From the NCBI GenBank assembly GCA_021650915.1, contig CP091279.1, forward strand, positions 2,040,001 through 2,072,000: a stretch of DNA of 32,000 nucleotides. The letters are read 5' to 3'. The DNA is from Candidatus Brocadia sp. (GTDB lineage: Bacteria; Planctomycetota; Brocadiia; Brocadiales; Brocadiaceae). Under the pieces are notes generated by a model. The model did no database searches. It was not told the origin of the DNA and was given only the letters and a program-made list of their open reading frames with translations. Positions 1 to 32,000 of this stretch are shown piece by piece (within the stretch, counting starts at the first letter, position 1; each line of letters begins with the position of its first letter). The translations under genes were made by a program, and so were the position numbers.

Positions 1-2
1 GC

Positions 3-659
3 ATTATGAAGTATTTCTTTCCAGATATCATAAATCTTCCCGTAACTATCACTCGAGTCGTGACATTCAATACACTTCTGCCGCGCTGGCTTAAATGCCG
101 TTCCGTCATACGTCAGTTGATGGCATCCGGTGCAGGAAACATCTCTGACCATAATATCCGGCACTTTTGCATTAAACCCCTTGATATTTCCTTCCCGGTA
201 TTCCTGTATACCCACATGGCAACGACGGCAATCTTCCACGTCCTTTTCCTTATGATGACAGGCCAGGCAATCCTCATCCTGCACAATGAGTTTGCCGTGG
301 GTTTCTGTGCCAACAGCGCTGTTCGTATGACAGAGATCACAGTCAAATCCCTTGCCGGGAGAATGGGCCCGATGGCTGAAAATCCTTTTTTGATAAGGAG
401 CTTCATAGGCAAGATAATTCACATGACATCGATCAATGCAGGAATGAGTAACCGCCGGGTAGTTGGACTGCATTACCTTGTTCTTATGGTTTTCCCCCGT
501 GTTTTTCTCAACCCTATTTTCATCTCCGGTAATGTACGCCATTTCAGATGGCGGACCGGGAAACATTTTGTCTGCTTTGTGGCTATTGCTACCGCCGATT
601 GCAAGATGCTGCACGAAAACGAGCAGGTGGCACAGGGAGATGGCAAACCATAGAAACAT
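3..659 (-). CDS. multiheme cytochrome c, N-terminal 219 codons (gene runs off the left window edge)
   Basis: Absent from the ORF track because it has no stop codon in the window. By hand translation the reverse frame is open from the ATG (complement of 657-659) to the edge: MFLWFAISLCHLLVFVQHL... It has an N-terminal hydrophobic helix followed by six CXXCH heme-c motifs (CIDRCH, CDLCH, CLACH, CRRCH, CTGCH, CIECH). The 6..653 + ORF is its antisense shadow. Confidence 0.8.
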   Translation of the reverse strand, partial: MFLWFAISLCHLLVFVQHLAIGGSNSHKADKMFPGPPSEMAYITGDENRVEKNTGENHKNKVMQSNYPAVTHSCIDRCHVNYLAYEAPYQKRIFSHRAHSPGKGFDCDLCHTNSAVGTETHGKLIVQDEDCLACHHKEKDVEDCRRCHVGIQEYREGNIKGFNAKVPDIMVRDVSCTGCHQLTYDGTAFKPARQKCIECHDSSDSYGKIYDIWKEILHN

Positions 660-686
660 GTCGAGCTCCGGAAATGTTGATTTTTT

Positions 687-924
687 GTAACAATTCAGCG
701 TACTTTCGCTCACAGTCACCACGAGTGAATAAAACATTGATGCTATAATCCCGAAGGGATGTCATGATTATAGCATAGTGTTATATAATTATGGTTGACC
801 CCGTGGGGGTGGCATAATATCGCCATTTTCCTGATATTTCACCCCTGCGGGGTTGAATATGGCGGTGCGTTTTTTCTATAGTCATGTCATCCCTTCGGGA
901 TTTTTCAAGAAGCTAAATTGTTAC
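687..924. repeat. MITE-like nested palindromic element with GTAACAATT termini
   Basis: Terminal inverted repeats are gtaacaattcagc (687-699) and gctaaattgttac (912-924). An internal inverted pair is atcccgaagggatgtcatgattatag / ctatagtcatgtcatcccttcgggat. Small hairpins ccccgtggggg and cccctgcgggg are also present. No ORF. It lies between two cytochrome genes of the same operon. Confidence 0.55.
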
Positions 925-931
925 TAAGATT

Positions 932-2224
932 TTAATTTTTTCGTATTATCCGCCTCAGTTGCTCAATGCTATAACCAAGCAGGTCTTTTGTGTATTTAAT
1001 GTTATGACTGCCATAGCTTCCGTCCTTTCTGATAAATTCATAATTGACCGCTGCTTCCCGGATGATGGGCAAGGCCTCGGGCGTTTGTTGGTTTTCTGCT
1101 GTTTTTATTAAAGACTTCAGCCTCTTCATCATGGATGATACAAAAAGTTTCTGTTCGAACAGTATTTTGTCAAATCCCACCTCATGGCAGGCGATACATA
1201 CTTCCGTGTTTACCTTTGCATAGAAGTCATCTTTGTGGCACGCGGAGCAATTCACGGTTGCAAGATACATAGGGTCGGGCAACCCTTGTATACCCATACC
1301 GCCTTCTCCTCTCATGATCAAATGCTGCGCTTCGTATCCGGATTCTGCAGCAAGCAAGCGATAACCCCTTTTCTTCTGATCATCGCTTTCGTTCACCCAG
1401 CCATGCGCAATAGAGGTATGGCACGGGGTGCACGGCGTCTTGCTCTTCACGGTATGATAGTAATGCATTCGTGTCGCATCGTTTGCATAGTCGACCTTTT
1501 CCGAATGACATTGACTACAGCTTGCCTCATCCACCCCTCCTGATCCCCTGACGATATTAAAGTGACAGTCCGCACAAAGAGACTTTTTTTCTTTTTCGTA
1601 TTCAAGATGCGAGAATGTCTTTCCATATATATCCCTGGTTATTTCAATGTTTTTATGACACACCGTACAGTCAGAGATAGGTTTTTCCTCATACGTGCGG
1701 AGAAATTTTCTGGTATCGATAAAATGGCAGGTATCACATGTCCTTATATCTAGTTGAAAATGTTTCTCTCCGCCAAGATTCGCGTGGCAGGCGGTGCATC
1801 TCATACTCAGATTTTCACGAAAATCAACCATATGTGTTTTATGCTGAAACGGCGTGATCTTTTTATACTGGACCGCATCAGAGGATAAGGCATTCAATGG
1901 ATGGCATGATTCCTGTGTACACTTCTGGTTTATTATTTCTACGTCCATAGCAGTAAAGGCATTCACCGGATTCATGAGATCGGTGGTAGTCGCGCCTGAG
2001 TATTCATGTCTATGGCAATCCTGACATGCAATATCTTCCGATGGCAATTTTTTACACGCGTTCGTAAAAACAACATCCTCATGGCATTTGGTACAAAACC
2101 TTGATTGTTTGGGTGATGATATCGTAGCAAACATAACAACAACGACAAACCCTATCGCAACCAGGGTGAAGATTCCCAGTTTAATGGTAAGTCTCTTATT
2201 CAATCTTCTTACTTCGTGAAACAT
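932..2224 (-). CDS. membrane-anchored multiheme cytochrome c (10 CXXCH + 1 CX4CH)
   Basis: 430-aa ORF with an N-terminal TM helix (LGIFTLVAIGFVVVVMFATI). CXXCH motifs: CTKCH, CQDCH, CTACH, CDTCH, CTVCH, CADCH, CSQCH, CTPCH, CSACH, CIACH. One additional CTQESCH (CX4CH) motif. Confidence 0.9.
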   Translation of the reverse strand: MFHEVRRLNKRLTIKLGIFTLVAIGFVVVVMFATISSPKQSRFCTKCHEDVVFTNACKKLPSEDIACQDCHRHEYSGATTTDLMNPVNAFTAMDVEIINQKCTQESCHPLNALSSDAVQYKKITPFQHKTHMVDFRENLSMRCTACHANLGGEKHFQLDIRTCDTCHFIDTRKFLRTYEEKPISDCTVCHKNIEITRDIYGKTFSHLEYEKEKKSLCADCHFNIVRGSGGVDEASCSQCHSEKVDYANDATRMHYYHTVKSKTPCTPCHTSIAHGWVNESDDQKKRGYRLLAAESGYEAQHLIMRGEGGMGIQGLPDPMYLATVNCSACHKDDFYAKVNTEVCIACHEVGFDKILFEQKLFVSSMMKRLKSLIKTAENQQTPEALPIIREAAVNYEFIRKDGSYGSHNIKYTKDLLGYSIEQLRRIIRKN

Positions 2225-2455
2225 GGCAGTTGTTTTTTCAATGAAGCATGGAGGAACGAAGACTATCCATGCCGTCTAAAACCTGCAGAAATAACAGAGC
2301 GCAGCACAGCCGCAATCAACTTCCCTTTAGAAAATGGGGTAAAGGGGATTATAAAAACTTACAAAAAAGAACGATTTTACAGGATGACAAAGGGGAACAA
2401 ACCCCGAAAAAAAGATTTTACGCGGCAATGCCTCCTGCCTGCTCAGGCTCATTTT

Positions 2456-2797
2456 TTATTCATTGGCCGGAACCTTTTTCAGCGACAGTTTGTTTTTCGG
2501 GTTGTATCTGAAGGCATTCTCGAGAAATGGCCATGAAATAAGAAATAGTGCGCAAAAGACCATAATTACTATCAGCAGCAGGTCATTTTGCAAATACTTA
2601 TGCAACTCGTAAAAAGGCAATCCAAACCAGGGAACACCAGCATATTTCTCAATGAAGGGAAACGAAAACGGCAGGAAAATGACGGCGATACATTCAACGG
2701 CGAGTAAAAAGCAGGATACGATGATATGACGGAACATTTCATTCGGGAAAAATGGCTCAAGCATCTCCGGGGTCCTTCCTTGCGTGTAATCTTTCAT
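2456..2797 (-). CDS. cytochrome b C-terminal domain / b6f subunit IV (PetD)-like membrane protein
   Basis: 113-aa ORF with AAGGAGG 5 nt upstream of the ATG. EPFFPNEMFRH and VPWFGLPFYEL match the PF(F/Y)P and PEWY-LPF type signatures of cytochrome b C-terminal domain / subunit IV. Hydrophobic helices are present. It lies 53 nt downstream of the cytochrome b6-like gene. Confidence 0.8.
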   Translation of the reverse strand: MKDYTQGRTPEMLEPFFPNEMFRHIIVSCFLLAVECIAVIFLPFSFPFIEKYAGVPWFGLPFYELHKYLQNDLLLIVIMVFCALFLISWPFLENAFRYNPKNKLSLKKVPANE

Positions 2798-2850
2798 GTA
2801 AACCTCCTTACCGGTAAAACCGTGGTGTCAAAAATTGATTCGTAAAATAA

Positions 2851-3429
2851 TTATAATGGTTCGCAAATTCCCGTTTTTCTGATCATAAAAAAATGCATAC
2901 CCATAAACGAAACCATAATGCCGGGAATGACTGCCACATGGACAACATACAGATACGACAAGCGGATGGCGACGGGTTCATTCATATTGCCAACGGACAG
3001 TAAATTTCCCGTATAATACATCAGCAGGGTAAGGATAAAGAGGCAGGAACCTGATACCCAGTGCAATTCCCGCGGATGCCGGTAAATTCCTTTATAAAAA
3101 ATACGCGCCATATGGCCTACAACCACACCGATCATAATATTCGGACCCACAGCATGGATATGCTGCATAAACCACCCGAAAGGGACATGATGCGTTATTT
3201 GCTGAATGCTGGCCACCGCCTCTTTTGTACTGGGAACAAAATAAAACATAAGAAATACGCCCGTAATTGTCTGTATGAGAAAAGCAACCAGCGATATCCC
3301 ACCCATACATCCAAACCAGCTCATTCCCTTGGGAATAAGCTTCTGTGTGATATTTTTTTCGACGATCTCTTTTAAAAAACCGCTTTCCCTGTTCATAGAT
3401 TTTGCGAATTCATGCTCTTTGTCACTCAC
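2851..3429 (-). CDS. cytochrome b6-like protein (cytochrome b N-terminal four-helix domain)
   Basis: Both bis-His heme-b pairs are present: HAVGPNIMIGVVVGH (H-x13-H) and HVAVIPGIMVSFMGMH (H-x14-H), with WFGCMGGISL at helix A. The start is uncertain. Candidates are GTG at 3429 (GGAGGG 5 nt upstream), ATG at 3396, or the TTG at 3615 (AAGGAG 9 nt upstream) that gives the 254-aa track ORF. The 60-70 residue extension has no cytochrome b counterpart. Confidence 0.85.
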   Translation of the reverse strand: MSDKEHEFAKSMNRESGFLKEIVEKNITQKLIPKGMSWFGCMGGISLVAFLIQTITGVFLMFYFVPSTKEAVASIQQITHHVPFGWFMQHIHAVGPNIMIGVVVGHMARIFYKGIYRHPRELHWVSGSCLFILTLLMYYTGNLLSVGNMNEPVAIRLSYLYVVHVAVIPGIMVSFMGMHFFMIRKTGICEPL

Positions 3430-3636
3430 TGTTACCCTCCGCAGAACTTCCTTGTTTTGCCAGGTTACACTGCCTTCCAGGCTATAACGTTCAAAAGAAA
3501 CAATCCGTTTTCTTCGTTGAACATGCGTCCGACACACAAAAAAGGCCAACCGAAAGAGAAATCCTTTTTCCTGAAGGCCATACCTTTCATCATCAGCAAG
3601 ACTATATTGAAACAAAGACTCAATCTCCTTTGAATA

Positions 3637-3664
3637 TATATATCATATTAAATTTTAATGTCAA
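3637..3664 (-). promoter_or_regulatory. sigma70-type promoter candidate for the cytochrome b operon
   Basis: The minus strand reads TTGACA (complement of 3659-3664), 16 nt, TATATA (3637-3642), with TG 1 nt upstream of the -10 (extended -10). It sits in an AT-rich region upstream of the cytochrome b gene. Confidence 0.4.
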
Positions 3665-3962
3665 TAAAAATGTTATAAATTCTGTTTGAAGAAAGATGAA
3701 CCGCAGGAAGGAAAGCGCTCAAACGCACTGAATGCGCAGGCAGCTCAATCCTGTGCATCGGGCAGGGAAGTTGTTTTGAGGATGTCGGCGGATACAATGA
3801 TTGACAACTCCAAAGCAGAGAAGAGACGAAAGACCTTACGGAAAAAATAGCAGCAAAAGCGGAATTGGTGCTATCTCAACGTAAATGCACCCACAAGCCT
3901 ATTCTGTAGTACCTTACAAAAAATATTTTGACATTTTCAGCAAAAATGTTTTTTCATGCTGC

Positions 3963-4033
3963 GTAGGGCAACCCTTTAGATGTGCCTCTGGCAGAGGCAC
4001 ATGGTATGGGCAGGTTTCAAACCTGCCCATACC
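3963..4033. repeat. cluster of perfect hairpins (REP-like)
   Basis: gtagggcaaccct (3963-3975). atgtgcctct-ggc-agaggcacat (3980-4002, 10-bp perfect stem). ggtatgggcaggttt-c-aaacctgcccatacc (4003-4033, 15-bp perfect stem). The core gggcaggtttcaaacctgccc is shared with the hairpin at 10877-10905. It generates mirror-image 101-aa pseudo-ORFs on both strands. Confidence 0.6.
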
Positions 4034-4646
4034 GTATTTCTTTTCCGACTCGTTCGGGTTTGGATCAACGGAAATTGGAAGCAAACTAACACCAATTGCA
4101 TCAAGCCATGAGTGCCCCCTGTTTTTTTTAAAAGAGAAAAAGAGGAACGGCGACTTTTTAATATTGCAAAACATTAACCCTTTTGTATAATCAAAAAGTT
4201 GTAACCATTCTTTTGACAACGTATTTTATATGGTAATCTTTTTTGGAGTTTAACCTATGATCTGGAAAAACTGCACGTCATTTCCTTACGGGTGAGTGCA
4301 CTTACCGAAGTGGCGGCGCCATTTCCAGGTTAAGTGGATAAGGTATAGACTCTTAAAGGATACCCGTTAGCACCTTCCCGAAAAAATGCAAGCAGCAGTT
4401 CTCTCTTGCAAGGTAGTTCATCATCCAATAAGAAATCCTATCCTTCATTCATTCATTTTCGTTCCATCTTTCCAGGAAAAGATGCCGTCCCTTCGTCCAA
4501 TAGTTGATTGGATAATTTGTTTCATTGAGGCACGGATTCCCGCAGATATACGCGGACTTCTGTTTGCGCAGGCTAAAGCCATGCGGCTACATGCGTAGTT
4601 GCTTTGGACAACTCAATTCAAGATTTTTTACTGGAGGATGTAATCT

Positions 4647-7334
4647 ATGGTATCTTTATCGATCGATGGGAAAAAAGTGGAGGCAGAACCTTCTCAAACG
4701 ATTTTGCAGGCTGCACAAAGACTGGGAATTCATATCCCTACTCTGTGCCACGATCCACGTCTTGCCCCTTCCGGGGCGTGCCGGATGTGTGTGGTAGAAG
4801 TGGAGGGCGCACGATCACTGGTGGCCTCCTGTGCAACCCCCGTCTCAGAGGGTATGAAGGTCTCTACCCAAAGTGAATCAGTAAAACGGGCACGGAAACT
4901 CAATCTGGAACTTATCTGGTCTCATCATCCCAATGACTGTCTGACGTGCGATAAAACAGGGGAATGTCAGCTTCAGAAATTTATGTACGAATACGACGTG
5001 AAGACCTCGCGGTTTGTGGAACAGAATCCTCCCCCAAGGCCTGACGATTCAAATCCCGGGATTTATCGTGACATGAACAAATGCATCCTTTGCGGAAAGT
5101 GCGTCAGGATCTGCGATGAGGTGCAGGATCAGCACATCTGGGCATTTTCAAACCGCGGGATGCAAACCTCAATTGCTACAGCCTTTGAAAAACCCCTAAA
5201 AGACGCCGGTTGTGTATTTTGCGGACACTGCGTTTCTGTATGCCCGGTAGGCGCCCTTATGGACAAACCTGCTGCAAAAAAGGGACGTCCCTGGGAAACC
5301 AGGAAGGTACGCACGGTCTGCTGCTACTGCGGCGTGGGATGCAGCCTTATACTTCATGTAAAAGGGGGCGAAGTCCTGAAGGTAACAGCCGATACCCATG
5401 ACGCCCCAAATTATGGCAGTCTCTGTGTGAAGGGACGGTATGGATTTGAATTTTACAAAAGCCCCGACCGTTTAAAGTTCCCATTGATTCGCGACCGTAT
5501 TGACCAGCCATTTCGGGAGGCGAGCTGGAATGAGGCAATCGGCCTGGTAGCCAGGAAGCTGATGGGGATCAGGCAGAAATATGGTCCCGACGCATTTGGA
5601 TGTCTTAGTTCTTCAAGAGGCACAAACGAAGAAAACTATCTGGCTCAAAAATTCACTCGTGCCGTAATGGGAACCAATAATATGGATAACTGTGCACGGG
5701 TATGCCACGGCCCTTCGGTAACAGGCCTCCGAGCCTCGTTAGGAAGCGGAGCTGCTACCAATTCCCTGGCTGATATTGAAGGTGCGGAGGTGCTCATTGT
5801 CAGCGGTTCCAATACCACTGAGGCCCATCCGGTAGCCGCCTTAAAAATCAAAAAAGCGGTGCGGCAGAATGGGGCGAAACTCATCGTAATCGACCCGCGG
5901 GAGATAGAACTCGTCCAGTACGCAACCGTGTGGTTGCGTTTAAAACCAGGAACCAATGTAGCCCTTATCAATGGCCTGCTGCATGTCATTTTAAAAGAAG
6001 GCCTGGAAAACAGGGAATTTATCCGGCAACGCACCGAAAATATCGACATGCTACAGCAGATTGTGGCACAGTACACACCTGAAAAGACAGAGGAAATTAC
6101 CGGCGTTCCTCAGGAAGATATTGTCAAGGCTGCCAGAATTTACGCCGGTACACGGAAGGGTATGATTGTCTATGGTTTGGGAATGACCGAACATAAGGCC
6201 GGCTCACATGGTGTCATGTCCCTGGCCAATCTGGCTTTGATTACGGGCAACGTAGGCCGGTCAAATACCGGGATCAATCCGCTTCGCGGACAGAATAACG
6301 TCCAGGGTTCATGTGACATGGGGGCATTACCAGACGTCTACACCTGCTATCAAAAGGTTGATGATCCAATTGCCAATAAAAAATTCTCTGAGGCATGGGG
6401 TTGCCAGCTTCCCGCAAAACCGGGGCTAAAGGAGCCACAAATGTACCGGGAAGCCCTGGCAGGAAAACTAAAAGCGATGTATATCATTGGGTATGACCCG
6501 GCTGTAACGCAGGCCAATATCCATCATGTGCGGTCAGCCATGAAAAAACTTGACTTTCTCGTCGTACAGGAGCTTTTTATGACGGAGACGGCAAAACTGG
6601 CCCATGTAGTACTTCCCGCTGGATGCTTCTTCGAGAAGGACGGTACCTTTACCAACGCCGAAAGAAGGGTCAGACGGCTCAATCAGGCCATTCCTTTGCC
6701 TAAGGGAACAAAACACGATTGGGAGATTATCTGCCTGATTGCCAGCGCCATGGGTTACCCCATGCATTATCATCATCCAAGTGAAATCATGGATGAAATA
6801 GCCCGCCTTACGTCGGAATTCACGGGAATTGATTTTAAGCGACTCGAAGGCGATGGGCTGGTGTGGCCTGTCTGGGATAAGAATCATCCCGGCACGCCCA
6901 TTTTACATAAAGACACCTTCACCAGGGGAAAAGGGAGATTGAATGATCTTTTGTACACCCCATCGGAGGAATTGCCCGATGATGACTATCCTTTGTATTT
7001 AACTACGGGTCGCCGTCTTTACCATTATAACAACGGGTCAATGTCGCTACGCAACCCGGAGATTTATTCGATCAGTTCGGAAGAATTTGTGGAAATCCAT
7101 CCCGATGAGGCTGAAAGACTGGATATAAAAACAGGAGATACCGTGAGGATAAAATCAAGACGAGGTTCTTTGGAAGTAAAGGCACGCGTCACCCGGAAAT
7201 CCCGTCCCGGGAGTGTATTCCTGTCCTTCCATTTCCCGGAGGTCCCGACGAACGTTCTAACCGGTCCAGGAGAAGATCTCCTGGCGCTTACCCCGGAATA
7301 TAAGGTGTGTGCGGTAAAGGTGGAGAAGACGTAG
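4647..7334 (+). CDS. fdhA: NAD-dependent formate dehydrogenase alpha subunit (Mo/W-bis-PGD, Cys type, NuoG-like N-terminus)
   Basis: 895-aa ORF with GGAGG 9 nt upstream. Cluster motifs: N-terminal 2Fe-2S (CHDPRLAPSGACRMC), His/Cys 4Fe-4S (HHPNDCLTCDKTGEC), two ferredoxin motifs (CILCGKCVRIC, CVFCGHCVSVCP), and MopB 4Fe-4S (CCYCGVGCS). The active-site block is NCARVCHGPSV, with Cys rather than an in-frame TGA at the metal-ligand position. Confidence 0.95.
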   Translation: MVSLSIDGKKVEAEPSQTILQAAQRLGIHIPTLCHDPRLAPSGACRMCVVEVEGARSLVASCATPVSEGMKVSTQSESVKRARKLNLELIWSHHPNDCLTCDKTGECQLQKFMYEYDVKTSRFVEQNPPPRPDDSNPGIYRDMNKCILCGKCVRICDEVQDQHIWAFSNRGMQTSIATAFEKPLKDAGCVFCGHCVSVCPVGALMDKPAAKKGRPWETRKVRTVCCYCGVGCSLILHVKGGEVLKVTADTHDAPNYGSLCVKGRYGFEFYKSPDRLKFPLIRDRIDQPFREASWNEAIGLVARKLMGIRQKYGPDAFGCLSSSRGTNEENYLAQKFTRAVMGTNNMDNCARVCHGPSVTGLRASLGSGAATNSLADIEGAEVLIVSGSNTTEAHPVAALKIKKAVRQNGAKLIVIDPREIELVQYATVWLRLKPGTNVALINGLLHVILKEGLENREFIRQRTENIDMLQQIVAQYTPEKTEEITGVPQEDIVKAARIYAGTRKGMIVYGLGMTEHKAGSHGVMSLANLALITGNVGRSNTGINPLRGQNNVQGSCDMGALPDVYTCYQKVDDPIANKKFSEAWGCQLPAKPGLKEPQMYREALAGKLKAMYIIGYDPAVTQANIHHVRSAMKKLDFLVVQELFMTETAKLAHVVLPAGCFFEKDGTFTNAERRVRRLNQAIPLPKGTKHDWEIICLIASAMGYPMHYHHPSEIMDEIARLTSEFTGIDFKRLEGDGLVWPVWDKNHPGTPILHKDTFTRGKGRLNDLLYTPSEELPDDDYPLYLTTGRRLYHYNNGSMSLRNPEIYSISSEEFVEIHPDEAERLDIKTGDTVRIKSRRGSLEVKARVTRKSRPGSVFLSFHFPEVPTNVLTGPGEDLLALTPEYKVCAVKVEKT

Positions 7335-7344
7335 CCTGGAAAAC

Positions 7345-7377
7345 GGGGTGAGGCGCGTGAGTAAAATGCCTCACCCC
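7345..7377 (+). terminator. stem-loop downstream of fdhA (possible terminator)
   Basis: Perfect 10-bp stem ggggtgaggc (7345-7354) / gcctcacccc (7368-7377), starting 11 nt after the fdhA stop. No clear T-tract follows, so function is uncertain. Confidence 0.35.
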
Positions 7378-7649
7378 GTATGCACTTTGGCAAGATAAAA
7401 TCCATGGATTTTGAGCTTTTTTAAAAAAAGCGCCTTGTTGGAAAAAAACGGATAATTTCTTGTTGTCTTTTCACTAAAAAAAGGTATCTTGGAAAGTCTT
7501 ATATACATAATTTTATCCCTGTCTGAATACATGGATAATTTTTCCCATGTTTATTCGGTTCTCGAGTGGAGATTTAAGAGTGTGCTTCCTCTTTCCAGAG
7601 GGGAAATTACCCGTTCAAAATTTCTTGTATAAAGAGGCAACAGCGCCGC

Positions 7650-8435
7650 ATGTCAAAACCAAAGGTATTAATCCTCAGAACGGCTGGGACAAATTGTGAT
7701 TACGAAACCCGATACGCCTTTGAAAAGGCGGGGGCAGAGGTGGCCGTTGTCCATATAAATACCCTGCTTGCCAATAAGAACGCGCTTCATGATTATCAGA
7801 TATTAACCCTTCCCGGCGGATTTACCTATGGAGACGACATCTCCGCGGGTAAAATCCTGGCAAATCAGATCAGGTACCATTTGGCGGAGGAAATGAATGC
7901 CTTTATCCGCGCGAAAAAACTCATCCTCGGCATCTGCAATGGATTTCAGACGTTGACAAAGGCCGGATTCCTGCCCGCTCTCATCAGCCATGATCAGGAG
8001 GTCACGCTGACCTTTAACGACTCAAACAAATTCGAAGGCCGATGGGTGTATCTGAAGGTGTGTTCGGATAAATCGGTCTTTCTGAAGAATTCTGATGCTT
8101 CGATTATCTACCTACCCATAGCACACGGGGAAGGCAAGTTCATTGCCAGGGACGAAACCATCCTTAAACGCCTCACGATGAATCGTCAGGTCATCTTTCA
8201 ATATGTCAATGAGCATGGGGAAGAAGCTGGCTATCCATGGAATCCAGCCGGTTCGGTTCAGGGCATAGCAGGCATCTCTGACCAGACCGGTCAGATCCTT
8301 GGCATGATGCCACACCCGGAGAGGCATGTAGAGCCGACTCAGCATCCGCGCTGGACGCGCAGCGGATTAAAGGAATGGGGAGACGGTTTCTTGATTTTTA
8401 AAAATGCCGTCCAGTATGTGAAAACCAATTTTTGA
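7650..8435 (+). CDS. purQ: phosphoribosylformylglycinamidine synthase glutaminase subunit (PurQ-type class I amidotransferase)
   Basis: 261 aa. The N-terminus KVLILRTAGTNCDYET, LPGGFTYGDD, the nucleophile elbow ILGICNGFQ, HGEGKF and the catalytic MMPHPER are all typical of PurQ. Confidence 0.88.
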   Translation: MSKPKVLILRTAGTNCDYETRYAFEKAGAEVAVVHINTLLANKNALHDYQILTLPGGFTYGDDISAGKILANQIRYHLAEEMNAFIRAKKLILGICNGFQTLTKAGFLPALISHDQEVTLTFNDSNKFEGRWVYLKVCSDKSVFLKNSDASIIYLPIAHGEGKFIARDETILKRLTMNRQVIFQYVNEHGEEAGYPWNPAGSVQGIAGISDQTGQILGMMPHPERHVEPTQHPRWTRSGLKEWGDGFLIFKNAVQYVKTNF

Positions 8436-8471
8436 TTGTCAGAGGAATTCCTATTTATTTGGAGACAGAGC

Positions 8472-8969
8472 ATGATGCATAAAACAGTTCCCGTGAGAAA
8501 GGAAAGTAAACCCGTCGTAGATGCAACCAAGTGCAAGGCCATTCTTGCACAATATCCTAACGCGACCTCGGCAGACCTCATTCCCGTCCTGCAGCAGATG
8601 CAGGACGCATACGGATACCTGCCCCAAAATATTTTGGAAGAAATAACGGCCACCACACGGATCCCCCTGAGCAAGATTTATGGGGTTATTACCTTCTACT
8701 CGCAGTTTTCTCTTGAACCCAGAGGGAAACACACGATCAAGGTCTGCACCGGCACTGCCTGTCACATTAAGGGTGCGCCCGATATCAAGAAAAAGATCAC
8801 CGAAGTCCTCCATATCCATGAGGGGGAAACGACAAAGGATTACAAGTTTACGTATGAACCGGTGGCCTGCCTGGGCACCTGTTTTCTGGCGCCGGTGATG
8901 ATGATTAATGAACGATACTATGGAAAGCTGACAACGGAAAAAACTGAACAAATTCTGAAAAGTTATTAA
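8472..8969 (+). CDS. NuoE/HoxE-like 2Fe-2S subunit (formate dehydrogenase gamma / NADH dehydrogenase 24-kDa type)
   Basis: Thioredoxin-like 2Fe-2S motifs are CTGTACHIKG and ACLGTCFLAPVMMIN. The start is taken at the ATG at 8472 (GGAGA 6 nt upstream). The track ORF starts at a TTG at 8436. Confidence 0.85.
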   Translation: MMHKTVPVRKESKPVVDATKCKAILAQYPNATSADLIPVLQQMQDAYGYLPQNILEEITATTRIPLSKIYGVITFYSQFSLEPRGKHTIKVCTGTACHIKGAPDIKKKITEVLHIHEGETTKDYKFTYEPVACLGTCFLAPVMMINERYYGKLTTEKTEQILKSY

Positions 8970-8989
8970 ACCGTAAAGGAGTATTTATC

Positions 8990-10669
8990 GTGAAACAACT
9001 GAAAACCCCTGACGATCTCTCAAAATATAAAAAGTCTCTCGAAGCGAAACACCGGCCTGACACGACACGGATATTCATTTGCTCGACCGGTTGCAGGGCG
9101 CTTGGCGCCGAGGAGGTATGCAAGGCGTTCAAGAATGAAATTGCAAAACAATCTCTTGCCGACAAGATAGAAATTGTAGAAACCGGCTGCCAGGGACTCT
9201 GTACCAGGGCACCCGTATTGACCATCGAACCGTTAGGAATTTTCTATGGCAGGGTTACAGAAACGGATGTGCCTGAAATTATTTCACGCACAATACAAAA
9301 AGGCGAGATCATCGACCGCCTCTGTTACTCTGAGGCAGGAAAACGCATCCCCCACGTTCGGGACATCCCCTTTTACAGCAAACAAAAAAAGATCGTGTTA
9401 AAGAATTGTGGCAGCATCGACCCCCAGAACATCGATGAATATATTTTGAGGGACGGCTATGCCGCCTTCGCAAAGGTGCTGCGTGGTATGACACCGGACA
9501 AGGTCATTGATGAAATAAAAAATTCAGGCCTGCGCGGCAGGGGTGGGGCCGGATATCCCACGGGACTGAAGTGGGAATCGGTGCGAAAGGCTCATGGCGA
9601 CGTAAAATACGTGGTCTGCAATGGAGACGAAGGCGATCCGGGTGCGTTTATGGACAGGGCAGTTCTTGAAGGCGACCCCCACACCGTTATCGAAGGGATG
9701 CTCATAGGCGCATACGCGATTGGCGCGCAAAAAGGATTTGTTTATGTGCGCGCGGAATATCCCATTGCCGTGGAGCACTTAAAAATTGCCATAGAGCAGG
9801 CAAGGACGCTGGGACTCCTTGGAAATAATATTCTTGGGACGCCCTTCTGTTTTGATCTGGAGATCAAGATGGGCGCCGGTGCCTTCGTTTGCGGAGAGGA
9901 AACAGCCCTGATTGCTTCTATTGAAGGAAAACGGGGCATGCCCCGTCCACGCCCACCCTACCCTGCCACCAGCGGCATCTGGGGAAAACCCACGAATATT
10001 AACAATGTTGAGACCTTTGCAAATGTGCCGGTTATCTTCCTCAATGGTTCCGGATGGTATAAGGCCATTGGCACAGAAAGCAGTAAAGGCACAAAAATAT
10101 TCGCCCTGGCAGGCAATGTGAAAAATACCGGCCTTGTCGAAGTCCCCATGGGAACCACGCTCCGTGAGATCGTCTTTGATATCGGCGGGGGCATTCCTGG
10201 CAGGAAACAATTTAAAGCTGCTCAGATGGGCGGCCCTTCCGGGGGATGTGTTCCTGCCCAACACCTTGACCTCCCTATCGACTACGAAACGGTAAAAGAA
10301 GTGGGGGCAATTATGGGATCAGGAGGACTTATTGTCATGGACGACTCCACTTCCATGGTGGAAATTGCCCGTTATTTTATGGAATTTTGCCAGGACGAAT
10401 CCTGCGGAAAGTGTGTGCCCTGCAGGATAGGAACCAGGAGGATGCTTGATATCCTGACGCGAATTACCAAAGGGGAAGGCAAACAGGAAGATATCGGCCT
10501 CTTAAAGGAATTGGCGGAAGTCACGAAAACAGCCTCTTTGTGCGGACTGGGACAAACTGCTGCAAACCCGGTGCTCTCTACTATTCATTATTTCGCGAAT
10601 GAATATGAAGACGCCATTCACAAAAAGGCCGCACAAACATCTCAGCCCAATCCTTCATCACCAGCATAG
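8990..10669 (+). CDS. NuoF/HoxF-like FMN- and NAD-binding subunit (formate dehydrogenase beta) with N-terminal 2Fe-2S domain
   Basis: GTG start with AAGGAG upstream. Motifs: GLRGRGGAGYPTGLKW (FMN), CNGDEGDPGAF (NADH), and ESCGKCVPCRIGT...CGLGQ (4Fe-4S). An extra N-terminal thioredoxin-like domain is present (CSTGCRALG...ETGCQGLCTRAP). There is no C-terminal ferredoxin extension. Confidence 0.9.
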   Translation: MKQLKTPDDLSKYKKSLEAKHRPDTTRIFICSTGCRALGAEEVCKAFKNEIAKQSLADKIEIVETGCQGLCTRAPVLTIEPLGIFYGRVTETDVPEIISRTIQKGEIIDRLCYSEAGKRIPHVRDIPFYSKQKKIVLKNCGSIDPQNIDEYILRDGYAAFAKVLRGMTPDKVIDEIKNSGLRGRGGAGYPTGLKWESVRKAHGDVKYVVCNGDEGDPGAFMDRAVLEGDPHTVIEGMLIGAYAIGAQKGFVYVRAEYPIAVEHLKIAIEQARTLGLLGNNILGTPFCFDLEIKMGAGAFVCGEETALIASIEGKRGMPRPRPPYPATSGIWGKPTNINNVETFANVPVIFLNGSGWYKAIGTESSKGTKIFALAGNVKNTGLVEVPMGTTLREIVFDIGGGIPGRKQFKAAQMGGPSGGCVPAQHLDLPIDYETVKEVGAIMGSGGLIVMDDSTSMVEIARYFMEFCQDESCGKCVPCRIGTRRMLDILTRITKGEGKQEDIGLLKELAEVTKTASLCGLGQTAANPVLSTIHYFANEYEDAIHKKAAQTSQPNPSSPA

Positions 10670-10823
10670 CGCAGCAACGCTGCAATCAATTGACCACCTC
10701 TCATTCCCCTCCTTTTTACAAGTGCAAGGAGGGGACAACGGGGAGGTAAAGGATAAAACCCTTCCTATTTCCCTTTCGCAAAAAGGGGACTTCGTCTTGA
10801 ACTCCCAGCAGAACGCCGCAGGG

Positions 10824-10954
10824 GCAACAAAATCTTGTTAAAAAAGAATTTTACACGGGAAATAATCATGAGCAGCGTAGGGGCGGGTTTCAAACCTGTC
10901 CCTACAAGACAACAGCATTTACACAGAGGGTTTTTCAAAAAACTAACTTGTTGC
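10824..10954. repeat. degenerate copy of the GTAACAATT-type palindromic element with REP-like hairpin
   Basis: The right end tttttcaaaaaactaacttgttgc (10931-10954) resembles the 29241-29264 terminus. The left end gcaacaa (10824-10830) is degenerate. The central hairpin is GTAGGGGCGGGTTT-c-AAACCTGTCCCTAC (10877-10905). Confidence 0.45.
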
Positions 10955-10972
10955 AGGTGTGAAATATTTTGC

Positions 10973-12905
10973 GCTAACCCGACTTTCGCAATTCGAGGGG
11001 TATACAACCCGCTGAGCCAGGAAAATCAAGGGGTCATGTAAAAAGGTCGGCACTACAGGCCGACCTGTCCGGATGCGTAAACCTTGGGCGGCGGTTGTTC
11101 AGGAAGCGCCAATCCCAACTGTGCCAAAAGGAGGGCAACATCCTTCTCCGGCTGGGTATAACGGCTCATGACAATATGACGGCCATCCGTAGTCGGTAAA
11201 TGAACGTCTATCATTTGAATGCACGACAGTTTTTCCAAAATCGCTTCAGACGTCAGCCCTCCGGCCCTCCCCCGCGCAAGATTGCGCAGTGTCGTGTGGA
11301 GACAAAAAGCCAAAAAGGAAACAAAGATATGGGCTTCAATTCTCCGTTCCAATTGATGCCATAGGGGGCGGACGGAAAGAGACCCCTTCAAGTCCTTAAA
11401 TGCCTGTTCAATCCGCGTCAACAGCAAATAATTTTCCCAGACGGTTTCTGGCGCGGCGACCTGCATGTTGGAACGAAGCAAATAACGCCCCTCGCGCCGA
11501 TACGCCTGCCTCAGGCGTTCCCGATCCAAACTGAACCGGAACGTATTCTCATTGACCGGTTCCTGCGGTTTGGGAATGGAGATCGTGACCAGTCTGTAGT
11601 CTCGTCCGGCTTCTTTCTTTAACGCGCCAATATGCATGAGCAGGTCATCGCGCGTGAGGGCTTTTCGATTGCGAAGTTCGCGCAGACCCATCCACAAACG
11701 TCTGAGTCTGCGCCTACGCATGGCACGCTCCTTAGACACCCGGTCATGGCTTTCCACGTAAACGTAAAACTCCGATTCCTGCCGAAGAACTTTCACGCGG
11801 ACGCTCTCCCTCGCCCGCATCCAGGTTTGTTCGAGTAGCGGTTTTTCTACTCTCGTCAAATGCCCCTTCGGAGTCCCAACCAAATAATCAATCCCGCGCT
11901 CACGCATCTTTTCCAACATCTCCTCCGTTGGAATACCGCGATCCATAAGCCAGGTGCGCCGGAATTTCCCATACCGCTTTTCAATCCGATCCAGAAATTC
12001 CTCCGGCGTTGCGGTGTCTCTGGTATTGCCCGGATACACTTCGTAGGCCACGGGAAATCCTTCCGGCGTTAACACCAACGCCACTACCACCTGCACGCAA
12101 TCCGAACGTTTGTCCCGGCTATATCCAAACCGTTTCTTACTCCCCGATCCAGTCGGAGGTGGGTCACTTTCAAAATACGTACTCGTCAAATCATACAGCA
12201 GTACATCGTACTTCGCCCCAAAGAGCTTGCCCCACTTCTCCTTTAAATAGGCAAACAGCTCGTCCCGATGCTCAAGCAACAAATCCAAACAACGATACGC
12301 CTTGTCCTTCTGCGCCAGGGAATAATCCTCTCCCAGCAGATCGCCTATTGCGCTGCGCACGTACCACTCACGGTGAAAACGAAATTCGCTTCCCGGATCG
12401 ATCAACCGGTAACAGACAAGCGCCTTCAGCATATTCAACCAGCTTGCTCCCCACTCCCGTGGATGGCGCAGCTCTATTTTGTCCAACCTCACCCGAACTG
12501 TCTCACCATCCGGTATCGGCATGGCTTCCCGGTCATCCGGAAACAATGCCAGTTGTCTTGGTTTCGGTTCTTTACCCGACACCGCCTCTATCGTCCGAAT
12601 CCACCCAGCCCGTTGATTGTCATTGAGTTCTCCCAAATAGAGAACCTGCCGCTGCACCACCCTTCTTCCGGTAACCCGGCGGTTCTCTACCACACTCCAA
12701 TACCGGTGGGTTTTCCCATCCTTCGTTCGTGTCTTTTCCCGGAGAAACATGCGAGCATTTTCGCACTTCCTCCTGCATGCGTCAAGAGGGTAGGTCGGCA
12801 CTACAAGCCGTTTTTAAAATTCACCCCTTGAATATCACGGGTTTCCTGGCGACTCTTGCCCAAAAATAAACTTTTTTGGGCGCGAATTGCGAAAGTCGGG
12901 CTAAC
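10973..12905 (-). mobile_element. IS4/IS1634-type insertion sequence (about 1.93 kb, apparently intact)
   Basis: Terminal inverted repeats share an 18-bp identical core CCCGACTTTCGCAATTCG (10978-10995, inverted at 12883-12900) with a partly matching extension. Subterminal inverted similarity is also present (gccaggaaa...caaggggt...taaaaa). A single long transposase ORF lies inside. No clear target-site duplication was seen. Confidence 0.85.
11053..12750 (-). CDS. DDE transposase, IS4/IS1634 type
   Basis: 565 aa from the ATG at 12750. The N-terminus MFLREKTRTKDGKTHRYWSVVENRRV...VLYLGELN is the characteristic start of this transposase group. The track ORF begins 17 codons earlier at a GTG. Confidence 0.9.
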   Translation of the reverse strand: MFLREKTRTKDGKTHRYWSVVENRRVTGRRVVQRQVLYLGELNDNQRAGWIRTIEAVSGKEPKPRQLALFPDDREAMPIPDGETVRVRLDKIELRHPREWGASWLNMLKALVCYRLIDPGSEFRFHREWYVRSAIGDLLGEDYSLAQKDKAYRCLDLLLEHRDELFAYLKEKWGKLFGAKYDVLLYDLTSTYFESDPPPTGSGSKKRFGYSRDKRSDCVQVVVALVLTPEGFPVAYEVYPGNTRDTATPEEFLDRIEKRYGKFRRTWLMDRGIPTEEMLEKMRERGIDYLVGTPKGHLTRVEKPLLEQTWMRARESVRVKVLRQESEFYVYVESHDRVSKERAMRRRRLRRLWMGLRELRNRKALTRDDLLMHIGALKKEAGRDYRLVTISIPKPQEPVNENTFRFSLDRERLRQAYRREGRYLLRSNMQVAAPETVWENYLLLTRIEQAFKDLKGSLSVRPLWHQLERRIEAHIFVSFLAFCLHTTLRNLARGRAGGLTSEAILEKLSCIQMIDVHLPTTDGRHIVMSRYTQPEKDVALLLAQLGLALPEQPPPKVYASGQVGL

Positions 12906-13087
12906 ACCGTGCACGGATTTCCGGTTTCCGATGCCTTGAAAAAGACAAAAGGTATTGTGGGAATTGCATGAAAGTAGTATAATTACTTTATTATTGCGAT
13001 AGGAGAGCGACGAGGCTCGTCGCTCCACAGATAAAAGACAACCCAAATATTCGGGATTAACCGTATTGGCTCGTAAAAGTGTCTATT

Positions 13088-13726
13088 ATGAGAATTATAT
13101 CCATTACTGGCACGGCAAGCGGCGTGGGTAAGACAGCAGTTGTGCGGTTTTTACTAAAAAATCTTGAGGATTTTTCGGCCTTAAAAATCACGACAAAGCA
13201 CGAAGGCAACTGCCCCAGGCACTCTGACTGCGATGTGTGTGAGACCATGCAACGTCCATACACGATCACAACGAACCCGCTTCAGATCAACCAATCGGGC
13301 AAAGACACCGCCTTGTTCAAAAGCGCCGGCGCCAGAAAGGTCGTCTGGCTTCAAACCCATTCAAAACACCTGAAAAGGGGTATTGAAGAGGCTTTATCCC
13401 ATTTCAGCAAAAATGATTCAATCCTTATAGAAGGTAATAGCTTCCTGCACGTGCATGATGCCGATATCAGCATCCTTGTCGCCACCCCCAGAGAGACAAA
13501 GATCAAACGTTCGACACGACAAATTGTCTCTAAAATTGATCTGGCAATCATTAATGTCTATGCCGATGACAGTCCCGACGATATTACAAAAACGCGGGAG
13601 AGGTTACACCAAATTGGTTGCTATGCACCGGTACATATTATTAATCCGCTTCAGGATAATTACACTCCAAACAAAGTTTTTCTCACCCACATGAAAGAAA
13701 TGATTGGACAGCCCGTTCAATCATAA
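13088..13726 (+). CDS. MobB-like P-loop NTPase (molybdopterin-guanine dinucleotide biosynthesis adapter-like), tentative
   Basis: Walker A GTASGVGKT directly after the start. SGKDTALFKSAGARKVV resembles the MobB GKDS..R.AGA block, and ILIEGNSF resembles MobB LVEGFK. An extra Cys motif CPRHSDCDVC is atypical for MobB. Confidence 0.5.
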   Translation: MRIISITGTASGVGKTAVVRFLLKNLEDFSALKITTKHEGNCPRHSDCDVCETMQRPYTITTNPLQINQSGKDTALFKSAGARKVVWLQTHSKHLKRGIEEALSHFSKNDSILIEGNSFLHVHDADISILVATPRETKIKRSTRQIVSKIDLAIINVYADDSPDDITKTRERLHQIGCYAPVHIINPLQDNYTPNKVFLTHMKEMIGQPVQS

Positions 13727-13961
13727 CGAGACGTGATGGTTTTGTCTGTTCATCAGTACGGTGCGCAGTGTTTTTCCTTGCCTGCTTAATTCGTAAGATC
13801 ACCACAAATCGGATGCGGCATCCTCTGTTTTCGTATCTCCCCAGCAAAAGGAATCGTCCGGAAACCCGTGCCTATCGGTGCTCGCCTGTGTCCAATTTCA
13901 ATTTTTTTAGCCGAAAATAGTGATCCGGCGGCCATGAGAAAAATGGATCATTCAGCAGCAA

Positions 13962-14993
13962 TTACCGGTTATGGCAAACGGTGCACGCAATTCCCATCGG
14001 TTTGGGGTGTGGCGGTTCGCCAGCCTTGCTAGGCGGATGACATGCCGAGCAGCTCATATTATTAAAGGGTGGGTGCGGAGAATCCATTGCAGAAGGATGT
14101 ATTGGAGTAGGATGACATACCCTGCAATTGACCATCGATATCGGGAAATGACAATTGAGACAATGGCGATTTCTGGTGTTTACACCGCCCCATGAGGCAT
14201 TATGGCTTAACGGCGTAGTGCTCTCATGGCATCGTACACAAAAATCCTCCTGATGGCATACGCTGCATTTCTTCCGTTCCCATGACGCTGCAAACCCATG
14301 GGTCTTTCGGCGCCAGGAATTCGTGTGATTTCTGGGTTTTTGATCCTGATGACAGTCGATACACCAGGAATTATCGTTATGGCATCTCTCGCAGTACTTC
14401 TGATTGTAATAGAACTCATTTCCATGCTTTGCTATCCACCGGGGGTCGTCGTGATTGACCCATCGGTCTTCATGATAGAGTGGCATCCGGTTCTTTTTGA
14501 TGTGTTTGTGACAGACATCGCAGGCAATCTTTTCCTCTCCCCGTTTTTTGTGGCACGGAATGCAAGTGCCATACATATCCGGGATAAGATCAGGAGTGAT
14601 TGCGTCACTTGTTTCAATACCCGCATGGCACTCGTTACACGCTACGTTATTCTCCAAATGGGCCTTGTGGGTAAATTTTAAATCCCGGTATTTTTTAGGA
14701 ATGTCGTGTTTTACCTTTATTTCCGTGCCAGGTTCCGTATGGCACAGCAAACACGATTGAGGATTGCTGGTATCAAAATTTTTCATATGGCAGGTAAGAC
14801 ATGTTGCCATCTTGGGCCATCCCGGTTCAAGATCGGCTTTATAGGCGTGACACATATTACAATCCTTTAAGCCCCGCTCACTATGCCTGCCATGGCTGAA
14901 ATGGATCTCCGACTCTTTGCAACCTCCCAGCATCGTAAGGGCAACGAGAGCAATCGTGGAGATCAGATAACAGAATTTTTTCATCCGAAACAC
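13962..14993 (-). CDS. tetradecaheme cytochrome c lipoprotein
   Basis: 343 aa. Signal peptide with lipobox LTMLGGC. Fourteen CXXCH motifs: CNMCH, CLTCH, CLLCH, CNECH, CIPCH, CDVCH, CERCH, CIDCH, CSVCH, CVRCH, CLNCH, CRVCH, CSACH, CTVCH. GAGG lies 5 nt upstream of the GTG start. Confidence 0.9.
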   Translation of the reverse strand: MFRMKKFCYLISTIALVALTMLGGCKESEIHFSHGRHSERGLKDCNMCHAYKADLEPGWPKMATCLTCHMKNFDTSNPQSCLLCHTEPGTEIKVKHDIPKKYRDLKFTHKAHLENNVACNECHAGIETSDAITPDLIPDMYGTCIPCHKKRGEEKIACDVCHKHIKKNRMPLYHEDRWVNHDDPRWIAKHGNEFYYNQKYCERCHNDNSWCIDCHQDQKPRNHTNSWRRKTHGFAASWERKKCSVCHQEDFCVRCHESTTPLSHNASWGGVNTRNRHCLNCHFPISMVNCRVCHPTPIHPSAMDSPHPPFNNMSCSACHPPSKAGEPPHPKPMGIACTVCHNR

Positions 14994-15047
14994 TGCTACC
15001 TCATATATTCACGCCTGGTAACGTTAAGCGAGTTACCCTGCGCATAA

Positions 15048-16442
15048 TCAAAAATTAACACTGTAAGAAAGCAAGAGTTGGTGAAACGTATCCGGGTCTG
15101 TGTCGCTTATTTCAGACGACCATCGCATTGTTATATCAGACTGTTTCGTTAATAAATATTTAATCCGCAGATAATAGGTGCGAACGTCGATCTTTTGCTC
15201 AATATCCCTTGTATACTCATTATCCATGACCGTCTGCAGATCGTTGCTGCCAACATAATTGTACTTATAGACAGAATAGCTTGTGCCAACACCCACATCA
15301 AGCTTTCCAAATTTTTTATCATAATCAACACCAACATCTACCGTATGGTCAATTCCTTTTACGTTCCAATATTCTATCGTAAAGGATGCCTTCGATTCTT
15401 TGAAAAACAGGTTGTTCACGTCGAAGGAAAGAAACATCCTGTTGTAGTCATGATTAAACGTATCCTCGTCATCCTTGTCTATCACACTCCGGTAATCGAA
15501 ACCGCCGGAGATACCAAACTTTTCACCCAAACCCTTATACCCTGTCACGCTAATAAGTTCAAACGGTTGCAATGTTCCCAGGAGTTCAAAGAAGGGAGAG
15601 ATGTTATTGCTCTCCTCCCCCAAGGAGTGAAGGAACCGGTAATATGATATCTGGATATTTGCGTCCCAGTCAAATTTATCCCAGGATAATTTGACCAGGA
15701 AATCCTTTGACATGGTATTCAGGAGAGTATATCGTCCGTAAAAATTAAAATCATCATGTATTTTTTGCCACAGATTCAGCCCCACCTCGTCATCAATAAA
15801 TTCGTCATCGACAATGCGCACGTAATCCAGGGTTGTGCGTGTATCTACGAAAGGCCGGAAAGCCACTCCGCTTCCTGCCACGGTATCATAATAGGCGCTC
15901 GAATAGTGCGAAACCCTCAGACCGCCGAAGATATAACTTTCAACCGGTCCTATCTGCTGTTCGTATTTTGCCCCATCAAAGAGGATGTTTTCTATAGAAT
16001 ATTGATATTGTCGCCCGATACGGAGACTGGACTTTTCAACAACGGGATCCTTGATATCCGCGTGCAAATAATAAATACGTCCGTTGTATTGATGATCATA
16101 ACTGTCGAGGACATCCCGAAAAGCGCCTGATTCAGGCTCTCTTCCATCAAGATCGGCGGAAATTCTGCCTGAACCCGATAGGGTTATCTTGTCACGAAAA
16201 AATGGTTTTGTCTTAAACCGCAGATAGTCATAGGTGTCGTGGTCATCATCATTGCCGTCTGCCCAACGGCCTTCATATTGGGCCCGAAAATTTCCCGAAA
16301 TAAAATCTTTATAGGTAAAGCCCGACTCACTTACACCCGTTATGATATCGCCCGCGTTGTCAGTCGATGCAAAAAGGATAACAGGAAACAAGAAGTTCCC
16401 CAAGATGAATATTGCTGCGATTGTTGTCAGGGATAAACGCAT
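15048..16442 (-). CDS. outer-membrane beta-barrel (porin-like) protein
   Basis: Signal peptide MRLSLTTIAAIFILGNFLFPVILFAS from the ATG at 16442. The sequence is Asp/Tyr/Gly-rich with alternating-hydrophobicity stretches. The C-terminal LLLSYSVNF ends in Phe, the typical OMP beta-signal. It lies 54 nt upstream of the 14-heme lipoprotein gene. Confidence 0.65.
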   Translation of the reverse strand: MRLSLTTIAAIFILGNFLFPVILFASTDNAGDIITGVSESGFTYKDFISGNFRAQYEGRWADGNDDDHDTYDYLRFKTKPFFRDKITLSGSGRISADLDGREPESGAFRDVLDSYDHQYNGRIYYLHADIKDPVVEKSSLRIGRQYQYSIENILFDGAKYEQQIGPVESYIFGGLRVSHYSSAYYDTVAGSGVAFRPFVDTRTTLDYVRIVDDEFIDDEVGLNLWQKIHDDFNFYGRYTLLNTMSKDFLVKLSWDKFDWDANIQISYYRFLHSLGEESNNISPFFELLGTLQPFELISVTGYKGLGEKFGISGGFDYRSVIDKDDEDTFNHDYNRMFLSFDVNNLFFKESKASFTIEYWNVKGIDHTVDVGVDYDKKFGKLDVGVGTSYSVYKYNYVGSNDLQTVMDNEYTRDIEQKIDVRTYYLRIKYLLTKQSDITMRWSSEISDTDPDTFHQLLLSYSVNF

Positions 16443-16703
16443 TACTGTTTCATTTCGCTTGCATGCGGCATCATTCAGGATTACCTGCAAAAGTTTTCAG
16501 AGAAGACGCAGTTTATAGTTGTTTTGCGGCTGTGCAGATGAAATTGCTCGCGAGATCATCACTACCACTTACTTCATTTCCCGTGGCGTAAGATGTGTGC
16601 TATTACGTTGAATACAAGATATTGATTAGGCCATTGGCGAATCCTCCCCCCGTTTCCTTCAGTAAACCAGGGGAAACAGGGGGGGAAATGCTAAACATCC
16701 GGT

Positions 16704-17357
16704 CTAGTCATGATGCATATCTTCACGATGTATGGTCAGTTTTCCAGCAACCTCCAGCGGGTAATCCTGCCGATTCTGATAGCCACTGTCGAAAGTTGTA
16801 AGCGTAGGCTTTATTTTGAAGCGCACTTTAACGGAATCCTCCATGATGATTGCTTTACAATTCGAGATATATGCGTTAGCAAATTTTAATATTTTACCAC
16901 TATTTGTAATACCTCCACCATCGGATATAGAAAAACATTCATCCAAACCCAGCCCATCCTGCACGGTTTTTCCATGCTTGTTCAAAATCCTTTCCATGAC
17001 GACCGCCATACCATCTTCGCATAGATCCAACGGGAATTTTTCACTTGTTATGCTGTATTCATTTCTCCGGTATCCACTTATTGTTGCAGTTCCAACGTCC
17101 AGGAGGTTGCCACATTCCGATTGCTCCGATACCAACTCAAATTGAAACATCGCCTCATCAAAATTACCGTTGGTTTCGTCATGTCCCCATTGAGTAATGT
17201 CCACCACACCTTTCACCTCTTCCGTTATCTCCTCGTTTAACCCGGATATCGTGATCGTACCATCAAAATGAACCATCTGATGGGCAAATATTTGACATTT
17301 GGAACCAAAAGCAATCACAATCAAAAAAACAAGAACACCCGTAAGGCCTTTCTTCAC
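16704..17357 (-). CDS. secreted protein of unknown function
   Basis: 217 aa. GTG start with AAAGGAG 6 nt upstream. N-terminal signal peptide MKKGLTGVLVFLIVIAFGS..FAHQ. No motif recognised. Confidence 0.6.
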   Translation of the reverse strand: MKKGLTGVLVFLIVIAFGSKCQIFAHQMVHFDGTITISGLNEEITEEVKGVVDITQWGHDETNGNFDEAMFQFELVSEQSECGNLLDVGTATISGYRRNEYSITSEKFPLDLCEDGMAVVMERILNKHGKTVQDGLGLDECFSISDGGGITNSGKILKFANAYISNCKAIIMEDSVKVRFKIKPTLTTFDSGYQNRQDYPLEVAGKLTIHREDMHHD

Positions 17358-17564
17358 GTAATTCTCCTTTTGATAATTACAATATATTTAAATTTAAATG
17401 AAGTATGCTGATTGTTACCCTTACTGTTCGACGCCAAAATCAAGTCCGTAAGGTCGAATTGACGAATTCTTCAAAGTTATACCACGAGGTACTGGACGGT
17501 ATTTTTCCGCCCAGTACCCCTTACAAAGAAAAAACCTTTTTACAATTCTCTAAAAGGCGCCATC

Positions 17565-18122
17565 TCATCCCCCCTCATCAAACAGGTTGTAGTCTTCAAT
17601 TTCACCAAAGGAAGTGGAAAAGTCGCCATTTACAGGCGATGGGAATCCATATGAAACCCAAGCCCTTGCCCAGAAAGGCCCTTCCCGGGTATGTTCCGGT
17701 ACGACAAAACTTTCCTTAAATTTACGTACCCGGTTGCCACGAACCTTGTCTTTGAAAGAGTCGACAACCATTTCTCCGGCATCATCCCAATCACCATCGT
17801 GATTCCAGTCAATATATAACCTGAAATATACGCCGTGGGGATAAAATATTTTTTTATCTGTTGTGGTAAGATGCCAGACAACATTGACCTTTCTCCCCAC
17901 ATCCCAATCACCAGGTTTTTTCCTGAACAAGACGCCATCATTTGCAGTGGAATCCTCTCCCAGATATTCATATTGCTGGTTGAAGGTGGCAGCGCTTGGG
18001 TATGGTGAAGGCGCAGAGCCGAAATCCGGCATAGTTTCCCCTTTTACCGCTGACGCAAGAAGCGATGAGAGAAAAAGCAAAGCTCCAACAGACGTAAAAA
18101 ACACTCTTTTCTTTCTAGCCAT
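17565..18122 (-). CDS. secreted GEVED-domain protein
   Basis: 185 aa with AAGGAG upstream and signal peptide MARKKRVFFTSVGALLFLSSLLASA. YIDWNHDGDWDDAGE and the C-terminal FGEIEDY match the GEVED-domain signature (IDWN.DGDF.D.GE ... GEVEDY). Confidence 0.65.
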   Translation of the reverse strand: MARKKRVFFTSVGALLFLSSLLASAVKGETMPDFGSAPSPYPSAATFNQQYEYLGEDSTANDGVLFRKKPGDWDVGRKVNVVWHLTTTDKKIFYPHGVYFRLYIDWNHDGDWDDAGEMVVDSFKDKVRGNRVRKFKESFVVPEHTREGPFWARAWVSYGFPSPVNGDFSTSFGEIEDYNLFDEGG

Positions 18123-18144
18123 AAATATTCTCCTTTTTCAGATG

Positions 18145-19200
18145 TTATTCGCTGGGAAGACAATTAACATATAGGTTGTTCGTTACCGCATCATTCACCA
18201 TAGAAACCACCCAAGCAGCCAATGATGTAGGTTTGTAGAGCAGGTAATTTGCCCTGATGTATTTACCTGCGTCAAGCAAATCTTTCGTCCCTAGTTTTGT
18301 GCAATCAGACGTATCCCACTCCTGCCCATGGGCATTAGTCCAACTAGCAATGCGAACCTCAACCCATATAACGGTACGCCCTTCACTCACCGCGGTGTTA
18401 ATTTTATCCCTGATCTCCTGAACTGCACCCACTCTCTTGTCGCACCAATCTTCACGAATCGTACCGTACTGCACATCGTAGAAACCGCCCATACCTTTCA
18501 CGTCGTTTGCAAACCTTGCCATCACATTATCCCGGTAGTTTTGATCAATCGCATCATCTCCGTCTCCGTGTCCTACCAGAAGAACGATTTCGTTTGACGG
18601 ATCTGTGCTGAATTCCTGCGCCCTCTCTAAAAGCACATTGGAAATATCCGGATGATAATCAATCGCATTGGTAGCAATATACTGAATATCGCTAAAGCTA
18701 CGGAATCGCCTGTGTATAGCGCCCATGTGATTGCAGAAATCATTCTGCTCATTGTATTCACCCGGACATTCAACCGTTTCATCAAGATAGTTAGCCTTGC
18801 TTGGTTCACCCTCAACCTCACAACCGATACTCCACTTGAGCACGTCGACTGTGCTGGAATCTGTATTCAGATACAACGGGACGACAACAATCTTATCCAC
18901 ACCTTCAGCCTCCAGACGACGAATGGCTTCATCTTCCGTTTGCCACATTTTATAAGTCATCATATCCATCACCATATGCAAACCACTGTCTACCTGATAG
19001 TCAGGCAGGCGATTTTTCACCTCATCAACAAGACTGAAAAAATTAGGATTTTGACTGAAATACCCATGACCAATTATTAAGACGCCAATCTTTGAATCAC
19101 TCTCGGCCATTGTCCTATGAGATGAAAAGGCGCCGATACTAAAAATTGCGAGCAAGAAGAAAACCCACGACAAGCATTTCTTTTTTTTCATTAATCTCAT
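18145..19200 (-). CDS. secreted class II chelatase-fold (CbiX/CbiK/SirB-like) protein, tentative
   Basis: 351 aa with AAAGGAG upstream and signal peptide MRLMKKKKCLSWVFFLLAIFSIGAFS. Two repeated half-domains start GVLIIGHG and IVLLVGHG, with VDKIVVVPLYL after the first, as in two-lobed CbiX/CbiK chelatases. Confidence 0.45.
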   Translation of the reverse strand: MRLMKKKKCLSWVFFLLAIFSIGAFSSHRTMAESDSKIGVLIIGHGYFSQNPNFFSLVDEVKNRLPDYQVDSGLHMVMDMMTYKMWQTEDEAIRRLEAEGVDKIVVVPLYLNTDSSTVDVLKWSIGCEVEGEPSKANYLDETVECPGEYNEQNDFCNHMGAIHRRFRSFSDIQYIATNAIDYHPDISNVLLERAQEFSTDPSNEIVLLVGHGDGDDAIDQNYRDNVMARFANDVKGMGGFYDVQYGTIREDWCDKRVGAVQEIRDKINTAVSEGRTVIWVEVRIASWTNAHGQEWDTSDCTKLGTKDLLDAGKYIRANYLLYKPTSLAAWVVSMVNDAVTNNLYVNCLPSE

Positions 19201-19436
19201 ATAATCTCCTTTAAATTACTGTCATAATACTTTTTATTAGATGCTAAAAAATATTTATTCTGTCTTGATTCCACAACGTCCTGTTATCACCTCCTTATCG
19301 GTACTGCAAAACGGACAGAAACTTACCTGTCTCTCCGGAACATTATGCACCCATTTTTGCCTCTTCTCTCAATGCACTCACCCCCCTTCCTCAACCCATA
19401 AACGTGTTTTTACGCCAACGGCTGTAAAAACAAAAA

Positions 19437-19522
19437 AAGCCCAACGAAAGAGGATTTCTGTTCTTCCGCCTTAGTCCCTGTGGATGTAACAGCTATACAA
19501 ATTAGCCGGTCGGCTGTTATCC
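19437..19522. repeat. hairpin unit 1 (paralog of the unit at 19684-19766)
   Basis: agcccaacgaaagagg...tccctgt followed by a hairpin: gga-tg-taacagc / loop tatacaaattagccggtcg / gctgtta-tcc (19482-19522). The loop and 5' flank are conserved with unit 2, and the stem differs by compensatory changes. Confidence 0.5.
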
Positions 19523-19646
19523 ACACCAATCTCACATGAAAAATTACGTGCTATACGACTTTCAATAGTGTCGTGACAATACGCGCCTTGCCGCTACAAA
19601 TGCGGCCTAAAGTTTCTTGCACAATCTACCTCCCTTCGGGTTCTTA

Positions 19647-19675
19647 TTGACATTCATATATGAATTCTTTATAAT
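19647..19675 (+). promoter_or_regulatory. perfect consensus sigma70 promoter
   Basis: TTGACA (19647-19652), exactly 17 nt, TATAAT (19670-19675). There is no protein-coding ORF downstream on this strand. Confidence 0.6.
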
Positions 19676-19681
19676 TTTTTC

Positions 19682-19776
19682 AAGGCCCGGCAAAGAGGTA
19701 AAAAAACCCCCTTGTCTTGGTCCCGGGGATTAATAACTGTACTTTAGCCGGTCGGTTATTAATCCCTTCTTTTATT
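19682..19776 (+). ncRNA. candidate small RNA (about 95 nt) ending in an intrinsic-terminator-like hairpin
   Basis: The predicted TSS is about 7 nt after the consensus -10. A 12-bp perfect stem gggattaataac / gttattaatccc (19726-19766) carries a 17-nt loop tgtactttagccggtcg. It is followed by the T-rich tract ttcttttatt (19767-19776). Confidence 0.4.
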
Positions 19777-19816
19777 CCCTGTTTCTTTCAACGTCTTTTT
19801 TGCCTTCACACCTATC

Positions 19817-20134
19817 TTATTTCAACACAAGTGGCAACCCCGCCTTTCTTAATTGGCTCTGACATTCCTTCATTTTTTGATATATTGACGCCCATGATCT
19901 CTTTGCATACAAAATGGGAATATCTTTATTTTCCGCCGATTTCTTTATCTTGTATGCCAGATTATGATTCACAAAGTCGCACAACATGATGATAAAATCT
20001 ATCGCTTCCGGGATTTCGTCACGGATCTTTTGTCCACTCCTACCCGTTATATGCCGTACATCGGTAACATCGATTTTATTCAGTTCTTTCGGAATACTTC
20101 CTAAATGGTCACCGCCTACGATAAGCACCGACAT
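19817..20134 (-). CDS. DUF2325-domain protein
   Basis: 105 aa with AGGAGGAG upstream. MSVLIVGGDHLG...HITGR...DFIIMLCDFVNHNLAYKIKKSA...PILYAKRS follows the DUF2325 pattern. Confidence 0.75.
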   Translation of the reverse strand: MSVLIVGGDHLGSIPKELNKIDVTDVRHITGRSGQKIRDEIPEAIDFIIMLCDFVNHNLAYKIKKSAENKDIPILYAKRSWASIYQKMKECQSQLRKAGLPLVLK

Positions 20135-20186
20135 TTTTTTCTCCTCCTACAAAAAACGATAGAAGTTGTAATTAAGACTTAGTCTC

Positions 20187-20215
20187 AATATATAAACAAA
20201 GATATAAAATGTCAA
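20187..20215 (-). promoter_or_regulatory. near-consensus sigma70 promoter for the DUF2325 gene
   Basis: The minus strand reads TTGACA (complement of 20210-20215), 17 nt, TATATT (complement of 20187-20192). It lies about 50 nt upstream of the ATG at 20134. Confidence 0.5.
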
Positions 20216-20552
20216 CATAATTTGAAAAAAATATCTATCTTTTACCCCACGCATGAAAAATCCCTTATTCAATTACTTGTATACACACCTGTCCGGGTGA
20301 AGTCGTATTATACCGCCGCAAACTCCATATCTATCAACCTTTCACGCTTATTGCTACTGCAATCGATGTGTCTTTGGGTTATATCGTATTACTTCATAAA
20401 CATCTTTAATGTCCAATCGGCAATTGCTCATTTTTTCTCTATACCTCAGCAATGCATGGTTATTATTAATCGTCTCATAATAGAACACACATTAAGCTGT
20501 CCGTTTAGCGCTTCAATATTGGAGAAGGAAAGCATACGACGAATCAATACAA

Positions 20553-20818
20553 TTATGAGACCCTTAATATAAGCAAAATATGTCCTACAAGGACACCAAT
20601 AAGAAGGAGGCAGAAGTCAAACAGAAAGGGGCAAATCTTTAGTATTGACAAACCTACCTCAACTCTTTGGATCATCTGAGAAAGATGCTTGTCGCCTTTC
20701 AGTCTTTCCCGTAAGCGCTTTCTCCCCTGGCTCACGGTACTAAAGCCGTCCCCCCCATTATTTCTCATATCGCAGTTCCGCTAAGTCTGCCAACCCGATA
20801 GAACAAGTCCATCGCCAT
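20553..20818 (-). pseudogene. frameshifted copy of the small DnaA_C-like HTH gene
   Basis: It starts with the same ATGGCGATGGAC as the 22755 gene, but the frame hits a stop after about 17 codons (MAMDLFYRVGRLSGTAI*). The homologous C-terminal part ([29 protein letters not shown]) continues in another frame and runs past the original stop. Confidence 0.6.
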
Positions 20819-20939
20819 TTGCCTTATTATACCCCGGTCCTTTTTTATTTCATCAAAACTTTTTTTCGTCTATTTGCAGAGCGTAGCAAAATGGTCTGCT
20901 ATTCCAAAATCAGATCAGATCAGACACAAATTATTTGTC
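20621..20939. repeat. 320-bp direct repeat, copy 1 (decayed)
   Basis: Aligns along its length with 22561-22881. I counted 50/60 identities over 20641-20700 vs 22580-22639. It contains the frameshifted copy of the small HTH gene and its promoter region. Confidence 0.8.
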
Positions 20940-21145
20940 ATGAATAAAGATTTTTCCCCTTTTTGCTTTTGTTTATAATCACAAATCAAGGTGCGGCCAC
21001 GTCCTCCCATTCTTGTCGGGAGGGCTTCACACCTCATCATCAGCACAATGGTAGCATGCCTCCTTAGGGTACTGATGGGAATACATCAGGTATAATCAGG
21101 AAGATAACTCCTTGTTATACAATCAATTATGCGGCCTCGGGTCGC

Positions 21146-21215
21146 AATTAACGTGAACTCAGCCGACGGCAGCTCGTGGAGCGGGATGACGGTTGGCTGG
21201 AGCGACTTGTTAGGG
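21146..21215 (-). other. attC (integron cassette recombination site) 1
   Basis: The minus strand reads CCCTAAC-AAGTC-GCTCCAGCC...GGCTGAGT-TCAC-GTTAATT. That is R''-spacer-L'' ... L'-spacer-R', with one extra C in the L'' arm. The 5' half (CTAACAAGTCgcTCCAGC) is shared with sites 2 and 3. It lies 36 nt downstream of the RidA-like stop. Confidence 0.6.
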
Positions 21216-21250
21216 CTCATCAAGTCCGTGTTCTGGAGAACCGCTTCAGC

Positions 21251-21673
21251 TTAGGCGTCACCTTTGATAATTGCCGTAACACGTATTTCCACGCGCATCT
21301 TTGGGTCGCCCAGCGCGGGAACTCCAATGCATGTCCAAATAGGCGCCCGATCACCCATACGCTTCCTGAATTGATCCGTCATGATGGAAAGATGTTCATC
21401 TCCAATGAAATTGGTTGCAGTAGGTACATGATAGGAGTTTACATGAACGACATGCTTCCATGATGCTCCTGCCATAGCCAGTGTACGTTCTAAATTATCG
21501 AATGCCTGAATTATTTCTTTTTCAAGAGACTCTGGAAACTCCCAATCGTTGTTCCAACCACCTTGGCCAGAAGTTTCGACTCGGTTGCCGTCTCTGAAAG
21601 CTTGCGAATAATGAAACTTCTTCAAATTCACATCGCCATAGCCTGGTGTGACAAAAAATTCAATTTTGCTCAT
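21251..21673 (-). CDS. RidA/YjgF/endoribonuclease L-PSP family protein (cassette-borne)
   Basis: 140 aa with GAGGA 5 nt upstream. YSQAFRDGNRVETSGQGG, IIQAFDNLERTLAMAGASWKHVV and MRVEIRVTA follow the YjgF/RidA fold signature. Confidence 0.8.
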   Translation of the reverse strand: MSKIEFFVTPGYGDVNLKKFHYSQAFRDGNRVETSGQGGWNNDWEFPESLEKEIIQAFDNLERTLAMAGASWKHVVHVNSYHVPTATNFIGDEHLSIMTDQFRKRMGDRAPIWTCIGVPALGDPKMRVEIRVTAIIKGDA

Positions 21674-21782
21674 ATCTATCCTCGTTCGTGATATGTGGAA
21701 TTAGCCCTAATGCGGAGTTAAGTCGCAGCACCGTAGGGGCGTATCGGTTTTGAACTCCGCATTCTCCCTGAGTGAAGCGAAG

Positions 21783-21849
21783 GGAGAACGATAAAACTTA
21801 GCGGCTGGTACGGCTTTTTGTGCCAGTCCGCTGGAGTGATTTGTTAGGA
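21783..21849 (-). other. attC (integron cassette recombination site) 2
   Basis: The minus strand reads TCCTAAC-AAATC-ACTCCAGCGG-ACTGGCACAAAAAGCCGTACCAG-CCGCTAAGT-TTTATC-GTTCTCC. The arms pair imperfectly with bulged bases in the '' arm. The stop codon of the DUF2442 ORF lies inside the site. Confidence 0.65.
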
Positions 21850-22091
21850 GACTTTTTTATTTTTACAGAATCTAAATATAACGTGTCGGGACATATATCC
21901 TGCTCATGTGGCCATACGACAGTTCCATGTGCCGCCCTAGCCTGCTGAAAATAAATTTTGTCTTTCAACTCGGTGAATACACCGAAATTAAGCAAAGGAC
22001 TGCAATCGTACATGCCAACCTCATTATTTGAGAAGGTTATCTCGAGTTTATAGTCATTTCTTGCCTTTACTGCTTTTACTCTTGGATTCAT
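21798..22091 (-). CDS. DUF2442-domain protein (cassette-borne)
   Basis: 97 aa. VKAVKARNDYKLEITFSNNEVGMYDCSPLL...VWPHEQDICPDTLY matches DUF2442. The C-terminal tail is read through the attC site. Confidence 0.8.
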   Translation of the reverse strand: MNPRVKAVKARNDYKLEITFSNNEVGMYDCSPLLNFGVFTELKDKIYFQQARAAHGTVVWPHEQDICPDTLYLDSVKIKKSPNKSLQRTGTKSRTSR

Positions 22092-22094
22092 AGT

Positions 22095-22364
22095 TTACCT
22101 CAAGGGATCGATTTTAAATGGCTGTTGTCCGTTAACTGCCAAATCCCAGTCAGCCATAAGCTCATCTTTGTGAATTTCAATCCAGGCCAAAACCAATCGC
22201 ATTTTGGCTGGAGGCAATTCTCCGTCAAGAAGTTCACCGTCAGGAATTGAAATAACGGCTTCGCTATTCTGATATTTTACATGGATATGTGGACGTTTAT
22301 GCTTCCTGTTATCAATAAAATAGAGCGACACAACGATACCAAAAAACATTGATATTGTTGGCAT
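22095..22364 (-). CDS. DUF4160-domain protein (cassette-borne)
   Basis: 89 aa with AAGGAAA upstream. MPTISMFFGIVVSLYFIDNRKHKRPHIHVKYQN...AWIEIHKDELMADW is the typical DUF4160 N-terminus. It lies 3 nt upstream of the DUF2442 gene, the usual paired arrangement. Confidence 0.8.
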   Translation of the reverse strand: MPTISMFFGIVVSLYFIDNRKHKRPHIHVKYQNSEAVISIPDGELLDGELPPAKMRLVLAWIEIHKDELMADWDLAVNGQQPFKIDPLR

Positions 22365-22390
22365 ATTTGTTTCCTTACATTTTGTTTGTG

Positions 22391-22448
22391 GTCTAACGAT
22401 AAAGTTCAGCGGCAGGCGAAGCCTGTCCGCTGGAACGACTTGTTAGAT
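22391..22448 (-). other. attC (integron cassette recombination site) 3
   Basis: The minus strand reads ATCTAAC-AAGTC-GTTCCAGCGG-ACAGGC-TTCG-GCCTGC-CGCTGAAC-TTTATC-GTTAGAC. R''=RYYYAAC and R'=GTTRRRY are mutually complementary. Spacers are 5 and 6 nt. L'' has one extra C relative to L' (extrahelical G on the bottom strand). The central stem is 5-6 bp. Confidence 0.8.
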
Positions 22449-22569
22449 ACCCTTTGTTAGATACCCTTTATCCTCTTTTTTATTAAAGCAGGATTTCTCC
22501 TGCCATGAATTACAGCAAGGACTATTATCTTTTCTTTTTCAAAAAGAACAGAAGGGGTCACAGAAGGGG

Positions 22570-24805
<2,236 letters not shown>

Positions 24806-24806
<1 letters not shown>

Positions 24807-25084
24807 TGGAAAACAAGAAATTCTCCAGGGATATCGGGAAATCTGCAAAGGAACTGATGAACGCGCGAAAAGAGAAATCTGATTTCTGGCGCTACGCCAA
24901 TCTCCTTGGCGTCGGGGGATGGGTTTTTGTTATCCCGATAATCGGAGGCGCTTATCTTGGAAGGTATCTGGATAAAAAGACGCACGGAGAAGGTATTTCA
25001 TGGACGATAACACTTATCATCATCGGCATAGCCGTTGGTATTTATAATGTCTGGTATTTGTTCATCAGGAAACCTCAGCAATGA
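24806..25084 (+). CDS. AtpQ/AtpZ-like small membrane protein (ATPase_gene1 type)
   Basis: 92 aa with two TM helices. LLGVGGWVFVIPIIGGAYLGRYLDKK matches the G..lG.wLD motif of the putative F0F1-ATPase gene-1 family. Its start (TGATG) and stop (ATGA) are translationally coupled to the neighbouring genes. Confidence 0.7.
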
Positions 25085-25758
25085 AAATATTTAATATTTT
25101 CCCTGAAACAATTTTTTCAATTGGCCCCGTCCAGATCACGGACACCGTTATTACCACATGGATAGTCATGGCGGCTATCATAGCAATTTGCTATCTTTCA
25201 ACAAGGAAACTCTCCGTAAAGCCGTCTTTTTTCCAGGAGATTTTGGAAGCTATCTTTGAGGCAATTGAAAAAACGATAAAGGATATTCTGCCGTTGGATC
25301 CATGGTTAGTTGTTCCTGTGCTGGGCACACTATGGTTCCTGATCGGTTTCTCTAATCTGGCCGGTTTAATACCGGGGTTGAAAACCCCTACCGCTGACCT
25401 CAATACAACATTCGCATTTGCCTTAATATCTTTTTCCATGACCCACGTCGTTGGTATAGCAACGCAAGGGCTGAGAGGATATCTTATGCACTATAAAGAG
25501 CCAACGTGGATATTGCTTCCTTTCCATCTTATAGCAGAGGTCACAAGGACGGTAGCGCTTGCCGTTCGGCTCTTTGGAAATATGTTAAGCGGCGATATGA
25601 TTGCCATTATACTTCTCGGGATAGTCGGATTACTGGTGCCGATCCCGTTTAGTTTATTACATATTATTATTGCCCTTATACAGGCATATATATTTGGAGT
25701 TTTAACGCTGGTGTTTATTGCCGGAGGTATGAGAACAACATCTGAAAAGGAGGCTTGA
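25081..25758 (+). CDS. atpB: ATPase a subunit
   Basis: 225 aa and polytopic. It carries the conserved stator arginine block AVRLFGNMLSGD. Confidence 0.9.
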   Translation: MKIFNIFPETIFSIGPVQITDTVITTWIVMAAIIAICYLSTRKLSVKPSFFQEILEAIFEAIEKTIKDILPLDPWLVVPVLGTLWFLIGFSNLAGLIPGLKTPTADLNTTFAFALISFSMTHVVGIATQGLRGYLMHYKEPTWILLPFHLIAEVTRTVALAVRLFGNMLSGDMIAIILLGIVGLLVPIPFSLLHIIIALIQAYIFGVLTLVFIAGGMRTTSEKEA

Positions 25759-25759
25759 T

Positions 25760-26026
25760 ATGGATGCTAAAACCGTAGTTATTTCTGTTTCTATAATAGC
25801 CGCAGCGCTTGTCATGGCTATTGGTGGATATGGTCCTGCAAAGGCATTGGGAAAGGCGCTTACCGAGGCGCTTGACGCAATAGCGAGACAACCCGAGGCG
25901 TCAGATAAGATTATGAGAGCCCTTTTTGTTGGAATGGCCCTGATTGAGTCCATTGCCATCTATGCATTTGTCATTGCACTGATCGTCCTTTTTGCAAATC
26001 CTCTTATCGGGTATATTGTAAAATGA
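25760..26026 (+). CDS. atpE: ATPase c subunit
   Basis: 88-aa hairpin with loop ARQPEA and the ion-binding helix ALIESIAIYAFVIAL (E-S-x3-Y). Confidence 0.9.
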   Translation: MDAKTVVISVSIIAAALVMAIGGYGPAKALGKALTEALDAIARQPEASDKIMRALFVGMALIESIAIYAFVIALIVLFANPLIGYIVK

Positions 26027-26763
26027 AATTCAATATCTGGACACTGCTATTTCAGATCATAAACTTTGTTGTTTTGCTGTTTATCCTGAAGCGAATATTA
26101 TATAAGCCTATACGGGAAATCATCGAAAAGCGGCGGGGGCTTATAGCAAAAACTGTCGAGGATGCTGAAAAGACAAAAAAAGAGGCGCAAGAGCTTAAGG
26201 AAAAGCATGAGGAAGAGATGAAAAAGGTAAAGGAACTTCAAGGTCAGATGCTCGAACAGACGCGGGATGAATCTCTTAAAGACAGAAATAAGTTACTGCA
26301 TGAGGCTGAGCAAGATGCCGCGAAGATAATCGAAAAAGAAAAGGCCTTGTTTGATGCTGAAAAAAGGAGGGTGGAAGCGGGGTTGAAAAACAAAACCCTT
26401 GAGATTGCCTCAATCTTTGCATCAAACCTTTTAGAGGATATCGCAGATGAAGAGCTTCATAAGGCAATAGTGAGAAAGTTTATGAAGGGGAACGGAGGAA
26501 TTGTTTCTGATATTACGAAAATAAAAGGAAAGGATGAAACCGTAGCCATAGAACTTGTTACTGCCTATCCACTCAATATGGACGATATAAAACTCTTTCA
26601 GGAAACTCTCGAATCACATATTGCAAAAAAAGTGAAAATTAATACCACCGTTGACAAGACCCTTATTGCAGGGCTAAAGATGAAGGCCTACGATATGATT
26701 TACGATTCCTCGCTGGCAGGCCAGGTGAATGCACTCGCTTCCAGACTTAAAGAAACTACGTAA
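26023..26763 (+). CDS. atpF: ATPase b subunit fused to a delta/OSCP-like C-terminal domain
   Basis: 246 aa. N-terminal TM helix, a charged coiled coil, then a C-terminus VAIELVTAYPL...VDKTLIAGLKMKAYDMIYDSSLAGQVNAL that resembles the delta-subunit C-terminal domain. There is no separate delta gene in the operon. Confidence 0.85.
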   Translation: MKFNIWTLLFQIINFVVLLFILKRILYKPIREIIEKRRGLIAKTVEDAEKTKKEAQELKEKHEEEMKKVKELQGQMLEQTRDESLKDRNKLLHEAEQDAAKIIEKEKALFDAEKRRVEAGLKNKTLEIASIFASNLLEDIADEELHKAIVRKFMKGNGGIVSDITKIKGKDETVAIELVTAYPLNMDDIKLFQETLESHIAKKVKINTTVDKTLIAGLKMKAYDMIYDSSLAGQVNALASRLKETT

Positions 26764-26771
26764 TACGATAC

Positions 26772-28268
26772 ATGGAAAACGCATTAACGGCTTTTTTTGA
26801 AAAAGTAAAAGATACCGTCAGAACGAGCAGATTCTCTATCAGGATTACTGAAGAGGGAAAGGTGCTGGCCGTAGGAGACGGCATTGTGCACGTTGCCGGC
26901 CTAAGAGATGCAAAACTCTACGAGCTTATAAAGTTTGAAAGCGGCGATGAGGGTATTGTGTTTGATCTCGACGTTGATAGTATTGGCGTAGTGCTGCTTA
27001 CTGACCGCAATGGGATAAGGGCTGGCGACAAGGGATATAAAACCGAACAAATTGCTTCAGTAAATGTAAGCGAAGAGCTTTTAGGGAGGGTGTTGGATGC
27101 CCTCGGTAATCCTATAGATGATGGACCAAAACTAGAGCAAACTACGCCCTGTCCGGTAGAAAGAGAAGCTCCCTCCCTGTCGCAAAGAGACTTTATTACG
27201 GAACCTCTGTATACCGGTATAAAAGTCATTGACTCTATGCTTGCCATAGGTAAAGGGCAAAGAGAATTAATCATTGGCGACCCTTCGACAGGTAAGACGT
27301 CAATAGCGGTGGACACCGTTATCAATCAAAAAAACTCTCATGTAATCTCTGTTTACGTGGTCATAGGGCAGAAGAAGTCGCATGTCTTAAAGATCATTGA
27401 AGAAGTAAAGAAATACGGCGATTTCTCCAGGACCATATTTGTTATTGCCGATGCGTCAAACTCTCCTGGCCTTCAGTATATTGCACCTTACAGCGCGACA
27501 GCCATTGCTGAGTATTTTCTTGATAAAGGGAAGAATGTCTTAATCATTTATGACGACCTTACAAAGCATGCTGATGCGTACCGATCATTAAGCCTTTTGC
27601 TGAAGAAGCCGCCGGGCAGAGAGGCGTATCCTGGCGATATATTTTTTATACACTCAAGACTTCTTGAACGATCAGCGAAGCTGAATCAAAAGAGCGGCGG
27701 TGGTTCCATCACTGCTCTCCCGATTGTGGAAACACAGCAGGGCAGGATATCATCCTATATTCCCACAAACCTCATCTCAATAACAGATGGTCAAATCTAT
27801 CTGGATACTTTACTGTTCAACAAAGGCATCCGCCCTGCAGTGGACGTTAGCAAGTCTGTGTCGCGAATAGGCGGAAAGGCTCAGGTTGAAGCAATGAGAA
27901 CCGTGGCCGAGAGGCTGAAAATCGATTATTCAAGGTTCATCGAAGTGGAAGTATTTACCAAATTTGGGGCGCACCTGGAAGAAGAAACCTCTAGCCTCAT
28001 CAGACGCGGCGAGCGGTTGAGGGAAATCCTGAAACAGCCGCAGTTTCATCCCGTTACTCTTGAAGATGAAGTATTAAGCTTCATAATCTTAGAATCAGGC
28101 ATCCTCGATACTGTTGCAATTGCCTCAACGCAAAAAGTTTGCAAGGAAATAATCAATAAGACAAAATCCACCTTTCCGGAAATTGTTGGCCGCGTGAATC
28201 TCGAGGGATTGCTTGGAAAAAAAGACCTGGAAACCGTAAAGGACTTTATTGTGAAAGAAAGGGTTTAA
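26772..28268 (+). CDS. atpA: ATPase alpha subunit
   Basis: 498 aa. Walker A GDPSTGKTSIAVD, plus PGREAYPGDIFFIHSRLLER and ITDGQIYL. Confidence 0.92.
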   Translation: MENALTAFFEKVKDTVRTSRFSIRITEEGKVLAVGDGIVHVAGLRDAKLYELIKFESGDEGIVFDLDVDSIGVVLLTDRNGIRAGDKGYKTEQIASVNVSEELLGRVLDALGNPIDDGPKLEQTTPCPVEREAPSLSQRDFITEPLYTGIKVIDSMLAIGKGQRELIIGDPSTGKTSIAVDTVINQKNSHVISVYVVIGQKKSHVLKIIEEVKKYGDFSRTIFVIADASNSPGLQYIAPYSATAIAEYFLDKGKNVLIIYDDLTKHADAYRSLSLLLKKPPGREAYPGDIFFIHSRLLERSAKLNQKSGGGSITALPIVETQQGRISSYIPTNLISITDGQIYLDTLLFNKGIRPAVDVSKSVSRIGGKAQVEAMRTVAERLKIDYSRFIEVEVFTKFGAHLEEETSSLIRRGERLREILKQPQFHPVTLEDEVLSFIILESGILDTVAIASTQKVCKEIINKTKSTFPEIVGRVNLEGLLGKKDLETVKDFIVKERV

Positions 28269-28270
28269 AC

Positions 28271-29113
28271 GTGTTTTCTTCTCTGGATATTGAAAAAAAG
28301 ATGAGGGCGCTCTATACCATAGAAGATATCGTCAGCGCAATGAAAGCATACGCCGGGGTCACAATAAGAAGGACCGATGATCTCGTGCAGAATATAAGGG
28401 CGTATGAAAATAACCTGCTCTTGGCGATGGCTGATATTATAACATATTACCCGGAAGTATCCGTAAAGGAACAAAACAAGGGAAAAAGAATTCTTGCAGC
28501 CTTCGGATCCTCACAGGGGTTATGCGGTTCTTTTAACGAAAAAATGGTTGATGTCATTTCCAGGGTAGTTACCGGCAATGATATCCTGTTTGTTATTGGA
28601 AAGCGGCTAAAATTGTCCCTGGAATTAAAACACATAACATACGGAGACGATAGCGATTCAGTAGCAAGCATTAATGGGATACAATCGGCTTTGAAAGAGA
28701 CGGTTTCAAAAATAATGAATATCTACCGTAAAGACGAGTACTATAACCTTACCCTCGTCTTTACCTATATTTTTGAGAAAAAGGCCGAGATTTCCGTGGA
28801 ACAAATCCTTCCCCCTGATATTCGTAAGGTGAGCGTTTTAAGCCCGACCAGGATTCCACCTTTCACCTATCTTAAGCCAGCAATAATTTTTGAAAAAATC
28901 CTGGAAGAATTATTGTTTATCAGTCTCTATAGAGGCTATATGGAGTCGCTCCGAAGCGAGAACTGGTATCGGTTGAGAAGTATGGAAGGCGCATCCGAAG
29001 CCCTTAAAAGGCAGCTTTCGAATCTTACTTCCATGCAGATGTATACCAGACAGGAAGAAATTACGGAAGAAATGCTTGAGATACTGGGAAGCGGGATGTT
29101 TTTTACGAAATAG
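28271..29113 (+). CDS. atpG: ATPase gamma subunit
   Basis: 280 aa with a GTG start 2 nt after the atpA stop. The N-terminal helix IVSAMKAYAGVTIRR and the C-terminal helix ITEEMLEILGSG are typical of gamma. It occupies the last position of the operon. Confidence 0.85.
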   Translation: MFSSLDIEKKMRALYTIEDIVSAMKAYAGVTIRRTDDLVQNIRAYENNLLLAMADIITYYPEVSVKEQNKGKRILAAFGSSQGLCGSFNEKMVDVISRVVTGNDILFVIGKRLKLSLELKHITYGDDSDSVASINGIQSALKETVSKIMNIYRKDEYYNLTLVFTYIFEKKAEISVEQILPPDIRKVSVLSPTRIPPFTYLKPAIIFEKILEELLFISLYRGYMESLRSENWYRLRSMEGASEALKRQLSNLTSMQMYTRQEEITEEMLEILGSGMFFTK

Positions 29114-29114
29114 T

Positions 29115-29264
29115 GTAACAATTTAGTTTTTTGAAAAAGTAGGGGTGAAGCATTTGCCCAATTGGGTATGCATGTATGTATGCCGATAGCAGCAAATGCT
29201 TCGCCCCTACCCTGGGCGGTAAACATCGCTATCATTGGGTTTTTTCAAAAAACTAAATTGTTAC
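29115..29264. repeat. MITE-like element with perfect 24-bp terminal inverted repeats
   Basis: TIRs are GTAACAATTTAGTTTTTTGAAAAA (29115-29138) and TTTTTCAAAAAACTAAATTGTTAC (29241-29264). Inside is a 19-bp hairpin GTAGGGGTGAAGCATTTGC (29139-29157) / GCAAATGCTTCGCCCCTAC (29192-29210). Confidence 0.7.
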
Positions 29265-29350
29265 GAAATATTAAGAAAGTCTGTTGCAAGAACCATTTTA
29301 CTTTTCAAAACAAATCTATGTCCTGTTTCCCATCTGACCACGGAGGGGCT

Positions 29351-30151
29351 ATGAACCACCCTGATAGATCAATTGCTGCTGAACCGGCTTATCATAATCA
29401 GATATTTCTCGACAGCGACGACGGAAGGCCTCTTCGCATTCTGGCAGAATACCTTGAGCCTCTTTACCGGCTTCGGCGAGAAGGAATCTATGACACCATT
29501 GTTTTTTTTGGCTCTGCCCGAATGAAGGAAGACGGGCCGCTCGGACAGTACTACAAAGATGCGCGCTTGTTGGCACGGCTTCTGACCGAATGGTCACGCG
29601 GTCTTTCTGGTTCAAGGCGATTTGTGATCTGTTCTGGCGGAGGAGGCGGTATCATGGAGGCGGCGAACCGCGGCGCTGCGGATGCAGACGGCAGCACTAT
29701 CGGATTCAATATTGGCCTGCCTTACGAACAGCGCCCTAACCCCTATGTCACTCCATCGCTCCTATTTGAGTTTCACTACTTTTTCATGCGCAAACTATGG
29801 TTTTCGCATCTGGCGCGGGCGATTATTGTGTTTCCCGGAGGGTTCGGCACTCTGGATGAGTTTATGGAGATGCTCACGCTTGCACAAACGGAAAAGATTG
29901 ACCGGGATATTCTCATTCTTCTCTACGGCACGGAATACTGGAAAGAAGTAATCAATTTCGACTCCCTCGTGAAGCACGGAATGATCAATGCAGAAGATCT
30001 GAATCTGATTCATCGTGTGGATACTGTTCAAGCCGCCTTTGAAGTTCTCAAAAATTGTCTGCCGAAAGAAAAAGAAGGGGTTTGCCCCGCGATTGCAAAG
30101 GCGAAGTTTTCAAAACCGCGGAAGGAAGATACAAAGCATGGCTTTAGTTAA
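29351..30151 (+). CDS. LOG family (TIGR00730-type Rossmann fold, cytokinin riboside 5'-monophosphate phosphoribohydrolase-like) protein
   Basis: Motifs GGGGGIMEAANRGA and PGGFGTLDE. Start taken at the ATG at 29351 (GGAGGGG upstream). The track ORF extends 63 codons upstream through the MITE. Confidence 0.85.
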   Translation: MNHPDRSIAAEPAYHNQIFLDSDDGRPLRILAEYLEPLYRLRREGIYDTIVFFGSARMKEDGPLGQYYKDARLLARLLTEWSRGLSGSRRFVICSGGGGGIMEAANRGAADADGSTIGFNIGLPYEQRPNPYVTPSLLFEFHYFFMRKLWFSHLARAIIVFPGGFGTLDEFMEMLTLAQTEKIDRDILILLYGTEYWKEVINFDSLVKHGMINAEDLNLIHRVDTVQAAFEVLKNCLPKEKEGVCPAIAKAKFSKPRKEDTKHGFS

Positions 30152-30159
30152 AGGGAAAC

Positions 30160-32000
30160 ATGACAGATCAGATTCAAGATAAATTTAAATACATCCCGGA
30201 TAGGATTTCAGGTCTCGTTGAATTAGCGTACAATCTCTGGTGGAGCTGGCATCCTGAGGCAAGGATGCTTTTCAAGATGCTCGATCGCGCCACATGGAAG
30301 ATAAGCATACACAACCCCGTAAAAACGCTTCATGAAGTTGATAAAAAAATCCTGAATGAAACCGTGCGTGATCAAAAGTTCCTCAGGCATTACGACGCAG
30401 TTATGGCACGATTCAAATCCGATATGATTACAAACGGCGGTTGGTTCTCTCATAATATTTCTGATCCCAACATATTGCCTATTGCCTACTTTTCTGCTGA
30501 ATACGGCCTTCACCATTCCCTCCCTTTTTATGCAGGAGGCCTCGGTTTTCTTGCAGGAGACTTTATAAAGGAATGTAGCGATCTTAAAGTGCCTTTGGTA
30601 GCGGTTGGATTTATGTATCCGGGCGGATATTTGAAGCAACGAATTAAACCTGACGGATGGCAGGTAAGCGAAAGTGAAATACTGGACAGGGAAAATGCCC
30701 CAATTTATCGTATATTTGATAGCAAAGGAAACCGTCTGGTAGTGAAAGTGCCCTTTATCGACCCCCCTATCTATGTTGAAGTCTGGAAGGTTCAGGTTGG
30801 CAAGGTATCCCTGTATCTGATGGATACGGACATCGACGTGAATGACCCTTGGAACCGCGACATCTCAGACCGTTTATACAGCGGAGGGCAGGAGCTTCGG
30901 TTAAGACAGGAAATTATCCTGGGAATAGGCGGTGCACAAGTGCTCAATACGCTTGGGATAAAACACTCCGTCCTTCATTTAAACGAGGGCCATCCGGCCT
31001 TTGCCATCCTTGAAAGAATCAGAGAAAGGGTTGAAAGTGGCATGAAATACCAGGATGCCCTTGATCAGGTGAAGGCAACGACGGTATTTACCACCCACAC
31101 CCCGGTACCGGCAGGTCATGACGTGTTCCCCTTTCCGTTGATGGAAAAGTATTTTAGCGCCTATTGGCCCGTGCTTGGACTAGATCGTGATACTTTTTTC
31201 AACCTGGGAATTAATCCCGAAGCGCCAAATGCAGGATTTAATATGACTGCATTCGCGCTCAGAATGTCCTCCTATCACAACGGCGTAAGTAAAAAACATG
31301 GAGAAGTTGCGAAACGGATGTGGAAATCTCTCTGGCCGGATATCCCGGAAGAAAAAACACCTATTGATTACATTACGAATGGAATTCACGTCCCAACCTG
31401 GATTGAGCCGAAAGTGCAATTTCTTTTCAACAAATATTTGGGATACAACTGGTTGGCAGACCACGATGACCGGGATATCTGGAAACTCATCTATGACATT
31501 CCGGATGAAGAACTATGGAACATCCATTCCTGGTTAAAGATGAAATTAATAATAAATATCCGGGAAAGGGCAAGAAGAAGATGGCACAATGATAAGGCAG
31601 ACACACAGATAATTATCGCTTCAGGAGTACTCCTTGACCCCAATATATTGACACTGGGTTTTGCCCGAAGATTTGCCACCTATAAGAGGGCCACATTAAT
31701 TTTGCACAATATTGAGCGCCTCAGGAATATGCTTAATGATCTCCGGAGACCCGTACAGATTATCTTTGCGGGAAAGGCCCATCCCGACGATAACCCCGGA
31801 AAACAGCTTTTGCAACAAATATTTAATGCGGCAAAGGACCCGTCTTTCGGTGGCCGAATAGTTTTCGTTGAGGACTACGACGAACAATTAGCGCAATATC
31901 TTGTGCACGGTGTTGATATATGGCTGAACAATCCTCTTCCGCCGCTTGAAGCATCTGGCACAAGTGGAATGAAGGCGTCTCTGAACGGCGTCCCCCAACT
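30160..32000 (+). CDS. glgP: alpha-glucan (glycogen/maltodextrin) phosphorylase, N-terminal 613 codons (runs off the right edge)
   Basis: Absent from the track because it has no stop in the window. It was hand-translated from the ATG at 30160 and is open to the edge. Motifs: LAYNLWWSWHPEARMLF, GGLGFLAGDF, LNEGHPAF, TTHTPVPAGHD, ITNGIHVPTW, AGKAHPDD, EASGTSGMKA. Confidence 0.9.
   Translation, partial: MTDQIQDKFKYIPDRISGLVELAYNLWWSWHPEARMLFKMLDRATWKISIHNPVKTLHEVDKKILNETVRDQKFLRHYDAVMARFKSDMITNGGWFSHNISDPNILPIAYFSAEYGLHHSLPFYAGGLGFLAGDFIKECSDLKVPLVAVGFMYPGGYLKQRIKPDGWQVSESEILDRENAPIYRIFDSKGNRLVVKVPFIDPPIYVEVWKVQVGKVSLYLMDTDIDVNDPWNRDISDRLYSGGQELRLRQEIILGIGGAQVLNTLGIKHSVLHLNEGHPAFAILERIRERVESGMKYQDALDQVKATTVFTTHTPVPAGHDVFPFPLMEKYFSAYWPVLGLDRDTFFNLGINPEAPNAGFNMTAFALRMSSYHNGVSKKHGEVAKRMWKSLWPDIPEEKTPIDYITNGIHVPTWIEPKVQFLFNKYLGYNWLADHDDRDIWKLIYDIPDEELWNIHSWLKMKLIINIRERARRRWHNDKADTQIIIASGVLLDPNILTLGFARRFATYKRATLILHNIERLRNMLNDLRRPVQIIFAGKAHPDDNPGKQLLQQIFNAAKDPSFGGRIVFVEDYDEQLAQYLVHGVDIWLNNPLPPLEASGTSGMKASLNGVPQ

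Follow-up and report, generated by a model that had tools for sequence, protein, structure and literature searches.

Cytochrome b and its Rieske protein are commonly regarded as an inseparable unit. Which described systems come closest to a b6-type cytochrome b that stands beside multiheme cytochromes c and has no Rieske gene of its own? In 2017, Dibrova, Shalaeva, Galperin and Mulkidjanian delineated a planctomycetal cytochrome b "subfamily M", consisting of short CxGG cytochromes b from Brocadia, Jettenia, Scalindua and Kuenenia, with subunit IV genes nearby in some genomes, not including Kuenenia; the account is limited to tree position and the suggestion of a stray Rieske protein (PMC5600118). 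We found no biochemistry on subfamily M in the literature. In Geobacter sulfurreducens, the Cbc6/ExtMNOPQS cluster (GSU2930-2935) encodes a b6-like cytochrome b, a small membrane subunit and several large multiheme cytochromes; no other Cbc cluster has a b6-like subunit, and this one possesses its own Rieske protein, ExtO (PMC5877670). CbcB, the b subunit of CbcBA, is of the [NiFe] hydrogenase b type and annotated as 'thiosulfate reductase'-like; the b domain of CbcL has a heme-histidine arrangement resembling that of formate dehydrogenase and no sequence homology with CbcB, and neither protein is tied to b6 in the respective papers. In anammox bacteria, the hydrazine-synthase electron transfer module kuste2854-56 brings together triheme and heptaheme partners and kuste2856, which resembles the formate dehydrogenase cytochrome b556 (PMC6423088). 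According to a published account, the oxidoreductase passing hydrazine-derived electrons to the quinone pool is still unknown.

Operon layout, expression and distribution

The window, that is, the whole 32,000-nucleotide stretch of DNA analysed here, belongs to the complete, 4.05-Mb genome of an anammox bacterium of the Brocadia group. At its left end lies a conserved and apparently expressed four-gene operon (Table 1), accounting for a total of 17 c-type hemes (11 + 6). The gene order proposed in the earlier note (a split cytochrome b, an 11-heme cytochrome and a second cytochrome c, all on the minus strand) holds, with 53 nt between the cytochrome b and subunit IV-like genes. Following the last cytochrome gene across the left edge, as had been proposed, led to its end and then to a convergent ABC-F ATPase gene; no Rieske gene was found there. 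All four genes evolve under purifying selection, with dN/dS values, across three species, of 0.14 for cytochrome b, 0.17-0.23 for the subunit IV-like gene, about 0.18-0.21 for the 11-heme and 0.22-0.33 for the 6-heme cytochrome.

Table 1. Features at the left end of the window (positions count from the first letter of the window).
Feature	Position	Strand	Basis
6-heme cytochrome c	1-659, runs 297 nt past left edge	minus	motif count
MITE-like palindromic repeat	680-940		genome copies
11-heme membrane-anchored cytochrome c	932-2224	minus	motif count and TM helix
Dispersed repeat, ~90 bp	2290-2379		blastn vs genome
Subunit IV-like gene	2456-2797	minus	TIGR01156 and PDB 1vf5_B, weak
Cytochrome b6-like gene	2851-3429	minus	PF00033 and PDB b6 match
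Promoter-like site	3636-3664	minus	read from sequence

In the RNA libraries of three studies, uninterrupted contigs cover 748-3635 or 882-3941, and they break at the MITE-like repeat; their depth over the operon is similar to that of the neighbouring fdhA, bearing in mind that such contigs report presence and not level or a single transcript. The putative promoter combines TTGACA (3664-3659) with an AT-rich -10 region, and the contig ends lend it weak support: those of two studies lie at 3635 and 3607, and the third continues to 3941. Upstream of the operon, the spacer (3430-4646, ~1.2 kb) had been described as 1 kb of repeat-filled DNA; this was too sweeping, as only ~0.3 kb of it (3777-4064) is repeat. 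Two repeats lie inside the operon itself. The MITE-like element occupies the gap separating the 11-heme and 6-heme genes (~55 genomic copies by blastn, 98 matches by another search), and the ~90-bp repeat (up to 16 genome copies by blastn) sits within the 232-bp spacer between the subunit IV-like and 11-heme genes, a slot where the closest species has an additional 8-heme cytochrome gene and the paralogue a 5-heme gene.

The order b, subunit IV, (5-heme), 11-heme, 6- or 12-heme recurs in the three principal Brocadiales families covered by the sampling, and no Rieske gene was found within 9 kb of the Brocadiales operons sampled. Kuenenia has a lone b gene, with subunit IV and the cytochromes c at a second locus, and this split may explain why the operon was overlooked as a unit. 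In this Brocadia lineage, the operon is duplicated (M1, in the window, and M2, at 3.69 Mb). M1 is a lineage-specific, trimmed duplicate of the ancestral five-gene operon M2, having lost the 5-heme gene, whose product weakly resembles ExtKL, as well as helix G of subunit IV; the copy in a related genome has no detectable subunit IV gene. Outside anammox bacteria, the nearest homologues of cytochrome b and of the 11-heme protein lie in the same planctomycete clusters (order: 4-heme, Rieske, b, subunit IV with PEWY, 9-heme, 18-heme), which carry a Rieske gene. Judging from these relatives, the operon was likely derived from a Rieske-bearing cluster by loss of the Rieske gene.

A b6-type core without a Rieske partner

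The cytochrome b matches Pfam PF00033 (E 7.8e-24) and the cyanobacterial b6 protein in the PDB (2zt9_A, E 4e-30), and has a b6-type C-terminus. Its most likely start is GTG 3429, which is preceded by GGAGG 6 nt upstream and gives 192 aa as in the orthologue; of the alternatives, ATG 3396 and TTG 3615, the latter was rejected in favour of GTG 3429 on the grounds of GGAGG spacing and orthologue length. Residues His81/95/153/168 (181-aa numbering) align with the b6 heme ligands on helices B and D, and each is kept in at least 71 of 72 family members. Both the Cys of the CxGG motif (FGCMGG, helix A), the predicted attachment site of a covalent heme ci, and the equivalent of Arg207 are kept in 70 of the 72. 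Positions with at least 95% invariance number 31 on n-side segments, as compared to 7 on the p-side.

In b6f complexes, the cd loop on the p-side forms part of the Qo site and the Rieske dock. Here, query residues 11-133 align with b6 16-138 and residues 145-181 with b6 179-215, leaving a loop of ~11 residues versus 40 in b6, i.e. ~29 missing. The loop is missing in all Brocadiaceae copies. A second deletion, with different boundaries, occurs in two Scalindua-like genomes nested among congeners with a long loop, and an AU test argues against a single origin (p 0.046); the alignments and tree thus indicate that the cd loop was deleted twice, independently. Taken together, the comparison indicates that the p-side Qo/Rieske-docking loop is lost and that the n-side surface and cofactor ligands are conserved.

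Placing the cytochrome b phylogenetically, as the earlier note had proposed, yielded a clade of its own: together with all Brocadiales orthologues it is monophyletic (support 100), apart from the Rieske-associated paralogues. This clade fits the description of subfamily M given by Dibrova et al.

The subunit IV-like protein (113 aa) has two TM helices and no helix G. Its matches are weak but specific to b6f subunit IV (TIGR01156, E 0.014; 1vf5_B, E 0.007, query 14-99 aligned with subunit IV 29-121), and an LEPFFPNE motif is conserved at the N-terminus. At the PEWY position it reads VPWF; loss of this glutamate is not diagnostic because the Rieske-linked subunits IV of the same genome read APWY. 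Given that P-W-F/Y and the subsequent LP..Y..L are conserved in the family alignment, a p-side pocket may be retained in some form.

The 11-heme cytochrome (430 aa) carries ten CxxCH motifs and one CxxxxCH (CTQESCH), all 11 invariant across 15 orthologues, behind a single N-terminal TM helix (17-35). Its N-terminus resembles the anchor and first hemes of NrfH/NapC, and the C-terminal half is similar to OcwA, NrfA and MccA; the profile of the family matches OcwA (6i5b, E 4e-13), MccA (4rkm, E 2e-9) and NrfH (2j7a_C, E 1.5e-7). On the window's protein, Pfam NapC/NirT was not significant (E 0.016, wrong region), and the first heme reads FCTKCHED, lacking the NrfH-type Met; only Scalindua-type orthologues read CHSM. 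The AlphaFold model of this subunit (pLDDT 45.6) was too poor for use. The 6-heme cytochrome, with orthologues in all operons, comprises 318 aa from MFLW at 659, five CxxCH and one CxxxCH (CIDRCH) behind an N-terminal hydrophobic helix; an upstream ATG at 737 falls within the repeat.

Is there a Rieske partner elsewhere? None was found in the operon, upstream of it, or within 12 kb leftward, which bears out the earlier claim of a Rieske-less operon. A search of the complete genome in all six frames for an orphan gene, likewise proposed earlier, recovered three Rieske genes, each located 0.1-2.3 kb from a cytochrome b other than this one. In four other anammox genomes, complete or nearly so, no Rieske gene was found near the M-type b, and each Rieske gene adjoins a non-M cytochrome b or stands alone without one. 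The count is three also in the two genomes in which the M-type operon is duplicated. The operon thus has no dedicated Rieske 2Fe-2S subunit of the kind found in bc1, b6f and b6c complexes, nor a Qo site built from cd loop and PEWY, the former being shortened from 40 to 11 residues and the latter reading VPWF.

Possible functions of the operon

What might such a complex do? In this nitrogen-removing organism, the operon probably encodes a quinone-linked electron gate and, on balance, we lean towards a Rieske-independent menaquinone:multiheme cytochrome c oxidoreductase working via an n-side quinone site; the earlier suggestion of a module feeding or draining multiheme wires is thereby kept as the best reading. 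We infer that the four products assemble as one complex, along with its quinone site, direction and partners. In it, a core of b6 and subunit IV would carry hemes bp, bn and covalent ci, flanked on the p-side by the two membrane-anchored cytochromes c with their 11 and 6 hemes. Of the quinone sites, only the Qi/heme ci pocket on the n-side would be intact, the b hemes would form a transmembrane wire connecting it to the c-heme chain, and the complex would operate without a Rieske-type bifurcating Q cycle. As for direction, reasoning alone leads us to favour, speculatively, a flow of low-potential c-type electrons, e.g. from hydrazine oxidation, from the p-side to menaquinone on the n-side, which would generate membrane potential; in reverse, membrane potential would be spent pushing quinol electrons outward.

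A Q cycle might alternatively persist without a Rieske protein, a rather unlikely scenario in which oxidation of quinol would take place in a Qo-like pocket remodelled on the p-side, and the 11-heme subunit would supply its NrfH-like first heme in place of the 2Fe-2S cluster. The first electron would pass to this heme and the second via bp, bn and ci to the n-side site. The NrfH match of the 11-heme family's N-terminus and the conserved P-W-F/Y region of subunit IV are in line with such a mechanism. Moreover, a CxxCHSM first heme, which we take to be the NrfH quinol-site signature, is present in all eight long-cd-loop operons, and its Met is gone in 13 of 13 short-loop operons, across the two independent deletions; this co-variation points to a physical link between the first heme and the Qo lid. 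However, it comprises only two independent events, and we are aware of no case in which a heme stands in for the Rieske cluster. Since the window's form has lost both the cd loop and the Met, a Q cycle of this kind fits an ancestral, Scalindua-type complex at best. Both ideas might be joined, in what we regard as an unlikely composite: a Scalindua-type ancestor with a Q cycle using an NrfH-type heme in place of Rieske, and a Brocadiaceae form acting as an electrogenic cytochrome c:menaquinone reductase that would carry hydrazine-derived electrons from the anammoxosome lumen via heme ci to the quinone pool.

A role of the 11-heme cytochrome as the actual quinol dehydrogenase, akin to CymA, NrfH or ImcH, with b6/subunit IV as a scaffold or a loosely linked separate module, is improbable. 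With its NrfH-like anchor this cytochrome could oxidise quinol alone, and its 18-heme homologues match NapC/NirT (PF03264, E 3e-9) and NrfH (TIGR03153, E 3.5e-12). Yet, the window's copy lacks the NrfH-type Met and a significant NapC/NirT match, while b and subunit IV stay syntenic with the cytochromes c order-wide, under purifying selection and with all heme ligands kept. More improbable still is a normal Q cycle with one of the three Rieske proteins borrowed in trans, as proposed for subfamily M (Dibrova et al. 2017, PMC5600118). Anammox genomes do contain several Rieske genes, but every one here is paired with another b, their number does not rise above three in genomes with two M-type operons, and the loop that provides the docking surface in b6f was deleted on two independent occasions. 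Finally, that the window's copy is a decaying duplicate without own function is hardly credible: the lost 5-heme gene and helix G, the two repeats inside the operon and the related genome without detectable subunit IV would fit decay, but all frames are open, the heme motifs are intact, selection is purifying in three species, and RNA is present in three studies at a depth close to that of fdhA.

The proposed complex is a concrete candidate for the step from hydrazine electrons to the quinone pool, which has been described as unsettled. A whole bacterial order keeps the b6/subunit IV core and three heme sites with Rieske and docking loop gone, a natural experiment on the role of the b-heme/heme ci half alone. 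For its study, Brocadia or Scalindua enrichments appear better suited than Kuenenia.

Comparison with known complexes

Subfamily M matches the operon's b clade in its separate branch, the lone b of Kuenenia and the 83% identity of the window's protein to a Brocadia sinica protein. In contrast to the stray Rieske suggested for it, the complete genomes analysed here show no spare Rieske gene; new with respect to that account are the loss of the cd loop, the conservation of multiheme partners and the second locus in Kuenenia.

The likeness to Geobacter Cbc modules noted earlier proved loose, given that CbcB and the b domain of CbcL are described as being of other types and Cbc6 has ExtO. Both Cbc6/Ext and the planctomycete clusters, which resemble it, include a Rieske protein, unlike this operon, and the planctomycete cluster examined in detail has a canonical PEWY subunit IV, whereas the operon has neither PEWY nor Rieske. 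Against the ExtP model (NCBIfam NF040969), the window's b scores 141.5 bits, below the cut-off of 290; the genome's own Rieske-linked b subunits reach 266-270. CbcBA, CbcL and kuste2854-56 are similar in being proposed Rieske-free quinone:multiheme modules, but by their descriptions none of their b subunits is b6-like. In addition, kuste2854-56 adjoins hzsCBA, whereas the present operon is distant from the hzs genes (hzsA at 1.41 and 2.47 Mb).

Like the operon, the Rieske/cytochrome b complexes described for anammox bacteria combine multiheme c subunits with a split, b6-type cytochrome b that carries CxGG. They differ in having a Rieske protein each, a long cd loop, separate clades and, in two cases, an NAD(P) oxidoreductase. 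That the operon is distinct from them, as claimed earlier, is confirmed by the presence of all three cluster types elsewhere in this genome (Kuste3096-97 at 2.93, Kuste4569-74 at 0.48 and Kustd1480-85 at 2.49 Mb). The b6f and Firmicute b6c complexes, finally, are the best matches among solved structures, with a split subunit IV and a four-helix b6 that binds heme ci as well as bp and bn; compared to these, the operon lacks Rieske, cytochrome f or c1 and the cd1/cd2 helices, its subunit IV has two helices, and it brings 17 c hemes.

A four-gene operon at the left edge of the window

The operon comprises four minus-strand genes, encoding a cytochrome b6-like protein, a protein resembling subunit IV of the b6f complex and two multiheme cytochromes c. 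The earlier note had described a Rieske-less operon of this composition, and our analysis confirms it, with gene order as originally read. The window (G000:C1:2040001-2072000) belongs to a complete genome assembled as a single contig of 4.05 Mb, whose two hydrazine synthase alpha genes mark it as that of an anammox bacterium of the Brocadia group and in which the gene left of the 6-heme gene encodes a convergent ABC-F ATPase; thus, the operon ends after four genes and no Rieske gene is possible in that direction.

Features of the operon and its upstream spacer (window coordinates)
Feature	Position	Strand	Remarks
Cytochrome b6-like gene	2851-3429	minus	192 aa from GTG 3429; start provisional
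Subunit IV-like gene	2456-2797	minus	113 aa, two hydrophobic helices; 53 nt after b gene
Dispersed repeat, ~90 bp	2290-2379		within the 232-bp spacer between subunit IV and 11-heme genes; up to 16 genomic copies
11-heme cytochrome c	932-2224	minus	one N-terminal TM helix; 10 CxxCH and one CxxxxCH
Palindromic MITE-like repeat, ~250 bp	680-940		fills the spacer between 11-heme and 6-heme genes; 98 matches or ~55 copies (two genome searches)
6-heme cytochrome c	from 659 to 297 nt left of the window	minus	5 CxxCH and CxxxCH
Hairpin-type repeat arm	3907-3968		12-13 genomic copies; in the spacer shared with divergent fdhA
Hairpin-type repeat arm	4004-4064		12-13 genomic copies; same spacer

For the b gene we prefer GTG as the start because GGAGG lies 6 nt upstream and the predicted protein then equals in length its orthologue from Candidatus Brocadia sinica, the source of the closest named proteins (83% identity for cytochrome b). 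Further upstream (3430-3615), TTG 3615 with a strong AAGGAG 8 nt before it opens a 73-aa in-frame extension that is absent from the orthologues searched, although database entry P0001 was called with it; this stretch could encode a leader peptide or be an ORF that arose by chance. The 6-heme gene most likely starts at 659, since the alternative ATG 737 sits inside the MITE-like repeat.

Twelve runs recorded as RNA contain 88% or more of the words sampled from 1-3700, and metatranscriptome contigs from three studies extend over 882-3941 (no mismatch), 748-3635, and 749-3030 plus 3001-3607. They take in the genes for b, subunit IV and the 11-heme cytochrome at depths similar to those of the neighbouring fdhA, while the RNA assemblies break at the MITE-like repeat, where contig depth is 10-50x that of its flanks. 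This shows the operon to be present in RNA libraries, implying neither an expression level nor a single transcript. Between the two hairpin arms, 53 nt are swapped for 13 other letters in the RNA contigs of two studies, a replacement that probably derives from other copies of the repeat.

The b6-type core and the genome's Rieske genes

Pfam assigns the b subunit to Cytochrome_B (E 7.8e-24), and among solved structures it matches cyanobacterial b6 (E 4e-30). Its residues 11-133 align to b6 16-138 and residues 145-181 to b6 179-215, so that ~29 residues are missing from the cd loop, the p-side loop which in b6f forms the Rieske dock and, with the PEWY loop of subunit IV, the Qo site. Aligned with b6 are the N-terminus, the four histidines, the FGCMGG cysteine (the heme ci carrier in b6f) and the C-terminal MIRKxGIxxPL. 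The small gene matches b6f subunit IV only; its product has a conserved LEPFFPNE N-terminus and reads VPWF at the PEWY position. Absence of the PEWY glutamate was dropped as a diagnostic feature, as APWY stands at this position in the Rieske-linked subunit IVs of this genome. The b subunit's match to the ExtP model is generic, scoring 141 bits versus 266-270 for the genome's Rieske-linked b subunits. Among 72 family members, the CxGG cysteine and the Arg207 equivalent are each kept in 70 and every one of the four histidines in at least 71; of the residues invariant in ≥95%, n-side segments (N-terminal helix, bc loop, C-terminus) hold 31 and p-side segments 7.

Searching all six frames of the complete genome with Pfam models returned three Rieske genes and five cytochrome b genes. 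No Rieske gene is an orphan: each lies 0.1-2.3 kb from one of three other b genes, and the three clusters match by gene content the published types of anammox Rieske/cytochrome b complex, the first containing a fused b-diheme c, the second an NAD(P) oxidoreductase with an octaheme cytochrome and the third an NAD(P) oxidoreductase with a multiheme cytochrome. The two b genes without a Rieske neighbour are the window copy (M1) and a paralogue at 3.69 Mb (M2), both of the M type, that is, of a clade fitting the planctomycetal 'subfamily M'. The picture is similar in four other anammox genomes, complete or nearly so: all their Rieske genes either adjoin a non-M b gene or are lone genes without b, and none is near an M-type b. 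Nor does a Rieske match occur in any of 20 M-type loci fetched with 9-kb flanks. Elsewhere in the window's genome (G000:C1:2491113-2504001), a Kustd1480-85-type Rieske/cytochrome b cluster is interrupted by a 420-aa opposite-strand ORF between Rieske and b; additional ORFs lie between b, the NAD(P) oxidoreductase and subunit IV. The MITE-like repeat has a copy at 2500858, and mobile DNA may have broken this cluster apart.

We built a tree from 57 cytochromes b, whose references were defined by genomic context and include no b6f, Bacillus or Geobacter sequences. The M-type sequences of Brocadiales all group together in it (support 100, stem 0.61), apart from the three Rieske-linked anammox paralogues, which goes against the placement that the earlier note named as refuting its reading. 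The profile search for reference cytochromes b gave mostly unnamed metagenome proteins. The nearest database relatives are P0071, which branches next to the M clade, and P0192. Outside the anammox bacteria, the 11-heme subunit is closest to the N-terminal two-thirds of 18-heme proteins from other Planctomycetota (26-30% identity over the full length), whose genes form clusters with the order 4-heme, Rieske, b, subunit IV (with PEWY), 9-heme, 18-heme; two such clusters (genomes G135 and G123) also encode b subunits that rank with the best matches of P0071 outside anammox bacteria. The evidence from both subunits thus converges on one type of Rieske-bearing cluster, and the simplest history is that the Rieske gene was lost at the root of the Brocadiales.

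Conservation and copy history in Brocadiales

Across 61 Brocadiales genomes, M-type b genes occur in most Brocadiaceae genera, and a longer-loop form is found in the other main families. By our own measure, the cd loop spans 18-19 residues in all Brocadiaceae copies and 48 in other families; two Scalindua-like genomes carry a different version of 24 residues. The order in the 20 loci is b, subunit IV, 5-heme, 11-heme and a last cytochrome c, which has 6 hemes in Brocadiaceae and 9 to 12 in other families.

M2 keeps this ancestral five-gene form, and M1 is without the 5-heme gene and without helix G of subunit IV. Orthologues of M1 above 80% identity were found in only four other genomes of the genus. 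In two of these, an 8-heme cytochrome with a CarboxypepD_reg domain occupies the slot after subunit IV. These closest species carry the gene exactly where the window has its ~90-bp repeat, which suggests that a cytochrome cassette was gained or lost in association with the repeat. The 8-heme gene of the Brocadia sinica-like operon was initially taken for HAO, an assignment we rejected, the protein being a CarboxypepD_reg octaheme cytochrome without HAO match.

The operon has also been rearranged elsewhere. In a Brocadia relative (L054:8895-11925), no subunit IV gene was detected and the 11-heme gene starts 21 nt after the b gene. In a Kuenenia-like genome, the operon is split over two loci 1.2 Mb apart (L058:9044-9760 and L081:8301-11731): the b gene stands alone at 3.46 Mb, beside aminotransferase and peptidase genes that also flank M2, and a truncated subunit IV (104 aa) with 5-, 11- and 6-heme genes, annotated as hypothetical only, lies at 2.29 Mb.

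Candidate electron route and known systems

How might such a complex handle electrons? In the most likely reading, the b6/subunit IV core has retained a quinone site on the n-side, with heme ci. Hemes bp and bn would serve as a wire across the membrane to 17 c hemes on the p-side, with no bifurcation of the Rieske type; electrons passing from the p-side cytochromes to menaquinone on the n-side would build membrane potential, and flow the other way would consume it. We favour the former direction, which could serve as a route for hydrazine-derived electrons.

The nearest rival is a Q cycle with a heme in place of the Rieske protein, on which the position of the first heme of the 11-heme subunit bears. 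All eleven heme motifs are invariant in 15/15 orthologues, and the family profile matches the nonaheme surface reductase OcwA of Thermincola over its C-terminal half (6i5b, E 4e-13), MccA (4rkm, E 2e-9) and, over the N-terminal anchor and first hemes, NrfH (2j7a_C, E 1.5e-7). An AlphaFold2 model built from 15 sequences reached a pLDDT of 45.6 and was set aside. The first motif reads CxxCHSM, the NrfH-type quinol-site signature, in 8/8 long-loop operons; its methionine is absent in 13/13 short-loop operons, the independent Scalindua-like case included. In the two Scalindua-like genomes (L061:6623-7465 and L062:11284-12093), which have their own cd-loop shortening, the last gene encodes a chimera in which the anchor and heme 1 from the N-terminus of the 11-heme family (67% identity, residues 1-52) are fused to a 6-heme body. 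This co-variation, behind which stand two independent events, hints that heme 1 may sit at the former Qo site. Alternatively, the 11-heme subunit might act by itself as an NrfH-like dehydrogenase; its NrfH match speaks for this reading, the missing methionine of the window copy against it.

A third rival, a Rieske protein borrowed in trans, was proposed earlier: Dibrova et al. 2017 (PMC5600118), who named subfamily M for short CxGG cytochromes b and noted subunit IV genes nearby in some genomes, suggested that a third Rieske protein might serve them. Both 24-residue-loop genomes share genus code g9 with long-loop genomes and nest among them (96/92 support), and an AU test against a single origin of the short loop was borderline (p 0.046, for a group defined after the tree was seen). 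Two independent losses of a loop that is the Rieske dock surface in b6f argue that no Rieske protein would bind the M-type complex. That the window copy is a decaying duplicate fits poorly with the dN/dS of 0.14-0.33 for all four M1 genes (three species), which indicates that all are under purifying selection.

The subfamily M clade was already known; no paper that we found describes the operon or the multiheme cytochromes in it, mentions the deletion in the loop or reports biochemistry. We also found no paper under the putative Kuenenia locus tags kustc0391-0396 and no gene that could be matched to the 'membrane-anchored undeca-heme cytochrome' of Shaw et al. The HZS electron transfer module (PMC6423088) was rejected as the identity of the operon, since the module adjoins hzs and its b subunit has been likened to formate-dehydrogenase b556. 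The earlier interpretation was right in substance, but its analogy to Geobacter Cbc modules is loose: CbcBA and CbcL were rejected as relatives, their b subunits being described as hydrogenase-type and formate-dehydrogenase-like rather than b6-like, and Cbc6/ExtMNOPQS (PMC5877670), in which ExtO is a Rieske protein and ExtP a cytochrome b, resembles instead the Rieske-bearing clusters of planctomycetes.

Follow-up and report, generated by a model that had tools for sequence, protein, structure and literature searches.

The window analysed here, a 32,000-nucleotide stretch of a Candidatus Brocadia sp. genome (assembly GCA_021650915.1, contig CP091279.1), carries five neighbouring genes on its minus strand: a chelatase-like gene (18145-19200, encoding 351 aa), a GEVED-domain gene (17565-18122, 185 aa), a gene for a 217-aa protein (16704-17357), an ORF for a porin-like outer-membrane beta-barrel (15048-16490 from a TTG start, 480 aa, or 15048-16442 from an ATG, 464 aa), and a gene for a multiheme lipoprotein c-type cytochrome (13962-14993, 343 aa from a GTG). 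In this order, they are separated by 22, 207, 213 (261 with the barrel's ATG start), and 54 nt. An earlier note on this DNA had described one co-directional cluster; ORF listing and gap measurement bear out the five ORFs and their spacing, and the features it had read in the products (14 CXXCH motifs and a lipobox in the cytochrome, the GEVED domain, and a barrel with a terminal Phe) are all present. That all five products are exported is suggested by signal-like hydrophobic N-terminal segments, recognized by eye, which the three upstream proteins also have. The five genes are not one homogeneous unit, however, because the remnant of a further gene and a stem-loop lie between the 217-aa gene and the barrel.

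The remnant (16474-16596, minus strand) consists of 41 codons from the 3' end of a Reeler-domain gene, which precedes the barrel in other Brocadiaceae. By tblastn, it matches the C-terminal end of the Reeler protein of WS118 (56% identity, E = 3e-8), and the window DNA is collinear with locus L010 from the barrel to position 16596, at 82.5% identity. The adjoining 108 nt (16597-16704) gave no blastn match to the L032, L012, and L010 loci and contain the GC-rich stem-loop (16642-16686, minus strand), immediately beyond the stop of the 217-aa ORF. Its RNA fold has an energy of -29.9 kcal/mol (z = -1.9), and the lack of a T-run rules it out as a canonical terminator. The three upstream genes adjoin the barrel in the window genome because the Reeler-domain genes that normally lie between them were deleted.

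Among the proteins of this upstream cassette, the 185-aa protein matches Pfam GEVED above the curated cut-off (4.2e-12). The 351-aa protein, to which a chelatase fold had been ascribed, scores below cut-off against NCBIfam CfbA (E = 1e-5, 25 bits; cut-off 120), matches Pfam CbiX at E = 0.0045, has two GHG motifs (IIGHGY and LVGHGDG), and finds no match among PDB sequences, so that a likeness to class-II chelatases (CbiX/CfbA) is weakly supported. The 217-aa protein matched nothing in Pfam, NCBIfam, or PDB, and it is unrelated to the Reeler proteins.

The cytochrome (340 aa if read from an alternative ATG at 14984) contains 14 CXXCH motifs and 31 His by motif count. Its lipobox, L22-G-G-C25 with Lys at position +2 (14919-14930, minus strand, read from the sequence), is kept as L[GS]GC, VGC, PGC, or AGC both among orthologs and among relatives at 34-40% identity, and across 50 homologs the heme motifs do not vary, nor do several additional His. 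Pfam Cytochrome_C7 matches three stretches (1.3e-14), and the best PDB match of the family profile is 3ov0 (4e-29), the elongated dodecaheme GSU1996, followed by ACIII ActA. In Geobacter, GSU1996 occurs in the periplasm as a soluble protein with 12 hemes and no known barrel partner. This c7 polymer is the closest solved relative, shares repeated c7-type triheme modules with the window family, and is of similar length (318 against 343 aa). The window protein departs from it in carrying 14 hemes and a lipobox, and its C-terminal half fits less closely. MtrA was set aside as an identity for the cytochrome, given a profile match of 7.5e-5 only (6r2q_A) and a DmsE/MtrA family score of 17.5 bits (cut-off 192). 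A structure model of the cytochrome, with a pLDDT of 66 overall and a poor C-terminal half, gave no structural match to MtrA.

For the barrel, the ATG at 16442 fits the orthologs; the protein begins with the signal peptide MRLSLTTIAAIFILGNFLFPVILFA and ends in ...SVNF. It has no family match in Pfam or NCBIfam, where neither Alginate_exp nor any other Pfam family appears at E <= 1, and the profile search for MtrB/PioB that had been proposed gave no match to MtrB_PioB or TIGR03509, which places the pair outside the MtrAB/PioAB group. Orthologs are 62-85% identical across Brocadiaceae, homologs elsewhere 24-35%, and the family as a whole comprises 978 clusters at 50% identity. An AlphaFold2 model built on a 51-sequence alignment (mean pLDDT 80.8) answers the proposed strand count: it has 22 beta-strands, within the range of 18-22 given for porin-like proteins of porin-cytochrome (Pcc) systems (PMC4245776). 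Foldseek searches with this model, which bear on whether the protein is an ordinary porin, returned generic barrels only (best matches OccK/OpdK, MOMP, AlgE, and usher pores), at TM-scores of 0.37-0.51 and identities of 8-12%, and weak Porin_4 or OMP_b-brl matches occur in a few family members.

Among the five genes, the conserved unit is the barrel and the cytochrome only. The cytochrome lies directly downstream of the barrel in essentially every related locus where the DNA continues, with tblastn matches to the two proteins -4 to 270 nt apart. The adjacency holds at 62-85% identity in Brocadia, Jettenia, Kuenenia, and Wunengus, and at 24-35% in Anammoxibacter, other Planctomycetota, SAR324, and Thermodesulfobacteriota; a search from the cytochrome side recovered this gene order in two further places, an Abyssubacteria genome and another long contig. 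In all, the pair is kept together in more than 35 loci from several phyla. The likeness to porin-cytochrome conduits drawn in the earlier note therefore stands for the pair and fails for the five-gene unit. In the distant relatives, the layout is [5-heme multiheme cytochrome]-barrel-[12-14-heme multiheme cytochrome]-[760-1056-aa lipoprotein multiheme cytochrome], the last with 10-19 hemes and MtrC/MtrF-domain matches. This is the classical three-part Pcc layout, and its large outer cytochrome is absent from the Brocadiaceae version.

The gene combination had been thought to match no described system, but its two-gene form is published: Shi et al., 2014, list kuste4024/kuste4025 of Candidatus Kuenenia stuttgartiensis as a two-gene pcc cluster encoding a porin-like protein and a 14-heme cytochrome of 338-344 aa, 'distantly related' to other Pcc groups (PMC4245776). 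The small barrel and the extra hemes, earlier taken as anomalies, are both stated features of that pair (PMC4245776). Relative to the window, the orthologs in a Kuenenia sp., which we equate with kuste4024/kuste4025 by description and not by locus tag, are 72% identical for the cytochrome (338 aa, 14 CXXCH) and 65% for the barrel. The window pair is the Brocadia copy of this two-gene arrangement, a predicted conduit known from earlier work on anammox bacteria, and expression of a Brocadia ortholog under electrode respiration has been reported (Shaw et al., 2020; PMC7188810 supplement). Two details differ from the published picture: published accounts place the cytochrome as 'periplasmic', but its conserved lipobox identifies a lipoprotein, and the upstream gene for a Reeler-domain protein with C-X4-CH, found in most Brocadiaceae, is unmentioned in PMC4245776 and PMC7188810.

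With the Pcc systems of Geobacter sulfurreducens (OmbB-OmaB-OmcB, ExtABCD, and related clusters), the pair shares the principle of a barrel with 18-22 predicted strands encoded beside multiheme cytochromes, and its distant relatives also share the large outer lipoprotein cytochrome. The window has one cytochrome where Geobacter has two or more, however, and that cytochrome has 14 hemes and is predicted to be lipidated, against 8 hemes in OmaB; sequence relatedness to OmbB and OmaB is reported to be very low (PMC4245776). MtrAB, PioAB, and MtoAB follow the same two-gene concept, a barrel plus a cytochrome some 340 aa long, but their barrels have 26 strands, compared with 22 in our model, and their cytochromes have 10 hemes, compared with 14 and a lipobox here.

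We consider it probable (roughly 70%) that the barrel and the cytochrome form a two-component Pcc-type outer-membrane complex, and that the upstream cassette is separate and adjoins it through the Reeler deletion. The analysis shows how the genes are built, their motifs, the modelled strand number, the preserved adjacency, and the deletion; that the two products assemble, their topology, the filling of the heme sites, the lipid attachment, and the passage of electrons are inferred. The barrel would be embedded in the outer membrane; the cytochrome would be exported, take up to 14 bis-His hemes, be lipidated on Cys25, and then be sorted to the outer membrane, where its elongated chain of hemes in c7-type modules could be placed in or through the barrel lumen. 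A lipid anchor on an inserted cytochrome is without precedent in MtrA or OmaB, which counts against the conduit, as do the likeness of the barrel model to generic barrels only, the poor cytochrome model with no structural match to MtrA, the distant relation of the Kuenenia pair to other Pcc groups, and the module's apparent dispensability. Electrons could then pass the membrane in either direction between periplasmic carriers and extracellular acceptors or donors, candidate partners being Fe(III)/Mn(IV) minerals, humics, electrodes, and Fe(II). A separate outer cytochrome would be unnecessary, since the hemes of the single cytochrome may suffice to span the membrane.

Anammox bacteria reportedly carry out nitrate-dependent Fe(II) oxidation, and the same complex might work mainly inward, bringing electrons to the periplasm from Fe(II) or other reduced solids outside the cell, in the manner of PioAB and MtoAB. 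The Brocadiaceae version, without the large outer cytochrome of its distant relatives, resembles in this respect the two-gene clusters typical of Fe(II)-oxidising mtr-type systems (PMC4245776). However, the sequence sets no direction, heme wires are reversible, the sole expression report concerns electrode (anode) respiration, and the pair is not a homolog of MtoAB or PioAB, so we regard a mainly inward role as possible yet unlikely.

It is improbable that all five genes make up one system in which the cassette proteins are accessory to an extended, novel conduit, for example in surface metal or heme handling. Such a system would fit the shared direction and short gaps, the position of the cassette upstream of the pair in all three species that possess it, and, in B. 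pituitae and B. sapporoensis, a paralog of the pre-barrel Reeler protein that the cassette has 18-30 nt past its own end. Yet the cassette is confined to these two and the window species, three close relatives, so that its linkage to the pair represents a single event; orthologs of the GEVED protein (58-60% identity) and of the 217-aa protein (68-69%) come from the same two species alone, and a metagenome scan for the cassette gave three loci only. It is missing from about 30 other pair-bearing loci, among them loci of Jettenia, Kuenenia, and further Brocadia species. The five-gene synteny is further broken in B. pituitae and B. sapporoensis, where one or more Reeler genes and a minus-strand ORF separate cassette and barrel, a DDE transposase gene flanks the B. 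pituitae cassette, and the gap in the window contains the pseudogene remnant, the stem-loop, and junction DNA without a match. The upstream trio is a separate, lineage-specific cassette of one Brocadia subclade, outside the conserved module. A very improbable reading takes the barrel for a common substrate porin or a polysaccharide exporter, with a functionally unrelated cytochrome beside it: UniRef labels its orthologs 'alginate export domain-containing' and its nearest folds and scattered family matches are porins and exporters, but the window protein gives no match to that domain at E <= 1, the structural scores are low, AlgE and OccK have 18 strands rather than 22, and neither strict cytochrome adjacency across phyla down to 24% identity nor additional multiheme genes at the more distant loci would be expected of an unrelated neighbour.

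The two-component module appears dispensable, since Brocadia sp. DTUAMX2 has a truncated barrel and has lost the cytochrome. For anammox bacteria, the function of the barrel-cytochrome pair is a prediction resting on synteny and analogy, by which it may serve as a conduit for electrons across the outer membrane.

Judged by gene order across genomes, the five-gene unit proposed in the earlier note is not real, and the conserved unit is a pair of minus-strand genes: a barrel gene (15048-16442) and, 54 nt downstream of it, a multiheme cytochrome gene (13962-14993). As open reading frames all five are present, the other three (the cassette) encoding a chelatase-like protein of 351 aa (18145-19200), a GEVED protein of 185 aa (17565-18122), and a protein of 217 aa (16704-17357), again on the minus strand. 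The gaps are 22, 207, and 54 nt as first reported, except for the third of the four, which is 213 nt, or 261 nt when the barrel is started at the ATG at 16442. The GEVED label is borne out by a match of residues 99-180 of the 185-aa protein to Pfam PF20009 (47.1 bits against a gathering threshold of 24.4, E = 4.2e-12). The 351-aa protein carries two GHG motifs typical of class II chelatases (CbiX/CfbA/SirB) and reaches the NCBIfam CfbA model at 1e-5 (25.5 bits, under the cut-off of 120) and Pfam CbiX at 0.0045 (17.7 bits, under the cut-off of 22), with no match in a sequence search of the PDB; its putative assignment as a chelatase is weak. Export of the five products was judged solely from visible N-terminal signal-like segments.

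Barrel homologs were gathered in protein databases and, by a genome scan with a 13-sequence alignment, at 34 genome loci, and all five window proteins were compared with 44 loci by tblastn. Wherever the sequence extends far enough, the barrel gene is followed directly by the cytochrome gene, the exceptions being L034, where the contig ends, and L033 (from Brocadia sp. DTUAMX2) and L036, where the barrel is truncated. This order is found at 62-85% identity in Brocadia, Jettenia, Kuenenia, Wunengus, and other Brocadiaceae, and at 24-35% identity in Anammoxibacter, other Planctomycetota, SAR324, and Thermodesulfobacteriota. Wider synteny holds for the pair across Brocadiaceae and other phyla but not for the five genes. 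B. sapporoensis and B. pituitae are the only other species in which the cassette orthologs are found together (58-69% identity), and of the three loci recovered by a metagenome scan for the cassette, two are identical to the window. Searching from the cytochrome side added two more distant homologs, each preceded by a barrel-sized unannotated gene and followed by a larger multiheme gene; the preceding gene of the Abyssubacteria genome matches the barrel profile at 1e-134, that of the second contig only weakly (about 4e-9, 21.6 bits). The order at distant loci is a 5-heme cytochrome, the barrel, a 12-14-heme cytochrome, and a lipoprotein cytochrome of 760-1056 aa with 10-19 hemes and MtrC/MtrF-domain matches, which is the classical three-part porin-cytochrome layout. 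The full set is present at L003:6892-13370 and at six other loci (L037, L038, L041, L042, L044, and L049; 24-35% identity), and its carriers are Planctomycetota, SAR324, Thermodesulfobacteriota, and Abyssubacteria. A gene for a separate outer-membrane lipoprotein cytochrome was found neither in the window nor in the Brocadiaceae loci; the big outer cytochrome has been lost by, or was never present in, the Brocadiaceae.

The sister species bear on how the cassette came to adjoin the pair. In B. pituitae (L032) the order is DDE transposase, chelatase-like, GEVED, 217-aa, Reeler A, a minus-strand ORF, Reeler B, barrel, and cytochrome; B. sapporoensis has the same order, but its Reeler B is already a remnant; and in most other Brocadiaceae a divergent metallo-beta-lactamase-fold gene is followed by Reeler, barrel, and cytochrome. 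In the window, collinearity of the cassette-side DNA stops at 16705 and that of the Reeler 3' end and barrel begins at 16596, the Reeler gene surviving as a remnant of 41 codons (16474-16596, minus strand). The 108 nt between the collinear blocks have no match and contain a stem-loop of -29.9 kcal/mol; a repeat scan and a search for more copies of the hairpin motif gave nothing meaningful, and promoter and terminator consensus scans stayed at background level. From the collinearity breaks and the Reeler remnant, we conclude that the five-gene block is a cassette of one subclade joined to the conserved pair by deletion. The idea of five genes working as one system is unlikely on the same observations, since Reeler genes separate the cassette from the barrel in sister species and one persists as a remnant here. 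The 217-aa protein, equal in length to the neighbor in Brocadia sp. WS118, is not a diverged Reeler, as BLASTP found no similarity. In B. pituitae, a DDE_3 transposase gene (L032:81-1043) lies immediately upstream of the chelatase-like gene, a hint that mobile DNA may have brought the cassette in or relocated it.

In most Brocadiaceae the gene that immediately precedes the barrel encodes a secreted Reeler protein (PF02014) of about 200 aa (L004:7375-7986, L010:7319-7972, L032:3592-4194 and 5206-5820, and some 15 other loci). These proteins share an invariant C-X4-CH, with CXXCH in one ortholog (L029), and probably serve the module as a third, monoheme c-type component. A literature search found no paper on the Reeler domain and anammox.

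The barrel is 464 aa from the ATG at 16442, the length of full-length orthologs. That ATG lies 28 nt past the end of the Reeler remnant, a spacing identical in Brocadia sp. WS118, and the public gene call (P0001, 447 aa) starts within the signal peptide. The AlphaFold2 model (pLDDT 80.8, from a 51-sequence alignment) is a barrel of 22 strands, and the protein has a signal peptide and ends in Phe, as the earlier note had it. Searches of Pfam and NCBIfam with the window barrel returned no family at E <= 1; its own family has no curated model and comprises 978 clusters at 50% identity in a library of 1.84 billion proteins. A second homolog search, with a 26-sequence profile, added one protein. 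With n = 22 and a shear of about 24, the standard formula for barrel geometry predicts a C-alpha radius of about 20 Å, which would make the barrel about 15% smaller than the 26-strand MtrB and place it in the size class of TonB-dependent receptors. Those receptors hold a 150-residue plug, so a barrel of that size class could plausibly accommodate a segment of heme wire.

The cytochrome has the lipobox (L-G-G-C25) and exactly the 14 CXXCH motifs first ascribed to it, along with 31 His. Its heme motifs are spaced one per 23-24 residues and are invariant in the family, in which extra His are also conserved; the lipobox is kept down to relatives at about 35% identity, and the protein is predicted to be a conserved lipoprotein and not simply 'periplasmic', which may be modestly new. 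Tandem c7-type triheme domains are detected by Pfam Cytochrome_C7 (1.3e-14, three stretches, above cut-off), and the family profile matches the dodecaheme GSU1996 (3ov0) at 4e-29 over two stretches; the C-terminal half is less clearly c7-type. The same profile matches ActA, the pentaheme subunit of alternative complex III (6f0k, 6lod, 8k9e, and 6btm), at 1e-19 to 1e-23, the ActA-like part being N-terminal residues ~26-200, which suggests shared ancestry of the heme modules. The AlphaFold2 model of the cytochrome is of moderate quality (pLDDT 66), and Foldseek returned for it no more than a weak match to ActA of alternative complex III.

Of the comparisons drawn in the earlier note, that with porin-cytochrome conduits stands to the extent that a 22-strand barrel with an adjacent 14-heme lipoprotein cytochrome is a conduit candidate, and fails for MtrAB and PioAB. 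Solved MtrB has 26 strands. The HMM check for the MtrB/PioB families gave no match for the barrel: neither MtrB_PioB nor TIGR03509 was hit at E <= 1 by it or among 26 members of its family, and MtrB was not among the best 50 Foldseek matches of the 22-strand model; membership in MtrAB, PioAB, or MtoAB is rejected. For the cytochrome, the MtrA/DmsE model (TIGR03508) scores 17.5 bits against a cut-off of 192.2, with 14 CXXCH motifs versus 10, and the family profile matches MtrA (6r2q_A) at 7.5e-5 over part of the protein. The 'alginate export' label on UniRef orthologs can be set aside, with no Pfam Alginate_exp match at E <= 1, Foldseek TM-scores to AlgE of 0.40-0.45 at 9-11% identity that are no better than those to other barrels, and 18 strands in AlgE versus 22 here.

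The Pcc group is a closer fit. It is characterized by a multiheme c-type cytochrome gene with 5-14 CXXCH motifs, always adjacent to the barrel gene, and 'in most cases' by a separate gene for an outer-membrane lipoprotein cytochrome (Shi et al., 2014; Liu et al., 2014). Shi et al. (2014; PMC4245776) describe Pcc barrels as smaller than MtrB, with 18-22 predicted strands, and count Ca. Kuenenia stuttgartiensis among the carriers of a pcc cluster, in its case one of just two genes, for a porin-like protein and a cytochrome of 338-344 aa with 14 heme motifs. The window pair resembles this group in its 22 strands and adjoining 14-CXXCH cytochrome gene and differs in having no separate outer lipoprotein cytochrome, which is the published state for Kuenenia and Anaeromyxobacter; extra hemes may make up for the missing protein (PMC4245776). 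Since a small barrel and extra hemes are both stated by Shi et al., the features that had looked anomalous are published hallmarks of the anammox version, and the gene combination is not, as had been thought, undescribed, its two-gene form having been published for Kuenenia (PMC4245776). Indirectly, through a Kuenenia sp. locus (L030; barrel 65% and cytochrome 72% identical to those of the window, the cytochrome having 338 aa and 14 CXXCH), the window pair appears orthologous to the described anammox pair. Published membership is defined by BLAST E < 0.01 to G. sulfurreducens OmbB/OmaB, and what ties the window pair to the group so defined is that the Kuenenia ortholog was included in it (PMC4245776). 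A Brocadia ortholog is noted as expressed in the supplement of Shaw et al. (2020; PMC7188810), in the accessible part of which neither Brocadia locus tags nor fold-changes of porin-cytochrome genes were found.

The barrel-cytochrome locus is unstable in Brocadia: the window has lost its Reeler gene, and DTUAMX2 has a truncated barrel and no cytochrome. The DTUAMX2 barrel (L033:5998-6648) is cut after about residue 201 and followed directly by a NuoF-like/formate-dehydrogenase-like cluster, the cytochrome and MobB-like genes being missing. With the barrel cut and the cytochrome missing, the module has apparently been destroyed by deletion in this sister genome, and the broken copy suggests that it is dispensable in nitrite-fed reactors. 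The surroundings of the pair vary as well. In the window, the pair has as neighbors a MobB-like gene (13079-13726, plus strand) and a formate-dehydrogenase-like/NuoEF-like cluster (4647-10669, plus strand; 895-aa molybdopterin, 2Fe-2S, and Complex1_51K subunits), a setting common only to closely related Brocadia; the remaining Brocadiaceae have the pair at another site, beside LpxK, HNH, and beta-lactamase-fold genes. A 3.25-Mb contig of the Brocadia genome GCA_021463075.1 matches the window at 99.7% identity. An IS1634-family element (10982-12899; transposase ORF 11053-12801, NCBIfam 3.6e-81), between the MobB-like and NuoF-like genes, occurs in the window only; it is absent from the 99.7%-identical contigs L007 and L046, in which its flanks overlap by about 10 bp, consistent with target-site duplication.

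By analogy with described systems, we put at roughly 70% the probability that the barrel and cytochrome form a Pcc-type conduit. The cytochrome would be lipidated at Cys25 and, given the Lys at +2, sorted to the outer membrane, its heme chain would be inserted into the barrel, and electrons would pass, in one direction or the other, between carriers in the periplasm and acceptors or donors outside the cell. The 10 hemes of MtrA span roughly 8 nm, and the 12 of GSU1996 roughly 12 nm. From these spans, a chain of 14 hemes could bridge the membrane on its own, as argued by Shi et al. (PMC4245776). A fuller reading, improbable as a whole, would have a distinct minimal conduit in which one lipid-anchored 13-14-heme cytochrome both plugs and wires the 22-strand barrel, with a secreted, previously undescribed Reeler monoheme (C-X4-CH) partner in most Brocadiaceae and, in one Brocadia subclade, the secreted cassette proteins, which are accompanied by a Reeler paralog of their own, acting as surface metal/heme accessory factors.

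A pair of this kind had already been described, and is still predicted; what may be modestly new are the predicted lipoprotein nature of the cytochrome, the Reeler third gene, a large barrel family that lacks a curated model, and the instability of the locus. Reading the apparent five-gene cluster as a deletion product corrects an over-reading of gene neighborhood, and the unit to study is the pair, not the five-gene block. Respiration of electrodes, graphene oxide, and Fe(III) has been reported for anammox bacteria, and the pair is the sole obvious candidate for the outer-membrane step of anammox extracellular respiration.

Follow-up and report, generated by a model that had tools for sequence, protein, structure and literature searches.

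Organization of the locus

In the window, that is, the whole 32,000-nucleotide stretch of Candidatus Brocadia sp. DNA analysed here, two homologous structured units lie between a secreted CbiX-like (chelatase-like) gene and a DUF2325 gene (Table 1). With a covariance model based on 23 homologous units, exactly two matches were obtained in the window, at 19678-19771 (95.9 bits) and at 19432-19529 (84.7 bits), which are referred to as A (unit 2) and B (unit 1), respectively. This bears out an initial inspection of the letters (hereafter the sequence-only reading), which had placed two paralogous hairpin units here. Both carry the blocks GCCC..AAAGAGG and GTCCC and the loop sequence TTAGCCGGTCGG, corresponding to the common flank, pre-stem, and loop described in that reading. 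The 12-mer TTAGCCGGTCGG and the 8-mer AGCCGGTC each occur exactly twice in the 32 kb. For DUF2325, neither a solved structure nor an NCBIfam name was found, so that the neighboring gene provides no functional clue. The window also holds a DDE transposase (11053-12801), MITE-like repeats, and debris of group II introns.

Table 1. Genes and predicted features of the A/B locus (positions within the window)
Feature	Position	Strand	Description
Secreted CbiX-like (chelatase-like) gene	18145-19200	-	First gene downstream of B
Unit B	19432-19529	-	P1, GGGAC linker, P2, GGGC, U7 run
U7 run after GGGC	19432-19438	-	Terminator-like 3′ end of B
P2 of B	19443-19470	-	GGCGGAAGA, loop, UCUUUCGUU; full pairing only on the minus strand
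P1 of B	19479-19525	-	UGUGGA-UAACAGC, 19-nt loop, GCUGUUA-ca-UCCACA; compensatory changes in both orthologues and paralogues
Loop 8-mer GACCGGCU of B	19504-19511	-	11 nt (CGACCGGCUAA) complementary to the A loop in the window genome
Candidate weak promoter of B (uncertain)	19550-19579	-	TTGTCA (19579-19574), 18-nt spacer, TATAGC (19555-19550)
Promoter of sRNA A	19647-19675	+	TTGACA (19647-19652), 17-nt spacer, TATAAT (19670-19675); 12/12 match
Predicted sRNA A, ~97 nt	19682-19778	+	Begins at the conserved AAGGCC
5′ hairpin of A	19689-19716	+	GGCAAAGAGG, loop, CCCCCUUGUC; homologous to P2 of B/C
Terminator hairpin P1 of A	19726-19766	+	12-bp stem (19726-19737 with 19755-19766), 17-nt loop UGUACUUUAGCCGGUCG
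Loop 8-mer AGCCGGUC of A	19746-19753	+	Complement of the B loop GACCGGCU
U-rich tail of A	19767-19776	+	UUCUUUUAUU
DUF2325 gene	19817-20134	-	Pfam PF10087, E = 1.3e-15; A converges on its 3′ end

Structure and distribution of the units

The stems of the two units differ by compensatory changes (TAACAGC/GCTGTTA in B, TTAATAAC/GTTATTAA in A), which the sequence-only reading had taken as a sign of selection on structure. Among 27 distinct homologues, paired cells amounted to 89.4%, compared with 42-65% when the partners were slid by one to three columns, and 17 of the 22 pairs had changed on both sides, a value reached by none of 500 shuffles. Covariation of the P1 and P2 helices and selection for structure are thus supported. 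Further homologues with covarying stems, which would be expected on that view, were found in Brocadia and Jettenia. The stem differences between A and B are best seen as old paralogy within a family of three types, extending beyond two local copies: a third paralogue, C, is present in some species. A possible pseudoknot between CCGGC of the P1 loop and GYYGG of the tail fits the assigned strand of each unit; it is indistinguishable from P2 pairing, since the tail bases also close P2 and the loop is invariant.

A strict three-block pattern detected one to three copies per genome among 185,579 species genomes, clustered at one locus and present only in Brocadia and Jettenia; diverged homologues may still exist in Kuenenia or Scalindua. 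The covariance model recovered two to three clustered copies per locus and no other match in approximately 200 kb, and viral contigs contained no copy of the units. A match in Pelotomaculum (L025) and 13 of 16 metagenome matches were not accepted by the covariance model and were discarded as chance. The distance of A to its B or C partner ranges from 166 to 820 nt across the loci (approximately 240 nt in the window). In L049, about 900 nt of repeats are inserted between B and C, and in J. ecosi, B is lost entirely with its promoter kept.

Comparison with Rfam, which the sequence-only reading had suggested as a check, revealed no family covering the units. The sole match in the window at the gathering threshold was a group II intron fragment (21003-21090). 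At E-values up to 10, the region 19200-20000 gave chance hairpin matches far below the threshold (plastid psbA 3′UTR and miRNA models), and at the orthologous loci c-di-GMP-I riboswitches were matched beside the units, none over them. The literature searched for sRNAs of Brocadia, Kuenenia, or anammox bacteria in general yielded no described small RNA, and the A/B arrangement is unusual. The locus is best explained by a cluster of small, structured RNAs that are paralogous to each other, restricted to the Brocadiaceae, and encoded on opposite strands.

Unit A is a predicted small RNA gene

The perfect TTGACA-N17-TATAAT promoter upstream of A, of the sigma-70 consensus type and already recognized in the sequence-only reading, would be expected 0.008 times per window for a spacer of 17 nt and 0.024 times for spacers of 16-18 nt; exact promoters occurred in 1 and 7 of 300 dinucleotide shuffles, respectively. 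The earlier judgment that such a promoter is unlikely to arise by chance in 32 kb is in accordance with these values. In 12 Brocadia/Jettenia lineages, TTGACA is invariant and is followed at 17 nt by a −10 box reading TATAAT, TACAAT, TAGAAT, TAAAAT, or TATACT; the sequence of the spacer is unrelated between species. It contains neither a Fur box nor another known operator, only a window-specific, non-conserved palindrome. The predicted start of A, AAGGCC, is located 6-7 nt past the −10 box in every lineage.

At its 3′ end, the 12-bp hairpin and U-rich tail proposed for unit 2 were retrieved: the stem is followed by TTCTTTTATT in the window and directly by U5-U8 in the orthologues. The A region is conserved to 0.86-0.97, compared with 0.1-0.5 in the flanking spacer. 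The RNA from 19680 to 19780 has a predicted folding energy of −34.1 kcal/mol (z = −3.5), and the plus-strand fold was the better one in all 10 lineages compared (z = −2.7 to −5.5). Every substitution observed in P1 of the A orthologues preserves pairing as G·U when read from the plus strand but would leave A·C when read from the minus strand (13 vs. 0 cells; likewise in L049). The strand picture of A is somewhat blurred by its weak 5′ hairpin, in which the plus strand leaves one or two A·C mismatches and pairing favors the minus strand (23 vs. 4 cells). The loop 8-mer AGCCGGUC is invariant in all A units and has only two occurrences in the window.

With its own promoter, conserved in the orthologues, and an intrinsic terminator on the transcribed strand, as expected for an independent sRNA gene, A is very probably a genuine plus-strand sRNA gene with a predicted product of approximately 97 nt. 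This agrees with the non-coding plus-strand transcript of about 95 nt that had been postulated from the letters, the promoter, start, and terminator being kept in 12 lineages. The sole reading frame, 11 codons from a TTG, was rejected as a small peptide gene; due to a 1-nt insertion in L022 and L026, it is not conserved. The RNA is directed towards the DUF2325 gene, whose 3′ end it faces, as had been described, and the same convergent layout is found in L020, L023, L027, and L028.

Unit B is probably read from the minus strand

The sequence-only reading implicitly treated unit 1 as a second plus-strand copy. This part is not supported, because the pairing, the U-run, and the promoters of the orthologues are all located on the minus strand. 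P2 of B comprises 44 G·U cells, which pair on the minus strand only, versus 15 A·C cells; for C, the minus-strand reading gave 6 G·U versus 1 A·C cells in P1 and 9 versus 4 in P2. One pair in P2 of B changes from G-C in the window to G·U in L020 and A-U in L027 and L028. The minimum free energy was better for the minus strand in 12 of 13 B/C units, and a run of U6-U7 follows in 14 of the 14 B/C units examined. The U-run of B is separated from the base of P2 by 4-7 nt, a distance less than ideal for intrinsic termination.

In L022, L023, L024, and L049, B promoters of the form TTGACA-N16 with TATACT, TATATT, or TATAGT as −10 box are located 20-30 nt upstream of P1; the B promoter of L033 is TTGACA-N17-TATATA. 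The candidate promoter in the window is much weaker than these five, and an operator-like palindrome of the B promoters in other species is absent in the window species. Taken by itself, B folds no more stably than shuffled sequence on either strand (z = −0.2 to −1.5), so it is homology and covariation, not stability, that argue for a real unit. Across five species of the window clade, B is conserved to 0.82-0.84, whereas the spacer between the units (0.1-0.5) is unalignable. B appears to be a paralogue working on the minus strand; for the window genome, we infer its transcription from that strand.

Genes downstream of B and C

B is located approximately 230 nt upstream of the CbiX-like/GEVED/cytochrome operon. 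The gene following B or C varies: it is CbiX-like in most species and DUF1559 prepilin-like in L023, and in L022 a different ORF of 263 amino acids begins about 490 nt downstream of the units. B and C are always positioned upstream of a gene on the same strand, with 165-490 nt from the U-run to the start codon, and a conserved segment of approximately 130 nt extends from the last unit up to the gene. Between B and the ATG of the CbiX-like gene, no convincing sigma-70 promoter for this gene was identified. C of L023 is preceded on its strand, at a distance of approximately 25 nt, by a c-di-GMP-I riboswitch that has a terminator of its own, an arrangement that suggests one long 5′ UTR; Rfam detected no riboswitch in the window.

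Complementarity of A with B and C

Since the units are direct repeats that would be read divergently, RNA A would be antisense to RNA B or C at every conserved block. The complementary blocks of A and B comprise the two loops, GUCCC:GGGAC, CAAAGAGG:CCUCUUU, and GCCC:GGGC. The A loop UUAGCCGGUCG and the B loop CGACCGGCUAA match over 11 nt in the window, and 7-11 nt match in all pairs of A with B or C. The predicted A:B/C duplexes reach −77 to −102 kcal/mol (z = −6.7 to −12 versus shuffles), compared with −23 to −41 kcal/mol for the same-sense control, and they exceed the summed self-folding of both RNAs (approximately −57 to −76 kcal/mol). This complementarity follows automatically from homology and opposite transcription, and because A is invariant, there is no covariation of A with B or C to prove intermolecular pairing. 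L022, L023, L024, L033, and L049 clearly possess promoters and terminators on opposite strands; the window B promoter is weak. As potential mRNA targets of A, B, or their loops, the regions from −60 to +30 of 26 window genes gave nothing outstanding and nothing approaching the A:B/C duplexes (best value −43), and the start region of the CbiX-like gene was among the worst duplex partners of A and B.

Proposed regulation and alternative explanations

In view of the minus-strand pairing and U-run of B and the minus-strand promoters of its orthologues, A and B are best seen as antisense partners, not as duplicates. Our tentative proposal, which we regard as quite possible though somewhat short of probable, is that A is a trans-encoded antisense RNA controlling B, and elsewhere also C, and that B and C may serve as attenuators before the CbiX-like operon. 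From the sequences, we infer that the A and B RNAs meet and that their pairing has an effect. Pairing would start as a kissing contact of the two large hairpin loops and would then zip towards P2. The fate of the B transcript might thereby be changed, either by degradation of the duplex or by interference with the P2/U-run terminator, which would result in read-through into the downstream operon. A more elaborate version, which we consider unlikely, assumes that A originated from a duplicated leader or attenuator that gained a promoter on the opposite strand. A would then be a trans-acting, co-transcriptional terminator or antiterminator on B and C that kisses the P1 loop once it emerges, extends the pairing through GGGAC, and forestalls formation of the P2/U-run hairpin; it would gate the operon for the secreted chelatase-like, GEVED, and multihaem cytochrome proteins, and in some lineages the c-di-GMP riboswitch would have joined to form a multi-input leader.

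Alternatively, B and C might act in cis as attenuators of a riboswitch-like or protein-responsive kind within a long operon leader, their loop and junction nucleotides binding a ligand or a protein; A would be an extra control layer or irrelevant to them. Covarying stems combined with invariant loops and junctions (GACCGGCU, GGGAC, CCUCUUU, GGGC) are the usual aptamer-like signature, and the tandem arrangement of units that end in U-runs upstream of protein genes is compatible with it, as are the riboswitch approximately 25 nt before C in L023, the conserved 130-nt segment reaching up to the gene, and the lack of an obvious separate promoter for the CbiX-like gene. We nevertheless consider it somewhat unlikely, because the downstream gene is not constant among species, 165-490 nt separate the U-run from the start codon, about 900 nt of repeats split B from C in L049, Rfam has no match, and the conserved, promoter-driven antisense paralogue beside the units in every species is left unexplained. 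The degenerate B promoter of the window clade with its lost operator palindrome, the low thermodynamic stability of B, and the promoter retained without B in J. ecosi might indicate that unit 1 of the window genome is a decaying relic of a B gene with an eroded promoter, A alone being functional. This is distinctly unlikely in view of the conservation of B (0.82-0.84) in five species of the clade next to an unalignable spacer, its intact loop 8-mer, and the substitutions in P1 and P2 of the same clade, which are compensatory or proceed via G·U.

Bacteria commonly carry sRNA paralogues in tandem on one strand, and the two units have the same DNA orientation and common blocks. Both could thus be plus-strand sRNAs with a common loop "seed", unit 1 being transcribed from an unrecognized promoter or by read-through. 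Unit 1, however, has no plus-strand promoter and no U-run after its hairpin, plus-strand pairing of its 5′ helix is prevented by 3-4 A·C mismatches, the A-run preceding it is the U-run of the minus strand, and its orthologues in five lineages possess near-consensus minus-strand promoters, which renders this arrangement very unlikely. As further alternatives, the sequence-only reading had named the hairpins of an IS200/IS605-type or PATE-like element and protein-binding DNA sites. Hairpin-forming repeats do resemble the ends or relics of mobile elements (IS200/IS605, REP/PATE, or MITE) superficially, and the window contains the transposase, MITE-like repeats, and intron debris mentioned above. 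Such an origin is hardly credible for one to three copies per genome at a single clustered locus in Brocadia and Jettenia only, absent from viral contigs, with DUF2325 and CbiX-like genes and no Y1 transposase as neighbors; conservation of promoter, start site, and terminator is what a gene would show. Double-stranded DNA sites for a regulator are equally improbable, since the stem arms covary rather than conserve a half-site sequence and the asymmetry in G·U pairs depends on the strand.

If A and B are indeed read from opposite strands, duplication plus a promoter strand flip would be a simple route to a trans-acting antisense regulator, resulting in a pair with block-wise rather than perfect complementarity. 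Through the secreted chelatase-like/GEVED/cytochrome cluster, and through the c-di-GMP riboswitches of relatives, RNA regulation would be linked with surface biology and the handling of metals or haem in these organisms. Should unit 2 alone be expressed, it would simply represent a new lineage-specific sRNA family. We know of no pure culture and no genetics for anammox bacteria; the locus is a sharply defined and easily probed candidate, for which both ends are predicted exactly, the promoter is of consensus type, and 12 orthologues are known.

Comparison with known RNA pairs

Two small structured opposite-strand RNAs, as predicted here, are known from CopA/CopT (plasmid R1), RNAI/RNAII (ColE1), and pT181/pIP501/pAMbeta1. 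As in CopA/CopT and RNAI/RNAII, recognition would involve complementary G+C-rich hairpin-loop sequences, and the predicted full A:B duplex is more stable than the two self-folds. As in attenuation of the pT181/pIP501/pAMbeta1 type, the putative target B has a hairpin and a U-run, the formation of which could be altered by pairing. CopA/CopT, RNAI/RNAII, and the pT181-type pairs are cis-encoded, with both strands of the same DNA giving perfect complementarity. A and B, in contrast, are separate paralogous copies with non-complementary stems, in which only the conserved blocks match. Their locus is chromosomal and does not serve plasmid copy-number control, and a single antisense RNA (A) would act on up to two targets (B and C).

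The EutX/Rli55, SreA, and tandem riboswitch systems resemble the arrangement in L023, where a c-di-GMP-I aptamer and terminator precede C and the tandem units end in U-runs; they differ from the window in that no riboswitch was found in it and the units match no Rfam family. With the divergent type I toxin-antitoxin pairs tisB/istR-1, shoB/ohsC, and zorO/orzO, the A/B locus, as predicted here, shares back-to-back promoters and partial complementarity stemming from a short direct repeat in divergent transcripts. In contrast to these pairs, there is no toxin ORF and no conserved ORF in A, B, or C, and the complementarity of A and B, being homologous RNAs, spans the whole unit.

Like the sponges AgvB and AsxR (EHEC), SroC-GcvB, and RosA-RoxS, A is a non-coding RNA with another non-coding RNA as its main predicted partner. 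No known sRNA sponge is, to our knowledge, a reverse-read paralogue of its target; sponges pair over a short seed, whereas A and B match in several blocks along the molecule. PrrF1/PrrF2, Qrr1-5, and OmrA/OmrB are comparable in that homologous sRNA genes with conserved single-stranded motifs and diverged stems share one intergenic region. These paralogues are same-sense and act redundantly on mRNAs; in the A/B family, by contrast, one paralogue is proposed to have switched strand.

Two paralogous hairpin units form a small gene family

The two paralogous hairpin units reported by the sequence-only reading (Table) were recovered as described, with the common blocks GCCC..AAAGAGG and GTCCC and a loop containing TTAGCCGGTCGG. 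This 12-mer and the 8-mer AGCCGGTC each occur in two exact copies in the whole 32-kb window. Screening for GACCGGC-loop hairpins, followed by a covariance model (23 units as input), detected up to three paralogues per genome, arranged in tandem and in one DNA orientation: type A (unit 2 of the window), type B (unit 1), and type C, which is not present in the window. The covariance-model scan for further copies, proposed earlier, found homologues in relatives and matched the window exactly twice. In a three-block scan of 185,579 species genomes, each matching genome belonged to Brocadia or Jettenia and gave one or two matches, apart from a chance hit in Pelotomaculum. The viral contigs scanned contained no copy, and 3 of 16 metagenome matches to the B/C form were true loci. 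The few clustered copies, confined to these two genera and matched exactly twice in the window, mark the locus as a predicted single-locus gene family; a dispersed repeat is ruled out by copy number and distribution (one locus per genome). Homologues of the neighbouring CbiX-like protein (351 aa, 100% identical to a Candidatus Brocadia sp. UTAMX2 protein) are found only in Brocadia and Jettenia. The suggested comparison with Rfam gave no family matching the units of the window or the orthologous loci.

Each unit contains two helices, P1 and P2. Among 27 distinct sequences, standard pairs filled 89.4% of the cells, compared to 42–65% when the 3′ partners were slid by 1–3 columns. Changes on both sides were found in 17 of 22 pairs, and none of 500 shuffles reached the observed pairing and covariation values, which bears out the compensatory change and selection on structure claimed for the stems. 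Judged by this covariation, the helices are real. The P1 stem sequences are unrelated between types (TTAATAAC/GTTATTAA, GATAACAGC/GCTGTTATC, TTTAACCGT/ACGGTTAGA, GTTGTCGGC/GCCGACAAC, and GAGGTTGTCAGC/GCTGACAATCTC are examples), while the loop core GACCGGC(U), the GGGAC linker, CCUCUUU, and GGGC are fixed.

Features of the window and of loci in other genomes or contigs (L numbers)
Feature	Location	Strand	Detail
Unit 2 (type A)	window 19684-19766	+	
Unit 1 (type B)	window 19437-19522	-	strand as predicted
A promoter	window 19647-19675	+	TTGACA-N17-TATAAT
Palindrome in A promoter spacer	window 19652-19665		ATTCATATATGAAT, perfect, 14 bp
Candidate B promoter, degenerate in window clade	window 19579-19550	-	TTGTCA-N18-TATAGC
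B promoter	L022, L023, L024, L049	-	TTGACA-N16-TATACT, TATATT or TATAGT
B promoter	L033	-	TTGACA-N17-TATATA
Operator-like palindrome	L024 3885-3865	-	
Operator-like palindrome	L023 about 7085-7070	-	
Operator-like palindrome	L049 about 2425-2410	-	
Operator-like palindrome	L015 about 4565-4580	+	
Conserved ~130-nt segment	window 19280-19412	-	after last unit
c-di-GMP-I riboswitch	L023 6569-6685	-	RF03167, 59.7 bits
c-di-GMP-I riboswitch	L049 2829-2976	-	RF01051, 46.4 bits
Promoter upstream of DUF2325 gene	window 20187-20215	-	TTGACA-N17-TATATT, 11/12
Group II intron D1-D4 fragment	window 21003-21090	-	54.3 bits
Direct repeat, ~320 nt	window 20621-20939 and 22560-22881		83-90% identity, 1.94 kb apart
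MITE-like inverted repeat pairs	window 747-773/876-902 and 29115-29138/29241-29264		arms 102 nt apart
RNA cluster directly downstream of two ORFs	L022 349-1717		Brocadia sp. DTUAMX2, apparently also B. pituitae

Unit 2 is a predicted sRNA gene on the plus strand

The promoter of unit 2 agrees with the consensus at 12 of 12 positions and is, as had been argued, unlikely by chance: 0.008–0.024 exact matches are expected per window, and 1 of 300 shuffles (spacer 17) or 7 of 300 (spacers 16–18) contained one. Across 12 lineages, the −35 box is TTGACA without exception and the −10 box, spaced 17 nt, is TATAAT, TACAAT, TAGAAT, TAAAAT, or TATACT. Spacers of different species are unrelated in sequence; the palindrome filling the spacer in the window is not conserved elsewhere. 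A conserved AAGGCC starts 6–7 nt past the −10 box. The 12-bp hairpin and U-rich tail at the end of the unit were confirmed, and U5–U8 directly follow the hairpin in the orthologues. The predicted fold of RNA A has −34.1 kcal/mol (z = −3.5), the plus strand folds better than the minus strand in 10 of 10 lineages, and all substitutions in the terminator stem leave a G·U pair when read on the plus strand but an A·C mismatch on the minus strand (13 vs. 0 cells; L049 agrees). The unit also lacks an ORF, as first read, the sole short frame being disrupted in two species, where 1 nt is inserted. Unit and promoter are the best-conserved intergenic part (0.86–0.97 vs. 0.1–0.5 in the spacer beyond), and the A module is kept in Jettenia in a different gene context. 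Unit 2 is very probably a real sRNA gene (sRNA A) and is classified here as a new, predicted lineage-specific sRNA family.

Unit 1 is probably read on the minus strand

On the plus strand of unit 1, neither a promoter nor a U-run was found, and its 5′ helix contains 3–4 A·C mismatches; on the minus strand, this helix pairs fully via G·U pairs, and the 3′ end is GGGC followed by U7. One pair of the helix runs from G-C through G·U to A-U across species. The stability of unit 1 alone is ordinary on both strands (z about −1). The minus-strand fold is better in 12 of 13 B/C units, and minus-only G·U cells exceed A·C cells in B P2 (44 vs. 15), C P1 (6 vs. 1), and C P2 (9 vs. 4). U6–7 follows the unit in 14 of 14 cases. 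Near-consensus B promoters were identified on the minus strand at five loci; they and the A promoter stand back to back, and the operator-like palindrome CTGAGnCTCAG follows the B promoter. In the window clade, B is a conservation island (0.82–0.84) despite its degenerate promoter. Taken together, B probably works on the minus strand. At four loci, the palindrome (CTGAGnCTCAG / AATTGAGACTCAATT) lies directly downstream of the B −10 box. In J. ecosi, which retains both the palindrome and the B promoter, a lipoprotein-like gene follows in place of the missing B unit.

Complementarity of RNA A and RNA B/C

The units are direct repeats, and divergent transcription of them would make RNA A the antisense of RNA B/C in every conserved block; given the opposite transcription, this complementarity is a by-product of homology. 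The A–B loop match comprises 11 nt in the window and 7–11 nt over all pairs. The predicted full A:B/C duplexes reach −77 to −102 kcal/mol (z = −6.7 to −12), compared to −23 to −41 for same-sense control duplexes and about −57 to −76 for the summed self-folds; none of the translation-initiation regions of 26 window genes came near this value (best −43). This loop and duplex complementarity leads us to favour a putative trans-encoded antisense pair. Pairing would start by loop–loop kissing and would result in mutual degradation or in a change of termination at the U-runs of B/C. Regulation of each RNA by the other is proposed tentatively. Because A is invariant, intermolecular covariation cannot be shown. 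The invariant stem sequence of A, its 5′ hairpin, which pairs better on the minus strand, and the 4–7 nt gap between P2 and U-run in B/C are left unexplained.

Units B and C would also suit attenuators in a long structured leader that binds a ligand or protein. Such a leader would fit the conserved loops and junctions alongside covarying stems, the tandem arrangement, and the conserved segment of about 130 nt after the last unit. This segment opens with a covarying hairpin (AUCAGGC/GCCUGAU in relatives), followed by GGAGAAGGGGGGUGAU and then AAGGAGGUG; it accompanies the RNA cluster even with another downstream gene (L023, L049) and possibly constitutes another structured leader or RNA. In L023, moreover, unit C is directly preceded, at about 25 nt, by a c-di-GMP-I riboswitch and its terminator. 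Both riboswitches detected carry a hairpin and U-run; the one in L049 precedes unit A, as read in minus orientation, by about 135 nt, and a transcript reading through it would thus be antisense to sRNA A. No c-di-GMP-I riboswitch was found in the window. Two points speak against a dedicated leader. The gene downstream varies: most species have a CbiX-like gene there, L023 and apparently L049 have one of the DUF1559 prepilin-like kind, and L022 has a different ORF, of 263 aa. This gene also starts 165–490 nt from the U-run.

In its proposed mechanism, the antisense pair is closest to the kissing-loop RNAs CopA/CopT and RNAI/RNAII and to the antisense-driven attenuation of pT181/pIP501, but those pairs are cis-encoded and perfectly complementary, whereas A and B/C would be trans-encoded. 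A direct repeat in divergent transcripts is also the geometry of divergent type I toxin–antitoxin loci, whose toxin ORF is absent here. The RNA-on-RNA logic is shared with sRNA sponges, none of which, in contrast to A and B, is known to be a paralogue of its target read in reverse. The locus is best filed among trans-antisense RNA pairs, as a putative new variant. The literature searched contained no report of sRNAs in anammox bacteria.

Gene neighbourhood

Judged by their sequence, the two ORFs upstream of the RNA cluster in L022 resemble precorrin methyltransferases, enzymes of cobalamin synthesis, and elsewhere the cluster adjoins a chelatase-like gene, suggesting that it is loosely linked to tetrapyrrole or metal genes. 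Gene order around A varies between species (L011/L023 vs. the window; CbiX-like, GEVED, DUF2325, A, B, C in Brocadia AMX1), and several assembled contigs (L008–L010, L019, L031) start inside the A hairpin. The A terminator thus appears to be a point where rearrangement or assembly breaks fall. The promoter upstream of the DUF2325 gene lies about 50 nt from the start codon. The copies of the direct repeat flank genes for L-PSP, DUF2442, and DUF4160 proteins, and the motif of the MITE-like repeats, AATCCCGAAGGGATGTCATGAT, also occurs in L015, in L022, and at the contig end of L024.

Follow-up and report, generated by a model that had tools for sequence, protein, structure and literature searches.

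How did a row of integron-type recombination sites come to lie beside an N-ATPase-type operon in an anammox bacterium, and what remains of the array to which they belonged? The initial annotation of the window (the whole 32-kb stretch of DNA analysed) had proposed a CALIN, a cluster of attC sites without an integron integrase, with RidA and DUF4160/DUF2442 cassettes encoded on the minus strand, and our analysis supports this proposal. The anammox setting next to an N-ATPase-type operon was also borne out, the window being 99.99% identical to a contig of a Candidatus Brocadia assembly. The array was found with the same junctions in at least seven independent assemblies from different samples (99.1-99.99% identity; 3.25-Mb and 32-kb contigs among them). 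Its cassette content is invariant across the assemblies compared, and there is thus no sign of present mobility. Upstream of the first site, attC A, lie the remnant of a parE gene, a repeat copy and then the divergent N-ATPase operon. In three other Brocadia-type genomes DUF2325 has different upstream neighbours and no adjoining N-ATPase operon, so these genomes offer no conserved DUF2325-atpD interval for an empty-site comparison. We found no paper joining integron, attC and Brocadia.

Three sites with attC architecture were confirmed on the minus strand by two covariance models and by the fold of attC A. attC A (22448-22391, 58 nt) is intact, with R'' ATCTAAC, a 5-nt spacer, L'' with an extra C, L', a 6-nt spacer and R' GTTAGAC; its two cores are complementary at 6 of 7 positions, and a 14-bp tandem duplication (AAGGGTATCTAACA, two copies, 22440..22467, strand unspecified) duplicates its R'' core. 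attC B (21849-21783, 67 nt) has R'' TCCTAAC and R' GTTCTCC, and the partly decayed attC C (21215-21146, 70 nt) has R'' CCCTAAC and R' GTTAATT. Neighbouring sites are spaced 599 and 634 nt apart, all on the minus strand. Some details of the earlier description had to be revised. An R' core of GTTRRRY had been given for all three sites; B and C retain AAC and GTT, but their outer core bases deviate from the consensus, and the R' cores of both are also present at sites in other genomes. Likewise, the 6-nt L'-R' spacer assigned to every site is found in A and B (5 and 6 nt for the R''-L'' and L'-R' spacers), whereas attC C has spacers of 5 and 4 nt, with a 2-nt deletion and several non-standard or broken pairs in the model alignment. 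An 18-mer common to the sites, CTAACAARTCRYTCCAGC, occurs three times, compared to 0.07 expected. The near-identical 5' half, which had been read as array homogeneity of the kind seen in sedentary chromosomal integrons, is merely the general attC consensus: A, B and C share 61-64% identity with one another and 79-84% with sites from other phyla, attC C for example being 79% identical to a Nitrospira attC (locus L046).

The two models, R1 and R2, are proxy attC models whose origin is a search pattern derived from A, B and C themselves; for R2 the training set consisted of 44 array sites from other genomes, with the pattern-matching sites left out. A, B and C matched both models, and no other part of the window did. 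R1 gave 68.5, 54.8 and 37.0 bits for A, B and C, and R2 gave 64.3 (E 3e-14), 43.1 (E 9e-9) and 30.3 bits (E 1.6e-5), with nothing else above 11 bits on either strand of the 32 kb; no Rfam model matched at any of the three. Read on the plus strand, attC A scores only about 9 bits under R2, which identifies the minus strand as the top strand, as had been proposed. The predicted bottom-strand fold of attC A (-16 kcal/mol, z -5.2) has the R box, an unpaired spacer and an L box from which a G and a T bulge out, the two expected extrahelical bases, and the model alignments place the corresponding top-strand extra C and A in all three sites, with additional mismatches in C. The attC pattern matched at least 120 genome stretches across many phyla, against a rough chance estimate of about 9. 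Strong IntI homologues were present in at least 12 of the pattern-matched 8-kb tiles, and all seven IntI homologues checked pass TIGR02249 (409-485 bits, cut-off 265). Of the first 60 tiles, 23 have at least two sites, and a Xanthomonas array with 17 sites is among them. Compensatory changes were seen in the L box of the reference sites (covariation 0.345, compared to 0.130 in shuffles).

Cassette 1 carries two genes on the minus strand. A DUF4160 gene (22095..22364; Pfam PF13711, E 9e-25) encodes a putative DhiT-like toxin, with 98.7 bits against the NCBIfam toxin_DhiT cut-off of 100, and is followed by a DUF2442 gene for a DhiA-like antitoxin (21798..22091; PF10387, E 1e-12). Genes of these two families make up dhiTA, a system validated in Dickeya (PMC8198452). 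The DUF2442 ORF continues into attC B, its TAA (21800-21798) sitting inside the site, so the statement that a site follows each ORF stop by 0-36 nt does not hold here. DUF4160/DUF2442 pairs also adjoin attC sites in four other loci (L111, L040, L021 and L099).

The next cassette carries a RidA-family (Ribonuc_L-PSP) gene (21251..21673, minus strand; PF01042, E 1e-21). Homologues 75-78% identical lie inside attC arrays in L144 and L142/L143, each followed by an attC. Homology of the RidA 5' UTR with L142, L143, L144 and L141 starts at TTAGGGCT, just past the G of an R' GTT core. The cassette had been taken to start from the R' of attC B; its 5' boundary instead falls at a relic core, A|TTAGGG, at 21711-21705. 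This core belongs to B2 (21705..21767, minus strand), which has L' CGACTTAAC, a TCCGC spacer, a relic R' ATTAGGG and an 11-bp perfect inverted repeat. With at most 2 bits under R2, B2 goes undetected by the covariance model; the boundary homology suggests that B2 is a probable decayed fourth attC marking the 5' end of the RidA cassette.

At the upstream end, a 34-aa ORF on the minus strand (22457..22561) has its stop codon in the duplicated R'' core of attC A. Alone it has no Pfam match. BLAST aligns it with ParE_toxin ORFs from other arrays, among them one in L129 that also precedes an attC and whose C-terminus shares 65.5% identity with it over 29 aa, and on this ground we assign it as what is left of the 3' end of a parE-family toxin gene. 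Judged from this match, the upstream end of the array is the interior of a truncated parE cassette. Two copies of a repeat of about 320-330 bp, 83-88% identical and in direct orientation, bracket the array. The upstream copy (22560..22881, minus strand) contains a 61-aa ORF (22755-22570) and a sigma-70-like promoter match (22792-22763; TTGATG-18-TATAAT, 10/12), and in the downstream copy (20621..20939, minus strand) the small ORF is frameshifted. Homologues of the 61-aa ORF were found in Brocadia and Jettenia only, with several copies per genome, a distribution that points to an anammox-specific small-ORF element.

At the other end, a 5' fragment of a group II intron (21003..21145, minus strand, the cassette strand) starts directly past the R' of attC C (Rfam RF02012, 54.3 bits, gathering score 34). 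Neither domain V/VI nor an intron ORF was found in the window. Over 135 nt the fragment is 90% identical to the 5' end of an intron in L030, also located just past an attC, and a related full-length intron in L135 encodes RVT_N, RVT_1 and GIIM domains, with no endonuclease domain detected. Each of the seven independent intron 5' junctions recovered has CGTT followed by four T-rich bases, six as CGTTAnTy and that of L030 as CGTTGTTT; at least three of the seven belong to cassette arrays, and one of the intron copies lacks an ORF. For the known IIC-attC introns the insertion target is the bottom strand, with intron and cassette genes pointing in opposite directions (PMC3001079); top-strand precedents are rare and comprise an IIC intron of E. 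cloacae and UHB.I2, a IIB intron (PMC7923331). We tentatively suggest, as a possibility that is less probable than its negation, that the fragment comes from a group II intron lineage homing to the attC top strand, after R' and in cassette orientation, the mirror image of the bottom-strand IIC-attC lineage. If so, arrays would be capped and broken up by introns of this lineage, and an intron at exact cassette boundaries could help to form or shuffle cassettes. Top-strand attC-associated group II introns are the only part of this locus that could lead to something new.

We searched for an integrase across the whole window, which extends more than 9.5 kb to each side of the array. For tblastn with nine IntI queries, covering IntI and IntI pseudogenes, all E values exceeded 0.1, phmmer gave no IntI match, and there was no tyrosine recombinase among the larger ORFs of the window; the integrase-less designation thus stands, with the 32-kb window as its scope. 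Directly upstream of the first cassette, where a complete integron would have intI, attI and Pc, these elements are absent. By definition a CALIN has two or more attC sites that share a strand and lie less than 4 kb from one another, and no intI in the vicinity (Cury et al. 2016, PMC4889954); with three same-strand sites and no IntI or IntI pseudogene in the window, the array falls under this definition. The same study reports that 95% of published CALINs are without a recognisable intI pseudogene nearby and that about half of CALINs sit in IntI-encoding genomes (PMC4889954).

The latter figure bears on the alternative that has most in its favour, namely that the array has become detached from a complete integron whose IntI, encoded more than 10 kb away, mobilises the cassettes in trans, so that the locus would be active and not a fossil. 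The intact attC A is in keeping with this idea. The attC sites scattered in other Brocadiaceae genomes (two in L069 and one each in L090 and L140) also suggest repeated cassette traffic in the family. However, neither the window nor the Brocadia tiles examined yielded an IntI, the array is identical across all assemblies compared, both of its ends are cut short, and decay has affected two of its four sites, attC C and B2. We consider a detached, active integron unlikely.

It is much less probable still that all three hairpins are attC lookalikes, namely generic palindromes of a REP-like or terminator kind. They are imperfect palindromes after ORFs, and shuffled sequences fold as well as the top strand of attC C, features that generic elements would share, but the strand-specific model scores (64 compared to 9 bits for attC A), the extrahelical bases at canonical positions and the occurrence of the same sequence class in arrays beside verified IntI genes effectively refute this explanation. 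Moreover, there are no further copies within the 32 kb, the cassette genes recur in arrays elsewhere, a terminator scan gave one weak within-site match (plus strand, attC B), and on the coding strand none of the three sites has a T-tract terminator after it. An assembly or binning artefact that joined foreign DNA to a Brocadia contig, which the closest relatives of the cassettes and of the intron fragment in other phyla might suggest, is least credible of all given the recurrence of the same junctions in the independent assemblies and a cassette GC content (0.39-0.46) near that of the window (0.45).

We therefore favour, with a probability of roughly 0.88, the reading that the locus is a CALIN, a short integrase-less fragment of a cassette array that is fixed in the Candidatus Brocadia chromosome and has both ends cut short. 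In minus-strand order it would comprise a 5'-truncated parE cassette with attC A, a dhiTA-like cassette with attC B, the relic B2, RidA with attC C, and the first 135 nt of the intron. An integron integrase that cuts at G|TT would have put the cassettes together elsewhere, as we infer because of the boundary homology with other arrays, and a group II intron would have inserted directly past attC C. The fragment would then have lost, or would never have carried, intI, attI and Pc, and both array ends would now be abrupt junctions with two diverged copies of the anammox-specific repeat, leaving the array with no recombination machinery of its own at the locus. attC A, and probably attC B, could still serve as substrates if an IntI acted in trans; attC C and B2 look inactive. 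The toxin-antitoxin cassette plausibly aids persistence, and expression could come from the sigma-70-like promoter predicted in the upstream repeat.

Under the CALIN reading, Brocadiaceae received integron cassettes, toxin-antitoxin modules and a RidA-family enzyme among them, from a pool circulating in Proteobacteria, Nitrospirota and other phyla, and anammox bacteria are a host group to be added to the known CALIN range. The array itself reveals no new mechanism; it offers a clean case of array decay, in which the first cassette is truncated, one attC survives as a relic and an intron caps one end.

Set beside known systems, the locus resembles other CALINs in its small size, its cassettes of unknown or toxin-antitoxin function and the lack of intI or a pseudogene nearby, and differs from them in nothing essential, the host being an anammox planctomycete and the array being visibly cut short at both ends. 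With the sedentary chromosomal integrons of the Vibrio and Xanthomonas type it shares a chromosomal location, a toxin-antitoxin cassette and a content that is stable across strains. However, it has no intI and only three to four sites, and because these are only 61-64% alike, compared to 82% in the Xanthomonas array of L022, it is not like a sedentary chromosomal integron. The toxin-antitoxin cassette matches dhiTA of Dickeya dadantii in having the DUF4160 toxin gene first and the DUF2442 antitoxin gene second, a few nt apart; in contrast, the Brocadia pair is an integron cassette, and its putative toxin falls just under the DhiT cut-off (98.7 compared to 100 bits). Finally, as for the group IIC-attC introns (the S.ma.I2 lineage; Leon, Quiroga, Centron and Roy), a group II intron is located at an attC hairpin within a cassette array, but the Brocadia fragment and its L030 relative lie on the top strand, in cassette orientation and just past R', rather than on the bottom strand that characterises that lineage.

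The three sites lie on the minus strand, attC A at 22448-22391 (58 nt), attC B at 21849-21783 (67 nt) and attC C at 21215-21146 (70 nt), and share an 18-mer that occurs three times against 0.07 expected. A pattern met by all three (CTAACAANNCNNTCCAGC, gap, GCTNANNT, gap, GTT) was used to scan a database of one genome per GTDB species, and at least 120 stretches matched, compared to a rough estimate of ~9 expected. Among the matches listed, the hosts belong to the Proteobacteria, Nitrospirota, Omnitrophota, Planctomycetota, Chlorobi, Cyanobacteria and some Archaea, and positions left free by the pattern carry the attC consensus, with CCAGC followed by GGAC or CGAC in 84 of 123 sites and AGGC as the commonest sequence 3´ of GTT. 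Strong homologues of the integron integrase IntI were found in at least 12 of the 8-kb tiles around the matches; all seven checked passed the NCBIfam integron integrase model TIGR02249 (409-485 bits, cut-off 265).

A covariance model built on the pattern-scan sites (R1) uncovered additional array sites, 17 in one Xanthomonas tile and 10 in one Rhodanobacteraceae tile, with two or more sites in 23 of the first 60 tiles. To lessen circularity, we trained a second model (R2) on 44 array sites, none of which fits the pattern. The L box of these training sites shows compensatory changes (covariation 0.345 versus 0.130 in shuffles), and 85% of its cells are paired versus 25-38% after sliding the partner columns. 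With filters off, R2 scored A at 64.3, B at 43.1 and C at 30.3 bits, no other match exceeded 11 bits anywhere in the window, and the plus-strand reading of A reached only ~9 bits. Given these scores and the strand asymmetry, A, B and C are attC sites with the minus strand as the top strand, as the initial annotation had proposed. The two extrahelical bases anticipated in the bottom-strand folds were seen for A: its R box of 7 bp and unpaired spacer are followed by an L box in which a G and a T bulge out, spaced six bases apart, the arrangement of attC-aadA7. The fold of B was poorer and that of C barely better than shuffled sequence. The likening of the nearly identical 5´ half to that of sedentary chromosomal integrons was not borne out: pairwise identity among A, B and C is only 61-64%, whereas sites in a sedentary-type Xanthomonas array average 82%, and each of the three is 79-84% identical to sites from other phyla. 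Their common 5´ half represents the general attC consensus and not an array-specific sequence.

Consistent with the earlier claim that the 32 kb lack an integrase, phmmer with IntI1 gave no match in the window, and tblastn of the window with IntI1 and eight IntI proteins from loci fetched for comparison gave only matches with E > 0.1. Among the larger ORFs, Pfam recognized enzymes of respiration and biosynthesis, an N-ATPase-type operon and a single DDE transposase. The three attC sites share one strand at spacings below 4 kb, and no intI was found nearby in the window searched, which makes the locus a cluster of attC sites lacking integron-integrase (CALIN) as defined by Cury et al. 2016. The central reading of the initial annotation, a CALIN with RidA and DUF4160/DUF2442 cassettes, thereby stands. 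Single or paired attC sites (R2, 45-55 bits) also occur in other Brocadiaceae, in L140 (11359-11410, minus strand), L090 (7745-7804, plus strand) and L069 (4868-4926 and 5599-5658, minus strand), following small genes, among them a PepSY gene and a toxin-antitoxin-like pair; no IntI was found in the stretches of these loci examined.

Several Candidatus Brocadia assemblies have contigs encoding the window RidA protein residue for residue. Contig LAQJ01000176.1 of GCA_000987375.1 is 99.99% identical to the window and five other assemblies, one with a 3.25-Mb contig, are 99.1-99.6% identical; the same three attC sites are present in all assemblies compared. This recurrence shows the array to be genuine and fixed in the chromosome of one Brocadia species. 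A ~1.9-kb segment (10981-12900) carrying a DDE_Tnp_1 transposase gene (11053-12801, minus strand) is missing in four other assemblies of the species and is an insertion-sequence polymorphism.

At the upstream end, a 34-aa ORF preceding A shares 65.5% identity over its last 29 residues with the C-terminus of ParE_toxin proteins, whose genes precede attC sites in other loci. The stop codon of this ORF falls within the R´´ core of A, a core duplicated by a 14-bp tandem repeat (22440-22467, at the junction). The array thus begins with a parE cassette truncated at its 5´ end. In cassette 1, DUF4160 is followed by DUF2442 (Pfam), the same domain pair and gene order as in dhiTA of Dickeya dadantii, where it has been validated as a type II toxin-antitoxin system (PMC8198452). 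Its predicted toxin scored 98.7 bits on NCBIfam toxin_DhiT (cut-off 100), and such pairs adjoin attC sites at four more of the loci fetched for comparison (best identity 58%). Contrary to the notion that the ORF sets stop ahead of their sites, the DUF2442 ORF continues into attC B, with its TAA inside the site.

The product of cassette 2 is a RidA-family protein (Pfam) whose homologues in attC arrays elsewhere are 75-78% identical: in L144 a 68.8-bit attC comes after the gene, within an array of at least 10 sites, and the gene terminates arrays of at least five and at least two sites in L142 and L143, respectively. The RidA 5´ UTRs of the window, L142/L143, L144 and L141 can be aligned from TTAGGGCT, directly past the G of a GTT core, and are dissimilar upstream, which probably marks the point of integrase crossover. 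This shared start of homology would place the RidA cassette boundary in the window at A|TTAGGG (21711-21705). The 63 nt up to this boundary (21767-21705, minus strand), with L´ CGACTTAAC, spacer TCCGC and a GTT core changed to ATT, look like a decayed attC, here termed relic B2, though the covariance model did not recognize it (at most 2 bits). Its core triplets are altered jointly, AAC and GTT having become AAT and ATT. An 11-bp perfect inverted repeat (GAATGCGGAGTT/AACTCCGCATT) in the cassette leader (21705-21767, minus strand) overlaps the relic. The L141 RidA gene (870-990), 84% identical and outside any array, retains GTGAGGG, a mutated R´ relic, on its upstream side, while on its downstream side a short hairpin runs from CCCTAAC to GTTCAAC; it appears to be a former cassette with a collapsed attC.

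The whole array lies between two direct repeat copies of ~320-330 bp (22881-22560 upstream, 20939-20621 downstream), 83-88% identical. The repeat includes a match to a sigma-70-like promoter, and each copy carries a small ORF of 61 aa, frameshifted in the downstream copy. Homologues of this ORF were found only in Brocadia and Jettenia, each genome having more than one, and a UniRef entry names it 'Transposase'. A 12-bp sequence, TGACCCCTTCTG, stands twice in tandem (22547-22570) at the junction with the end of the upstream copy. Neighbors of the DUF2325 gene differ in other Brocadiaceae. On the 3.25-Mb contig of GCA_021463075.1 (L001, 11209 onwards), homology to the window, followed leftwards, stops at window position 20462, a rearrangement breakpoint ~160 bp beyond the downstream copy, past which a HAD hydrolase replaces DUF2325.

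At the downstream end, the 135 nt directly after the GTTAATT of C match the start (5´ end) of an L030 group II intron at 90% identity. The fragment (21003-21147, minus strand, the cassette or top strand) scored 54.3 bits on Rfam group-II-D1D4-7 (gathering score 34), and Rfam detected no domain V/VI in the window. The L030 intron likewise follows an attC, of 55 bits and directly upstream, and has the same orientation as a PIN-type toxin-antitoxin cassette; the order there is intron, cassette, attC, intron (1-523 and 1224-1733). Searching metagenomes with a 21-mer taken from the intron yielded five further relatives. In this group II intron lineage, all seven 5´ junctions recovered read CGTT and four T-rich bases, then GCGAC or GTGAC, the junction sequence being CGTTAnTy in six of the seven and CGTTGTTT in L030. 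One relative lies inside a cassette array (L132). L136 has an attC-like L´-R´ end and holds an ORF-less copy of ~850 nt, and L131, L135 and L137 have weak attC-like hairpins or none.

Since Cury et al. 2016 reported 279 CALINs in their complete-genome set, half of them in genomes without IntI, the class is common, and this locus is an unremarkable example of it, a well-described class, in a host that has been little studied. The truncation at both ends, the relic site, the intron cap and the flanking repeats are previously unnoticed features. Known IIC-attC introns insert into the bottom strand and so run antisense to the cassettes (PMC3001079), with top-strand attC-associated introns as rare exceptions (PMC7923331), whereas the introns of the Brocadia window and L030 lie on the top strand, in cassette orientation, directly after the attC R´ core.
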